Assembly (NCBI GenBank): GCA_964458565.1
Contig: CAYWJO010000022.1
Location: 1-51,302 of the forward strand
DNA: 51,302 bases
Direction of reading: 5' to 3'
Source: an uncultured archaeon
GTDB taxonomy: Archaea > Asgardarchaeota > Thorarchaeia > Thorarchaeales > Thorarchaeaceae
This document shows positions 1 to 51,302 of this stretch, piece after piece. The notes below the pieces were generated by a model. That model saw nothing but the letters and a program-made list of their open reading frames with translations, searched no databases and was not told where the DNA came from. The number at the start of each line of letters is the position of its first letter. Within the stretch, counting starts at the first letter, position 1. The translations under genes and the position numbers were made by a program.

Positions 1-52
1 TCTCATGAGGTAGAAGCTGATCAAATGTCGTTACATCACTTGCTTCAGTCAT
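1..52 (-). CDS. 5' end of next gene of the first hdr operon (partial, MTEASDVTTFDQLLPHE...), product unknown
   Basis: ATG at 52-50 overlaps the mvhD TGA (ATGA coupling); frame stays open to the window edge. Confidence 0.6.
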   Translation of the reverse strand, partial: MTEASDVTTFDQLLPHE

Positions 53-480
53 TTCTTACCACCTCCATTTCCGATCGGGTTAGGTCCAAGTTTCCTTACA
101 GTTTCGGTCATTTCAGTTAAGAAGTCAGCCCACTTTTGACCTTCTGACGCACTCGCCCACAGAAGCTGCAATCGCTCCTCGTCCATGCCAATAACTTTCA
201 AAGCTTCCTTCAGGGCTTCATAACGAACCAAAGTCCGATAGTTCCCTGTTGAATAGTGGCAATCTCCGATGTGGCATCCGCTTATCACGACTCCATCGGC
301 TCCATACTTGAATGCCTCAAGCACCATTGAGGGGTCGACTCTTCCTGAACACATCAATCGGATTACCTTCACATTCGGAGGATATTGAATTCTGGATATG
401 CCAGCTAAATCGGCTCCACCATATGAACACCAGTTGCACGTAAATGCAATAATATTTGGTTCAAAATTCTTCGTACTCAA
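49..480 (-). CDS. mvhD: F420-non-reducing hydrogenase iron-sulfur subunit D (MvhD/VhuD, [2Fe-2S])
   Basis: FTCNWCSYGGADLAG, RLMCSGRVD, GCHIGDCHY, WASASEG motifs. TTG at 480 follows GGAGGTG; the ORF track gives GTG 489. Confidence 0.95.
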   Translation of the reverse strand: MSTKNFEPNIIAFTCNWCSYGGADLAGISRIQYPPNVKVIRLMCSGRVDPSMVLEAFKYGADGVVISGCHIGDCHYSTGNYRTLVRYEALKEALKVIGMDEERLQLLWASASEGQKWADFLTEMTETVRKLGPNPIGNGGGKK

Positions 481-481
481 G

Positions 482-3400
482 TTACACACCTCCTCGGAAT
501 CTCGCAGCTGCTATTATCTGCGGTAGAAGTTGATCGCGTTTGTAGTGATGAATATCTATTGCATTTTGTGGACATCCTGCAGCGCAGGTTCCACATCCAG
601 CACATAATTCAGACACCACTCTACGCTCTTCTTTTTCTCCAGTGATTGCACCATAGGGACAAATCTCTGCACAAAGTTCGCAGTCAATACAAAGGTCGGT
701 ATCAATCTCTGCGTAATTGGGTTCTACCTTGAATACACCTGGTGCAAGTAACGCTTGAGCACCTGCTGCAGCAGCTTTACCATACGCTACAGCCTTTGGA
801 ATGTCCATAGGACCTAAGCAAGCTCCGGCAAGAAAGATACCATCCTGAAAAGCATCAACGGGGCGCAACTTTGGATGAGCTTCAAGTAAGAAACCATATT
901 CTCCCAACGAGAGCTTCATTTTTCTTGCTAGTTCCTTTGTGTCTTCGTGGGGATGAATAGCAGATGCTAATACAACCAAATCATGGCTGGTCCCCAGCAA
1001 TTCTCCCGTGTACAGGTCTTCAGCTAGTACTTTCAATGATTTAGTATCTGAGATTTCTTCAATCTCAGATGGACGTCCCTTGATGATCACGACTCCCATT
1101 CCTCGTGCTCTATGGTATAGACCTTCGTACCCAAGACCATGAGTTCTGATGTCCATCGCGTATATTGCAACTTCTGTATCAGGGTACTTCTCTTTGATCT
1201 GAGTCGCTTGTTTCAGAGAGTTTTCACACCCAATGTAACAACAATAATCCTGTCCTATTCGACGGTCTCTGGAACCTACACACTGAATGAAAGCAACAGA
1301 TTTTGGAACTTCATGATCGGAGGGTCGTTTTATCTTACCCTTCGTAGGACCAGCAGCGTTAGTGATTCGTTCCATCTGCGCATTTGTTATTACATTCTCA
1401 AATGTCCCATACCCATATTCACGAGTTTCAAGAGGATCATGTATCTTGAAACCGGTTGCGACTATTATTGCTCCTACATCAAGTTCGATAATTTCATCCT
1501 CAAGTGTATGATCGATTGCCTCTAATTTACAAGCTTCAACACATTCCATACATTCACTACAAACAGCACAGCTAAGACATCGATTTGCCTCAGCTACTGC
1601 CAATGCTTCATCGAATCCCAGTTCAACTTCATCAAATGAGTCCTTTCTCTGTCTTGCACTCAGTGTTGGCATAGATGCCCTTGGATTGTATTTGACATTC
1701 TCAGGATTGATCGTGACTTCAGTAAGAGGGTGAAGAGACTCAGGACGACCTTCCATTAAATCAGTCTTGCTTAGATATCTATCAATAGATATTGCTGCCT
1801 CTTTTCCTTCATGTATCGCATCAATAACTGTTGAACCACCAGAAACAAGGTCACCTCCAGCAAAGACACCCGATGTGCTTGTTTCCATCGTAGTCGGATT
1901 GACACTGATGGTACCCCACATAGTCTGCTCTAATCCGTCTATATGGGGTGCTTTGACTACTTCTTGGCCAATTGCAATGATAATATTATCAGCTTTCAGT
2001 TTGAATTCTGAATCGGGAATTAGAACCGGTCGTCTTCGACCAGATTGATCTGGTTCACCCAATCGCATTTTGATACATTCAACACCTGAAAGTACTCCAT
2101 CTTTCACTAGAACTCGAGTTGGATTTGTAAGGAACTTGATTTTTACACCCTCATTCTCTGCCTCCTCAATCTCACTCGAGATTGCAGGCATTTCTTCACG
2201 AGACCTCCTATAGACAATATCAACTCGAGCCCCCATGCGTCTAGCAGTTCTTGCGGCATCAATAGCTGCATTTCCTCCACCAACAACAATGACGGACTGT
2301 CCTATCTCCACCTTGCGATTACCGTTAACTCGCTCCAAGAAATCTATAGCATGATAGACACCTTTTGTGTTCTCATTCTCAATCCGCATTTTACGGCTAC
2401 CAGGTGCGCCTGTTGCTAGGAAGAATGCTTTGTATCCCTCTTTCTTCAAATCGCTCAATGATTCGACCTTTACACCTGTTTGAATCTCAACTCCTAACTT
2501 CCTCACTCTATCAATCTCTTCTTTGAGTATATTCCTGGGGAGTCGATATTCTGGAATGCCGTATCGTAGAAGACCACCAGGTTGTCTCTTGCTCTCAAAA
2601 ATCGTGACAGAGTAACCTTGCTTAACAAGATCGTGTGCACATGCAATGCCAGCTGGTCCGGCACCGACTACAGCCACGCGCTCTTTCTTAGTAATCTCGT
2701 AAGGTTCTACCTTATTGGATTTATCAGCCATTTCTTTGTCTGCAAGGAACCGATGTAGGTTCTTAATATTGAGAGCTCCCTCATATTGAGAGCGTTCACA
2801 TTTCACTTCACAAGGACTTGTGCAGACTCTTCCAAGAACTCCAGGAAATGGTGTTGATTCTCTATAAAGAGCAAGAGCTTTGTCAAACTTGCCATCACCA
2901 AGAAGAGCCACAAATCCCTGAACATTGACATGTGCAGGACAGGCTATTCTACATGCAGCGTGTCCAAGTTTCTCAATAGTGAATCTATTTGGAACTGATT
3001 GCGGAAACGGGCGGTAGACAGCTTTTCTTTCACTCAGACCAAAATCGTATGAGTTTGTAACTGTCACTGGACAAACAGGTTCACAATCACCACAACCATT
3101 ACACTTGTCGATATCAATGTAGCGAGATTTTTTCCGCACCTTCATATTGAAATTTCCCACATACCCATCTACTTCATCAACCTCACTATATGTATGCAAT
3201 TTGATGTTTGGATGTTGTCCCACTTCAGCCATGATTGGACCTAGAATACATATAGCACAATCGTTTTGAGGAAACACTTTGTCTAAAAGTGCCATTTGAC
3301 CACCTACTGTTGGACGTCTCTCGATCAGATGTGTTTCGAATCCTGCATTCGCTAAATCAAGAGATGCAGAAATTCCAGCCACTCCAGCTCCAATAACGGC

Positions 3401-3844
3401 AACTTTGGGAATCACATTGACTGATTGACGATGCAAGGGAAGTAGTCGCTTGACTCGTTCCACAGACATTGCTACAAGATGCTTTGCCTTCTTCGTAGCT
3501 AGCTCAGGTTGTTTCATGTGAACCCAGCTTACGTGTTCTCTGATGTTGACTTGATCATACAAGTACCGGTTGAGTCCAGCATCTTCAACACACTTTCTAA
3601 AGACAGGTTCATGTGTACGAGGTGTGCAACTAGCTACAACAACTCCAGTCAAGTTATATTTCTTAATGGCTTCCTGAATTGTTGCTTGACCATCATCTGA
3701 GCAAGCGAAAAGAAGATTAACAGCATGAGCAACACCATTTAGAGTTCCAGCGAATTTGGCTACATCAGCGCAATCAACAGTACTAGCTATATTCAATCCG
3801 CAATTACATACAAAGACACCAACTCTTGATTCTGAATCATACAT
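482..3844 (-). CDS. hdrA: Heterodisulfide reductase subunit A with inserted GltD/NfnB-like NAD(P)H-binding module (HdrA/HdrL-like, 1120 aa)
   Basis: GVFVCNCG N-terminus, SCTPRTHE, GAGVAG FAD motif, DCAICIL, ferredoxin motifs, CPAHVNVQ...GRVC, GAGPAG, GGGNAAIDAAR/YRRS, QCVGSR, EAHPKLRPV, C-terminal 2x[4Fe-4S]. Confidence 0.95.
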   Translation of the reverse strand: MYDSESRVGVFVCNCGLNIASTVDCADVAKFAGTLNGVAHAVNLLFACSDDGQATIQEAIKKYNLTGVVVASCTPRTHEPVFRKCVEDAGLNRYLYDQVNIREHVSWVHMKQPELATKKAKHLVAMSVERVKRLLPLHRQSVNVIPKVAVIGAGVAGISASLDLANAGFETHLIERRPTVGGQMALLDKVFPQNDCAICILGPIMAEVGQHPNIKLHTYSEVDEVDGYVGNFNMKVRKKSRYIDIDKCNGCGDCEPVCPVTVTNSYDFGLSERKAVYRPFPQSVPNRFTIEKLGHAACRIACPAHVNVQGFVALLGDGKFDKALALYRESTPFPGVLGRVCTSPCEVKCERSQYEGALNIKNLHRFLADKEMADKSNKVEPYEITKKERVAVVGAGPAGIACAHDLVKQGYSVTIFESKRQPGGLLRYGIPEYRLPRNILKEEIDRVRKLGVEIQTGVKVESLSDLKKEGYKAFFLATGAPGSRKMRIENENTKGVYHAIDFLERVNGNRKVEIGQSVIVVGGGNAAIDAARTARRMGARVDIVYRRSREEMPAISSEIEEAENEGVKIKFLTNPTRVLVKDGVLSGVECIKMRLGEPDQSGRRRPVLIPDSEFKLKADNIIIAIGQEVVKAPHIDGLEQTMWGTISVNPTTMETSTSGVFAGGDLVSGGSTVIDAIHEGKEAAISIDRYLSKTDLMEGRPESLHPLTEVTINPENVKYNPRASMPTLSARQRKDSFDEVELGFDEALAVAEANRCLSCAVCSECMECVEACKLEAIDHTLEDEIIELDVGAIIVATGFKIHDPLETREYGYGTFENVITNAQMERITNAAGPTKGKIKRPSDHEVPKSVAFIQCVGSRDRRIGQDYCCYIGCENSLKQATQIKEKYPDTEVAIYAMDIRTHGLGYEGLYHRARGMGVVIIKGRPSEIEEISDTKSLKVLAEDLYTGELLGTSHDLVVLASAIHPHEDTKELARKMKLSLGEYGFLLEAHPKLRPVDAFQDGIFLAGACLGPMDIPKAVAYGKAAAAGAQALLAPGVFKVEPNYAEIDTDLCIDCELCAEICPYGAITGEKEERRVVSELCAGCGTCAAGCPQNAIDIHHYKRDQLLPQIIAAARFRGGV

Positions 3845-3847
3845 GAT

Positions 3848-4741
3848 TTAAGCACCTCCTTTCATCACTTTCTCTACAAATTTCTGCGTCTTTACAGTAT
3901 GAAGGTCTAATCCAATTTCTTCAGGAGAATAACCAAAGCCTAGTGCGATGATTTGCGGGTAATGAATGACAGGTATGTCAATGTTGTCCATCCCGAACTT
4001 CCGCTTGATTAATCGCTGGCCCATATCATGTTGAATGTGACACAGGGAACAGACAGTTACTAATCCATCAAGATCAGCATTATCAGCGTCTACTAGACGT
4101 TCATGAAGAACCATGTCTGCAACATCATCATTTGTACCCCTCAAGAGACCTCCACAACAGCGATGTTTTCCTGAATATTGCTTACTTGTGACACCAAGTT
4201 CTTCAAGTAGTTCATCAGCAAACGTTGGCCGCTCAGAATATTCGATATTCAGAAGCTCGTGAGGTTTAAGCATATGACAACCATACCGTAATCCAATTTC
4301 TATACCACTAAGGTCTCTCTCAGACTTCTCTCGTATCTTCTCAAGTCCTACATCCTTGAAAAGAAAATCAACCAAGTGTCTTGGTTCAACTGTGCCTTTG
4401 TATTGCAAACCAATCTTTGAAAGAACCTCATTAATTCGATTTTTCATTTCGGGGTAGGTCTCCAGAATGTGATTTGCCCGACGATAAGCATGGAAACAAC
4501 CACTACATGGAGTCATGAGATCCAGATTCATCTGTTCAGCTTTTGCTAAATTGCGAGCTGCCATTGCCACACTCGTAGTCAAATCCAAAGACTGCATCCA
4601 AAATGGACCACAGCAGGTCTCATTTGGAATATCAGTAATCTCAACATCAAGATGTTCTAAGACTTTTCTAGAAGCAGCCTCATAACCAAGTAGAGACCTT
4701 CTTGTTGGAATAAGACAACCCCACGCTATTGCCATTTTCAT
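3848..4741 (-). CDS. hdrB: Heterodisulfide reductase subunit B (two CCG domains)
   Basis: WGC...TCCG...TPCSGC and YGCH...RCCGG...VCSLC motifs; position between hdrC and hdrA. Confidence 0.93.
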   Translation of the reverse strand: MKMAIAWGCLIPTRRSLLGYEAASRKVLEHLDVEITDIPNETCCGPFWMQSLDLTTSVAMAARNLAKAEQMNLDLMTPCSGCFHAYRRANHILETYPEMKNRINEVLSKIGLQYKGTVEPRHLVDFLFKDVGLEKIREKSERDLSGIEIGLRYGCHMLKPHELLNIEYSERPTFADELLEELGVTSKQYSGKHRCCGGLLRGTNDDVADMVLHERLVDADNADLDGLVTVCSLCHIQHDMGQRLIKRKFGMDNIDIPVIHYPQIIALGFGYSPEEIGLDLHTVKTQKFVEKVMKGGA

Positions 4742-5289
4742 TCTTCTTCAGCCTCCTTGTTTAGAGCGAGTAAATCATAGAATCCTGTAATTTCCGCAAT
4801 ACGTTTAATGTCTTCAATCGCAGGGTCCTGCAAAACTGGCAAACCCAGTTTCTCTCTCATTTTGTCTACCGTACCAGTCCTTGCACTAACACGTCCAATT
4901 TCCAAAACCATCTTGGCCATTTTCAGATAGCCCTTAGCACCCTTGCCCTCTTGCACAGCCATGTTTCTTAGAATTGTGACAATGTCCGTAAAGTTCACTT
5001 CTTGGATGCAGCGCTCTTCACAGGTAAAACAGGCCGCGCACAACCAAATATCGTCAGAAGAGAGTACTTGTTCTTCAAGACCCAGAAGGACCTTACCCAT
5101 TATCTTGCGGGGTCTATAATCGATTACAGATCCAACTGGACAACCACCACTACAAGCACCGCACTTAAGACAACGTAATAATCCCTCTCCACCCACTTGT
5201 TCCGCAACGCGATATTTGAAGGACGAGTGAACATCAAAATCATGTATTGGTTCATCAGATCTGTATGATTTTATTTCTCCTTTCTCCAT
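4738..5289 (-). CDS. hdrC: Heterodisulfide reductase subunit C
   Basis: CLKCGACSGGCP and WLCAACFTCEERC [4Fe-4S] motifs. Confidence 0.93.
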   Translation of the reverse strand: MEKGEIKSYRSDEPIHDFDVHSSFKYRVAEQVGGEGLLRCLKCGACSGGCPVGSVIDYRPRKIMGKVLLGLEEQVLSSDDIWLCAACFTCEERCIQEVNFTDIVTILRNMAVQEGKGAKGYLKMAKMVLEIGRVSARTGTVDKMREKLGLPVLQDPAIEDIKRIAEITGFYDLLALNKEAEEE

Positions 5290-5926
5290 GTGATTAACAG
5301 CTCCTTATCAAAGTAAGATTGTAAGATATAGTGTGTCTACTAAAAGAAATGGAGGAAATCGATTCGTGATTTTTGAGCATCGCCGCTTAACCTCCGATTC
5401 AGCTAATGCGTCATTGTACCAATGCAATGCTGCTATTCAGCAGCGCCATTTTATGATGAAGTTCTAGTCTAAATGTTGTAATCCACTGAATACCTATTCA
5501 ATGACGAACTAAAAAACAATTAATAACTCTATTCTTTTATTTTATTAAAAACTGTAAGAAAAAGAATAGTAATAAGATGTATTTGTATCCTACAAGCTTG
5601 TAAACAAATAGTAATCTGTAACCCACTTATATATAAAATAACGATACCAATGGTAACTTATTCTATTTAGAAATTTCCAAAACGTATGGTACTATTATAT
5701 TTTCTATTAGTATAAACGTATATTTTTGAGATTGCGTTTCCTAGTTCTTTGAGGAGTATTCAGCGCCTTTGAGTAACTGTATCACCTATTGGTAAAAATG
5801 AACGACTCGACATTGTCCTCACACATTAAGTTGAATTCTACTCGGAGGATTATATCTATCATTAAATGTCTTGAAATTGAATCACTGTGAGACGTAACAT
5901 ACATTGGGTATCAGATACCAAAACAT

Positions 5927-6703
5927 TTGATATATCGTTTGACTAGATTGCTTTGTGAGAGGTTCAATCTATTGGACGAAATATATGAGAAAATGCGGAA
6001 TGACCTGATTAAGGAAGGACTTCTAAAACCTGATGAGGAAATTGACAATATCGAGTTGACAAAGAAATGGCAGGAGTTACAGGTAAAGCAGATGAAAGCT
6101 GCAATGTCAGGAGCTTTTGATGATATAATCCCCTCAAGTTCAGATCGAACCAAGAAAGAAGGAGTGAAGCCTCCAAGTTTATTTCAAGATATGGAATCCC
6201 CTTTTGATTTCACTACTCAAAGTACATCTGAAAAAGAGATTGACGTTCGAGAAGGAATAAGACAAGCACTCGATGCACTTCTTAACAAAGCAATTGGTGC
6301 CAATTATTGTATGATTGTAGTGAATAGAGCATGGGTGAATTTTAGATATAAGAAGAACAAGGACAATCTTCACTTACAAGTTGCTGGAAACAAATACATC
6401 ACCCCAATGAAATTGGAAAATAGAGACATTGAGCATTTAGAGAACATGGGAATACCTCCAGAACCAATGTCTATTGAAATCTACGCACGCGATTTTAATA
6501 AAGAATCAAGAGATTTCAATAAAATCATAGAAGATATTATCGAGATTTTCAAAGACGTCTACCATGTCAGAGATGGCGATGATGCCTATGTAGAGCTTGA
6601 TCTTGGTAAAGGAGAAGATGAATCAATATTGAAGGAGATTGCCAAATTCTTTAGTAGTAGAAGTGGAAAGAAATTCACGTGGCAGTGGAACAACAGTATC
6701 TAA
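5927..6703 (+). CDS. Hypothetical protein, C-terminal half resembles TY-Chap (CesT/YbjN-like chaperone) domain; true start may be downstream (e.g. ATG 5993)
   Basis: 258-aa ORF; pattern WVNF...LHLQVAGNKYI...L..MG...IFKDVY. Confidence 0.6.
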   Translation: MIYRLTRLLCERFNLLDEIYEKMRNDLIKEGLLKPDEEIDNIELTKKWQELQVKQMKAAMSGAFDDIIPSSSDRTKKEGVKPPSLFQDMESPFDFTTQSTSEKEIDVREGIRQALDALLNKAIGANYCMIVVNRAWVNFRYKKNKDNLHLQVAGNKYITPMKLENRDIEHLENMGIPPEPMSIEIYARDFNKESRDFNKIIEDIIEIFKDVYHVRDGDDAYVELDLGKGEDESILKEIAKFFSSRSGKKFTWQWNNSI

Positions 6704-6741
6704 TATATGTAGGTCCTGCTGCTAAAAATAATCAATGAACC

Positions 6742-6820
6742 AATCAAGGTGAAAGGGAGATAGATCCCTTGGAATAGGAAAAGCGTGTCGAATGCTTGAT
6801 CTATCATCCCTTTCTTGATT
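6742..6820. other. Long multi-branch stem-loop between convergent genes (3' end of vhu operon)
   Basis: Nested inverted repeats AATCAAG/CTTGATT, AAAGGGA/TCCCTTT, GATAGATC/GATCTATC enclosing two small hairpins. Confidence 0.6.
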
Positions 6821-6899
6821 TATCTGGAAATGTTGGTAGCGCCCTTCTCCGTTTCAGAACAATTCCATTCTCCAACATTTTACTCATCTCATTTATTAA

Positions 6900-6997
6900 A
6901 GGAAGAAAGTGACCGGCGAACCCTTGCGGGGTTGTCCAGTCCAGACCAAGTCTTTCGGTCGGGACCTTCATCCGCCGCCAGTCACGAGCTCCTTCCT
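6900..6997 (-). promoter_or_regulatory. Eukaryote-like (Asgard-type) SECIS element of vhuU
   Basis: Minus strand: AUGAA-GGUCC-C-GACC-GAAAGACUU-GGUC-U-GGACU-GGAC gives an AUGA/GA core, ~11-nt helix II and an AAA apical loop. It is closed by GUGACUGGCG/CGCCGGUCAC and GGAAGGAG/UUUCUUCC stems, with a side hairpin AACCC-CGCAA-GGGUU. Confidence 0.85.
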
Positions 6998-7120
6998 AAC
7001 TATTTCGCGGCCCTCGTCGTCGACGACGACTAAATGAGCGCCGCAAGATAGTCAGCAATCATAGCACCGAACCACCATTTCCAGGAGATTCAGTACGCCT
7101 TCAGGTATCTCGTCCGTCAT
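6968..7120 (-). CDS. vhuU: Selenoprotein VhuU, small C-terminal subunit of group 3c [NiFeSe]-hydrogenase (MTDEIPEGVLNLLEMVVRCYDCULSCGAHLVVVDDEGREIVRKELVTGGG)
   Basis: ATG 16 nt after vhuA stop; in-frame TGA at 7054-7052 in the R-x-Y-D-x-U-x-x-C-x-x-H Ni-binding L2 motif that vhuA lacks; SECIS downstream. Confidence 0.93.
7000..7051 (-). promoter_or_regulatory. In-frame stem-loop directly 3' of the Sec UGA (Sec redefinition element-like)
   Basis: CUAUCUUGCGGC pairs with GCCGCGAAAUAG (11 of 12), then CUC/GAG and GUCGUC-GUC-GACGAC. Confidence 0.65.
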
Positions 7121-7135
7121 TGTTTTGTTTCCTTT

Positions 7136-8452
7136 CTAGTGTTTAACCATTGGTTCTGGAAGATTGATCTGACTTAGACCATTCTCCTCTAGTATGAATT
7201 TAGCAGCATCCATGAGACTCTTCTCGATCCCTGCTATGTTATTATTAGTTGCAACAATTAGATTAGCATGAGTGAGCATACCTTTGTCATCACTCTCATA
7301 ATTATGCAACAGTATTCCTCTAGGAGCCTCGACAACACCAACTCCATTCCCTGCTTTCGGTTCCACATCAGAGAGTTTTACATCAGTGCTGACAATGTCA
7401 TCATCTTCTAGGAGTGTCTTTATCCACTCAACAGCTTGGACTGTTTCAACAATGCGAGCGTAATGATAAGCAAATGTGTGATGCGATGGTCTTCCTACGA
7501 GTTCACGCATCTCTTTGAGAGCCGCGTCTGCGAGTGGAGTTGCCATCTTATCAGCTACATTACACCTAGCAAGAGTATTGGCTCGCCATATGCCATCTGG
7601 ATATCCGGCTGGTTTGTAGTAGATATGTGTAGCATAGCTGTGATTTGGAATATGTTCTCCATAATACTGAAGATAATCCTTCGGTTCGAAGTCAGCGACT
7701 ATCTTACCCTCTGGATCCATAACACGAATTGTTCCATCGTAGATATCCAACTCACCGTTGTTTGCTAGACCAATGTAATAAGTCGGTGTAACAGCAACCT
7801 TCGTGACAACATCGATGTAGGCATTTACCACGGTCTTTGCTAGTTCAACTGTCTTGTTCAAATTATCAAGAAGTTCGGGTATCTGTTTCAACCATTTCTG
7901 TCGATCGTCCTCTGGAAGTGAGTGGAGCATTCCTCCTGGAATCGCAGTTACAGGATGTATTGCTTTCGCACCAATATCCCGGCAGAGTTCTTGTCCGAAC
8001 TCCATCATCTTGATAGCCTGAACTGCTACATCGGGTAAGTCTTTCAAGACCTGAGCGACATTTCTCAATGAAGGATCCGCTGTTGGACCATAAACAAAAT
8101 CAGGAGCAGCAAGTGCATAGAAGTGGATCATGTGACTGCTCAGTTGCTTTGCTTCAATGAGTAATCTTCGAAGTTTCACTGCTGCTGGTGGGATTTTTAT
8201 ATCCCAAGCTGCTTCAACCGCTTTCACTGAAGCCAAGTGATGGGGTATTGGACAAATACCACAGATTCTTGGAGCAATCCGAGGGGCTTCCTCCATTTGT
8301 CTACCGACCAGAAATTGTTCAAAGAAACGTGTGCTGTTCACGTTGAACTGAATATCCTTTACTTTACCCCCTTCACCAAGCTTGATGGTTAGAGAGCCAT
8401 GTCCTTCTAGTCTTGTCACTGGGTCAATTCTGACTGTCTTCACTCCTGTCAA
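7136..8452 (-). CDS. vhuA: Group 3c [NiFe(Se)]-hydrogenase large subunit VhuA/MvhA, lacking C-terminal DPCxxCxxH
   Basis: IDPVTRLEGH, RICGICPIPH (L1), EAPRG, NLIVAT; ends LPEPMVKH without L2 motif. Confidence 0.93.
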   Translation of the reverse strand: MTGVKTVRIDPVTRLEGHGSLTIKLGEGGKVKDIQFNVNSTRFFEQFLVGRQMEEAPRIAPRICGICPIPHHLASVKAVEAAWDIKIPPAAVKLRRLLIEAKQLSSHMIHFYALAAPDFVYGPTADPSLRNVAQVLKDLPDVAVQAIKMMEFGQELCRDIGAKAIHPVTAIPGGMLHSLPEDDRQKWLKQIPELLDNLNKTVELAKTVVNAYIDVVTKVAVTPTYYIGLANNGELDIYDGTIRVMDPEGKIVADFEPKDYLQYYGEHIPNHSYATHIYYKPAGYPDGIWRANTLARCNVADKMATPLADAALKEMRELVGRPSHHTFAYHYARIVETVQAVEWIKTLLEDDDIVSTDVKLSDVEPKAGNGVGVVEAPRGILLHNYESDDKGMLTHANLIVATNNNIAGIEKSLMDAAKFILEENGLSQINLPEPMVKH

Positions 8453-9375
8453 TGCTGTTTAGCCTCCTCACGTTTGATACGCATTCTACCCAGATGGCTA
8501 GTTGCGTAATCAAATCTATAGAACATACTAAGTGGATCAGGAACTTGTATCCTCAGTGCTTCTGGATCATTAGGTGCGTAGGTACCAAGCATGGACATCG
8601 AAGCTGCACCATGGTCGGACATAATCGGTGGCGGTGGTCCAAAGCATCCACGGCATGTGGTTCCATGACTCACGCATTGCCCCTCACAGAGACCCCATGT
8701 TGAAGAACCAAGACAGATGTAGCCTTGTTCCAACAGACAGCGGTCTGGATCTGCATGACCTGAAAAAGGTCGGAGAATCTCTGGGATAGGTGTTTCCTTC
8801 TTCTCGCGATCACAATAGTGGCATACCGTATGTGTGGGTAATTCAAGTTCCTTACCTTCAAGTAATGCTGTCACCGCAGTTAAGATGAGCTTCGATGTGG
8901 GGGGACAACCGGGTAGGAATATATCAAAGTCTACAAAGTCAGTGTTTGGTCTTACTACAGGTTCGATAGCAGGTAAATTCTCAGAAGGTACTTTACCACC
9001 ACTGAATGTTTTATTCTCTCTAAACTTTGTGGTTAGACATTCTTCAATATCATAGAAGTTAGCTAATCCAGGGATACCTCCGAAACATGAACATGAACCA
9101 AATGCAATGAGAATTTGACACTTCTCACGCATGACTTTCAGAAGATGAATGTCCTCCGCAGTCCTAGCCATACCCTCGAAAAAGCCGACTACGATTGACT
9201 TATCGGGGTAACCTTCAAGGTCAGAGAGTTTGTAATCAACAACAGCTTGCCAGTATTTGATATCAAGCAAAGGTAAGACTGTCGCTAGATTTAGATGAAT
9301 GTCTACAAGACTTTGGAAGCATCCCCAGCAGGAACTTCCTTGTCCCATTGCGACTGGTACAGGATCTGCCACCAT
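8449..9375 (-). CDS. vhuG: F420-non-reducing hydrogenase small subunit VhuG/MvhG
   Basis: SSCWGC, FGSCSCFGGIPGL, LPGCPP, VCHYCDR, CLLEQGYICLG, CRGCFGP. Confidence 0.92.
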   Translation of the reverse strand: MVADPVPVAMGQGSSCWGCFQSLVDIHLNLATVLPLLDIKYWQAVVDYKLSDLEGYPDKSIVVGFFEGMARTAEDIHLLKVMREKCQILIAFGSCSCFGGIPGLANFYDIEECLTTKFRENKTFSGGKVPSENLPAIEPVVRPNTDFVDFDIFLPGCPPTSKLILTAVTALLEGKELELPTHTVCHYCDREKKETPIPEILRPFSGHADPDRCLLEQGYICLGSSTWGLCEGQCVSHGTTCRGCFGPPPPIMSDHGAASMSMLGTYAPNDPEALRIQVPDPLSMFYRFDYATSHLGRMRIKREEAKQH

Positions 9376-9614
9376 TAGACCTCCTTAAGTGCGTAGATGA
9401 GTTCATGTTCATCTTCACCCACTACATCCACATCACCCCAACGAATCATACCTACTAAATTCCAAAGAAGGAGATCCTTTGGCATTTTTGTGGATTTGTG
9501 AAGTTCACTTATTGTTGCTGGATTACCAGAGAGTGTTTTGAAAATCACACTGCGTTGTTTCCTTACATCCCTACGGTTTTGTTGGAAATAACTTTCATAA
9601 TTTCTCATTTCCAT
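9375..9614 (-). CDS. Small winged-helix-like protein embedded in hydrogenase operon
   Basis: 79 aa, coupled to both neighbours; PATISELHKSTKMPKDLLLWNLVGMIRWGDV HTH-like pattern. Confidence 0.7.
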   Translation of the reverse strand: MEMRNYESYFQQNRRDVRKQRSVIFKTLSGNPATISELHKSTKMPKDLLLWNLVGMIRWGDVDVVGEDEHELIYALKEV

Positions 9615-10048
9615 TCCCTCTCGATAGGACCAAGTTCTTTGACTTGATTAATGAGTGTTCTAACACCATCTGCGAATATCTGCGCTTCTGATGCGCTCGC
9701 CCATTGTAACCTAACGCGTTTTGGATTTACTCCAGATTGCTCTATAGATCTCTCCATAAGCGCCCAACGAGCTTGTAGTTTTAGATTCCCACTCGTATAG
9801 TGACAATCACCAGGATGGCAACCACTTACGAGTACTCCATCAGCACCCATATCTAATGCAGCGAGTATGAACTCGACGTTAATCCTACCAGTACAATTTA
9901 CTCGTAGAATCCTAGCATTGGTGGGGTACTGAATACGACTTGTACCAGCCAGGTCAGCTCCCGCATACGAGCACCAATTGCAGCAATAAGCGAGAATCCT
10001 TGGCTCCCATTGTTCTTCTACCGTCTGTTGTTCTGTTGCTGTTACCAT
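9605..10048 (-). CDS. mvhD: MvhD/VhuD (second copy)
   Basis: YCCNWCSYAGADLAG, RVNCTGRI, GCHPGDCHY, WASASEA. Confidence 0.95.
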   Translation of the reverse strand: MVTATEQQTVEEQWEPRILAYCCNWCSYAGADLAGTSRIQYPTNARILRVNCTGRINVEFILAALDMGADGVLVSGCHPGDCHYTSGNLKLQARWALMERSIEQSGVNPKRVRLQWASASEAQIFADGVRTLINQVKELGPIEREWK

Positions 10049-11793
10049 TAGACTCCACCTCCTTCTGGTGCCATTGGACAGAGATACGCCTCCACCATGG
10101 CAAGAATTTGACCGTCTGTTGAATGCAGCATTGTGATGGCACTACTTGGACACGCTGCGGCACAAGTTCCACAACCATGGCACTTGGCTTCGGTCACTAA
10201 TGCTACTGGAGGGTCTCTCGACTCATCCATTGAGATAGCATTGTAAGCACAGGCTGTCACACAAGTATGGCATGAGGAGCAGAGGTCAGGAAGAACTTGA
10301 GCGACTGTTGATTCAATTTCAACTTCACCTTTTGCCATGAGAGATACAGCTTTGGCTGCAGCACCACTAGCATCAACAACTGCTTCAGTTGCATTCTTTG
10401 CCGCTTGCGCAGTACCTGCAATCATAACACCTGCTGTATGGGTCGTTAACGGAGCTAACTTAATGTGCTCAGGATTGAAGAACCCATCACCACTTCGAGT
10501 GAGACCGAATAGCTTAGCAGTTTCAGCAACATCATCTGGGGGAACCATTGCTGAAGCAAGAACAATGATATCAGGATCAAACTTGAGTTCATCGTCTGAG
10601 AGAACATCATGCCATTTTATTGAGAGCTTTCCATTGTCCATTGTAACGTCTGGTTTGGCATTTTTGGGGAACTTTGTGTAAATGACATGCTTTGCTCTTG
10701 CTAACCGATAGAATTCTTCATGACCTTTACCGTATGTTCTAATATCTTGATAGAGAATTAAAACTTCATCAGCATGGTCACGAATATCAGCTGCAGCCTT
10801 CGCGATTGCAGAACAACAGTATCGAGAGCAGTGCTCATGGCCTTTTATTTCGGGTTCTCTGGAACCCACACAACCAATGAATGCTACTTTCTTGATAGGC
10901 TTGCCATCACTAGGACGTTTGAGCTGGTCTTTTACATCCATCTCTTGAAACTCTGCAAGAGTCATGATATCTGGCGATAACTTATACCCATAACGATCAA
11001 CAGGTGGGAATGATTTGAATCCAGTAGTTACAATGACTGTGCCGATATCCAGAATTTCTTCCTTATTTGTTTTTGAATTCTTAACAGTTACTTCGAAGTT
11101 ACCAACATATCCGTCAAAAATAGATATTTTGGAGTCCGTCATCACTCTGATGTTCTTGTGGCTATTTGCTTTACGAATCATCGGCTCAAGAATTTCAGCA
11201 CCGGTTTTATCGGATGGAAACACATGATTCCATTTGGCAACATTTCCTCCAATAGTAGATTCTTTCTCAACCAAGACAACCTCAAATCCACGTTCAGCAA
11301 TATCAAGCGCTGCTCGTATTCCAGCTATTCCTGCACCTACAATGAGTGTCCGGGGTTCGATTTTGACTGTCTTGATAGGAAGTGCTGTTAGTTTAGCTGC
11401 TCTAGCGACAGACATTCTAACTAGATCAATTGCTTTCTGAGTCGCTAGCTCCGGTTCTCGCATATGACACCATGAAACATGCTCTCTCAAGTTGACTTGA
11501 TCGTATAGATACCGATTCAAACCAGCCTCTTCAACAACTCGTCGAAATGTTGGTTCATGCATTCTGGGGGAACACGAAGCTACTACCACACGATCTAAAT
11601 TCAATTCCTTAATCTTGTCACGGATGAGCTGTTGTCCTGAATCTGCACAGGTAAACATCGTATGCGTGGAATAGACTACATTTGGAAAAGAATTAGCTTG
11701 GTCCGATACTGCCTCAACATCTACAGTTCCTGCAATATTATGACCACAGTGACACACAAAGACACCTATTCTATGTTCAACTTGTTCCGTCAT
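10048..11793 (-). CDS. hdrA: HdrA paralog (581 aa) with N-terminal and C-terminal Fe-S domains but no inserted ferredoxin
   Basis: GVFVCHCGHNIA, SCSPRMHE, GAGIAG, CVGSR, CSRYCC, C-terminal CSSCHTC/CHGCGTC. Confidence 0.9.
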   Translation of the reverse strand: MTEQVEHRIGVFVCHCGHNIAGTVDVEAVSDQANSFPNVVYSTHTMFTCADSGQQLIRDKIKELNLDRVVVASCSPRMHEPTFRRVVEEAGLNRYLYDQVNLREHVSWCHMREPELATQKAIDLVRMSVARAAKLTALPIKTVKIEPRTLIVGAGIAGIRAALDIAERGFEVVLVEKESTIGGNVAKWNHVFPSDKTGAEILEPMIRKANSHKNIRVMTDSKISIFDGYVGNFEVTVKNSKTNKEEILDIGTVIVTTGFKSFPPVDRYGYKLSPDIMTLAEFQEMDVKDQLKRPSDGKPIKKVAFIGCVGSREPEIKGHEHCSRYCCSAIAKAAADIRDHADEVLILYQDIRTYGKGHEEFYRLARAKHVIYTKFPKNAKPDVTMDNGKLSIKWHDVLSDDELKFDPDIIVLASAMVPPDDVAETAKLFGLTRSGDGFFNPEHIKLAPLTTHTAGVMIAGTAQAAKNATEAVVDASGAAAKAVSLMAKGEVEIESTVAQVLPDLCSSCHTCVTACAYNAISMDESRDPPVALVTEAKCHGCGTCAAACPSSAITMLHSTDGQILAMVEAYLCPMAPEGGGV

Positions 11794-11795
11794 TT

Positions 11796-12659
11796 TTAGA
11801 CCTCCATAATCCCATTCGGGCTGATTTTGTTGAATTCAATGCCTAACGAGTCTTCATCGATTCCAATCGCCTTTCCCAAAAACTGCGGTAGAGTTAGTAC
11901 TGGGATTCGCTCTGAGGATTCAACAGATTCATCGAATTGAACAGAAGTCAATTGGATATCACAGAATACACAAGCAGTCACAATTCCATCAGCTTTGGCT
12001 TCTCTAACATTCCTGATTTTATCAAGACCAATCTTTGTGGCAACTCCCTCGTCCATTGCAAGCATAGGTCCACCACAGCAACGTGTTTTACCCGTATAAT
12101 CAACTGCAGTTCCGCCTGCTAGCTCGATAATATGATCAATGATTGTAGGATTCTGTGGATCATCAACTTGTACAATTTCATAGGGCCTTGTAACGTGACA
12201 TCCGTAATGAGCTGCAAGTCGCACACCATGATAGGGTCTGATAACAGCGGATTTAATCGCATCGTAACCTATGTCTTCATTGAATATTTGTAGGAGATGT
12301 TTTACCTGTATCTTACCAGTATATTCAAGACCCTCCTCCTTGAGAAGATCATTAACCTCCTTCCGTAACTCTTCATCATGGTCTAATTCATGCTTCACAG
12401 TCTTCAGAGAACCAGAACAAGCACCACATATAGCAAGAATGTCAAGTCCCATCTTCTCAGCAATTGCTAAAATTCGACCACTCATTGCTAGGAAGGCTTT
12501 GTGACTTGTTGACTCTACATATTGCGCACCACAACAATTTGCATCTGCCATCTCGACAATACTAATTCCAAGCTTTTCAAGAACTGCCTTGACTGAAGCT
12601 TCGTAAGATGGAAGACGGACAGGGGTTGTACAACCAGTATACAGTACATATTCTTTCAT
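11796..12659 (-). CDS. hdrB: Heterodisulfide reductase subunit B (second copy)
   Basis: TGC, NCCG, ICGAC, HYGCH, RCCGG, ACVFC motifs. Confidence 0.93.
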   Translation of the reverse strand: MKEYVLYTGCTTPVRLPSYEASVKAVLEKLGISIVEMADANCCGAQYVESTSHKAFLAMSGRILAIAEKMGLDILAICGACSGSLKTVKHELDHDEELRKEVNDLLKEEGLEYTGKIQVKHLLQIFNEDIGYDAIKSAVIRPYHGVRLAAHYGCHVTRPYEIVQVDDPQNPTIIDHIIELAGGTAVDYTGKTRCCGGPMLAMDEGVATKIGLDKIRNVREAKADGIVTACVFCDIQLTSVQFDESVESSERIPVLTLPQFLGKAIGIDEDSLGIEFNKISPNGIMEV

Positions 12660-13150
12660 TTAGTTCCCTCCTGATAATACACTTCCTTCAGTTTCTTGGG
12701 GAAAGCATTATTCCAATCGAGCTCAGGATTGAGACCAAGTTCTTCTCTGTCATCCATAGTCATGTCAGAATAAGAATCCTTGAGCAACCACCCATCCTTA
12801 AGCACGGTCTCTACCGTTTTCTTGAAAGCATTAGGAATGTGTCCTTCCTTAGCAGCGATTTCACGAACTGCATGGAAAATCTCAGCAATACTGACATCTT
12901 CCTGACATCGTTCTTCACACATACGACATGTCATGCAGAGCCAAGGGAGTTCACTCTTCAAAACCTCTTCACGGGCTCCGAGAAGGATTTTCTGAATCAA
13001 CTTTCTAGGTCGATATTTATTCTCGTAAGTCGCAACCATGCAGCTTGCAGTACATATACCACATTGAACGCATTTGTTGATTCCCTCACCACTTGGGTGT
13101 CGAGATATCTCTTCTGCAAAGTCAGACGTTGGTGTATACGCTTCTTTCAT
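12656..13150 (-). CDS. hdrC: Heterodisulfide reductase subunit C (second copy)
   Basis: CVQCGICTASC and WLCMTCRMCEERC. Confidence 0.93.
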   Translation of the reverse strand: MKEAYTPTSDFAEEISRHPSGEGINKCVQCGICTASCMVATYENKYRPRKLIQKILLGAREEVLKSELPWLCMTCRMCEERCQEDVSIAEIFHAVREIAAKEGHIPNAFKKTVETVLKDGWLLKDSYSDMTMDDREELGLNPELDWNNAFPKKLKEVYYQEGTK

Positions 13151-13152
13151 CT

Positions 13153-15903
13153 TTACTTACCCTCCTTACTTTTTGAGAGCATGATACTCGCTCTCATTGC
13201 AGCAGCACTGCCTGCTGATACTGAATCGGGAATGTCTTTTGGACCATCGGCGCACCCACATACAAATACACCCCGTGTGAGTGTGTCCACAGGTTCTGTA
13301 ATAGAGTCCATGACACTTACAAATCCATCATCTGAAAGACCAATTCCAAGTTCAGCTGCTAAGTCCTCCAAATCTTCCGGAGGTAAAAGTCCAGGACTGA
13401 TGATGATCAAATCATGCTCGATATCCTGAATTTCGCCAGTCTCAATATTCTCGACTCGTACGACAAGGTTTCCATTCTCTTTTTCGGTAACCTCTCCGAC
13501 TCTCCCACGAGTAAAACCAACACCAAATTGGCTCTGTGCTCTCTCATAGAATTGTTCGAAGTCTTTTCCGAAGGCTCGGATATCTGCGTAATAGATATTC
13601 ACATTCGATTCGGGGTGATGTTCTTTTGTCATCACACCCAATTTTATTCCATACATGCAACATACTCGGGAGCAATATGGAACGCCTTTATCAACATCTC
13701 TTGATCCAACGCATTGAATGAAACCAATACTATGTGGTATTTTTCCATCACTTAATCGAATGAGGTGACCATGTGTTGGCCCAGCTGCATTCATGAGCCG
13801 CTCGTATTCCATAGCATGTAGGACATTCGGATACTTACCATATCCCAGACGCGGATATTGAGTAACATCAAAGAGTTTCCATCCTGTGGCAACAATAATT
13901 GCGCCTACATTTAGATCAAGAACAGTATCAGTCATTGAATGATCAATTGCTTCTCGTTGACAAGCTGCAACACATTGTTCACATTCACAACAGACGGCGC
14001 ATCCAAGACATCGCTCGGCTTCAGCAATTGCTGTATCCCGATTGAATCCGATTTCCACTTCTGTGAAATTGGTCCTCCTGCTTACGAGACCCGCTTTAGG
14101 CATAACAGAACGAGATTCTACCTTAACGTCATCCTTCGGTACTTCAAAGGATTGAACCCGATTTCTCTCCTTGTATCTCCCTTCACCAATATTCTCACCT
14201 TGGAGATATCTGTCAATAGAAATCGCAGCTTCCTTCCCATGACCAACAGCTTTCACAACAGTTAATGGTCCTGAAACGACATCGCCACCAGCAAACACAC
14301 CAGGTATGTTTGTTTCAAGAGTCTGAGGATTAACGTCAACTGTACTCCACTTAGAGCAATTGCAGTCGGTTTGTACTCCTGCAGGATCAGCAGCTTGACC
14401 AATAGCTACTATGATGTTATCAACAGCCATTGTAAACTCGCTGTTTGGGATTGGTACAGGTCTTCTTCGTCCAGAATGGTCTGGTTCACCGAGACGCATC
14501 TTCACACATCGGATTCCTGAAATGGCACCATGTGCTGAAATGATATTAATAGGATTTGTGAGTAGCATGTATTTGATTCCCTCATTTCGAGAATCATCCA
14601 CTTCACTTGGTATTGCAGGTAGTTCAACATGAGATCGACGGTACACTACTGTGACTTCTTTGGCTCCAAGTCGAAGAGCTACTCTGGCTGAGTCAACAGC
14701 AGCATCTCCACCACCTACCACGACTACTTTCTCTCCAATGGGTAGATATTCATGGCATGCAGCTTTCTCGAGGAAATCAATCGCGTGGTAGACACCTTTT
14801 ATGTCTTCACCAGGGATACCCATTTTGTTACTTTGAGCGGCTCCTGTGGCGATAAAGACTGCTTTGAATCCCTGTTCTTCTGTTAGTTTCTTAATAGAGT
14901 TGATCTTGGTTTTTGTCTTAATCTTTACACCCATATCAATAACACGTTGAATTTCTTCTTCGAGAATCTCTCGTGGTAATCGATACTCAGGAATTGAATA
15001 TCGTAGAAGACCACCTGGCTTATCCTTCGCTTCAAAGATAGTCACTGGATAACCCTTCCTAGCAAGCTGATATGCACAGCTTATTCCAGCAGGCCCAGCG
15101 CCAATGATAGCCACTTTGTCCTCTTTGTCAATATTGACTTCAATAGGAGCAGGCTCTCCAATTGATCGTTCGTAATCAGCCAAGAATCTATGAAGATTTC
15201 TTATACTTATGCTCTCATCCAGCATTCCCCGCTCGCATTCGGCTTCACAGAAACTGACACATACTCGTCCAAGTACACCTGGGAATGGTATTGAATCCCG
15301 TACTATCTCAAGAGCCTCTTTGAACTTACCATGACGAATCATGGTAACGAAACCCTGTGCGTTCACCTCTGCAGGGCATGTTGCTCTGCAGGCAGGCTCT
15401 CCCTTTTTGGAGACGGTGTATGTGTTGGGTGTAGCTTGTGGAAATGGTTGATAGATAGCCTTTCTAAAGCCTAACCCCCACTCGAATTCATTGGGCACTT
15501 CTACCGGACATACTTCCACGCAGTCTCCGCATCCACTACATTTGTCCTCATCAACGTAACGAGCTCGTCTATGGATCTTTACATTAAAATCGCCCGCCTC
15601 ACCTATCACTGATTTAAGCTCAGAATATGTCAAGAGATTGATGTTAGGGTGACGAGCTACTTCAGATAGCTTTGGTGTCAGAATACATGCAGAACAATCC
15701 AATGTCGGAAAGGTTTTATCAATAGCAGCCATTCGGCCCCCAATCGATGAATTCTTGTCCAACAGATAAACTGGAAATCCCTGATTTGCAAGATCAAGGG
15801 CTGCAGTCATCCCGGCGACACCGCCTCCAATAACGAGAGCGGCAGGACCATTATGGTCGGTTTCACTGGTGGTAGATGATTTATCGACACGCTCTACTGT
15901 CAA
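13153..15903 (-). CDS. hdrA: HdrA paralog (916 aa) with inserted ferredoxin + GltD/NfnB-like NAD(P)H module, lacking N-terminal domain and C-terminal ferredoxin
   Basis: Begins near ALVIGGGVAG; TFPTLDCSACIL, GAGPAG, GGGDAAVDSAR/YRRS, QCVGSR, CSRVCC, GPKDIP; TTG start after GGAGG. Confidence 0.9.
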   Translation of the reverse strand: MTVERVDKSSTTSETDHNGPAALVIGGGVAGMTAALDLANQGFPVYLLDKNSSIGGRMAAIDKTFPTLDCSACILTPKLSEVARHPNINLLTYSELKSVIGEAGDFNVKIHRRARYVDEDKCSGCGDCVEVCPVEVPNEFEWGLGFRKAIYQPFPQATPNTYTVSKKGEPACRATCPAEVNAQGFVTMIRHGKFKEALEIVRDSIPFPGVLGRVCVSFCEAECERGMLDESISIRNLHRFLADYERSIGEPAPIEVNIDKEDKVAIIGAGPAGISCAYQLARKGYPVTIFEAKDKPGGLLRYSIPEYRLPREILEEEIQRVIDMGVKIKTKTKINSIKKLTEEQGFKAVFIATGAAQSNKMGIPGEDIKGVYHAIDFLEKAACHEYLPIGEKVVVVGGGDAAVDSARVALRLGAKEVTVVYRRSHVELPAIPSEVDDSRNEGIKYMLLTNPINIISAHGAISGIRCVKMRLGEPDHSGRRRPVPIPNSEFTMAVDNIIVAIGQAADPAGVQTDCNCSKWSTVDVNPQTLETNIPGVFAGGDVVSGPLTVVKAVGHGKEAAISIDRYLQGENIGEGRYKERNRVQSFEVPKDDVKVESRSVMPKAGLVSRRTNFTEVEIGFNRDTAIAEAERCLGCAVCCECEQCVAACQREAIDHSMTDTVLDLNVGAIIVATGWKLFDVTQYPRLGYGKYPNVLHAMEYERLMNAAGPTHGHLIRLSDGKIPHSIGFIQCVGSRDVDKGVPYCSRVCCMYGIKLGVMTKEHHPESNVNIYYADIRAFGKDFEQFYERAQSQFGVGFTRGRVGEVTEKENGNLVVRVENIETGEIQDIEHDLIIISPGLLPPEDLEDLAAELGIGLSDDGFVSVMDSITEPVDTLTRGVFVCGCADGPKDIPDSVSAGSAAAMRASIMLSKSKEGK

Positions 15904-16004
15904 ATGTTGTCCTCCTTGATATGGAGTATCTTCTAATGCTGATAGATTTCAGCTCTATTCCAAAGTAATTGAAACAAAATGATATAATAGACTTGCCGTT
16001 TCTT

Positions 16005-16029
16005 AAACCAATACATATAGTATTGGTTT
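16005..16029. promoter_or_regulatory. Perfect inverted repeat, candidate operator upstream of the hdr-vhu operon
   Basis: AAACCAATAC-ATATA-GTATTGGTTT, about 100 bp upstream of hdrA' start in an AT-rich intergenic region. Confidence 0.5.
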
Positions 16030-16380
16030 TAGTTCGTAATCAAACAGCCTTTTAAATAACATGTTCGAAACTAGTCAATTATATAGATACTTACGACTTG
16101 TAGTATATAAATGGAAGAGATGAGAATAATCGTAATTATTGAACCCAATTAATCATCAAAAATAATTACCAAATAGTACTCTATGAACATATTTGTTTTC
16201 AATTCGAAACGGATTATCGTTTATTATTATCAAAGGAACCGTGTCATCATTCAATTGTTTTTTCGCTGGAAATGTTCAAAATCTGTCATAAAGAACTGAG
16301 TTTGTGAAACAATTCCATGATACATAAAAGAAAATTCTGAAAGATTTGAATGAGGGTGCAGATGCACCCTCGTTATCGAC

Positions 16381-16923
16381 TTAGCGATGGACTCCACTAA
16401 TACCAGTAATGATTCTAGCAAATCCATTTGCAATGAAAATGATGACAAATAAGACTACAGCAATATTCCATCCAAATGAAGGATAGAACCATACCAAAGT
16501 CCCAAGTAGTAAGTTCAAAAATCCTACAACTATTTGAAGTAATCGCCACCATCCCTCAGCTTCAGCTTCAACGAATCCAAATAATATTCTAGAGATTCCA
16601 ATCGAAATCAATGCAATTGCGATAAACATTACAATGATTAGAATTGTCATGTATTGAAAGATATACACTAGGAATGCCATTAATGAAGCGATTAAGCCTC
16701 CTAGTACATTCACAATTCTTGAAGTCTTCTTCATTTCCACAACAGCAATACCTTTGATTATTCGTGAAAATCCAAACAAGAGTATCACTATTGAAACCAA
16801 CATTAGAAGAGCCAATTGGGCAAGTGTGATGTCGATTATCATCCAGACACCAATTATGATTGATATAATACCAATCACGATGTCCAATCCTCTTAGCCAA
16901 GTTGGATATTTCATCATGGCCAT
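16381..16923 (-). CDS. HdeD/DUF308-like membrane protein (~6 TM)
   Basis: Repeating TM pairs with GxxRI motifs; paralog of 17565-18104. Confidence 0.75.
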   Translation of the reverse strand: MAMMKYPTWLRGLDIVIGIISIIIGVWMIIDITLAQLALLMLVSIVILLFGFSRIIKGIAVVEMKKTSRIVNVLGGLIASLMAFLVYIFQYMTILIIVMFIAIALISIGISRILFGFVEAEAEGWWRLLQIVVGFLNLLLGTLVWFYPSFGWNIAVVLFVIIFIANGFARIITGISGVHR

Positions 16924-16943
16924 TTCTTATAACCTCCATTAAT

Positions 16944-17519
16944 TTAGAAGAGAGTTCGTTCATCCGTCTGTTTACGAAGGAACATTCCCCATAACAGAAG
17001 AACAATAGAACCTACAATTGCACCTACACCAACAAAAATACCTAGAAAGACAGATAGATCCTGCAAAACAGCTGCAAAGAAGGCGATGTTGAGAAATGCA
17101 TATACATTTCCAATAAAACCAATTACAACGCCTATTGTACCTATTATGAGAAACCGTGAGCCGTAATATTGTATCCGATCATAGGATTTCTCTGCGACAT
17201 CATCCCATGTTACATTGTGTTTGCTTGGGCGTCCCTCTGCCTTTGGTGCCAATTTTTTCCTTAGTCGTTTTCCTTCTGATCGCATCCAATATAGTCCCCA
17301 AAAAACCAAGAATATTCCAATGACAATGAATGCTACTCCGATAAAGAAAGCGCCTAATATCACATATGGAAGTGCAAGACTTCCATAAACAAAATAGGTC
17401 AAAATAGAATAGACCAAACTCATCAGACCAATTGCAATTAGTATAACACTACTAACAATGTACTTTGCTGCTATCGATATGATATTAACACTAGCTTCAA
17501 CATCCGCATCTTTTGACAT
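16944..17519 (-). CDS. Hypothetical membrane protein (4 TM, two hairpins)
   Basis: 191 aa with four hydrophobic segments; GAGG upstream of start. Confidence 0.75.
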   Translation of the reverse strand: MSKDADVEASVNIISIAAKYIVSSVILIAIGLMSLVYSILTYFVYGSLALPYVILGAFFIGVAFIVIGIFLVFWGLYWMRSEGKRLRKKLAPKAEGRPSKHNVTWDDVAEKSYDRIQYYGSRFLIIGTIGVVIGFIGNVYAFLNIAFFAAVLQDLSVFLGIFVGVGAIVGSIVLLLWGMFLRKQTDERTLF

Positions 17520-17564
17520 AATTTCTACCTCTAGTTCTTAATTAAATTGAAAACATACTGAAGA

Positions 17565-18104
17565 TTATCCGACATCTCCGACTATATTGGACACACGCAA
17601 TATACCCAACGCAATTAGTCCACCACTTACAACAATGGTAAGAACGTATTCTCCCATTTCACCAAAGACAAGTGCAGCAAATCCCAAGAAGAATGCAACT
17701 GTTCCAATTAGAATGTAAGCCGCTCTAGTCTTAATCGAAAGAGATTCTTCTTTGAATCCAACCACAGCTCTAGCTAACCCAAGTATCATAATTGCAAAAC
17801 CAACTAGTCCCATAATGTATAGATAGGCTAGATCTTGCAGGAAGTAGACAAGGAGTCCAACAAGTATCGCGATTATCCCTGCGGAAGCTTTTGTTACTCG
17901 TGTTATTTTTGACAAATGCTTAAGTGAGTAACTCTTGATTATTCTAGCAAATCCAATTAACAGTAATCCAAGCATCAATACTAAAACCACTAATGGTTCA
18001 GTGTATACTGGATTGAACATTAACCAAATACCAACAGTTATGGTAACCAAACCAACAATGAGGTCTAAAATTCTTACCCAACTTGGCGCGAATACTTCAG
18101 TCAT
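17565..18104 (-). CDS. HdeD/DUF308-like membrane protein (~6 TM)
   Basis: PSWVRILDLIVG...GFARII...GLARAV pattern parallel to 16381-16923. Confidence 0.75.
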   Translation of the reverse strand: MTEVFAPSWVRILDLIVGLVTITVGIWLMFNPVYTEPLVVLVLMLGLLLIGFARIIKSYSLKHLSKITRVTKASAGIIAILVGLLVYFLQDLAYLYIMGLVGFAIMILGLARAVVGFKEESLSIKTRAAYILIGTVAFFLGFAALVFGEMGEYVLTIVVSGGLIALGILRVSNIVGDVG

Positions 18105-18252
18105 ACCTTAATGTAGAGATACTGCTAGATATTATACTTTGCCATTGTTTTAAGCAATTTAAAAAAATAATTGACATCCTAAAAGTAAGACTAAAATGGA
18201 AGACCAATGAAATCTAACTCGTCAATATCGTAAAGATAGATTTGGCTGGTGA

Positions 18253-20445
18253 ATGTTGTTGGTATTGAGAGAAATGAAATATAATGTACCTGAGATTCAA
18301 AGAGGTTATGCAAATCAAACTCTTTACATCAATTTGAGTAACACCACGGTCAAGATTAAACCCGTTGATGCTAGAATGAAGGAAACATTCACAGGGGGAA
18401 AAGGCTTTGATCTATGGCTCATGTGGAATAGCCTACCAAAAGACAAGATTGTGAAATGGGATGATCCTGAAAATGAGATATGCATTGCAGCCGGTCCTCT
18501 TGGAGGTGTAACGCAGTATCCTGGCGCAGGTAAATCAATAGTTACAACAATATCACCAATGACCGGTATTCCCATAGACTCGAATGTTGGAGGTTATTTT
18601 GGCCCCCACCTTAAATTCTCTGGTTTTGATGCCCTCGAGATTCAAGGTAAGGCAGAGAATGATGTATACATTCTCATTGATGGAGACAAAGGAATCATCG
18701 AAATTCGTGATGCATCAGATCTACCTGAGACTGCATATGAGATAACCCGTGTACTAAGCGAGAGACACACCGAGAAAGAAGGAAAAGACATGTCAGTTGT
18801 TACGGCAGGGCCGGGAGCTGAACATGCCTATATGGGCTGCCTAAACTTTTCTTGGTGGGATATGCGCCGGAATGTTCCACGATACAAACAGGCAGGAAGG
18901 GGAGGAATTGGAACAGTCTTCAGGAATAAAAAGATCAAAGCACTTGTTGCCAAAGTTGAACAGATACGATTAGAGATGAATAATCCTGCAGACCTTGAAG
19001 AAATCAAAAAGGTAGGCAGGGAGCATTCTGGAGAGATCCTTAAGCTAGACTCCAAACAGAACAGGATGCGTTCTATTGGAACAGCACATCTTCCATCAAT
19101 CATGGACGAGTTCGATTTATTACCTACGCGCAACTTCAGAACTGGAGGAGACCCCGAAGCTGAGAAAATATCAGGCTCAATCTGGGAAGAAATCTACACT
19201 AATCACTCGAAGGGATGGGACGGATGCTGGAGACCTTGTGCAATCAATTGTTCACACTGCATCGAGGGATTCGTTCCAAAGACAGGACCATTCAAGGGGA
19301 AGAGTGTGGTTGTTGATGGACCAGAGTATGAGACCATTGCTGGTTGCGGCTCCAATCTTGGCAACTTTGATCCTCATCGGATTGCTGAATTGAACTTCTA
19401 TGCGGATGCTTATGGAATTGATACAATCAGCTTTGGAACAACTATGGGATTTGTGATGGAGTTGTATTCAGAGGGCTATATCAACGAGAAAGCAACTGGT
19501 GGTCACAAGCTAAAATGGGGAGCTGCTGAAGAAGCACTTGCAGTTATGCATGAGATTGCAGAGGGTAAGGGTTTTGGCGGTGAGCATTTCGGAAAGGGCG
19601 TTGCATACCTTCAGAAATACTTCGCAGAGAAATTCGGTGTTGACTCCGAGCACATGCATGATATCGGAATGCAACACAAAGGTCTCGAATACAGTGAATA
19701 TGTTACAAAAGAGAGCCTAGCTCAACAAGGAGGGTATGGTCTCACGCTGAAGGGACCTCAGCATGATGAAGCATGGTTGATATTCCTAGACCAAGTACAC
19801 AACTATATACCCACCTTTGAGGATAAGGCTGAGGCACTTCATTATTTCCCAATGTGGCGTACCTGGTTTGGTCTCAATGGTCTGTGTAAGTTGCCGTGGA
19901 ACGATGTCGTGCCAGCGGACAATTCCGACACTGACGAACCAGCTAAGGTTCCAGGACACGTGTCGTTCTATGCTAGATTCTTCGAGGCCATGACCGGTCG
20001 TCCTACAAAAGGCGGAGACCTTATTGGTATGTCAGAGAAGGTCTACAACTTCCAACGCATATTCAACATTCGTCAAGGTAAGGGTCTCAGAATCAATGAC
20101 TCCTTCATCCCTTACAGAAGTGCAGGTCCAGTTACTGACTGGGAGTACGAGAGCCGTCAAGAGAGATATGATGAACAACTCAAGGAGTTGGGTATCGACA
20201 TCTCAGGAATGAGCACAACTAAGAAGAAGAAAGCTCTGCGAGAGCACAGAGAGGAGACCTATCGACTTCTCACTGATGCAGCATACAAACGTCGCGGTTG
20301 GACCCGCAATGGTGTGCCCGCATTGGAGAAAGTAAAAGCTCTTGGACTTGATTGGATTCCTGAGCTTGTTGACATTGTCAAAATGCACGAGGTTTCTGAA
20401 GCACCAAAGGATACACTCCCTGACTCAGATAATGCTTGGATATAG
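18253..20445 (+). CDS. Tungsten/molybdopterin aldehyde:ferredoxin oxidoreductase family protein
   Basis: ISPMTG..DSNVGGYFG..LKFSGFDAL, AGRGGIG, CWRPCAINC, GPEYET, DAYGIDTIS, GLCKLPW motifs. Confidence 0.9.
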   Translation: MLLVLREMKYNVPEIQRGYANQTLYINLSNTTVKIKPVDARMKETFTGGKGFDLWLMWNSLPKDKIVKWDDPENEICIAAGPLGGVTQYPGAGKSIVTTISPMTGIPIDSNVGGYFGPHLKFSGFDALEIQGKAENDVYILIDGDKGIIEIRDASDLPETAYEITRVLSERHTEKEGKDMSVVTAGPGAEHAYMGCLNFSWWDMRRNVPRYKQAGRGGIGTVFRNKKIKALVAKVEQIRLEMNNPADLEEIKKVGREHSGEILKLDSKQNRMRSIGTAHLPSIMDEFDLLPTRNFRTGGDPEAEKISGSIWEEIYTNHSKGWDGCWRPCAINCSHCIEGFVPKTGPFKGKSVVVDGPEYETIAGCGSNLGNFDPHRIAELNFYADAYGIDTISFGTTMGFVMELYSEGYINEKATGGHKLKWGAAEEALAVMHEIAEGKGFGGEHFGKGVAYLQKYFAEKFGVDSEHMHDIGMQHKGLEYSEYVTKESLAQQGGYGLTLKGPQHDEAWLIFLDQVHNYIPTFEDKAEALHYFPMWRTWFGLNGLCKLPWNDVVPADNSDTDEPAKVPGHVSFYARFFEAMTGRPTKGGDLIGMSEKVYNFQRIFNIRQGKGLRINDSFIPYRSAGPVTDWEYESRQERYDEQLKELGIDISGMSTTKKKKALREHREETYRLLTDAAYKRRGWTRNGVPALEKVKALGLDWIPELVDIVKMHEVSEAPKDTLPDSDNAWI

Positions 20446-20602
20446 GATATATGGGATGGTCAGTACAGGTAAGGCGAAAAAGAGAGAACTAAATGGAGTT
20501 CTTCACAAGTCGTTTTCCAGAACTGTATAAAATTGAATCTACAATAATTACCAATGGAATCTACGGATGTGGAAGGGGAAGAGATAATTGCATAAGTCGA
20601 TT

Positions 20603-21901
20603 TTATTGAAATTTCTTCTTCACAATAATGATAGTTGCTATTGTCACTGTACTCACAATAGCAACAATCAAGACGAGTTCAGGATTTGGCCAAGACGGAT
20701 ATGGAGTCGTGTTAGTACTAGTAGTGGTTGTATTCTCAATGCTGGTAGTACTAGTTATGGTTGTGGATGTAGTTGTTTCATTTGATGGATCACCTGTAAC
20801 TGCGCCAATGGCGTAATACACAAACCAACTACCTAGATCGAGCGAATTATCAAATGCTGTAACCACCATCATCAAGTCTAACTCCGGATGAATGCATATC
20901 GCCTGACAATCTTTTCCTAGCGCACAGAAGAAATCCTCATCGGACGATATCCACCATTTATATCCATAGTTTGTAAGTCCCTGGTAACCAGCTAGCCCTG
21001 TGATATCGACCTTTGTAGAAGTTGCATTGGCAATCCATTCAGAGGAAACAATCTGCTCATCATTCCACATTCCATTTTTAAGGATAAGATATCCGAAACG
21101 TGCTGCATCCCATGCAGTCAAATGAAGTCCTCCTTCTGCAACCACAACATCCTTGTATTTACCCCAATAACGCTCTCCGATTCCTAACGGTGTAAATAGA
21201 TATTTGCTTGCAAAGGCGATTAGGTCCATCCCCGTCACCTGTTCGAGAATCCCACCCAGAAGGATTGTCGCTCCAGAGTTATAACTCCAGAGCTGTCCTG
21301 GCTCAGCGACCATGGGTAGATCAAGGATATATTGGAGTGGATCAGGAGCATTCCAAGTTTTTGAACATGGATTTCTGTTATCCTCGTAGGGGTATTTCCA
21401 TTCATTCCACATATACCCTGGTGTCATTGTTAGTAGATGTCTGAGTGTAATGTTTGCCTTTCTACTATCCAGGTTTGCAATTTCCCTCTCGGGGAAGAAG
21501 TCTACAAGCCGCTGATCAAGAGAATCGAAATAACCCAAATCAAATGCAATTCCGATGAGAGTTGAAGTCACACTCTTGGTTACAGACCACATTTCGTGAG
21601 TCCCAGTCATCCCGAATCCAGAAGGATTCTCTTCAAAGACAATATACCCATTTCTAATGACGATTATAGCATCTACGCAGTAGTCTCTCATATTGATTCG
21701 GTCAATCATATCACGAAGTCTTTCTGGATCCATACCCTGTTTTTCAGGTGTGGAATATCTCCACTCGCTCCCAGGCCAGTAGTAATTACTACTAATTTCA
21801 CTTGGACTTTGAATTGCGGATGTTGAGACTTCAATTGGGAATCTCATCGAACTCAGGAATAAAGCAATGCAAAGAAAGAGGATGCATTCTTGTTTAGTCA
21901 T
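20603..21901 (-). CDS. Secreted, C-terminally membrane-anchored serine hydrolase (beta-lactamase class C-like family)
   Basis: Signal peptide, SVTK (SxxK), WSYNSG, YGYKWW, Thr-rich linker, TM + KKK. Confidence 0.88.
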   Translation of the reverse strand: MTKQECILFLCIALFLSSMRFPIEVSTSAIQSPSEISSNYYWPGSEWRYSTPEKQGMDPERLRDMIDRINMRDYCVDAIIVIRNGYIVFEENPSGFGMTGTHEMWSVTKSVTSTLIGIAFDLGYFDSLDQRLVDFFPEREIANLDSRKANITLRHLLTMTPGYMWNEWKYPYEDNRNPCSKTWNAPDPLQYILDLPMVAEPGQLWSYNSGATILLGGILEQVTGMDLIAFASKYLFTPLGIGERYWGKYKDVVVAEGGLHLTAWDAARFGYLILKNGMWNDEQIVSSEWIANATSTKVDITGLAGYQGLTNYGYKWWISSDEDFFCALGKDCQAICIHPELDLMMVVTAFDNSLDLGSWFVYYAIGAVTGDPSNETTTSTTITSTTSIENTTTTSTNTTPYPSWPNPELVLIVAIVSTVTIATIIIVKKKFQ

Positions 21902-23022
21902 TTGTTCATCCTCCTTGAGTATCTCATCTTCCAGAGAGCAATGACCAATAGTGAAACTCCACCGATGCCTACCACTGATATAATACCAATCTCAAACAAT
22001 GGTAGAGGTTCTTGCGTCGAGGTAGGAGTGGTGGATTTTGGAGTCTGAGTAGTTGAGGAAGAAGTCTGAGTCTGAGGTGTAGATGGGGAAACAGGAGTTG
22101 GAATCGTAAAGTTTTCAAATAACTTTGTTATATTATAGCTAGATTCTGATTCATACTCTGCTGTTTCATTATTAAAATCAAATGGGACTACCTGAGAGAA
22201 ATCATACGGAAAGAAGAAGTAAACCATCATCTCGTTTGGATCATAGATATAGCTGTATAACGAATATTCTGGAACACATGCTTCTTGTAGTATATCTCGA
22301 ACAGCATCTAAATTCAGTTCTTCTTCAGTCTGAATGTCAGATAACATTTCAACACATGTATCATACCGTTCACATGGATAGTCCCCATACCTGTTCTCCG
22401 GATTAGCGAGGTTGAAATTGGTGGATACCAGAAAGTGATTTTCTATTCGTGTGAAAACTGGATTCCCATCATCTCCAGCACTGATAACTACTGCATCACC
22501 ACTTTTGTCAGTAAAATGCATCTGGCGGGGCATGCAATCCCCCCAGATTATGAAGTTAATAGCACTATAGTAGTCAATAACTTCATCCACGGTTGAGCAC
22601 TCATTCATTGGGATATAGTCCATCCCTAGCGGATCATCAAACTCAGGGTACGCATTCATTGGCAATGCAGGAACCTCATGAAGAGAAAGAGCAAGTCCAT
22701 TCTCATTGACTCCACCTTGATATGAATTGTAGACTAGACGACCATCAGGGTGATGAAACCAAATTACCATCTTTTTTCCCCAATAAGGACTATTTGAAAA
22801 ATCAACAAATGGAGTCAATTCTCGAAACATCTCTGTTCCTTCAATCGCAGCATGGTATGTCTTATTTCCCATAGTAATTGTAAAAGCGACTGAAGCTGTG
22901 GTGTCACCGAGTTCAGATAAATTCACATTTTCACTGATTTCAAGACCCATATTGGAGATGTTCATTGGTGTAGAATATAGAATCAAGAAGAATAATAGAA
23001 TAAATGCCGACTTCAACTTCAC
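21898..23022 (-). CDS. Secreted membrane-anchored Ntn-hydrolase-like protein (C45/choloylglycine hydrolase-like)
   Basis: QGGVNENGL, ECSTVDEVI, HFTDKSGDAVVI, STNFNLAN...YPCERY; signal peptide, Ser/Thr linker, TM. Confidence 0.75.
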   Translation of the reverse strand: MKLKSAFILLFFLILYSTPMNISNMGLEISENVNLSELGDTTASVAFTITMGNKTYHAAIEGTEMFRELTPFVDFSNSPYWGKKMVIWFHHPDGRLVYNSYQGGVNENGLALSLHEVPALPMNAYPEFDDPLGMDYIPMNECSTVDEVIDYYSAINFIIWGDCMPRQMHFTDKSGDAVVISAGDDGNPVFTRIENHFLVSTNFNLANPENRYGDYPCERYDTCVEMLSDIQTEEELNLDAVRDILQEACVPEYSLYSYIYDPNEMMVYFFFPYDFSQVVPFDFNNETAEYESESSYNITKLFENFTIPTPVSPSTPQTQTSSSTTQTPKSTTPTSTQEPLPLFEIGIISVVGIGGVSLLVIALWKMRYSRRMNK

Positions 23023-23207
23023 GTTCTAACCACCAGATTGCGGTCAATTCAAAATATATTAACTATTATTATTTAAGCAATTGCGTTTTTTATCATTTTA
23101 TGGTTCTTGAAGCGTAATTTTCCGCATTCGACCAAAGTATGTCTAAGAGTAGATTATTGAAAGTAGAATAATTTCAAGAAGTTGAGTAATTATTGATCAG
23201 ATTATAG

Positions 23208-24193
23208 TCAGAGTTTTGGAATAATTCCCTCCTTCAATATCTTGATGGTGTTTAACCCGTTCTTACAAAGGTTGCCAACCATAGGAAGACCGAGAATGAT
23301 TGTGTCTGCTACATTCTTGTATTTGGAGATCTTCTCAACAACTGTATCTATAGTACCTGAAATATACTTTGTCAGCATCACTTCTAGGACCTTTGGTTTT
23401 AACTCGTCAGTTATCTCTTCGAATAACCAGTGTTGATTCAAAAGATCCTTCTTCTTCTTTTCAAAATCATCAGTATCCGCCCCAATTACCGATGTACAAA
23501 GATAAATCGACCATTTCAGTTCATCAAAGTCACGCCCAATTCTATCACATGCTTCTCTCACGCGATTTTTTTTTTATCTACGAAATCTTCTGGTGTTTCA
23601 GAATCATAGTTCAGTCCATCTGCATAACGTGCTACAATTTCCTCCATCATCGGAGTTTTTAACTTCTGATTTCCAACCCAGATGGGAACACGGGGTTTCT
23701 GCACCGGTTTAGGTTGGAACATGGTCTCTTTGATGCTATAATACTCTCCTTCAAAGCTTGGTCTATCTTCTGTCCAGAGGAGATTGATGATCTGAAGAGC
23801 CTCTCTCAGCTGGAGAATCCTTGTCTTGGTGGAAGGAAATGGATATCCATATGCTTCATACTCTGATTTCTTCCATCCTGCTCCAATACCAAAGTCTATC
23901 CTCCCATTCGATGCGTTATCCAAGTTCGTCACAATCTTGGCTAATAGTGCTGGATTTCTATAGGATTGGGAGGTAACTAATGTTCCCAAGCGAATACGTT
24001 CCGTCTGTGGAGTCAATAACGCAAGAAGTGTCCATGCATCATGACCATTCTTCTCTACACTTTCAGGATTTCCAAAGAAGTGATCAGAAACAGTAAAACT
24101 GTTTAAGTTAGCATCTTCAGCAGCTTTGGCAAGGGTCACTATTTCTTCGTAGGTATACCCCATCTGTGGTTCAATTTGGATACCAATCTTCAT
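23208..24193 (-). pseudogene. LLM-class (F420/flavin-dependent) oxidoreductase split by a frameshift in an A10 run
   Basis: N-part SDHFF, RLGTLVT, RNPALLAK, GRIDFGIGAGW, PKPVQKP; C-part REACDRIGRD continues in the -1 frame after T10 at 23566-23575. Confidence 0.75.
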
Positions 24194-24421
24194 TATATTC
24201 ACCAAATCGATAAGATTCCGTTTCAATCCGCATTAGATACAGGTCACCCTTTTATTTTCTGTATTTTTCCTGCTGGACTCACTTGCAGACAACACAGAAA
24301 CCAACGAACCTGCTGAGGTTCCATTCAATTCCTAAAAAAGTCCAATGAGAGTTTTGGAGTTAAGCCCATTGCAGGTATAATCCGATATTATTATCAGAAG
24401 GAGGTGTGAATTCCATCTACT

Positions 24422-25246
24422 ATGGGCGCTCCACTCTGGATGGTGCAACTTCTTAAGAAGACCTTTCCAAACAGACGTATCATCGCACTACTAACAAAAG
24501 TTCCTATTATCGGCAGAATTGTTGATAAACTGCTTTTTGATGGTGACTATATCATCTATCTTCCGAAAGATAATGTTATTGAGATTAAGATCGGACAACA
24601 ACTGGAAAGACCTATCGAAACCGCCTTGCCATCACAAATCGTTCATGAATTCATAGAAAAGGCAAACTATCATTGGATAATGAACTTCTGTATCTGTCGG
24701 GATGCTGCCAAATGTAAGGATTATCCCATTGAATATGGATGTTTATTCCTAGGAGAAGCAGTTCTTGATATCAATCCGCATCTAGGGAAATTGGTTTCAA
24801 AAGAAGACGCTCATGAGTATGTGAGGAAATGCAGAGAAGCTGGTTTAGTCCATTTGATTGGCAGGAATAAATTGGATGCAATGTGGTTGAATGTCAAGCC
24901 AGGTGAGAAACTCCTAACCATCTGTAATTGCTGTCCATGCTGCTGTTTATGGAAAATCCTTCCTGATCTCAATCCTGAAATTGGCAGGAAAATAACAAAG
25001 ATGAAGGGAGTTAGTGTAGAGGTAACAGAAGCATGCGTTGGTTGCGGGACCTGCACCGAGGAGGATGTCTGTTTTGTCAATGCTATTCATCTAAAGAATA
25101 ACAGAGCCTTCATTGGACCAGATTGCCGAGGTTGCGGACGGTGTGTTGAGGTATGCCCTGAAGAGGCAATCGTTCTAAACATTGACAACACCAGCTATAT
25201 TGAGGATTCAATAGAAAGCATAGATTCAATCATTGATGTCAAATGA
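24422..25246 (+). CDS. 4Fe-4S binding protein (CxCR...CNCCxCCC family with C-terminal ferredoxin)
   Basis: CICRDAAKC, ICNCCPCCC, CVGCGTC, CRGCGRCVEVCP. Confidence 0.85.
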   Translation: MGAPLWMVQLLKKTFPNRRIIALLTKVPIIGRIVDKLLFDGDYIIYLPKDNVIEIKIGQQLERPIETALPSQIVHEFIEKANYHWIMNFCICRDAAKCKDYPIEYGCLFLGEAVLDINPHLGKLVSKEDAHEYVRKCREAGLVHLIGRNKLDAMWLNVKPGEKLLTICNCCPCCCLWKILPDLNPEIGRKITKMKGVSVEVTEACVGCGTCTEEDVCFVNAIHLKNNRAFIGPDCRGCGRCVEVCPEEAIVLNIDNTSYIEDSIESIDSIIDVK

Positions 25247-25285
25247 ATGGTGGATGAACGCGATCCAACCAACTACAAATACCCC

Positions 25286-26808
25286 TTAGTCAGATTCTGA
25301 GTTGAATATTAATATACAAATATTGTCGGTGTTTTCCTCATCTCTCACCCACATGAGATTACCATTATATCTGGTCATCAAGAGTTTGATTGCAAAGAGG
25401 TCCAAATCTAAATTAGTATCCCAAATCAATTCTTCACTCTGAATGAATTCACTAATTGTATTAGGCAATTTCATACCTTGGCATTTTATGTACACGGAAG
25501 GCTTGAGTTAATTTCACTCAAGGAAATTCTTACAGGCGATTTATCATCAAATCTCCGTTTAGCAAAGAAAAGGATGGCACTTTGAAATGTAAGGTCAAGA
25601 AGTCTATCTGCCATGACTGACAGGTCCCCGCCTCTCGAATATTCTATTATAAATGATTCATCATCTAAGATGTCTTTAGAGGACTTGATAGCTTTCTTCA
25701 GCGCTTTGTCGATATCGATTGACATCAATTGAATTGGAAACGTATCCATTATTTGAGTTAATCTCAGTACCTGATTATTTACTAATGTTGCTTCTTGGCT
25801 GAGGGCTCTCGCTGCGCTAACAGTTTCATTCTCATCAACAATATCCTCAAGTTCTATTAAATCCAAATACGTAACTATTCCTTGCAGAATATTTCCCATC
25901 TTATGTGTCCACATTGAGAGATAAAACTCACTCTCTTTCTTGGAGAGCTCCAATTCGACTGTTCGTTGTTCTACAAGGGATTCGAGTATTTTATGAGGAT
26001 GGACTATTGAGCTAATGAACTGAACTGCTCCGATGAAAAACAGACCAAAAATTATCGAACCTATCCAGATTAGTTCCGCAATTTGTAGAGGGTCCCAAAG
26101 TATAATGATGAAAATTGTTCCAACTACCCATTCAGACATAGCGAACAAAAGAGAGAGATCAATGGACTCTCTGGTCTTTCTCCACTTCTGACCCAACCTT
26201 ACAACAGCAAGAATCTGAGCGACTAGATAACCAAAAGATGCAATCATTCCAATAGGTGTAAGTCCTTCTATACCACCGGTTGAATCCGTCATGAGAAATA
26301 CAGGAGTTGGACTAAAGAAAAACCACAGGCTGACAATTGGCATCAATACAGTTCCCCATAACAAAAGTATCTGGATACTCGATTTGCGAGGCTTTGCATC
26401 ACCACCAAATGATCCAATTAGAATGCATGGAACCGCTATAAGTACAAAGGCAATGCCAAGTGTTCTGTTCTTTGCCCTATCTGCAAATATAGTTGACCAA
26501 GAGGCCGAGGATGGATGAGTTACAAGAAAGAGAAATGACCAAAGGGCTAGGTTCAATCCTAGAAGTAAAAGCATCAGACTTCGAATTTCTCGAAACTGTG
26601 AGAATGATATGAATGAATAGGACGCGACCATGCCTGCAGATACAGCAAGTAGAAATGCGAGTAGAGTCAACCAGAAGGAAAATCTAGACACTGGAAGTAA
26701 AGTCCATGCAAATCCTGAGAGACCCATGACACCAATAACGATTAACATGGAAATGAACATAAGAAATAGTAACCAGCTTATCCAGTTTGATCTGGATTCG
26801 TTAGCCAA
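25286..26808 (-). pseudogene. Multi-TM sensor histidine-kinase-like protein with degenerate ATPase domain, frameshifted near 25498
   Basis: 7-8 TMs, coiled coil VEQRTVELE, H-box-like THKMGNILQ; second ORF 25286-25495 supplies the LDLFAIKLLMTRYNGNL HATPase-like end. Confidence 0.65.
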
Positions 26809-26921
26809 GTTTAATCCCTCATGCTCTAGGATTAAAATCCTTGGTCATCTGAAGCAATAAATATTACTACTCTTTACTATAAAATATAGGGTTCATCCTG
26901 ATATCAATTTTTAATTCCTTC

Positions 26922-29003
26922 TTAAGAGAGATCAATTAAACCAAAGGTATCTAGGATGAATGCATAGATAAATGCGTAGTCTTTCATATAGTCATACCGA
27001 CCACTTGCACTGAAATGTCCAGTTTCCATTTTTGTTTTCAAAAGCAATTGATTATCATCAGTCCGTAGGTTACGCATCTTTGCTACCCATTTTGCTGGTT
27101 CCCAATATTGTACGCGTGGGTCATTATAACCTGCTGTTATCAACATCTGGGGATAATTCTTTGCTACTACATTATCGTAAGGCGAATATTCAATCATCCA
27201 ATAGAATTCTTCTTTGATGTTTGGATTACCCCACTCTTTGTATTCAAAGGTAGTCAATGGGATTGTATCATCCATCATGGTATTGATCACATCAACAAAA
27301 GGTACTGAAGCAACGATGCAACCAAAGAGGTCGGGTCGAAGATTGGCAATTGCACCCATCAAGAGACCTCCTGCACTTCCACCCCACGCACATAGCTTCT
27401 CTGAAGAGGTGAATTTGTTCTCTATGAGATATTCTGCACAAGTGATGAAATCAGTGAATGTGTTCATCTTATGCTTGAGTTTTCCTTGGTGATACCATTT
27501 CAGTCCAAACTCACCACCTCCACGCACATGGGCAATAGCGAATATCATCCCTCTTTCTAGAAGACAAAGTCGTTTTGAATCGAATGCTGGATCCACCGGC
27601 GACCCATAGGATCCATAACCGTAAAGCTGGAGAGGTGTTTGAGTAGTAATTTCCAAATCCTTTCTATAGGCAAGAGAAATTGGTATCTTGGCTCCATCAC
27701 AAGCTTGCGCATATCTTCTTTCGGTTACATATTGACTTGAATCATAATCTTCAATCTCATCGATCTTTTTTAGTACCAATTCTCTTGAGTTCATATCATA
27801 GTCATAAACAGATTTTGGAGTTACTAATGAACTAAAATAGAATCTGAAGGAATCTGTATTAAATTCTGGATTTCCAAAGTAAAAGACATCAGAGATTACA
27901 ATGAAGCTGAGGCTAATCGCATAGATTGACTCAGGCATTTCGATATCATGTAATTCACCTGATACAATATCAAATACTGATAGGTTTTGATAGCCACCTC
28001 TCCTCGATAGAATTACAGCCTTATTTTGAAATAGATGGAAACTCGGCCAACGGGTTTCAAACGTCTGGTTTGTAAGGAGATTCCATTTCTCTCTTCTCGT
28101 TTCTGAAGGATGCGCTTTGTACAATCTATATGTATATTGATTCTCATGATTTGATAGAATGTAAAATGAACCTTGATGATGTTCAAATACAGGTTCCAAA
28201 CCCTCAGTTCTAGGGAAGAATGTTGTAGGTGTTCTTTCTGCTTTTCCCAAGTCTATGTATCTCAACTCCACGGTCTCTGAGGCATACCCTGCAATATACA
28301 TCAGAATGTGAGATTGATCTTTTGATTTCTGGAGGAATAACATGAATGTGTTATCGTCCTCTTGAAATACACGAATATCTTCAGACTGAGCTGCGCCTAC
28401 CACATGTCTCGACAATGCATATTCCCTGTGAATCTCATCTAGTTCGGTATAAAACAAAGCAGTTTCATCACTGTCCCACTCGAGCTGTGAACCGACTTTC
28501 GAAAGATTGTCAATTACATCCCCTGAGGATAAATCAACAACATGCACATCAAATATCTCATCTCCAGCAAAGTCTACAGTGTAAGCCAAAAAGTCATGAT
28601 TGCAACTCATCTTCAAAGCTCTAATGTTAAGATAGTTCTGACCTTCAGCTAATTTGTTCTCGTCAAGAATGATTTCTTCTTCAGCATCTAATGATTGATA
28701 CTTGCGACAATGAATGCGATAATTCAGTCCCTCCTTATTTCGAGCATAGTAGTAGTATTCACCGAATTTGATTGGTACAGTTTCATCGTCTTCATTTATT
28801 CGACCCTTCATTTCATCAAATAATTTTTCCTGCAATTCTTCAGTAGGAGTCATCATGTCTTTTGTGTATTCATTTTCAAGGGTTAGGTACTTAATTACTT
28901 CATCAGCACCTTTGTTCCGTAGCCAATAGTAGTCATCCTTGAACTTCATTCCATGGATTTCGTACTCTCGAGGCTTCTTGTGGGCAACGGGAGGTATTGA
29001 CAT
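26922..29003 (-). CDS. ptrB: Oligopeptidase B (S9A serine peptidase)
   Basis: DDYYWLR, LYGYGSYG, HVRGGGE, GGSAGG nucleophile, EWGNP, DPRVQYWEPAKW, GHF; ATG at 29003. Confidence 0.92.
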   Translation of the reverse strand: MSIPPVAHKKPREYEIHGMKFKDDYYWLRNKGADEVIKYLTLENEYTKDMMTPTEELQEKLFDEMKGRINEDDETVPIKFGEYYYYARNKEGLNYRIHCRKYQSLDAEEEIILDENKLAEGQNYLNIRALKMSCNHDFLAYTVDFAGDEIFDVHVVDLSSGDVIDNLSKVGSQLEWDSDETALFYTELDEIHREYALSRHVVGAAQSEDIRVFQEDDNTFMLFLQKSKDQSHILMYIAGYASETVELRYIDLGKAERTPTTFFPRTEGLEPVFEHHQGSFYILSNHENQYTYRLYKAHPSETRREKWNLLTNQTFETRWPSFHLFQNKAVILSRRGGYQNLSVFDIVSGELHDIEMPESIYAISLSFIVISDVFYFGNPEFNTDSFRFYFSSLVTPKSVYDYDMNSRELVLKKIDEIEDYDSSQYVTERRYAQACDGAKIPISLAYRKDLEITTQTPLQLYGYGSYGSPVDPAFDSKRLCLLERGMIFAIAHVRGGGEFGLKWYHQGKLKHKMNTFTDFITCAEYLIENKFTSSEKLCAWGGSAGGLLMGAIANLRPDLFGCIVASVPFVDVINTMMDDTIPLTTFEYKEWGNPNIKEEFYWMIEYSPYDNVVAKNYPQMLITAGYNDPRVQYWEPAKWVAKMRNLRTDDNQLLLKTKMETGHFSASGRYDYMKDYAFIYAFILDTFGLIDLS

Positions 29004-29061
29004 AACAATTATGAAAGCTAGCAATTAGATAAATTTACCCAGACATGGAATTTATTCCGGT

Positions 29062-29469
29062 CTAACTTCTGGGGGGTCCATTTCTTATCCGTTCTCTGAG
29101 TAATTCGATATTGGCTCGAATCCCATTAATATTCTCTAACCACCAAGTCATTCCAACTCCTAGAATCAGTCGACCATTCGACAGGTAATCTAGAGTTACA
29201 CATTCACGTGCCAGTTTCCAAGGACGCCTTCGTGGTATCGGAGTTACTAGAGGCCCAAGTTTGATTTTCTTAGTATTAGCAGCAATAGCTGTTAGCCCAA
29301 TCCATGGTTCCATGAAGGGTAAAACCATGTCCTCATTATCAAACACCAACATGTGATCCCACAGAAAAAGACCATCCCAACCAGATTCCTCGACCTCAAT
29401 AGCTAGGTCTATCATGTATTGAATATTACCAAACCAACCAAAGTTGGGGATGTTAATTCCATATTTCAT
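29062..29469 (-). pseudogene. LLM-class oxidoreductase with large in-frame internal deletion
   Basis: N-terminal GWDGLFLWDH...RRRPWKLARE..LDYLSNGRLILGVG fused directly to the C-terminal TWWLE...RIRNGPP; only ~135 aa. Confidence 0.7.
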
Positions 29470-29601
29470 TGTGATTCCCCGGAGTAGTTTTTTGGGATTG
29501 GATTGCCTCAATTTGATTACTATTCTCGGATTCTACGAGCTAATTTGTCGTTGATGGCATAGAGAGGCACATTTTAGTACTACGAGAAATGGTTTCGCAT
29601 C

Positions 29602-30795
29602 ATGACATCCGAAATTAGACGCTGTTCATCTTCAGATAAGGAACAGATTCTCAAAGTGGTGAGCTATGCTTATAGTATTCCTGAAGCATCTCATGAACGA
29701 TTTCTCGAAAGATTGGAAATCATTGCTGATGAATTCTTCATCCATTTGCTTGATGAAGAAGCAACAGCTGCTAGTCGACTCATACCATTTCAGCAGAATA
29801 TTCGAGGTGTCATGAAAAAGATGGGTGGAATTGGTATGGTCGCTAGTGTCCCTGAATATAGAAGGGAAGGTTTCGTTAGAGACCTGATGTTGCATACCCT
29901 TAATGAAATAAAGAAAGAGGGTTATGCAGTAAGCACACTCTATCCGTTCAAAGATACTTTCTATTCCGCACTCAGTTATGTAAAGATGCCAATGATATTC
30001 ATGATGCAAGTAGACCCAAAGAGATTCTCCAGAGTTCGAAAACCAGATGGGTACACTGCTTCACGTGAGAAGGGAGATGATGCTATAAAGGCTTGGAGAT
30101 CAATCCAAGAGTATGTTATCATGAACACCCACGGAACGGTTCTGCGAACCAATAAGCGTTGGCAAGAACTCACAGGAACTATGCGGAGTAATATTGTTCT
30201 TGCTCGTAACTCCAAAGGTCAAGCTGAGGGGGTTATTGTATATGCAATCAAAGGCTATGGAGAAGGGCATTCATGGGCTGAAACAGGTCAGATATCCATT
30301 ATTGAAATATATTGGAAAAATCTCAAAGCTCGTGATACACTCTTACATTTCCTGTATAAGCACGAAGACCAAATTATGAATATCAAAATGGTTCTGGGTA
30401 CTACAATGGATGACTACTACCAATGGATTTCGGATTTCCACACACCGAAGATGGAACCACATATTATTAGTATGGCTCGCATTGTGGATGTCGAGTCAAG
30501 CTTCTCAGGAATCGCAGTCCCCTCTGATGGGGAGATTTCTATACAAATTACTGACTCTATACTTGCTGATAATACTGGAGTTTACAGATTCACTGGAAAA
30601 GATGGGCTCTTAGTTGTACAAAAAGTAGATGAAAAGAGTGATACAATCCTTACCATAGAAGGAGCAACTGCTTTGCTATATGGAACTTTGAGTGAGGAAC
30701 AACTTCGACACCTAGATTGGTTAGAAGGAACGGCACCATCTTACATATTCGATTGGTTTTCTAGAAAGACTCCATGGCTAACAGAGGATTTCTGA
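29602..30795 (+). CDS. Eis-family GNAT acetyltransferase (two GNAT + SCP2-like domains)
   Basis: GGIGMVASVPEYRREG, STLYPF..FY, MARIVDV, ALLYG, terminal EDF. Confidence 0.88.
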   Translation: MTSEIRRCSSSDKEQILKVVSYAYSIPEASHERFLERLEIIADEFFIHLLDEEATAASRLIPFQQNIRGVMKKMGGIGMVASVPEYRREGFVRDLMLHTLNEIKKEGYAVSTLYPFKDTFYSALSYVKMPMIFMMQVDPKRFSRVRKPDGYTASREKGDDAIKAWRSIQEYVIMNTHGTVLRTNKRWQELTGTMRSNIVLARNSKGQAEGVIVYAIKGYGEGHSWAETGQISIIEIYWKNLKARDTLLHFLYKHEDQIMNIKMVLGTTMDDYYQWISDFHTPKMEPHIISMARIVDVESSFSGIAVPSDGEISIQITDSILADNTGVYRFTGKDGLLVVQKVDEKSDTILTIEGATALLYGTLSEEQLRHLDWLEGTAPSYIFDWFSRKTPWLTEDF

Positions 30796-30890
30796 TTCGT
30801 CTTCCAAGGATGCCCTTTCTGCAGTGTAACAATCGGACGATAGATAGGCAAATTCTATATGCTATCATCTCATGAAGCAATTGGGAGAGA

Positions 30891-33605
30891 ATGAAGCAGT
30901 TTCCACCAAACACCGAATTCAAGTATAAATGGAGACCATATCAAGCAAGGGTTCTAGCTGAGCTCGAAGAGCACTTAGGTGATGACAACCTGCATGTTGT
31001 TGCTGCTCCGGGTTCAGGAAAAACGCTTCTAGGTCTTGAAGTGGCAAGAAGAATAGATAATCCAACCTTGATTCTTGCACCTACTCTTGCAATACGTGAC
31101 CAATGGATTTCAAGACTGGTGCATTTCTTTCTGGATAAAGACGAAACTCCAAATTGGATATCGAGGGATGTAAGAAACCCAGATTTTCTAACAGTGACAA
31201 CATACCAAGCATTGTACATGGCTTGCGGTGGTTCTGAAGATGAATGGATTGAAGACGCGGATTCAGATGAGGAAGAAAATACTGAAGATAACGGAACTGA
31301 TATCGATCAGATAGTGAAGAGTTTGAACAAGAAAGGTGTCACAACAGTTGTACTTGATGAAGCGCATCATCTTCGTGCAAATTGGTGGAGGACATTGACA
31401 GAAGTTATGGAAAATCTTGGTGCTGTTAAGACCGTTTCATTAACTGCTACACCGCCCTACGATGTTTCATTCTATGAGTGGGAGAGATATATTCAACTAT
31501 GTGGACCAATTGATGCTGAAGTATCTGTGCCTGAACTTGTCAGGGAGGGAAATTTATGTCCTCATCAAGACTTGGTAATTCTTACTGCCCCGACATTTAT
31601 CGAGGATAGTATGATTAAGGAGTTTAAGAAAAGTATTGAATTGTTCATCAATGATTTGCGAATAGATGATTCATTCCTTGATTTAGTACAGAATCATACA
31701 TGGATTCGAAATCCTGATAGTCATATTGAAGAGATCTTGGAAAATCCTGAATTTTACTCAAGTTTATTGATCTATTTACATAGTCGTAAATTCCCAATCC
31801 CCGAGTTGAATATGGAGCTTGTAGCTGGGCAGCATTTTGGGCTTCCAAAATTAGATGAGGATTGGATTGAAACTCTTCTAGAAGGTATTCTCTTTCCACC
31901 TGATGTCAAGGCAAAAGACCTTCACCCAACACTCAAATCAATAAAGAACCGTCTCTATAGATTAGATGCTTTAGAGCAGAGAAGAGTGAACCTCAGAACA
32001 ACTTCAGAACTTGATAAGACTCTAAAGAGAAGCATAACAAAATTACATGCAATTCTCACGATTGTGAAACTTGAAAGGCAAGCACTTGGTAGAAAACTAA
32101 GAATGGTCATTTTAACTGATTTTATTCGAAAGGTATACCTACCAAGTACTGAAACAGACATTCCTGACTTAGATAGAATTGGGGTTGTACCAATTTTTGA
32201 ATTCCTCCGTAGAACAAAGCTGAATGATTGTAAAATTGGAGTCTTAAGTGGATCACTGGTTGTCCTCCCAGAAGAATCTGAAAAACTACTCATTGAAGCA
32301 GCCCAAATTTGTGAGATTGAAGAATCTAGTATAAAAATCAAAAAACTTCCATTTGAAGGGTATGTTGAGGTTGACCTTATTGGTAGTGATAGCGCTCGAA
32401 AAGTTCAGGTCATAACTGAAGTTCTCATGAGAGGTGGAATTCAAGTATTAGTTGGCACAAAATCATTACTCGGTGAGGGATGGGATGCACCTGTTGTCAA
32501 TTCCTTAATACTAGCAACCTTCGTTGGGTCGTATATGCTTTCAAATCAAATGAGAGGTAGAGCAATTCGCACAGATCCGAATGAGAAACAAAAGACCTCG
32601 AATATTTGGCATTTAATTTGTGTGGAAACCGATACACCTCGACCAGGTAATGATTACGAAACGATGAGAAGAAGGTTTCGTGCATTTCTTGGTGTGTCGC
32701 TTACAGAACAGATTATTGAGAATGGCTTTGACAGATTAGGTATCGGAAATCCCCCCTTCACAATTCATTCAATAAAGCAAGTAAATCAGGCAATGGCAGA
32801 ACACGCATTAGATAGAGAGTCCCTAAAAGCTGCGTGGGAGGCATCACTTAGATTAGGGGAGGAGGGGATTCGACTTGTTGAAGAAGTTAAGACTAAAAAA
32901 ACAAGGTTACCTTTACCAAGAGGATTTGTCTTCAGAAACACTCTAGAAGCATTAGTCTGGCAACTGATATTACTAGCTGGACTCTTCATTGCAGGTCGCT
33001 TACCGGGACTTGTCATACCCCTTGATATTTTCGAGATCACTCTTCTATCATATCTTCCTTTCATTGGATTTTTATTCTTCTCAATCAGATTCTTCCCGAA
33101 ATTTGTGAAGGCAATATGGATGTTCATAAAACATGGTCCAATTAAATCCAGTATAAGACAAGTTGGTAGAGCACTGCTCTATTCCTTATGTCAAATGGGT
33201 ATTGTAAAGACGGCTTTTGGAGATATGAACGTTATCGTGGATGAGAATAAAAGGGGAGAAGTGTTTTGTCATATTGAAGGGGGTACTAGAAGAGAAATGG
33301 CGATATACCTTGAAACACTCGAAGAAATTCTTGGTCCTATTGAATCCCCCAGATATATTCTCGTTCGAAAATCTAGTCTGAGAGGGACCTTAACACGACA
33401 TGATTATCATAGTGTTCCATCTATCCTCGGCATCAAGAAAGAATTCGCAAAGCAATTCGCTGATTCATGGACTCGTTTCGTTGGTGAGATGGATCTGGTC
33501 TATACTAGAACTAGAGAAGGAAGATTGGTCTTGCTTAAAGCCAGAAATCAGTCGCTTTCTGCTGGTTTCAGAAAACGATCTGAGAGAGTCAGTCGTTGGA
33601 AATAA
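30891..33605 (+). CDS. Superfamily 2 (DEAH/Res-III-like) helicase with C-terminal transmembrane hairpin
   Basis: AAPGSGKT, TYQ, LDEAHH, LTATP, LLGEGWDAP, QMRGRAIR; hydrophobic segments near 32950-33130. Confidence 0.88.
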   Translation: MKQFPPNTEFKYKWRPYQARVLAELEEHLGDDNLHVVAAPGSGKTLLGLEVARRIDNPTLILAPTLAIRDQWISRLVHFFLDKDETPNWISRDVRNPDFLTVTTYQALYMACGGSEDEWIEDADSDEEENTEDNGTDIDQIVKSLNKKGVTTVVLDEAHHLRANWWRTLTEVMENLGAVKTVSLTATPPYDVSFYEWERYIQLCGPIDAEVSVPELVREGNLCPHQDLVILTAPTFIEDSMIKEFKKSIELFINDLRIDDSFLDLVQNHTWIRNPDSHIEEILENPEFYSSLLIYLHSRKFPIPELNMELVAGQHFGLPKLDEDWIETLLEGILFPPDVKAKDLHPTLKSIKNRLYRLDALEQRRVNLRTTSELDKTLKRSITKLHAILTIVKLERQALGRKLRMVILTDFIRKVYLPSTETDIPDLDRIGVVPIFEFLRRTKLNDCKIGVLSGSLVVLPEESEKLLIEAAQICEIEESSIKIKKLPFEGYVEVDLIGSDSARKVQVITEVLMRGGIQVLVGTKSLLGEGWDAPVVNSLILATFVGSYMLSNQMRGRAIRTDPNEKQKTSNIWHLICVETDTPRPGNDYETMRRRFRAFLGVSLTEQIIENGFDRLGIGNPPFTIHSIKQVNQAMAEHALDRESLKAAWEASLRLGEEGIRLVEEVKTKKTRLPLPRGFVFRNTLEALVWQLILLAGLFIAGRLPGLVIPLDIFEITLLSYLPFIGFLFFSIRFFPKFVKAIWMFIKHGPIKSSIRQVGRALLYSLCQMGIVKTAFGDMNVIVDENKRGEVFCHIEGGTRREMAIYLETLEEILGPIESPRYILVRKSSLRGTLTRHDYHSVPSILGIKKEFAKQFADSWTRFVGEMDLVYTRTREGRLVLLKARNQSLSAGFRKRSERVSRWK

Positions 33606-33664
33606 AGATAGTTTAAATTCAGACCATATATACTAGACACACGATATATGAGGAGGTTGGATGA

Positions 33665-34108
33665 ATGGTTTGCAGTTTCAATGTTATAATTCGAGATTTC
33701 TCAATGCTTCAATCAGAAAGTTTGTTGGTATCAATATTCGTTTTATTTGGTGGAATTACTCTTACTTTATTTGGTATGTACATTTGGTTGAAGAAAAATC
33801 TGGAACAACCAGGAATAATTCCTTCTGACTCCAAAGCATATGATGAGTTGTACACATATGAGGAAGAGGACATAGAGCAAGAAGCTCGGGGCAGATCACC
33901 AAGTGAAAGTGTGACTAGAAGCATCAATCTAGCATCGGTTTTTGCTATCTATGCACTTGGATTCATCTCAGGATTAATCCTAGTAGCAATATATTATCCT
34001 GAAACATCCTATCTTGTTCCATTCGCAATTGTGATCTCTTTCATATGCATCATTGTGCTATTCATAATCAGAGGAATTCTATCCCCTATAAAGAAAATCG
34101 GTGAATGA
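33665..34108 (+). CDS. Hypothetical membrane protein (3 TM)
   Basis: 147-aa ORF with GGAGG upstream and hydrophobic segments. Confidence 0.7.
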   Translation: MVCSFNVIIRDFSMLQSESLLVSIFVLFGGITLTLFGMYIWLKKNLEQPGIIPSDSKAYDELYTYEEEDIEQEARGRSPSESVTRSINLASVFAIYALGFISGLILVAIYYPETSYLVPFAIVISFICIIVLFIIRGILSPIKKIGE

Positions 34109-34152
34109 AAATTCACCTTGAGTATTGATTGGAAAAGCAAATCTGTGTAGGT

Positions 34153-34824
34153 TTATGTAAATCCTCTTGGAGGATGACCTGTAAGGCGAATAGGTTCAGT
34201 TCGTGCATCCTTCTCTCTCTCGTGCGAAGATAGTTCATCCTTGTACTTTTGGTATTCATCTTGTGCTGTCGCTTCTAACTGGAATTTTGTGTACTTGAGG
34301 CATACTTCTTTTTCTGATACATTCTCAATGAAGTATTCAGGAAGTAATAGATCTATATCAGGACGGAGCTTGAGACGTTCAAGAATAGATTCGAACGTAC
34401 CACCTTCCAAAACAAGAAGAACATCACCACAGGAATCAAACCAGACATCTGTGACAGTGCCGGTTTTAAAACCGTCAGAATCAATCACTTTGATTCTCGC
34501 CAACTTCGCAAGACTCATGTTGTTCTTACCCGTAGGATCATAGCTGTCAGAAAGAGAATCACATTCTGTCTTCAAGTATACTGCATCCTCAATACGGTCA
34601 ATGCAACCCACTCCAAAAATGGGGTCATCATCTGGTCTTATGCCAATGCGTTCAAGAAGTTCCTCAAATCGAGAGCCACCAATTATAACAGATGTAAGTT
34701 GAATTTTGCCATCTTCATACTTAAACATGAAATCATTGACACGACCCATTTTTTCCCCATTGGAATCCAAGACATCCATGTCTTTAATTTCGCTGAATCT
34801 AACGCTGATACATTCAAAACTCAT
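34153..34824 (-). CDS. Tandem PRC-barrel domain protein
   Basis: Two repeats of V.DS.G.K.G.V.D...GG..E..LER..(I/L)RPD.D. Confidence 0.8.
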   Translation of the reverse strand: MSFECISVRFSEIKDMDVLDSNGEKMGRVNDFMFKYEDGKIQLTSVIIGGSRFEELLERIGIRPDDDPIFGVGCIDRIEDAVYLKTECDSLSDSYDPTGKNNMSLAKLARIKVIDSDGFKTGTVTDVWFDSCGDVLLVLEGGTFESILERLKLRPDIDLLLPEYFIENVSEKEVCLKYTKFQLEATAQDEYQKYKDELSSHEREKDARTEPIRLTGHPPRGFT

Positions 34825-34902
34825 GATATCTCACTTGGATTAATTAACTATTGTCAAGTATTTAAGTCTATTTACAGGGTTCTGTATAAAAAGGTAGACT
34901 AG

Positions 34903-34919
34903 GAGCCCTTGAAGGGCTC
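34903..34919 (-). terminator. Hairpin plus preceding U-tract after the 34934-35236 gene
   Basis: GAGCCCT-TGA-AGGGCTC; TTTTTT directly after the stop on the minus strand. Confidence 0.45.
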
Positions 34920-34933
34920 GTAGGTTCAAAAAA

Positions 34934-35236
34934 TCAATAAACTTCTCGTGGACTGTGAGTGAGTCGTTCTGGTAAGTTACCGCCTTCACCCAAGACTTCT
35001 AATTCGTGATCACGGCCATATCGTCCACCATCACTACAAAGAAAACCAGTCTTGGTTATACCACGGGCTTGACGCTCAGCAGCACGACGATTTATCATGC
35101 TGATGTGACCCGGTACACTCATCAACAATTTCTTTTGAGACTCGTCAATAACTAGTAGTATAGAGTCATCACTTGCAGTCCTCGAAGTTTCATTGAACTT
35201 TGAACTATTTGCATCGAATTCCAGATACTTGGGCAT
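34934..35236 (-). CDS. Small protein, candidate single-domain gelsolin-like protein
   Basis: SDDSILLVIDESQKKLLM...SMINRRAAERQARGI...ELEVLGEG..PERL matches gelsolin-repeat secondary-structure pattern. Confidence 0.55.
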   Translation of the reverse strand: MPKYLEFDANSSKFNETSRTASDDSILLVIDESQKKLLMSVPGHISMINRRAAERQARGITKTGFLCSDGGRYGRDHELEVLGEGGNLPERLTHSPREVY

Positions 35237-35312
35237 TTAGAATCATTGCCTCCAATGTGGGATTTCAATCTTTAGTTGCCGTTTTCACATATATATGAAT
35301 CTTAGACAAGGC

Positions 35313-35999
35313 CTAAGTTGGTAACAAGTGTGCTGTACCACAATGCTTACATACAACAGCCTCTTCGTGTGGTTCTGGGAGAGGAAGTGGAGCACCACAA
35401 TTCTGACATTTGAGCTCTTCAATCTCTTTACGCTTCTCAGGAGGAATTTCTAATCTGAAAACTCTTTGTGCCACATCAGAAATCGTCTTTCCAATCTTTT
35501 TTGCAGCCCTCGCTATTGCACTTGTTTCGGAGTCTGTCAACGAACCAAGCCCAACAGCTTTGAAGAAGGAATCAATCGCACGCCCAATTTTTCCAAAAAT
35601 TGACCCTGCTTTCCAAGATATTACATCACTTACGTATAATTCAGGTAAAGTATCATCTCCGTATCCTACGATTTGGTAACCTTGTTTCCATTCAACTCTC
35701 TTATCACGACTCTCTGAAAGCTTGGTTCCGCATGATGGACAATGTAAAGTCCACATAGCTGAAAACCACCCCTTTCTTGATTTAATCTCTCCAACATCAT
35801 ACCAACATCGTTTGTGTGCGTATTTATTACAATTTGGACATTGAAAGAGATGATATTTATCTGGTTTCGCTTTAACCTTATTATTCCCTGGCAATGGCAG
35901 CCAAGCCAAATCATCGGAAGTATAATTCAGCAAATACTTACCACAAATGAAACAGGTTTTTCCATCAAATTGATTTAAGCGAGAAACTGGAACACGCAT
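35313..35999 (-). CDS. Zinc-finger protein: C4HC3 (RING/PHD-like) finger plus C-terminal zinc ribbon
   Basis: CFIC...CPNCNKYAHKRCW...CPSC; CQNCGAPL...CKHCG; ATG at 35999. Confidence 0.75.
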   Translation of the reverse strand: MRVPVSRLNQFDGKTCFICGKYLLNYTSDDLAWLPLPGNNKVKAKPDKYHLFQCPNCNKYAHKRCWYDVGEIKSRKGWFSAMWTLHCPSCGTKLSESRDKRVEWKQGYQIVGYGDDTLPELYVSDVISWKAGSIFGKIGRAIDSFFKAVGLGSLTDSETSAIARAAKKIGKTISDVAQRVFRLEIPPEKRKEIEELKCQNCGAPLPLPEPHEEAVVCKHCGTAHLLPT

Positions 36000-36110
36000 T
36001 TTCAATCGCCCCAAGAGAATTGAAGAAACTGACCTTAAAAGGTATTTCAAATATTCAGCAAATCGAAACACTATAAAATAGCTTATACTGTCCACCGTGA
36101 AATCCTGAAA

Positions 36111-38822
36111 TTGTATGAGTGTGTTGAAATGGATTCGGTATATACTATTGAACTTGATATATTATCATCCATGGATGTACGCAAGGTTGGAGCCAAAGCA
36201 TTCAATCTTGGAAGACTTATTCAAAATGGTTTCGAAGTACCAAGTGGTTTTATTGTTACCACAGATGCATATGATTTGTTCATGACTTCGACAGACATTT
36301 CAAAGAAGATTGTTGGCTTAATCGAAGAGATTGATTATAACGACATGGAGATGGTGAGGGAGGTATCAAAGAAAATCATAGCATTGGTTGAATCCATTCC
36401 CATCCCTCTGGAAGTTAGTAAAGCAATCAAAGAATCATACCAGAAAATTAAATCACCGGGAGTTGCAGTTAGATCTTCAGCAACAGCAGAGGATCTACCA
36501 GATGCATCTTTTGCAGGTCAATATGAAACATATCTAAATATCTCTGGTATAGATGAAGTCATCACTAAGATCAGGGAATGCTATGGGTCTTTATGGACTT
36601 CAAGAGCAATCTCATATAGACAAGCAAACTCAATACCTCATTATGGTGTGAAGATTGCAGTAGTTATTCAGGAAATGGTTCCATGTAGAAGCGCTGGTGT
36701 TTTATTCACCAAGAATCCAACATCTGGTAAAAAGGATGAAGTAGTTATAGAGTCTAATTTTGGTTTAGGCGAATCTGTTGTTTCCGGAGAAGCCATACCT
36801 GATAGATTCGTTGTTGCAGGGACAGACAATTCAGACTATAGAATAATCACTAAGGAAATTGGTACTAAAGAAGTAATTATACACCTTGACACAATCAGAG
36901 GTACGAGATATGACAAGCTCGATGAAGATGCAAGTCAAACTGCATCAATCTCAGATGATCAATCTATTGAACTTGCCAAGATTGGACGTTCAATTGAGAA
37001 AGTCTTTGGAGTTCCTCAAGATATCGAATGGGCATATAATGAGTTAGGAGAGCTGTTCATTCTTCAATCAAGACCGATTACAACTGGTCTTTCAAAATCT
37101 GAAGAAGGAATAATTTGGACCCGAGGTTATAGTGATGATTATTGGAATGATAATGTATCACCACTATTCTTCAACTTGCTAGGTGACCAACTCAAGTACA
37201 TTGTGAATATCGAACTCAATGACATAATGGGGTATAAGGAAATGACATCTGATCTCCTACTTCTTAGAGAAGCCCATGTCTACTTCAATCTCGATGTTAT
37301 ACGAAACAAGGTCCTTAATGAGATGCCGCCCTTCATAAGATCGGATGACGTGTTAAACTACTTCCCAGAAGGGCGTGGACCTTATGGAAAGGAAACCATG
37401 AGGGAACTGCCTTTCCGTCTAAAAGCGAGAATCCTTGCTGAACTTAGAGTTATGATGTATGATGGCGATGGAAGTATCACAAAAACTGCTGATGTATACC
37501 AGTCGTGGACAGACGAGGAATTCATTCCATTCTTACAAGAGTTCGATGAATCCCTTGAAGATATCAGGAATAAAGGAACTCTACAAGATCTAATGAAACT
37601 TGCAGATGATCTTGAAGAGATTATGATAACCCATTTCAGATTAGTTCGCTACGGTATTCCTGTTCACAATCTTGGGATGAATCTAATAGCGAATTATTTG
37701 TTAACTCGATATTTGGGAGCAAAAGCCGCGGCTAGAATCTTCCCGATTTTAATTTCAGGTCTCGAACATAAAACCAATGAAACCAACGAACGCTTCAATG
37801 AACTGGCTAATGCAATCCATGGTTATCCTGAGGTAAAGGATGCTATCTTATCTAAACCATCTACTGAGTTGTACCAATATGTCACATCTATGAAAACTGA
37901 AAACGCCTCGAAATTTATGAAAGAATTCAAAGAATTCCAGCAAGAGTTTGGGGTTAGAGGCTTTACACGAGAGCCATATTATCCAAGATGGTACGATGCA
38001 CCAGAGATGGTTTTTGATCTGCTTAAACCAATGCTGAAGGAAAAGGGACCTGATCTTAAGGTAGCTAAATCGGAATCTGAAAGATTAAGGAGAAATGCTG
38101 AGAGATTTGTAGAGCGTCATGTGAAGGCGATCCGTTTTGGGAGAATAAAGCTTCTCCTATTCAATACCATCTTAGGCATTTGTAGAATATACATCACATT
38201 TAGAGAGAATCAGAGATTCAATCTAGATAGATGGATTACCAGAAACAGAAATCTGTATCTGGAGATAGGTCGAAGGTTTACTGACAATGGACTTGTATCT
38301 GATTCGACACGTATCTTCTTTCTTTTCAGAAACGAAATTCGCAGCATCATCGCAGGAAATGAGATATCCGGGATTTCTGAAGTTGCAGATGAAAGGTACC
38401 AAACATTCAAAGATAATGAGAATCGGATTCCACCTAAATTCATTCAAGGTTCCCGTGAATTTAATGATCCCTTACCGGAATCAGAAATCGAAGCGAGTCT
38501 AAGTGGAATTCCTGCAAGTCAAGGTGTAACGACTGCACCAATTCGAGTTCTAAGGACCATAGAAGAGATATCAGAAGTCCAGACTGGTGAAATTCTTGTA
38601 GTTCCAAGAACTGATCCTGGATGGACACCTGTCTTTTCTAGGATTGGCGGACTCATAACAGAAACAGGTGGAATCTTGTCACATGGTGCGGTGGTTTCGA
38701 GAGAATATGGTATTCCAGCAGTGACGAATGTCCGACAAGCTTGCAAGAAATTCGTAACAGGACAGATTGTCACAATAGACGGAAATAATGGATTAATACA
38801 AATTCAAAAATCTGAGAGATGA
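36111..38822 (+). CDS. PEP-utilising dikinase family protein with rifampin-phosphotransferase-like architecture (ATP-grasp, central domain, C-terminal His swivel)
   Basis: VGAKAFNLG, AVRSSATAEDLPDASFAGQYET, QDIEWA, LQSRPIT, TDPGWTP, TETGGILSHGAVVSREYGIPAV; no pyruvate-binding TIM barrel. Confidence 0.85.
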   Translation: MYECVEMDSVYTIELDILSSMDVRKVGAKAFNLGRLIQNGFEVPSGFIVTTDAYDLFMTSTDISKKIVGLIEEIDYNDMEMVREVSKKIIALVESIPIPLEVSKAIKESYQKIKSPGVAVRSSATAEDLPDASFAGQYETYLNISGIDEVITKIRECYGSLWTSRAISYRQANSIPHYGVKIAVVIQEMVPCRSAGVLFTKNPTSGKKDEVVIESNFGLGESVVSGEAIPDRFVVAGTDNSDYRIITKEIGTKEVIIHLDTIRGTRYDKLDEDASQTASISDDQSIELAKIGRSIEKVFGVPQDIEWAYNELGELFILQSRPITTGLSKSEEGIIWTRGYSDDYWNDNVSPLFFNLLGDQLKYIVNIELNDIMGYKEMTSDLLLLREAHVYFNLDVIRNKVLNEMPPFIRSDDVLNYFPEGRGPYGKETMRELPFRLKARILAELRVMMYDGDGSITKTADVYQSWTDEEFIPFLQEFDESLEDIRNKGTLQDLMKLADDLEEIMITHFRLVRYGIPVHNLGMNLIANYLLTRYLGAKAAARIFPILISGLEHKTNETNERFNELANAIHGYPEVKDAILSKPSTELYQYVTSMKTENASKFMKEFKEFQQEFGVRGFTREPYYPRWYDAPEMVFDLLKPMLKEKGPDLKVAKSESERLRRNAERFVERHVKAIRFGRIKLLLFNTILGICRIYITFRENQRFNLDRWITRNRNLYLEIGRRFTDNGLVSDSTRIFFLFRNEIRSIIAGNEISGISEVADERYQTFKDNENRIPPKFIQGSREFNDPLPESEIEASLSGIPASQGVTTAPIRVLRTIEEISEVQTGEILVVPRTDPGWTPVFSRIGGLITETGGILSHGAVVSREYGIPAVTNVRQACKKFVTGQIVTIDGNNGLIQIQKSER

Positions 38823-39787
38823 GAAATATGGAGCCACTGACACACAACCCTAGCTCAAGTAGTGAAAACTGGAATGAATCGTACTACTTCATTTTCTACG
38901 ATAAGAAGAATAATATTGGAGGTATGAGTCGAGTTGGATTCAAACCAAACAAACCTGAAGGAATGACATTTTTTTTCTTATTTCTTCCTGATGGCACAGT
39001 AGCAGCTTATAATATGACAGATAACGGAGATCACTACCCCAATTCGATAAAAGTTGGTGGTGTGGAACATCACTATCTTGAGGAAGGAGTATGGAGATAC
39101 ACTTTCAATGGACCATTAGTAGTTGTGAACAATCCTGAAGACTTACCAAATGCAAGAGTGAATCCATCACTAATCAAAGACCTTCTTGAAGCTAAGATAG
39201 AATTAGAATTCAAAGGAATAAATGACACATATGAATATTCAGAATTCATGACACCAGAATCTCGCGAGCTTGGTAAAAAATCAGGAGATAAGCATTGGGA
39301 ACAGATTGCCAAAGTCACAGGAACTATCAAACTAGAAGACAATGAGTACATCATTGAAAGTGCTATGGCTCAACGAGACCACACTCATGGCATTCGAGAT
39401 TGGACAGGGATTGGTAATTGGTTTTATTTTGTTGTCTGGTTCAACGAGGCTCTTGCAATCAATCCTGCTGCTATTGTAATGGATGACGGGCGGTTAGGAT
39501 CTGGTGGTTTCCTTTTCAAAGATGGTAGGAACATTCCTCTAATGGAGATAACTCTCAAAGAGCATAGATTTGAGAAAGGGAAACCCTATCCAGTCGTAAC
39601 AATTCTAGAACTGGTTGATGCAGAAGGAAACACTCACATACTAGAAGGAACACCAGGACCAATTATACCTATACCGTTTAATGATGCAGAAGGTAGAGAA
39701 TCGGTTCTAATCCAATCGTTTGGTGAGTTTACACTCGATAGCATCAAAGGAGGATATGGCTCATACGAAACACTTCGGAGGATATAG
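38819..39787 (+). CDS. Hypothetical protein, AttH/CrtC/tocopherol-cyclase-like beta-fold
   Basis: WNESYYF, HWEQ...GTI, RDHTHGIRDW motifs; ATGA overlap with the upstream gene. Confidence 0.6.
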   Translation: MRNMEPLTHNPSSSSENWNESYYFIFYDKKNNIGGMSRVGFKPNKPEGMTFFFLFLPDGTVAAYNMTDNGDHYPNSIKVGGVEHHYLEEGVWRYTFNGPLVVVNNPEDLPNARVNPSLIKDLLEAKIELEFKGINDTYEYSEFMTPESRELGKKSGDKHWEQIAKVTGTIKLEDNEYIIESAMAQRDHTHGIRDWTGIGNWFYFVVWFNEALAINPAAIVMDDGRLGSGGFLFKDGRNIPLMEITLKEHRFEKGKPYPVVTILELVDAEGNTHILEGTPGPIIPIPFNDAEGRESVLIQSFGEFTLDSIKGGYGSYETLRRI

Positions 39788-39835
39788 ATACTTATCCGTT
39801 TAATATTAGTAGTCGTACCGTTCTATATTATAGGA

Positions 39836-40501
39836 GTGAAACCAATGTTTGATCTTATTCAAGAACGAGACATAGGTGCTCGAATTGCAAGTCGGACAAT
39901 GGTATATCTCATCGCTCATGGTGAACCAGAAGATGAGTCATATGAGAAACTAGGTGAACAAGGACAGAAACAAGCGTTAGAATTAGCACACTCGCGAATC
40001 ATAGGTGGAGTATCACGTGTATATAGTGCTCCGGAAAAGATAGCTAAGGAAACTGCAGAGATTCTGAGAAAGGAATTTGATGTTCCAATGGTTTCAATAG
40101 ATTGTTTATCAGATCTCAATCGTGGAAAAAATAGATTTGATGTTGATATTCTATCACAATTATGGGAAGACGTCTATGCTGAGATAAAAGGTGTCGAATG
40201 TATTCATGAAGCACAATCACGATTTGGAAGTTGCATGAATGAGCTAGTCGAAAAACATCCGAATGATAGCATCGCAGTAGTTGCACATCCACTTGTAAAT
40301 ACACTCTTCAATTCAATTGTTATTGGGGGTTCACCACAAGTTGAAGATTGGGTCTATTCAGGATTTTGTGCTTGTGCTTCCTATGATGTGACTAAGAAAT
40401 CATGGAGCATGGTTATGCCCCCTGATGACAGTTTTCTGATTGAACCTTGTTCTGTAATTGAAAAAATACCTGACGAGGTCAAGAAAGCTTTTGGATTGTA
40501 A
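39836..40501 (+). CDS. Histidine phosphatase (phosphoglycerate mutase-like) family protein, degenerate RHG motif
   Basis: VYLIAHGE, LGEQGQKQA, VYSAP...ETA, IAVVAHP. Confidence 0.75.
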   Translation: MKPMFDLIQERDIGARIASRTMVYLIAHGEPEDESYEKLGEQGQKQALELAHSRIIGGVSRVYSAPEKIAKETAEILRKEFDVPMVSIDCLSDLNRGKNRFDVDILSQLWEDVYAEIKGVECIHEAQSRFGSCMNELVEKHPNDSIAVVAHPLVNTLFNSIVIGGSPQVEDWVYSGFCACASYDVTKKSWSMVMPPDDSFLIEPCSVIEKIPDEVKKAFGL

Positions 40502-40512
40502 AAAAGAGGTCA

Positions 40513-40567
40513 CAAGGCCCATTGCTGAGCCTTGCAGACAATAAGTGAAGAGGAGTGCATGCACTCC
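40513..40567. terminator. Two hairpins between convergent genes
   Basis: CAAGGC...GCCTTG (40513-40534) and perfect palindrome GGAGTGCATGCACTCC (40552-40567). Confidence 0.45.
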
Positions 40568-40574
40568 ATAGACA

Positions 40575-43500
40575 CTATTGCCTTCTTCGAACTGCAACAC
40601 AAGCGATAACTGCTACTACTACTATTCCACCTACAAGAATGTAGAGCACTATATCACTACCACTAGGTGTAGGACCAGAAGTTGTTGTAGTTGGAGCTGT
40701 GGTCGATGAAGTCATTTCTGAGGGTGTTGTTGTAGTACCGCCAGCTACACTGTTGTGTGAACTTGTGTAGGCAACAAATACAGGATCACAAATGATTGCA
40801 TTGCCACCCCATTCAGGATAGCCTGCAGTCATGAAGAGCATTGAAGATTCAATGTTCCACCCTGTTATTGTATTGCCAGTATCTGACTCATACATTAGGT
40901 TGAATGCACCAATAGGAGCAGATGATGAACCTGAGTAATGCACCTCGGTGAAATTGTCAAGACCAGTTATGAATGGTAACCCACCCATCGTGACATTTGC
41001 AAATGGACTGTCTGCCGCTCCAAACTCGAAGAAGTTACCTTCAACACTCATCTCATTTGTATCGGTCACTGGAGTTGATTCAACATTGTATCTAACTCGC
41101 TCAGCTGTCGTTAACTTCCCAAAGAAGTTGACTGCTAATCCACGCTCTAACAGAACCGAATTGTCAAATTCATCAAGATCCCATTCACCAAATGCTTGGT
41201 CTATCTTGAAACTCACTGCATGATTCCAAGTTGTTTCATCTTCAGCATCGTATTCAACCATATCAACAGTGAATGTGATGTCAAATGCCATCTCATCCAC
41301 AGTAGCATGAGTAATCCAGTAGTCGAAGTTAGTTTCATTAAGTCCTAAAGCACCTTCATAGGACTCTCTGAATGCCCAAGGTCCTCTGATACCATCACTG
41401 TTCTCAATTTGCAGCGGATACATACAGACCTCAACATCATAAATCGAAATACCAAATGTAACTACTGTGTCAGGATCAACGAATACATCACCAGAGTCTT
41501 CAGTAGAGTTCAATGGTCGACGAAGATCAAGTGAACCAATATCATCAATAAGGACAACATGAGTAACCTCATCAGTTACAACCTGACCATCCTCAAATGA
41601 GAAATCGGGAGCTCGATTGCCTTCTTCCTCACCAAGTGGTGTCTTGTCAGTGAAGACAAGCAGACCTGCATATTCAGCTCTGAAACTCGCCCACATTCGT
41701 GATGACTCTGTAACAGCAACGTTGAATGCTTGAACAGTACCCCATGCAAACCATGTATTGGTCCACACGTTATCATCTAGCCCAGTCCATTGTTTGAGTT
41801 CAATTGTTCGATTCATAGAGAGCCAAGCGACGTGTTCGTATTCAGGAGCTGCGATGTCATCAACCTCATCAGCCCAAAGGAGATCTCGAATCTCATTCAT
41901 CTCAGCCTCAGGAACAAGTGTGAAGTTATCAGCATGATACCAATAGAACGTTTCATTGGCTTCAAACTCCATGATGGTCTTTGCAACACCCATCCAACTG
42001 CTAGACACGAATTCATCGTGAGGTAAGTCTGGAACGGGATCAAATCCCACAATAACTGCCATACCCTCGACAGAGGTATTACCCCAATCGTGCCAATAGC
42101 CAGTTCTCTTGATGAAGTACTGATCTTCAGTTGTGTATGTATTTCCATCAAGGTCGATTGCACCGTCTTCAGTTATCGTCCAAGCAGGAGGAGCCCATAC
42201 TCTGAACTGCCCTAGTCGGAAGTGACTAGGACTCCAAACAATATCACTTGAAAGATCCACCTGGTAGTAGAGATCATTCCAATCTGATTCTTGGAAATCA
42301 GGAATCCATGTTGGATATCCCCAACCAGTACTATTCCAGATACGGAGATCCTGTTCAAGTCCTACTACAACTCGTGATTGTTTGAGAATCATTGAAGGTG
42401 CATCAATACTGAAAGTAACATTGAAACTCAGAACGGTTTCTGACTCACCAAGATTGAGATTCCAATCATTGACAGTCCACCAATCGGTGACGTTATAATT
42501 GAAATCAACGAGTGCACCTGTTCTAGTAAGATATGTAGATTCAAAGACAGCACTCCAGTATGTAGCCAAGTTGGTATCGAAATCAACTGTGATGTTGTAA
42601 ACAACATCTACCCGCCAGTGGTGAGTTTCGTTGCGCCCGGTACCATCAGCTGATACTGCTAATGTGAAATCTTTCAATGTGTGATTGATTAAGAAATCAT
42701 TGCCAAATTCATCTACATCTGTCAGAATAAGTGTTCCATTGATATATTCAATCGGTCTGTGTACTACCATGGTGAGATTGAGGTTTTCACCCTGTTCACC
42801 GATTTCAACGATATTTCCAGCATTATCAAAAACAAAGGCTTCAACATAATTCTCCTTGTAGGAGAGTCTCAGTGTCTGTTTGTGGAATATCTCATCTCTT
42901 GGATAGATTGGTTTACCTTGAGCATCATTTACAACACCTAGCATCCAATTATCTTGGACAGCGATAGGAAGTACATCACCCGTTTTGAATGGGTCAGAAT
43001 CCATATCACAAGCATCTGTAAAGCTGCCTCCCCATTGTAGGACACCAAGAGTTTCAGATACTGTATACTCAGTGAAGAATAGGTTCAGATCGATGGTCCT
43101 GTTTATCTCAACACCATAGTGAAGGACCCATGATCCAATATCCTCAGTTAATGATACATATTCGAAAGAAATGTCTGGGTATCCAACCTCCCAGAATGTT
43201 CCACTCGCATTATGGACCATGTATAATTGAGGACCTAGCATTAAGGATACATCTTCCAATGGTACATCAGCATTAAACATCGTATTTGGCCAACCAAGAG
43301 GCTGGGAATACGTGATATTCTGCTGATAGGAGGCATTCCAAGTTAGCATTGCAAATGGTATCATTACTTCTGCAATGTCAGTTGTGGACATCATTCGAAC
43401 AATGAAGATATCACCATCGTCAACATAGTGGATTAATTTTCCTTCTGTATCAACTATGTCAGCATAGTAATAATGTTGCAAGGCAAAGTCTCGAGGACTT

Positions 43501-44171
43501 ACTACTGTCTGTACTCCTATCGGAGGTGACTCATATCCTTCATTGGTTTGACTTGCTAACCATGATGGAGTTACTGGACGTCCAGCCGTGTCAACAGCTT
43601 GCATGCCGGTCCAAAAGATGCTTTCCATTGTATCATCTGTGAACTCGACTGCAAACACAATCTGATAATACTCTATTTCTTCGATGTATTCACACTGATT
43701 GGAGTACATGTTGATGAAATTGGCACTAACTGCTGCTTCAACCCCAGGTCTATATTGGAAGCTTGCGTAATTCCAATGATCTGCAGTTGCATTATACTCC
43801 AGAGCAAATATTGGAGATCTGGGAATCCATGTATTACCCCAGAAATGTACTGCATCAAGTGCATTATTAACACCGATGAAAGATTTCGGTATCACTATAT
43901 TGATGTGTAAGAGGGTTCCGATTTCTACATGATAGTTGTTATTAGATATCGATGTGTCGTTACCCGCATATTCTATAGTTATACTCGGTTGTGGACCAAA
44001 GACCCACTGTGAGCTTTCCTGAGTATGGCTCCAGTTGTGCATCTGGTCAGCCACATTCCATATAACCCGTACATACGGATTAGTGGGTGGTTGAGCATAT
44101 GCAAAACCAGACATACCGAGAAAACCGACTAACAGCAGACCTGCAATTAGTAAACTTATTTTTCGTTTCAT
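40575..44171 (-). CDS. Large secreted, membrane-anchored acidic surface (S-layer-like) protein
   Basis: MKRKISLLIAGLLL signal peptide after AGGAG; many N-x-S/T sequons; Thr-rich linker, TM and RRRQ tail. Confidence 0.8.
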   Translation of the reverse strand: MKRKISLLIAGLLLVGFLGMSGFAYAQPPTNPYVRVIWNVADQMHNWSHTQESSQWVFGPQPSITIEYAGNDTSISNNNYHVEIGTLLHINIVIPKSFIGVNNALDAVHFWGNTWIPRSPIFALEYNATADHWNYASFQYRPGVEAAVSANFINMYSNQCEYIEEIEYYQIVFAVEFTDDTMESIFWTGMQAVDTAGRPVTPSWLASQTNEGYESPPIGVQTVVSPRDFALQHYYYADIVDTEGKLIHYVDDGDIFIVRMMSTTDIAEVMIPFAMLTWNASYQQNITYSQPLGWPNTMFNADVPLEDVSLMLGPQLYMVHNASGTFWEVGYPDISFEYVSLTEDIGSWVLHYGVEINRTIDLNLFFTEYTVSETLGVLQWGGSFTDACDMDSDPFKTGDVLPIAVQDNWMLGVVNDAQGKPIYPRDEIFHKQTLRLSYKENYVEAFVFDNAGNIVEIGEQGENLNLTMVVHRPIEYINGTLILTDVDEFGNDFLINHTLKDFTLAVSADGTGRNETHHWRVDVVYNITVDFDTNLATYWSAVFESTYLTRTGALVDFNYNVTDWWTVNDWNLNLGESETVLSFNVTFSIDAPSMILKQSRVVVGLEQDLRIWNSTGWGYPTWIPDFQESDWNDLYYQVDLSSDIVWSPSHFRLGQFRVWAPPAWTITEDGAIDLDGNTYTTEDQYFIKRTGYWHDWGNTSVEGMAVIVGFDPVPDLPHDEFVSSSWMGVAKTIMEFEANETFYWYHADNFTLVPEAEMNEIRDLLWADEVDDIAAPEYEHVAWLSMNRTIELKQWTGLDDNVWTNTWFAWGTVQAFNVAVTESSRMWASFRAEYAGLLVFTDKTPLGEEEGNRAPDFSFEDGQVVTDEVTHVVLIDDIGSLDLRRPLNSTEDSGDVFVDPDTVVTFGISIYDVEVCMYPLQIENSDGIRGPWAFRESYEGALGLNETNFDYWITHATVDEMAFDITFTVDMVEYDAEDETTWNHAVSFKIDQAFGEWDLDEFDNSVLLERGLAVNFFGKLTTAERVRYNVESTPVTDTNEMSVEGNFFEFGAADSPFANVTMGGLPFITGLDNFTEVHYSGSSSAPIGAFNLMYESDTGNTITGWNIESSMLFMTAGYPEWGGNAIICDPVFVAYTSSHNSVAGGTTTTPSEMTSSTTAPTTTTSGPTPSGSDIVLYILVGGIVVVAVIACVAVRRRQ

Positions 44172-44424
44172 ACTATTCAACTCCTAACTATGATATTTAT
44201 GCTGGTCACTCACCTTAGCATGAATGACGAATACTCCTACTTCCAGTGGCACGGGCTTTGTGCTCAATACGCGACCAGGTCTTATGATATATTCATAGCA
44301 TGAGTTCATCAAAGGTACATTCCTAATTACCTCTGATGGAAGAAACCGATTTGCTGCAAAATATACAATGTATAATCGCTATTAAGGCGCTATGCATGAT
44401 TCATACATAACTGAGTATGGTGGT

Positions 44425-45405
44425 TCATTTTAGCAAACGCACTTTTCGAATTTCATCAATGTACAAAATCTCAGCTAGTGATTGCATCTCAAGAATCCGA
44501 ACTAAATCGAGTGTTTCTGCAAGTGCCAGAACAAGAGAATCAACATCATATTCACCATACATTTTTCGCGAGAGAGAATATATTGATTGAGCATCATCAC
44601 TCAAAAATCCCCTTAGTCGCTCGAATTTTTCCTCATAATCAATGCGAAGTTCTTCTATACGCTTGCTGAGATTCCATATAGGGGTACGGTGACCGGGTAA
44701 TGCAATATATTCTCCAAATTTGTCCAATTTAGTTAGAGAATCAAAATAGGATAGCATTGAGATAGTGCTGGGATTGTCAAAGTCAAGACTCGGATTTGAA
44801 CTAATATCACCAATGACATGATCTCCGGTGAAGACCACTTTCTTGTCTTTTAAGTAATAACAACACGAGCCTCTAGAATGACCTGGTGTCCAAATCAATT
44901 CAAGCATTCCTAATCCCGTGCTAAAAACGCTATCATCTGTAATTGTTATAATATCTGAACAGGACTTTGAATATCGAGAAAAATAACCTACATATCGTTC
45001 CTTTGTTATGAATTTCTTAAAAGAACTCGGAACTCCGTTTTCCCATATTAATCTCAGATAAGAATCAATTCGTGTTTTAATATAACTCTCGAAATCTTTG
45101 ACATATTGAACATCTGCTTCATGAATGAACACATTAGCCATTCCCTCATCTCGAGAATCTCGAATAGAGCTTGCAAGTCCGCTATGGTCTAGATGCCCAT
45201 GCGTAAGAATAATTTGATCAATGTCAGCAAATTGATGTCCTATTTCATTCAGATTCTCTGTCAGCACAGATAGTGCATCTTCTGAATATGGACCTGTATC
45301 AATTAGCGTTAGAGGTGAACCTTCTATCAGATAGCAATTCATAGAACCTACAGCGAATGGTGTAGGTACATCAATTCGATGTATTTCTGAAGGAATCTCA
45401 GACAT
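44425..45405 (-). CDS. MBL-fold metallo-hydrolase
   Basis: LIDTG, THGHLDHSG, TPGHS, FTGDH, LPGH. Confidence 0.9.
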   Translation of the reverse strand: MSEIPSEIHRIDVPTPFAVGSMNCYLIEGSPLTLIDTGPYSEDALSVLTENLNEIGHQFADIDQIILTHGHLDHSGLASSIRDSRDEGMANVFIHEADVQYVKDFESYIKTRIDSYLRLIWENGVPSSFKKFITKERYVGYFSRYSKSCSDIITITDDSVFSTGLGMLELIWTPGHSRGSCCYYLKDKKVVFTGDHVIGDISSNPSLDFDNPSTISMLSYFDSLTKLDKFGEYIALPGHRTPIWNLSKRIEELRIDYEEKFERLRGFLSDDAQSIYSLSRKMYGEYDVDSLVLALAETLDLVRILEMQSLAEILYIDEIRKVRLLK

Positions 45406-45407
45406 AA

Positions 45408-47423
45408 TTATAACTCCTCGAAATAAATTCGTAGGAGCTCTGCGACACTTCTAGCTCGTGAAACACAGCCTCTATCACGGTGAGGAGGAGAGCCATCAAA
45501 CATATCAGAGATTGTACCAAGACATCCAGTTTTGATTGAATTCAGGACAGGTCTAAAGAATGTGTTCTCCGCGTACTTACGATTAGTAAAATCACGACCA
45601 TGAACTGAGAGATATGCAGAAATAAATGGTCCAATTAGCCATGGATGGACTGTTCCCTGATGAGTTGCACCAGCTCGGCTCATTGGACCTCCAGTGTATG
45701 CACGTGCGAACTTTATATCCTTCTTAGAGAGCGTTCTCAAACCGTAAGGAGTGAGTAAATGTTCTGTGACAATGTCTAACACAGATTCAGCTTGGCTCTG
45801 GGAAAGAAGAGGATATGGTAGACTAAGTGCAAATATCTGGTTAGGTCGGATAGAATCGTCTTTCATGTCATCAGAAACGACATCGTAGAGGTACCCTCCT
45901 TCCTCATTCCAAAACGCTTGAACAAACGCCTCTCTAATCCATGATGCAACCGCGTTGAATTCATAGGGGTCTCTTCCAAGTAATTGACCCATTTCGCCCA
46001 TTGCTAGCAGACAATTATACCACAATGCATTGACTTCTACGCATTTCCCAATGCGTGGTGTCGCTACCCAATTGCCAACACGTTCGTTCATCCAAGATAC
46101 TTCTACACCTTCAATGCCGGAATTGATTAATCCATCATGATCTTCAAAGATATTGTATTTCGTTCCTATTCTAAATGCAGATATCACCGACTCCATCGTA
46201 TCCCAGATTATACCTCGAAGAAATTCAGTGTCATTAGTTGCTTCGATATACTTCCGTACACCCATGATGAACCAAAGGGATGCATCAACACTATCATATT
46301 CTGGTTGGATACCACGGTCAGGAAAGTCATTCGCTATTAGTCCATACCTTGAGCATCTTGCATAAGTCGTGAGTATAGCTCGTGCGTCTTGAAAACGACC
46401 CAATGATATTGTTAGACCCGGTAAGGAAACCATCGCATCATGCCCAATATCTTCCAAATGATGATAACCAGCAATTACTGAGCGCATACCCGTTGACGCT
46501 CGGTCTACAATGAAAGAGTCTGCATTGAATACAAGCCATTCTATATCCTCTAGTCTCTTCTTTTCGGATACAGAGTAGGTTCGATCATTCAAGACTTTTC
46601 TTCTTCTCAGTTCTTCAAAACGAAGCTTCGCAAAGTCTTTCCTCTCTGCAGTTACAAGGTCCCCTAAATTACTCATCAAATCTTTTCGAGATGGACCTGC
46701 TGCAAAAAGAAAAGAAAGAAAATGTTGTCCTGCTGGTAAAATTGTGTGGAAGACACCTGGAACAAATAACTCCTCTTTGTGAGCGATTCCTAAAGCTTTG
46801 TCCTTTCGGTACACCTGAGTTTCTGTGACCTTTATTTTCGAAGGCATAAATTCAGCATCTGGTGTATATCCGAAAAGCCATGGAGAGCCAGCTCTTCCAT
46901 CAAATGAGTAGTAAGAGTTGTCATTTAATGGTTCAGACTCCGGAGTAAAATCAAGTTTCTCATGTCGTGCATGAATGTCCCGACAAGTTTGAACGGGGGT
47001 GACGGTAAATACCAAATCCTCAGAATTCGTGATTTCATAATTGATAGCAGTAAGATTCTGTCTATATGCCATAAAGATAGTCTTCAGTATCTCAGCATCT
47101 TTCGTTTTGTAAAAGAATTCTGGTAATGGATTCATTCGAAATCTCTTCAAAACACGATACCCACGTTTTGTCACTCCGGATGTTGTTTGCTCTGTGCTCA
47201 GATCTACATCACCAGCAGATGTTGCTACAGCTTCATCAAGCCTTGAAAGAAGGAGCCATCTATTAACAGGGGGGTTCATTGAACACATTAACAAACCATG
47301 ATATCCTCTCGTGTTCAAACCGACTACTGTCGAAGATGCATAACCACCTATGCCATTGTTATAGAGCCATTCGAAGGTAACTGCTCTATTCAATCTGAGG
47401 TCAGCATCTTCTAGAACCATCAA
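45408..47423 (-). CDS. Amylo-alpha-1,6-glucosidase / archaeal-type glycogen debranching enzyme homolog (degenerate motifs)
   Basis: EWLYNNGIGGYASST, TRGYHGLL, SVIAGY, DASLWF, PRIGKCVEVNALWYN, IRPNQI, TPYGLRTL. Confidence 0.85.
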   Translation of the reverse strand: MMVLEDADLRLNRAVTFEWLYNNGIGGYASSTVVGLNTRGYHGLLMCSMNPPVNRWLLLSRLDEAVATSAGDVDLSTEQTTSGVTKRGYRVLKRFRMNPLPEFFYKTKDAEILKTIFMAYRQNLTAINYEITNSEDLVFTVTPVQTCRDIHARHEKLDFTPESEPLNDNSYYSFDGRAGSPWLFGYTPDAEFMPSKIKVTETQVYRKDKALGIAHKEELFVPGVFHTILPAGQHFLSFLFAAGPSRKDLMSNLGDLVTAERKDFAKLRFEELRRRKVLNDRTYSVSEKKRLEDIEWLVFNADSFIVDRASTGMRSVIAGYHHLEDIGHDAMVSLPGLTISLGRFQDARAILTTYARCSRYGLIANDFPDRGIQPEYDSVDASLWFIMGVRKYIEATNDTEFLRGIIWDTMESVISAFRIGTKYNIFEDHDGLINSGIEGVEVSWMNERVGNWVATPRIGKCVEVNALWYNCLLAMGEMGQLLGRDPYEFNAVASWIREAFVQAFWNEEGGYLYDVVSDDMKDDSIRPNQIFALSLPYPLLSQSQAESVLDIVTEHLLTPYGLRTLSKKDIKFARAYTGGPMSRAGATHQGTVHPWLIGPFISAYLSVHGRDFTNRKYAENTFFRPVLNSIKTGCLGTISDMFDGSPPHRDRGCVSRARSVAELLRIYFEEL

Positions 47424-47567
47424 TGTGGTTTTTCTCCCAATCTATGTATTGCATTGTGTAATAATGGGTTCTTTAAGCCTTGTGTGATTTCAACTCAAGA
47501 CCTTAATAGACAATATATTAAACATAGTAAGTTGTCGAAAATAGAACCCAATCACAGGTGCAACAAG

Positions 47568-48842
47568 ATGAACACTTCAGACCAAATAATTGTTGGCAAT
47601 TCCACTCGAACAATATTGGGTCTGAAACCAAATCTATGGAGATTAGCTCTTATTGTAGGTCTTGCACAAACCTCTATGAGTCTATGGACTTGGCAGTATA
47701 GTATCTTCCTCGAAAATATCATTCAACCCTGGCAGATGGGTATCACATTCTCTACAAGTACAGTAGCTTCGCTAGCTGGTTACATGTCATCTGGCATAAT
47801 CTCGGATCATTTAGGTCGTAAACGAACACTCATGATATCGTTCATTCCAATGATTATCGGACTACTGCTATTTGCGACCTTTCCGATTTGGCCATTCATA
47901 CCCTTCGAGGTTGCTATGGTGCAGTTTGGATGGGCATTTGTGATTATTATTGCTAGAACATTTCCAGCAGACATCATAGCAGCAGAAAAGGCAAAGGATC
48001 CAGCTAGGAAATTTATGATGGTTTTATTACCAGCCTTTGCGATGGACGGGCTAAGCCCCATTATCGGAGCCAATTTGTTCATTCTCGGTTTTAAGCCGAC
48101 TGATCTCTATTTGATAGCTGCATTTATGGCTCTGGTATCTATCATCGTTTCATACCGATTTATTAGAGAATCAATGTCAGCGGAAATACTAGAAAAAGCA
48201 AAAATTGGTCCTAAGATTTCATTTAGAAATCTGGGTACTAACTTCTGGAAATTGGTAGCAGGAATGATAGGCTTTGTATTCTTCTTCAATACTGCATTAC
48301 CATATTGGGGAAACCTAGTAGTTGGCGAGTGGGGAATTGATGTTATTGCATTCGGTTATGTCTATAGTACATTCTCTCTGTCCTCAGCAATAATGATGTA
48401 TGCCTCCAATATACTTGCAGATAGAAATTTAAAGATAGCACTATTTGGAGCAATTCTTGGAAATGTAATAGTAATTTCACTATTGGGAGCTTCATTCGGA
48501 TTTATTGCACTTGTCGCTCTCACGATAGGCTGGTCAATACCTGTAGCAATCTGGATAGGAGCTGAAAGAAGCTTGATTGTCGCGGACGTTGATGATGCTA
48601 TGAAAGGAAGAGCAATGGGCACATATCAGTTCATGATGACATCTACAAGCGTCATAGCATCACCTTTTGGTGCATTTCTTTGGGATATCACTGGATCCTT
48701 ACGTACGGTTTACTTATTTTGTGGAATTGAAGGTCTCGCGTGTTTAGGAGCTCTCTATCTAGCGCTAAATTCGATGAAATCTACTCAATCAAAAGATGAT
48801 GAAGATAATACCACAGATGAAGATGATTTATCAGATAGTTAG
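47568..48842 (+). CDS. MFS transporter
   Basis: ~12 TM; SGIISDHLGRKR motif A; KGRAMG; ATG 47568 after CAGGTG. Confidence 0.88.
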   Translation: MNTSDQIIVGNSTRTILGLKPNLWRLALIVGLAQTSMSLWTWQYSIFLENIIQPWQMGITFSTSTVASLAGYMSSGIISDHLGRKRTLMISFIPMIIGLLLFATFPIWPFIPFEVAMVQFGWAFVIIIARTFPADIIAAEKAKDPARKFMMVLLPAFAMDGLSPIIGANLFILGFKPTDLYLIAAFMALVSIIVSYRFIRESMSAEILEKAKIGPKISFRNLGTNFWKLVAGMIGFVFFFNTALPYWGNLVVGEWGIDVIAFGYVYSTFSLSSAIMMYASNILADRNLKIALFGAILGNVIVISLLGASFGFIALVALTIGWSIPVAIWIGAERSLIVADVDDAMKGRAMGTYQFMMTSTSVIASPFGAFLWDITGSLRTVYLFCGIEGLACLGALYLALNSMKSTQSKDDEDNTTDEDDLSDS

Positions 48843-48905
48843 CTCGGATTATCCGAGGAATGCTCATATCTAATAACAAAACATACTGTAATCATCAGAT
48901 GAGGT

Positions 48906-50828
48906 GTGTATTCTAATATGACTGATAGGAGGTCCAAAATTAGCCAGCGTCTAAAAAGAACTGGGGACTTGCTATTAGGTGGTGCACAGAAACAAGTAAC
49001 AAGCTACAAAGCTAGGTTCGATAATCTGGTTGGAGTTTATGATAAGTTTCTGAGTAAGATTATGCTATCGTACTCTGATACCAAAGTCGATGTTGATTTT
49101 GTCAAATCCTTCTTTGGTAAAACTAGTCTCAGATTTGCAGGAATAGATGGCACCATTTACAAGAATGAGGTGTTTGATCTGCTTGTTTTTTTTGCTGGTG
49201 CGTATTCAGCCTCAGGTGAGATTCGAGTCAATCCCAATTCGGAATTAGAAGTATTATATGAAGAAGATTATCTTGAACGCGGAATTGGCATATCGAGTGT
49301 TCTCCCTATTTACATCAATGAGGTTCCTAAGGTTGACCAGACACTTCTTGTTCGAGATGAAACAGGTGCAATTGATGACACAATTACATTCAGTGATTCA
49401 TGGATTATCGACAATTCAGCATTTGCAGATTATATGATGGGACTCGCAGAATTTTATCTTGGTTACATGTTATCATCAAAGAATCAGGTCGACATCTTGC
49501 TTCTAGACAGGATTTGCTCATCTGAGGTGGCATCATCATACGCTGAAACTTCAGATTTTAGAATTGATTTAAAGAAAGAATGTGGACTTATTGGATACCT
49601 TATTGATGGAACTCCCTTCAATGAAACAGAGTGGGTTTATGCACGTAAATTACTTGGTAATTTAGAGTTAGGTACTCCTCCATCTAGGGGGGAATTTATC
49701 ATTGCACGAGTCATCTTTGAAATTCTAGCAGCTGGACCAAATGGATTAACTCGTGATGAATTGATTGACAAGCTTGGTCTAGATAGTGACACTCGAAAAC
49801 ATGCGCTGGATAAGGAGTTGGAGAAGGGAATTCGATCAGTAAAAGGAATTCCGGGGATTCTTCAAAGAAAGGGAGTACAGTTCGTTGTTAAACCAGAATT
49901 TCAGAAATTGAGGTCTCGAATCGAAAAGCTTGTAGTAGATGTATGTGATAAAATGTTTTCAGAAGACTCATCTATTTCTTTTGAACAAAGATTCAAAGTT
50001 AATGATAGATGGATTACTACAAATGACTTAGCATTTCTTAGTCTTTGTTCACTCTATCTCATGGTTGATGCTTGTTGGGCGAATAGAACATTGCTTATTG
50101 GAGTTGCTAAAGATACTGCAGCTAGAGATATGAAAAGACAATTACTTCCTGTCCTCAATCACATTGGCACCTTCAAAGGAGGTTTTGAAAGTGAAGGACA
50201 AGATGCACCGGATACTGATCGAATGATACTCCAATGGGTATCTCTGCAAGAGAGAGAGAAACTCAAGGTACCATGGGCGACAGCTGAATATGATACTGCC
50301 TTCAAAACCACCGTACCGCATTTTAAAAGAAAGAAAGACCTAGTATCTGGAGCAAGAAGAAATCAGATTTCACTTGAGAAGACCTTTGTGAAGTCCTATT
50401 TCCAATTATGTGAAGCATCATCGGAACCGAAACTAAGAAGCAGTGTTTTGCTTTATGATCGATTGGTATATCCCGGATTTGATGATGACCAGGTGATTAC
50501 TCTGAATCACGATTATTATGACTCGCCTGAAAATCCAGAACCGATTGAGGTAATTTATTGGCAACAAATTCAGAATCCGATTCAAGGATTCATCATTAGG
50601 CTGTTTGAAAAGATGACTAGTAAGAGTATTCCAGAACTCTTTGGTCATGTCAAACCGCTGTACATTGCTGATAAAGTGGCGAAATACCACAATGAGCATT
50701 TTAGAACTATGGTTGATAGCGCAGGAATGTGGCTAACTAATAGACCAGAGTTAAGAGAAATAATCTACTATCTGAGTACATTCAGGCAAAGGAGGGCTTC
50801 CTATGAGCAATCAAGAAGGAATTCATAA
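48906..50828 (+). CDS. NurA-like nuclease with inserted winged-helix region
   Basis: FAGIDGT, ILLLDR, IGVAKD, GHVKPLYIADKVAK; overlaps the following HerA-like gene. Confidence 0.7.
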   Translation: MYSNMTDRRSKISQRLKRTGDLLLGGAQKQVTSYKARFDNLVGVYDKFLSKIMLSYSDTKVDVDFVKSFFGKTSLRFAGIDGTIYKNEVFDLLVFFAGAYSASGEIRVNPNSELEVLYEEDYLERGIGISSVLPIYINEVPKVDQTLLVRDETGAIDDTITFSDSWIIDNSAFADYMMGLAEFYLGYMLSSKNQVDILLLDRICSSEVASSYAETSDFRIDLKKECGLIGYLIDGTPFNETEWVYARKLLGNLELGTPPSRGEFIIARVIFEILAAGPNGLTRDELIDKLGLDSDTRKHALDKELEKGIRSVKGIPGILQRKGVQFVVKPEFQKLRSRIEKLVVDVCDKMFSEDSSISFEQRFKVNDRWITTNDLAFLSLCSLYLMVDACWANRTLLIGVAKDTAARDMKRQLLPVLNHIGTFKGGFESEGQDAPDTDRMILQWVSLQEREKLKVPWATAEYDTAFKTTVPHFKRKKDLVSGARRNQISLEKTFVKSYFQLCEASSEPKLRSSVLLYDRLVYPGFDDDQVITLNHDYYDSPENPEPIEVIYWQQIQNPIQGFIIRLFEKMTSKSIPELFGHVKPLYIADKVAKYHNEHFRTMVDSAGMWLTNRPELREIIYYLSTFRQRRASYEQSRRNS

Positions 50829-51302
50829 GAAACTATTCACAGATTTTGAAGGAACATTTGACGGAAGACTTGCGCGAGTCATCCCAATCTCAGCAAATTA
50901 TACATCTGAATGGGCTGGTACTGCAGCAAGATATGACTGTAGGATAAAAGTCAGGTACAACAAGGAGTTAATGGCTCAATTAGAAGAAGGTATGATGTTA
51001 GCGGTCAGAAACTTCAAAGGCCAATCAAAGAAAGCTCAAGATCAAGGATTGCAGCGATATACTATTCTTGTAATCTCAAAGATTTGGCCATTACACTATG
51101 GATTGGGGGGCGTGAGTGATAGTCATTATTATCCTCTGCAAATGGAAATCATAGAACAAGCAGTTCCTGACTGGGATACAGATGATCAATCCACAATGAT
51201 GGTTCATATGAATGCTGTTCCAATCAATTATGACCTCATTGTCAAACCAGATGGTGCAATTGAATTCTCAAAAGGTTTCTCGTATCCGTTAATTGGTGAC
51301 AA
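50803..51302 (+). CDS. 5' part of HerA-like ATPase (N-terminal HAS-barrel), runs off window
   Basis: ATG 50803 after GGAGG; open frame MSNQEGIHKK...EEGMMLAVRNF...YTILVI...FSYPLIGD; context with NurA. Confidence 0.6.
   Translation, partial: MSNQEGIHKKLFTDFEGTFDGRLARVIPISANYTSEWAGTAARYDCRIKVRYNKELMAQLEEGMMLAVRNFKGQSKKAQDQGLQRYTILVISKIWPLHYGLGGVSDSHYYPLQMEIIEQAVPDWDTDDQSTMMVHMNAVPINYDLIVKPDGAIEFSKGFSYPLIGD

Follow-up and report, generated by a model that had tools for sequence, protein, structure and literature searches.

The window, a stretch of 51,302 nucleotides (contig CAYWJO010000022.1 of assembly GCA_964458565.1), belongs to a metagenome-assembled genome (MAG) of 3.7 Mb in 93 contigs with a GC content of ~41%. 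Read along its minus strand, the locus carries an HdrA/GltD-like fusion, hdrC, hdrB, hdrA, mvhD, a 79-aa open reading frame (ORF), vhuG, vhuA, and a short gene, vhuU, which is the last gene of the operon hdrCBA-mvhD-(small ORF)-vhuG-vhuA-vhuU (Table 1). Genes for the large, small, and delta hydrogenase subunits stand together with hdrABC, the gene content by which group 3c Mvh/Vhu-HdrABC enzymes are recognized. The nearest relatives of VhuA are proteins of 438 to 439 aa and 76 to 90% identity, all from Thorarchaeota MAGs, and the related loci drawn from GTDB species representatives are nearly all labelled Thorarchaeota; we therefore assign the window to an Asgard archaeon and not to the Methanococcales. 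The Methanococcales setting of the preliminary description of this DNA had to be given up on these grounds, the host being a Thorarchaeota archaeon and no methanogen.

Table 1. Features of the vhu locus, with the evidence on which each assignment rests
Feature	Position in window	Strand	Basis
hdrC	13150-12656	-	Pfam; same operon, upstream
hdrB	12659-11796	-	Pfam; same operon, upstream
hdrA	11793-10048	-	Pfam; same operon, upstream
mvhD/vhuD, delta subunit, without in-frame UGA	9605-10048	-	PF02662, E=5.6e-49; NF045873
vhuG, hydrogenase small subunit	8449-9375	-	PF01058; NF045875 (VhuG), 235 bits
vhuA, [NiFe]-hydrogenase large subunit without C-terminal Ni motif, 438 aa	7136-8452	-	PF00374; NF041785, 502 bits
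vhuU, 50 sense codons including Sec23, plus TGA stop	6968-7120	-	ORF reading; NF041786 match; present at 45 of 48 related loci
Predicted mature VhuU, Met1-His29, motif C19-Y-D-C22-U23-L-S-C26-G-A-H29	7034-7120	-	Cleavage inferred
Sec codon UGA (codon 23), predicted terminal Ni ligand	7052-7054	-	Alignment to Sec/Cys ligand; invariant in 46 of 46
C-terminal tail, codons 30-50, presumably cleaved off by the maturation protease, doubling as RNA stems	6971-7033	-	FrhA-tail alignment
Coding-region hairpin with the Sec UGA in its base	6997-7054	-	Pairing versus slid controls; synonymous recodings
Eukaryote-like SECIS	6903-6993	-	RNAalifold and pair counts, 46 sequences
SECIS outer stem	6993-6989/6907-6903	-	
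SECIS lower stem	6985-6976/6918-6909	-	
SECIS AUGA core, containing the vhuU stop codon, invariant	6971-6968	-	
SECIS upper stem	6966-6957/6948-6938	-	
SECIS apical loop with AAA	6956-6949	-	
SECIS 3' GA	6936-6935	-	
Small extra hairpin inside SECIS	6932-6920	-	

Several other features of the neighborhood were recorded. The 79-aa ORF between mvhD and vhuG (9375-9614, minus strand) has no Pfam or NCBIfam match; it occupies the same position in 40 of the 48 Thorarchaeota loci, with 37 to 55% identity over most of its length, and may be an operon member encoding a small protein of the winged-helix type. Two long HdrA-like proteins of 1,120 and 916 aa with GltD/NAD(P)-binding-type domains are encoded on the minus strand at 482-3844 and 13153-15903, each beside a separate hdrBC set (Pfam scan). 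On the other side of vhuU, a 258-aa ORF without a family match (5927-6703, plus strand) converges on it, which implies that the vhu operon ends at the SECIS; a pyrimidine- and T-rich tract follows that element. When TGA was read as Sec throughout 5250-6960, no second selenoprotein gene appeared in this interval, where the 258-aa plus-strand ORF was the only one found.

From 7120 to 6968 of the minus strand, the sequence reads as ATG, 21 sense codons, TGA as codon 23, another 27 sense codons, and the stop codon TGA at 6970-6968. The ATG lies 16 nt downstream of the vhuA stop, and the length agrees with the ~45 to 50 codons by which VhuU is recognized. With standard stops, no ORF of at least 40 aa is listed at this position, and rereading of the sequence bore out both the coordinates and the content of the preliminary description, namely, a 50-codon gene hidden by an in-frame TGA at codon 23. 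The product runs ...LEMVVRCYDC-U-LSCGAH and continues into a 21-residue acidic and hydrophobic tail. Its partner VhuA has cysteines at positions 64, 67, 157, and 297 and no others. Its one CxxC lies in the N-terminal RICGIC, and VhuA is, as had been claimed, without the second Ni-binding CxxC, while the small gene supplies UxxCxxH. Because vhuA and vhuU share a frame in the window, with TAG and five codons between them, a read-through fusion was considered as well; the relative frame of the two varies among relatives, which argues for two genes, and the fusion was rejected.

Profile searches and solved structures were used to place both proteins. With C in place of U, the VhuU peptide matches the NCBIfam VhuU family NF041786 (E=6.9e-15; 54.6 bits; profile positions 2-38 of 45), a score that does not reach the family cut-off of 70 bits, just as the 502 bits of VhuA do not reach the cut-off of 800 for NF041785. 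Scores under the equivalog cut-offs point to a divergent (Asgard) lineage of the family, and the NF041786 cut-off appears to have been set for close relatives of the characterized enzyme. The best match of VhuA in the Protein Data Bank is a split VhuA of 418 aa (chain g of 9sfi/9t1s, 9sfi_g; E=2.3e-134). Chain M of the same structures, a VhuU of 27 aa, can be aligned with residues 5-30 of the peptide encoded in the window, with its X (Sec) opposite U23 (RAYDPXYSCAAH in 9sfi_M, RCYDCULSCGAH in the window), and ends one residue past the equivalent motif His. Against the unsplit MvhA 5odc_F (473 aa), VhuA aligns to residues 4-412 and VhuU to 426-452. U23 falls opposite the first Cys of DPCxxC in the MvhA/FrhA chains 3zfs_A, 7t2r_D, 9sw2_F, and 5odc_F; in 5odc_F, the motif beneath it is DPCLSCATH. 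C26 and H29 follow U23 in VhuU. The tail of the peptide aligns with the C-terminal tail of FrhA (3zfs_A, residues 387-403). The alignment of the UGA with the Sec or Cys ligand of solved relatives, expected in the preliminary description, was thus recovered both for the Sec of 9sfi_M and for the first Cys of the MvhA/FrhA motif. We are highly confident in predicting that 7120-6968 is vhuU and that it encodes, in a Thorarchaeota host, the small, Sec-containing subunit of a split [NiFeSe] hydrogenase of group 3c (Vhu/Mvh type).

The behavior of the UGA codon was evaluated across related loci. vhuU follows vhuA in 45 of 48 Thorarchaeota loci; among the remaining three, two end too early and one, L038, is without the gene. 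At that locus (JAWOEX010000011.1, 1300-3799), vhuA looks intact and no vhuU is found within 2.5 kb downstream, which may reflect loss or relocation of the gene. TGA at the Sec codon is invariant in all 46 Thorarchaeota copies, the window counted. In a scan of 400 Asgard genomes, 323 matched the VhuU peptide at E<=0.01, and exactly one TGA was present in 149 of the 150 top Asgard matches listed. The preliminary description had tied its reading to TGA, and not TGC or TGT, at this codon, and the invariance of TGA across relatives sustains that choice. A sequencing or assembly error for TGC or TGT might be entertained on the grounds that the source is a MAG in 93 contigs, but the same TGA recurs across 45 independent assemblies as well as 148 of 149 further Asgard matches listed, and a SECIS accompanies it that is absent from the one Cys form examined; we regard error as extremely improbable. 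That natural Cys form (DCC) was found at loci L103/L118 (G199:C96:5417-5566; RCYDCCLSCSAH), where the gene is terminated by TAA and the AUGA core is missing, which is what a SECIS requirement limited to Sec would predict.

Differences among relatives were then broken down by codon position as mean pairwise values over 32 copies of 153 nt. Before the UGA, positions 1, 2, and 3 differ by 0.108, 0.009, and 0.377; in the six codons after it, by 0.0, 0.038, and 0.201; and in the tail, by 0.143, 0.04, and 0.305. Just after the UGA, synonymous differences outnumber nonsynonymous ones 585:112, and the residues of UxxCxxH are invariant across the Thorarchaeota copies. The excess of third-position and synonymous differences past the UGA indicates that the frame is translated through it. 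By this comparative evidence, the frame downstream of UGA23 is under purifying selection, and the TGA is not there by chance. Were the TGA a true stop, leaving a decaying pseudogene or a 22-aa fragment with its downstream similarity a mere relic, the end that standard gene callers place at this codon and the missing vhuU of L038 would both be accounted for; however, selection persists past the UGA (0.0/0.038/0.201) with UxxCxxH unchanged, and VhuA alone would be without two of the four Ni-Fe ligands, yet it remains 76 to 90% identical in relatives. We consider a true stop very unlikely. Reassignment of TGA throughout the genome was rejected as well, since TGA works as an ordinary terminator elsewhere in the window, where it closes 8 of 28 long open frames.

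The preliminary description also depended on the host genome encoding Sec machinery, and a complete set is present. A compact cluster at 17876-22105 of contig C1 of the host genome (L001, L003, L052, and L057) comprises a PSTK-like gene, a tRNA-Sec, SepSecS, and EFSec. The tRNA-Sec scores 57.6 bits, and its TCA anticodon was confirmed by ARAGORN, which detected no tRNA within the window itself, the tRNA-Sec being on another contig. SepSecS was identified at E=2.3e-111 and EFSec at 293.7 bits, over its cut-off, while the PSTK-like gene (E=2.6e-37) scores 129 bits, under the curated cut-off of 290. SelD, at 141341-142162 of contig C2, has one in-frame TGA and would on that account be a selenoprotein itself. 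As far as gene content can tell, the Sec-decoding trait of the archaeal/eukaryotic type is complete in this genome. A further alternative is that decoding of the UGA does not always yield Sec, Cys or another residue being inserted under selenium limitation or constitutively to give a [NiFe] site. The genome has no paralogue of vhuU with Cys, the sole other match of the peptide being the C terminus of an unsplit 439-aa hydrogenase on contig C1; the cell consequently lacks a backup of the Vhc type, and misincorporation would be its one alternative to Sec. Against such decoding stand the full Sec machinery and a dedicated, conserved SECIS, together with the retention of TGA in 46 of 46 Thorarchaeota copies and in 149 of 150 among the Asgard matches listed, which would be unexpected if Cys served equally well. 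We judge it very improbable and take Sec as the predicted residue at position 23.

An alignment of 118 nt surrounding the stop codon in 46 sequences, designated A1, folds as a conserved three-way structure that overlaps the coding sequence. Paired cells amount to 93.7%, versus 36 to 49% with slid partners, and compensatory changes occur in 15 of 27 pairs. One mismatch interrupts the upper stem of 10 to 11 bp, and the loop reads G-N-AAA, which matches the apical-loop signature G[U/G]AAA published for Thorarchaeia (PMC11227280). Type I Asgard SECIS elements have been defined by an AUGA...GA core, an upper stem of 7 to 15 bp with at most two mismatches, unpaired apical A's, and a position at or after the end of the coding sequence (PMC11227280), and the window element has all of these. 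It went undetected by the Rfam SECIS models: neither a gathering-threshold scan of the whole window nor a permissive scan of 6850-7130 returned SECIS or any other credible family.

A second structure lies within the coding region. This hairpin, which spans 7054-6997, has the Sec UGA as its very first nucleotides, and 3 nt separate its 3' end from the outer stem of the SECIS. Across the 46 sequences, 88% of its cells are paired, versus 32 to 54% in slid controls, with three compensatory pairs. Its minimum free energy is -31.5 kcal/mol, versus -13.1 +/- 3.5 kcal/mol for 1,000 synonymous recodings (z = -5.3). Seven relatives gave hairpin z values from -3.5 to -7.2, while codons 1-22 of vhuU gave -1.7. 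In the class of copies with a 12-nt insertion, the hairpin is retained and lengthened. Single-sequence RNAfold of 12 vhuU copies from Asgard archaea other than Thorarchaeota, Loki-type copies included, yielded no comparable fold (-13 to -21 kcal/mol), in agreement with the published finding that RNAz detected nothing beyond the SECIS in Lokiarchaeota. Probably the hairpin pauses or slows translating ribosomes or keeps the SECIS adjacent to the codon that is recoded.

The residues around Sec23 also depart from those of solved relatives. Asp-Pro before Sec is absent: the sequence is DCU in all 46 Thorarchaeota copies and DCU or DCC in 15 of 15 other Asgard copies. An additional cysteine, Cys19, completes a CxxC-UxxC arrangement in 46 of 46 Thorarchaeota and 14 of 15 other Asgard copies. 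The motif C-Y-D-C-U-L-S-C (7034-7066, minus strand) is Asgard-wide, with Cys in place of the near-universal Pro before Sec. In VhuA, Cys157 (codon at 7984-7982) is conserved in seven of seven Asgard VhuA proteins, and four solved relatives of group 3c (MvhA/VhuA type; 5odc_F, 9sfi_g, 7t2r_D, and 9sw2_F) have Val or Ile at the corresponding position.

These observations on RNA and protein can be drawn into one joint reading, which we put forward tentatively and with some leaning against it: a two-part recoding signal in the Thorarchaeia vhuU mRNA combined with a Cys-based redox switch at the Ni-Fe-Se site. For the first part, a hairpin maintained by codon choice and the SECIS may act together, with the last 150 nt folding as one domain that brings the SECIS next to the UGA. 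For the second, the Cys-Sec dyad of CxxC-UxxC and Cys157 of VhuA could form a selenenylsulfide/disulfide switch that protects or regulates the site. If true, archaea would possess, in hairpin plus SECIS, an equivalent of the Sec redefinition element of eukaryotes or the UGA-proximal SECIS of bacteria.

Expression and function of the enzyme can be outlined as follows. The SECIS would recruit EFSec and Sec-tRNA, so that UGA23 would be decoded as Sec, and the terminal UGA would escape recoding because it is buried in the SECIS core. Maturation of [NiFe] hydrogenases involves C-terminal cleavage after the motif His. One HycI-family maturation protease is encoded in the genome (contig C5, 16583-16912). 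After Ni-Fe insertion, a protease of this type would cut VhuU after His29, and the remaining 29-aa peptide would close the active site. Sec23 and Cys26 of VhuU, with Cys64 and Cys67 of VhuA, would ligate the Ni-Fe center, Sec serving as a terminal Ni ligand. Electrons from H2 would pass through VhuG and MvhD to HdrABC, with flavin-based bifurcation.

For annotation, the consequence is that gene callers miss vhuU, and the Thorarchaeota hydrogenase then seems short of half its Ni ligands when, on our reading, it is a complete [NiFeSe] enzyme. Models of Asgard physiology and of eukaryogenesis center on hydrogen metabolism. The finding of vhuU itself is already known: VhuU selenoproteins with this SECIS type have been described in Lokiarchaeota, where AUGA doubles as the stop in Loki VhuU.1 (Mariotti et al. 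2016, PMC4989117), and an Asgard selenoproteome that includes Thorarchaeia found the FrhA/MvhA/VhuU family in 68.3% of Sec-utilizing genomes (ISME J 2024, PMC11227280). The novelty of the gene is therefore low. What the present analysis adds are the UGA hairpin, the three-way SECIS overlapping the coding sequence, and CxxC-UxxC with VhuA Cys157, which may be lineage specific. In neither paper (PMC4989117 or PMC11227280) did we find mention of the hairpin, the extra SECIS hairpin, CxxC-UxxC, or Cys157.

Compared with the published Asgard VhuU and FrhA-MvhA-VhuU selenoproteins, the window gene is the same gene, of the same size, with the same Sec position and a type I eSECIS-like element, and nothing essential differs. 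With Methanococcales VhuU (the Methanococcus voltae and M. jannaschii type; chain M of 9sfi/9t1s), it shares its status as a small gene of its own that immediately follows a truncated vhuA, one Sec residue that comes first in the C-terminal Ni motif and is followed by xxCxxH and a tail, and the partners VhuG and VhuD. It differs in having DCU where theirs have DPU and an extra Cys (RCY) that places CxxC directly before UxxC. The SECIS is a eukaryote-like AUGA...GA kink-turn, unlike the GAA_A of the methanogen type; the host is no methanogen; and the HMM scores fall under the equivalog cut-offs. In unsplit MvhA (5odc_F, 9sw2_F, and 7t2r_D), one sequence spans what VhuA and VhuU span together, and the four-ligand Ni-Fe site and the logic of C-terminal processing are shared as well, but MvhA is a single polypeptide with Cys. 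Periplasmic/bacterial [NiFeSe] hydrogenases (for example, 2wpn and 1cc1) likewise differ from the window enzyme, being single polypeptides with a bacterial SECIS inside the coding sequence.

Follow-up and report, generated by a model that had tools for sequence, protein, structure and literature searches.

The Sec redefinition element (SRE) of SEPN1, a hairpin in the coding sequence, consists of a 16-bp stem with a 5-nt loop and is separated from the Sec UGA by a spacer of 6 nt (PMC3159437). It stimulates readthrough (PMC2248747). In many viruses, as well as in some cellular genes, readthrough is also promoted by stems located 7-12 nt past recoded stop codons. In the case of MuLV, whose spacer measures 8 nt, the stem has been suggested to act where the mRNA is unwound in the entrance channel (PMC3159437). 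Asgard archaea have no known homolog of SBP2 (PMC4989117). Publications on this group describe the lokiSECIS, including the fact that it overlaps the stop codon of vhuU (PMC4989117), and survey the SECIS types present (PMC11227280). RNAz analysis of Loki-like coding sequences including 200 nt on either side revealed the SECIS alone (Mariotti 2016, PMC4989117), while the 2024 survey in ISME J scanned only a region around the gene 3′-ends, comprising the preceding 30 nt and the following 600 nt (PMC11227280). Surveys confined to 3′-regions can overlook recoding signals residing in coding regions. SREs and coding-region hairpins are not mentioned in a 2026 review. Within the searchable literature, no archaeal SRE and no coding-region structure in Asgard selenoprotein genes is described; publications combining the terms redefinition element and archaea were, by title and abstract, only reviews and eukaryote-focused papers. 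For the hairpin reported here we found no description in the searchable literature; the author of an earlier note on this DNA was not aware of a published two-element system of this kind in an archaeon.

The hairpin is located on a 51,302-nt stretch of DNA from an uncultured member of the Thorarchaeaceae, the whole of which is termed the window. On the minus strand of the window there is an operon with the order HdrA, VhuD, small ORF, VhuG, VhuA and vhuU (Table 1). With TGA translated as U, the product of its last cistron vhuU carries D-C-U-L-S-C-G-A-H, the nickel-binding motif of the C-terminus. Approximately 100 vhuU homologs were inspected, each of which contained a single in-frame TGA. The Sec UGA and the stop codon of vhuU are 28 codons apart, and the stop codon overlaps the SECIS core in the same way as has been reported for Lokiarchaeum VhuU.1 (Mariotti 2016, PMC4989117). 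Since HdrA and VhuD are Cys forms and none of the VhuD homologs listed for the family has an in-frame stop codon, Sec of the Hdr/Vhu complex seems to be confined to VhuU in the Thor-type family, to which the window belongs. The Lokiarchaeum Hdr/Vhu genes differ in this respect, as their Sec is not restricted to VhuU (PMC4989117).

Table 1. Genes, codons and RNA elements of the vhuU locus (positions within the window)
Feature	Position	Strand	Remarks
HdrA	11793-10048	-	Cys form
VhuD	10048-9605	-	Cys form
VhuG	9375-8449	-	
VhuA	8452-7136	-	
vhuU	7120-6968	-	50 codons; split C-terminal piece of the [NiFeSe] hydrogenase large subunit; ends in UGA
Sec UGA of vhuU	7054-7052	-	hairpin positions 1-3
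Outer stem and spacer, 5′ arm CUAUC	7051-7047	-	pairs with (A)AUAG 7004-7000
Core GC-rich stem, 5′ arm U-UGCGGC	7046-7040	-	begins 6 nt after UGA
Inner part of hairpin	7038-7013	-	CUC 7038-7036 pairs with GAG 7015-7013
Apical stem	GUCGUC 7030-7025 with GACGAC 7021-7016	-	loop 7024-7022
Core stem, 3′ arm GCCGCG-A	7011-7005	-	Gly-Arg-Glu codons
Outer stem, 3′ arm AUAGUUA	7003-6997	-	last hairpin bases
SECIS domain, eukaryote-like	6996-6900	-	by folding and covariation; basal helix begins at 6996 with GGAAGGAG
Stop UGA of vhuU	6970-6968	-	also UGA of the SECIS AUGA core (6971-6968)

Beginning with the Sec UGA, a segment of 58 nt (7054-6997, minus strand) folds into a stepped hairpin. CUAUCUUGCGGC (7051-7040) pairs with GCCGCGAAAUAG (7011-7000) at 11 of 12 positions, leaving a single C/A mismatch, and the 6-nt spacer is made up of CUAUC and the next base. 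All pairings which the earlier note had named are present, including the palindrome of 16 nt within the VVVDD codons (7014-7029), which is perfect and lies inside the inner hairpin. In the MFE structure the Sec UGA itself is paired with UUA 6999-6997, wherefore we set the extent of the hairpin to 7054-6997; in most relatives the partner is of the GUCA type. In a wider fold the 3′-end of the hairpin is one base short of the SECIS basal helix beginning at 6996, and in this sense the two elements do abut as had been proposed. RNAfold gave -27.2 kcal/mol for 7054-7000, with one structure accounting for 75% of the ensemble, and core and inner part (hairpin positions 10-49) contribute about -23 kcal/mol. 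None of 200 dinucleotide shuffles of 7054-7000 was equally stable (z -4.62). Because the hairpin is coding sequence, synonymous recoding is the sharper null. None of 2000 sequences recoded with the codon usage of the window reached the observed stability (z -6.1) in this control, of a kind suggested in the earlier note, and z was -4.4 when codons were drawn uniformly. Only one copy of the 58-mer exists in the genome, which rules out an origin of the hairpin from a repeat or mobile element. Thermophily is an unlikely cause of the GC-rich structure, since salt-marsh metagenome runs contain DNA near-identical to the locus; among the sequencing runs listed as containing the locus there was no RNA run. 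All 4227 Rfam covariance models were compared with positions 5500-12500, yielding no relevant match at E-values up to 10.

By its place in the gene the hairpin resembles the eukaryotic SRE. Both are stem-loops in the coding sequence 3′ of a Sec UGA with a spacer of 6 nt, both are phylogenetically conserved (here within one Asgard family), and both are gene-specific and coexist with a distal or 3′ SECIS. However, the Thor-type hairpin has an archaeal host, its spacer can pair and its outer stem contains the UGA. It abuts the SECIS, which in the case of the SRE is kilobases away, and there is neither sequence similarity nor lineage continuity between the two. Moreover, stimulation of readthrough has been demonstrated for the SEPN1 SRE, whereas the Thor-type hairpin is known by its structure and conservation. 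The readthrough stems of alphaviruses, tobra- and furoviruses, MuLV and Drosophila kelch and headcase are likewise stable stems that follow a recoded stop codon at a distance of 6-12 nt; they were detected by synonymous-site conservation and compensatory changes, and an action at the mRNA entrance has been proposed for them (PMC3159437). Unlike the hairpin of vhuU, they serve near-cognate readthrough instead of Sec insertion, and many of them have very long loops. With the bacterial SECIS the hairpin shares the location in the ORF at the UGA and a codon choice bent to pairing, but it lacks conserved apical-loop bases (alignment columns 28-33 vary at synonymous sites), a SelB C-terminal extension is missing and a separate eukaryote-like SECIS is present. 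The lokiSECIS resides directly adjacent on the same mRNA, and both elements are GC-rich in the Thor-type family. As the hairpin contains neither an AUGA...GA core (there is no AUGA in 7054-6997, minus strand) nor an A-rich apical loop, we regard it as separate from the SECIS. Finally, the euryarchaeal SECIS with its GAA_A internal loop between GC-rich helices resides in the UTR, unlike the hairpin. The 3′ arm of the window hairpin contains GAAA, and 50 out of 54 relatives have GAG at that place. Judged from position and evolutionary signature, the hairpin appears to be SRE-like, but probably is not an SRE by descent.

To assess its distribution, the VhuU peptide was used as query in a translated search. 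Sec-type vhuU, i.e. genes with one in-frame TGA, was detected in 205 out of 400 genomes of the phylum, and 104 distinct vhuU genes were taken for comparison. The GTDB family of the window (f1) comprises 86 genomes, mostly MAGs labelled Candidatus Thorarchaeota at NCBI; the large family f9 represents the Promethearchaeia, i.e. Lokiarchaeia. The NCBI taxon labels are noisy, and the hairpin tracks the peptide type ending with VTGGG. All 68 distinct Sec-type copies of the window's family have the same stepped hairpin with a core stem 6 nt after the UGA (mean MFE -31.5 kcal/mol; mean z against synonymous recoding -4.45, range -6.3 to -1.8). Sec-type vhuU sequences were also found on contigs of MAGs labelled Candidatus Deferrimicrobium and Nanopelagicaceae bacterium; these sequences are of Asgard type and the contigs probably mis-binned.

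Covariation was studied using an ungapped alignment of 49 distinct 60-nt segments of the family. In these segments 90.8% of the cells were paired, as against 31-53% when the partners were slid by 1-3 columns, a control that ignores phylogeny although family kin are not independent. Only one out of 294 cells of the core stem (columns 10-15/44-49) was unpaired, while the pairs of the outer stem were kept in 73-100% of the sequences. Three core pairs exhibited compensatory changes. At columns 12-47 (45 CG, 4 UA) C-G is replaced by U-A in four sequences, at 14-45 (21 GU, 17 GC, 10 CG) G-Y is replaced by C-G in ten, and at 15-44 (43 CG, 4 UG, 2 UA) C-G is replaced by U-A in two. The compensation couples a synonymous change in one arm with an amino-acid change in the other arm about 35 nt off: wherever Arg CGC became His CAC, TGC has turned into TGT, and wherever Gly GGC became Ala GCY, GGY has turned into GGG. 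In the 3′ arm of the core stem, covariation with column 14 involves the third base of the Gly codon. The independence of these events was judged by means of a 300-nt tree and the distribution over genera and paralogs. On the tree, which used upstream sequence only, compensated states occur in several clades and genera, and they also differ among paralogs of one genome. RNAalifold, applied to the whole 3′-region, recovered the core stem independently beside the SECIS helices.

Ten paralogs contain an insertion of 12 nt. It is located apically and leads to longer helices with -28 to -45 kcal/mol; the four additional codons (E/R-E-D-D-D-G-E-type) lie in the cleaved C-terminal extension. Between relatives the apical register shifts slightly, and third positions in the loop are variable. 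In 66 of the 68 copies the sense strand is, through its G-U pairs, more stable than the antisense strand, which indicates that the selected object is the mRNA.

The earlier note had also pointed to a GC-rich codon choice in the hairpin. This holds true for the hairpin codons (GC3 0.56 as compared to 0.34 in the long ORFs of the window), but the property extends over the entire Thor-type vhuU (GC3 about 0.56-0.59) and is not peculiar to the hairpin. In the Thor-type family the N-terminal part of vhuU has a GC3 of 0.59 and is mildly structured (z -1.7), whereas its Loki-type counterpart has a GC3 of 0.28. Part of the effect may therefore be due to selection favouring a small mRNA that is compact or stable. 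A finer pattern emerged at single codons. The hairpin contains rare codons, i.e. CGC, GGC and GTC, which make up 6% of the Arg, 10% of the Gly and 19% of the Val codons, respectively, in the long ORFs of the window. Paired third positions are nearly fixed in the Thor-type family (Arg CGC in 53/53, Ala GCT in 55/57, Val GTC in 49/51, Leu CTA in 52/57 sequences), while unpaired ones are free (Ser TCN 1.5 bits, loop Val GTN 1.9 bits). The homologous Ala and Thr codons of the Loki-type family are free as well (1.9-2.0 bits). A further constraint concerns the Leu codon following the Sec UGA (7049-7051). It is CUA in 52 out of 57 Thor-type and 18 out of 22 Loki-type vhuU genes, though only 16% of the Leu codons in the window are CUA. 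UGA-CUA is a context favouring readthrough in eukaryotes. As Loki-type genes have no downstream hairpin, the CUA constraint there cannot stem from it.

Covariation, the synonymous constraint matching the structure and the preservation across indels together support, on the level of sequence comparison, that the hairpin is an RNA structure under selection. Chance, codon bias and a repeat origin were excluded.

The hairpin is restricted to the Sec-type vhuU of one Thorarchaeota-type family and is not Asgard-wide. The 22 Loki-type vhuU genes show no excess stability (z -0.6), although gene length and the spacing from UGA to stop codon and SECIS are the same as in the Thor-type. Under the Thor structure 52.7% of their cells are paired, which does not exceed the slid controls, and no compensatory change was found in them, a negative result which agrees with the outcome of the RNAz analysis by Mariotti. 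In twelve vhuU genes from nine other Asgard families the hairpin was not found (mean z -0.8; a few local hairpins have z of about -2.5), and in Hod- and Hel-labelled vhuU, which resemble the Loki-type, it was not found either. The Sec-type selD genes of the Thor family (n=30) exhibit no UGA-proximal structure within the first 60 nt (mean z -0.38). One of the selD genes (genome G000, C2:141338-142400), a Sec form with the motif N-H-G-U-S-C-K, has a frame that ends in two consecutive UGA codons, and the 90 nt after its Sec UGA are somewhat structured (z -3.3). Hence, the synonymous conservation and covariation looked for in the earlier note are properties of Thor-type vhuU; Loki-type vhuU has no covariation and Thor selD no structure.

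Other genes that could serve for comparison were few. Among the 86 genomes of the family a single Cys-type split vhuU was found (G013:C63:34312-34461), which has neither the hairpin (z +0.7) nor an AUGA SECIS. This fits a link to Sec, the gene being a single divergent one. Its motif is C-C-L-S-C-S-A-F with Phe at the position of the expected conserved His. The VhuD homologs listed in the search of the Thor-type family were all Cys forms, none with an in-frame stop codon, and thus offered no comparison for a UGA-proximal structure. None of the matches to the AhpC-TSA family (PF00578) in the genome contained an in-frame TGA. Since Loki-type vhuU and the vhuU of nine other families do without it, the hairpin is not needed for Sec insertion as such. 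Moreover, its confinement to the vhuU of one family makes a direct precursor of the SRE unlikely. This speculation of the earlier note is not supported, since the hairpin was detected neither in Thor selD nor in vhuU of the Loki-, Hod- and Hel-type or from further Asgard archaea, and convergence with the eukaryotic SRE is a simpler reading than descent. What remains of the two-element system suggested there is a hairpin selected at the Sec UGA beside a SECIS, in the vhuU of one family and not throughout Asgard archaea.

Regarding function, we see about an even chance, by analogy to the known stems, that the hairpin acts as an SRE-like roadblock at the ribosomal mRNA entrance, in concert with the abutting SECIS whose AUGA core is the stop codon. 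We favour this reading because of the covarying core 6 nt after the UGA, the likeness of the spacer to those of SEPN1 and viruses, the meltable outer stem and the adjacency of the SECIS. With the UGA in the A site, the spacer CUAUCN would lie within the mRNA channel. The less conserved outer stem including the UGA would have been melted upon entry of this codon into the A site, and the GC-rich core together with the inner hairpin would then be positioned at the channel entrance. There the hairpin may slow down or hold the ribosome and, as we infer, influence decoding by tipping the competition from the release factor to the SECIS-delivered Sec-tRNA, for whose SECIS-dependent delivery the time window would be longer. 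As the 3′-end of the hairpin adjoins the base of the SECIS, the latter might be held close to the decoding site, at a distance of no more than one helix junction. In the closest-studied Asgard genes the SECIS is only about 80 nt from the UGA. Tentatively, and with slightly less than even confidence, we propose that Thorarchaeota-type vhuU possesses a two-part Sec signal, composed of a UGA-adjacent SRE-like hairpin with a eukaryote-like SECIS stacking onto its 3′-end. In this case the archaea would have invented independently the principle of the redefinition element, for which only eukaryotic examples are known so far. The presence of the hairpin in one family, while it was not found in sister families, provides a natural comparison with and without the element. 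With about 60 nt plus the SECIS the element is simple enough for testing, and a Sec reporter system for Methanococcus exists (PMC9622424).

Other roles of the hairpin were weighed against the roadblock. It might be an architectural partner of the SECIS, which stacks on the basal helix or prevents the coding segment from interfering, and thereby ensures a fixed geometry and fast refolding. The hairpin ends where the basal helix starts, and the two elements remain adjacent in the insertion paralogs, as the extra 12 nt there are apical. Besides, the hairpin occurs in vhuU, where the SECIS overlaps the coding sequence, and not in selD, whose SECIS is about 1 kb away, and the Cys-type copy is devoid of both elements. 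We nevertheless consider an architectural role unlikely. Partition-function folding of seven genes with synonymously scrambled hairpin codons gave SECIS pair probabilities of 0.71-0.95, compared to 0.72-0.96 in the wild type, by which a function as folding insulator is dismissed. In addition, -37 to -52 kcal/mol were calculated for the SECIS domain on its own, and Loki-type vhuU with the same overlap and spacing has no hairpin. The same Loki-type genes speak against a control of ribosome traffic, as they share the problem but not the hairpin. According to this idea, the SECIS core has to be opened by any ribosome that arrives at the stop codon, and the hairpin, once refolded, would keep the following ribosome waiting near the UGA while the SECIS refolds and is reloaded. 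The location of the stop codon inside the AUGA core, the distance of just 28 codons between UGA and stop codon and the participation of the UGA in the outer stem are in favour of such a role, which we nonetheless judge to be quite unlikely.

A structure unrelated to recoding could confer mRNA stability or 3′-end protection, bind a regulator or cause a pause for maturation of the hydrogenase C-terminus. The position of vhuU at the end of the operon and the mild structure (z -1.7) of the N-terminal part of this altogether GC3-rich gene are compatible with that. However, the Cys-type paralog and the Loki-type orthologs have the same needs for maturation and stability without possessing the hairpin, and translating ribosomes open any hairpin in a coding region. 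The non-conserved sequence of the apical loop furthermore argues against a loop-specific binding protein, so that a role of this kind is very unlikely. Hardly credible, finally, is a by-product of amino-acid sequence, codon bias or chance, or a bacterial-type SECIS bound by SelB. Admittedly, the VVVDD palindrome arises from complementary codons (the reverse complement of Val GUC is Asp GAC, and that of Leu CUC is Glu GAG), and the hairpin occupies the position of a bacterial SECIS. But synonymous recoding never reached the observed stability, and covariation, structure-matched synonymous constraint and uniqueness in the genome are not expected from a by-product. A SECIS of the bacterial type is opposed by the variable apical loop. 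EFSec measures 468-481 aa in Thor-type and 474-497 aa in Loki-type genomes, and the Thor-type protein matches the bacterial selB model (581 positions) only from position 2 to about 300-324. Size and partial match indicate that there is no extra domain for hairpin binding, and an extended SelB/EFSec as reader of the hairpin was discarded since the Thor-type EFSec is no larger than that of the Loki-type.

Some minor observations relate to the surroundings of the hairpin. UGACUAUC can alternatively pair upstream with Met-Val/Ile-Val codons (z about -1.8 against the synonymous null in both Loki-type and Thor-type). In this pairing (7047-7081, minus strand), the Sec codon and CUAUC are bound to AUG-(A/G)U(A/G)-GU, with the UGA in the 3′ arm; for the Loki-type family, RNAalifold predicted this upstream hairpin. 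Folding in this region is thus more complex than a single hairpin. In the SECIS basal helix, the 5′ arm GGAAGGAG (6989-6996, minus strand) resembles a Shine-Dalgarno sequence. It is composed of Arg-Lys-Glu codons (AAG in 52/52) and nearly invariant in the Thor-type family. Roughly 150 nt downstream of vhuU there is an imperfect palindrome of about 77 nt (6743-6819), which gave spurious mir-3202 matches on both strands and might represent an inverted repeat that resembles a terminator or binds a protein.
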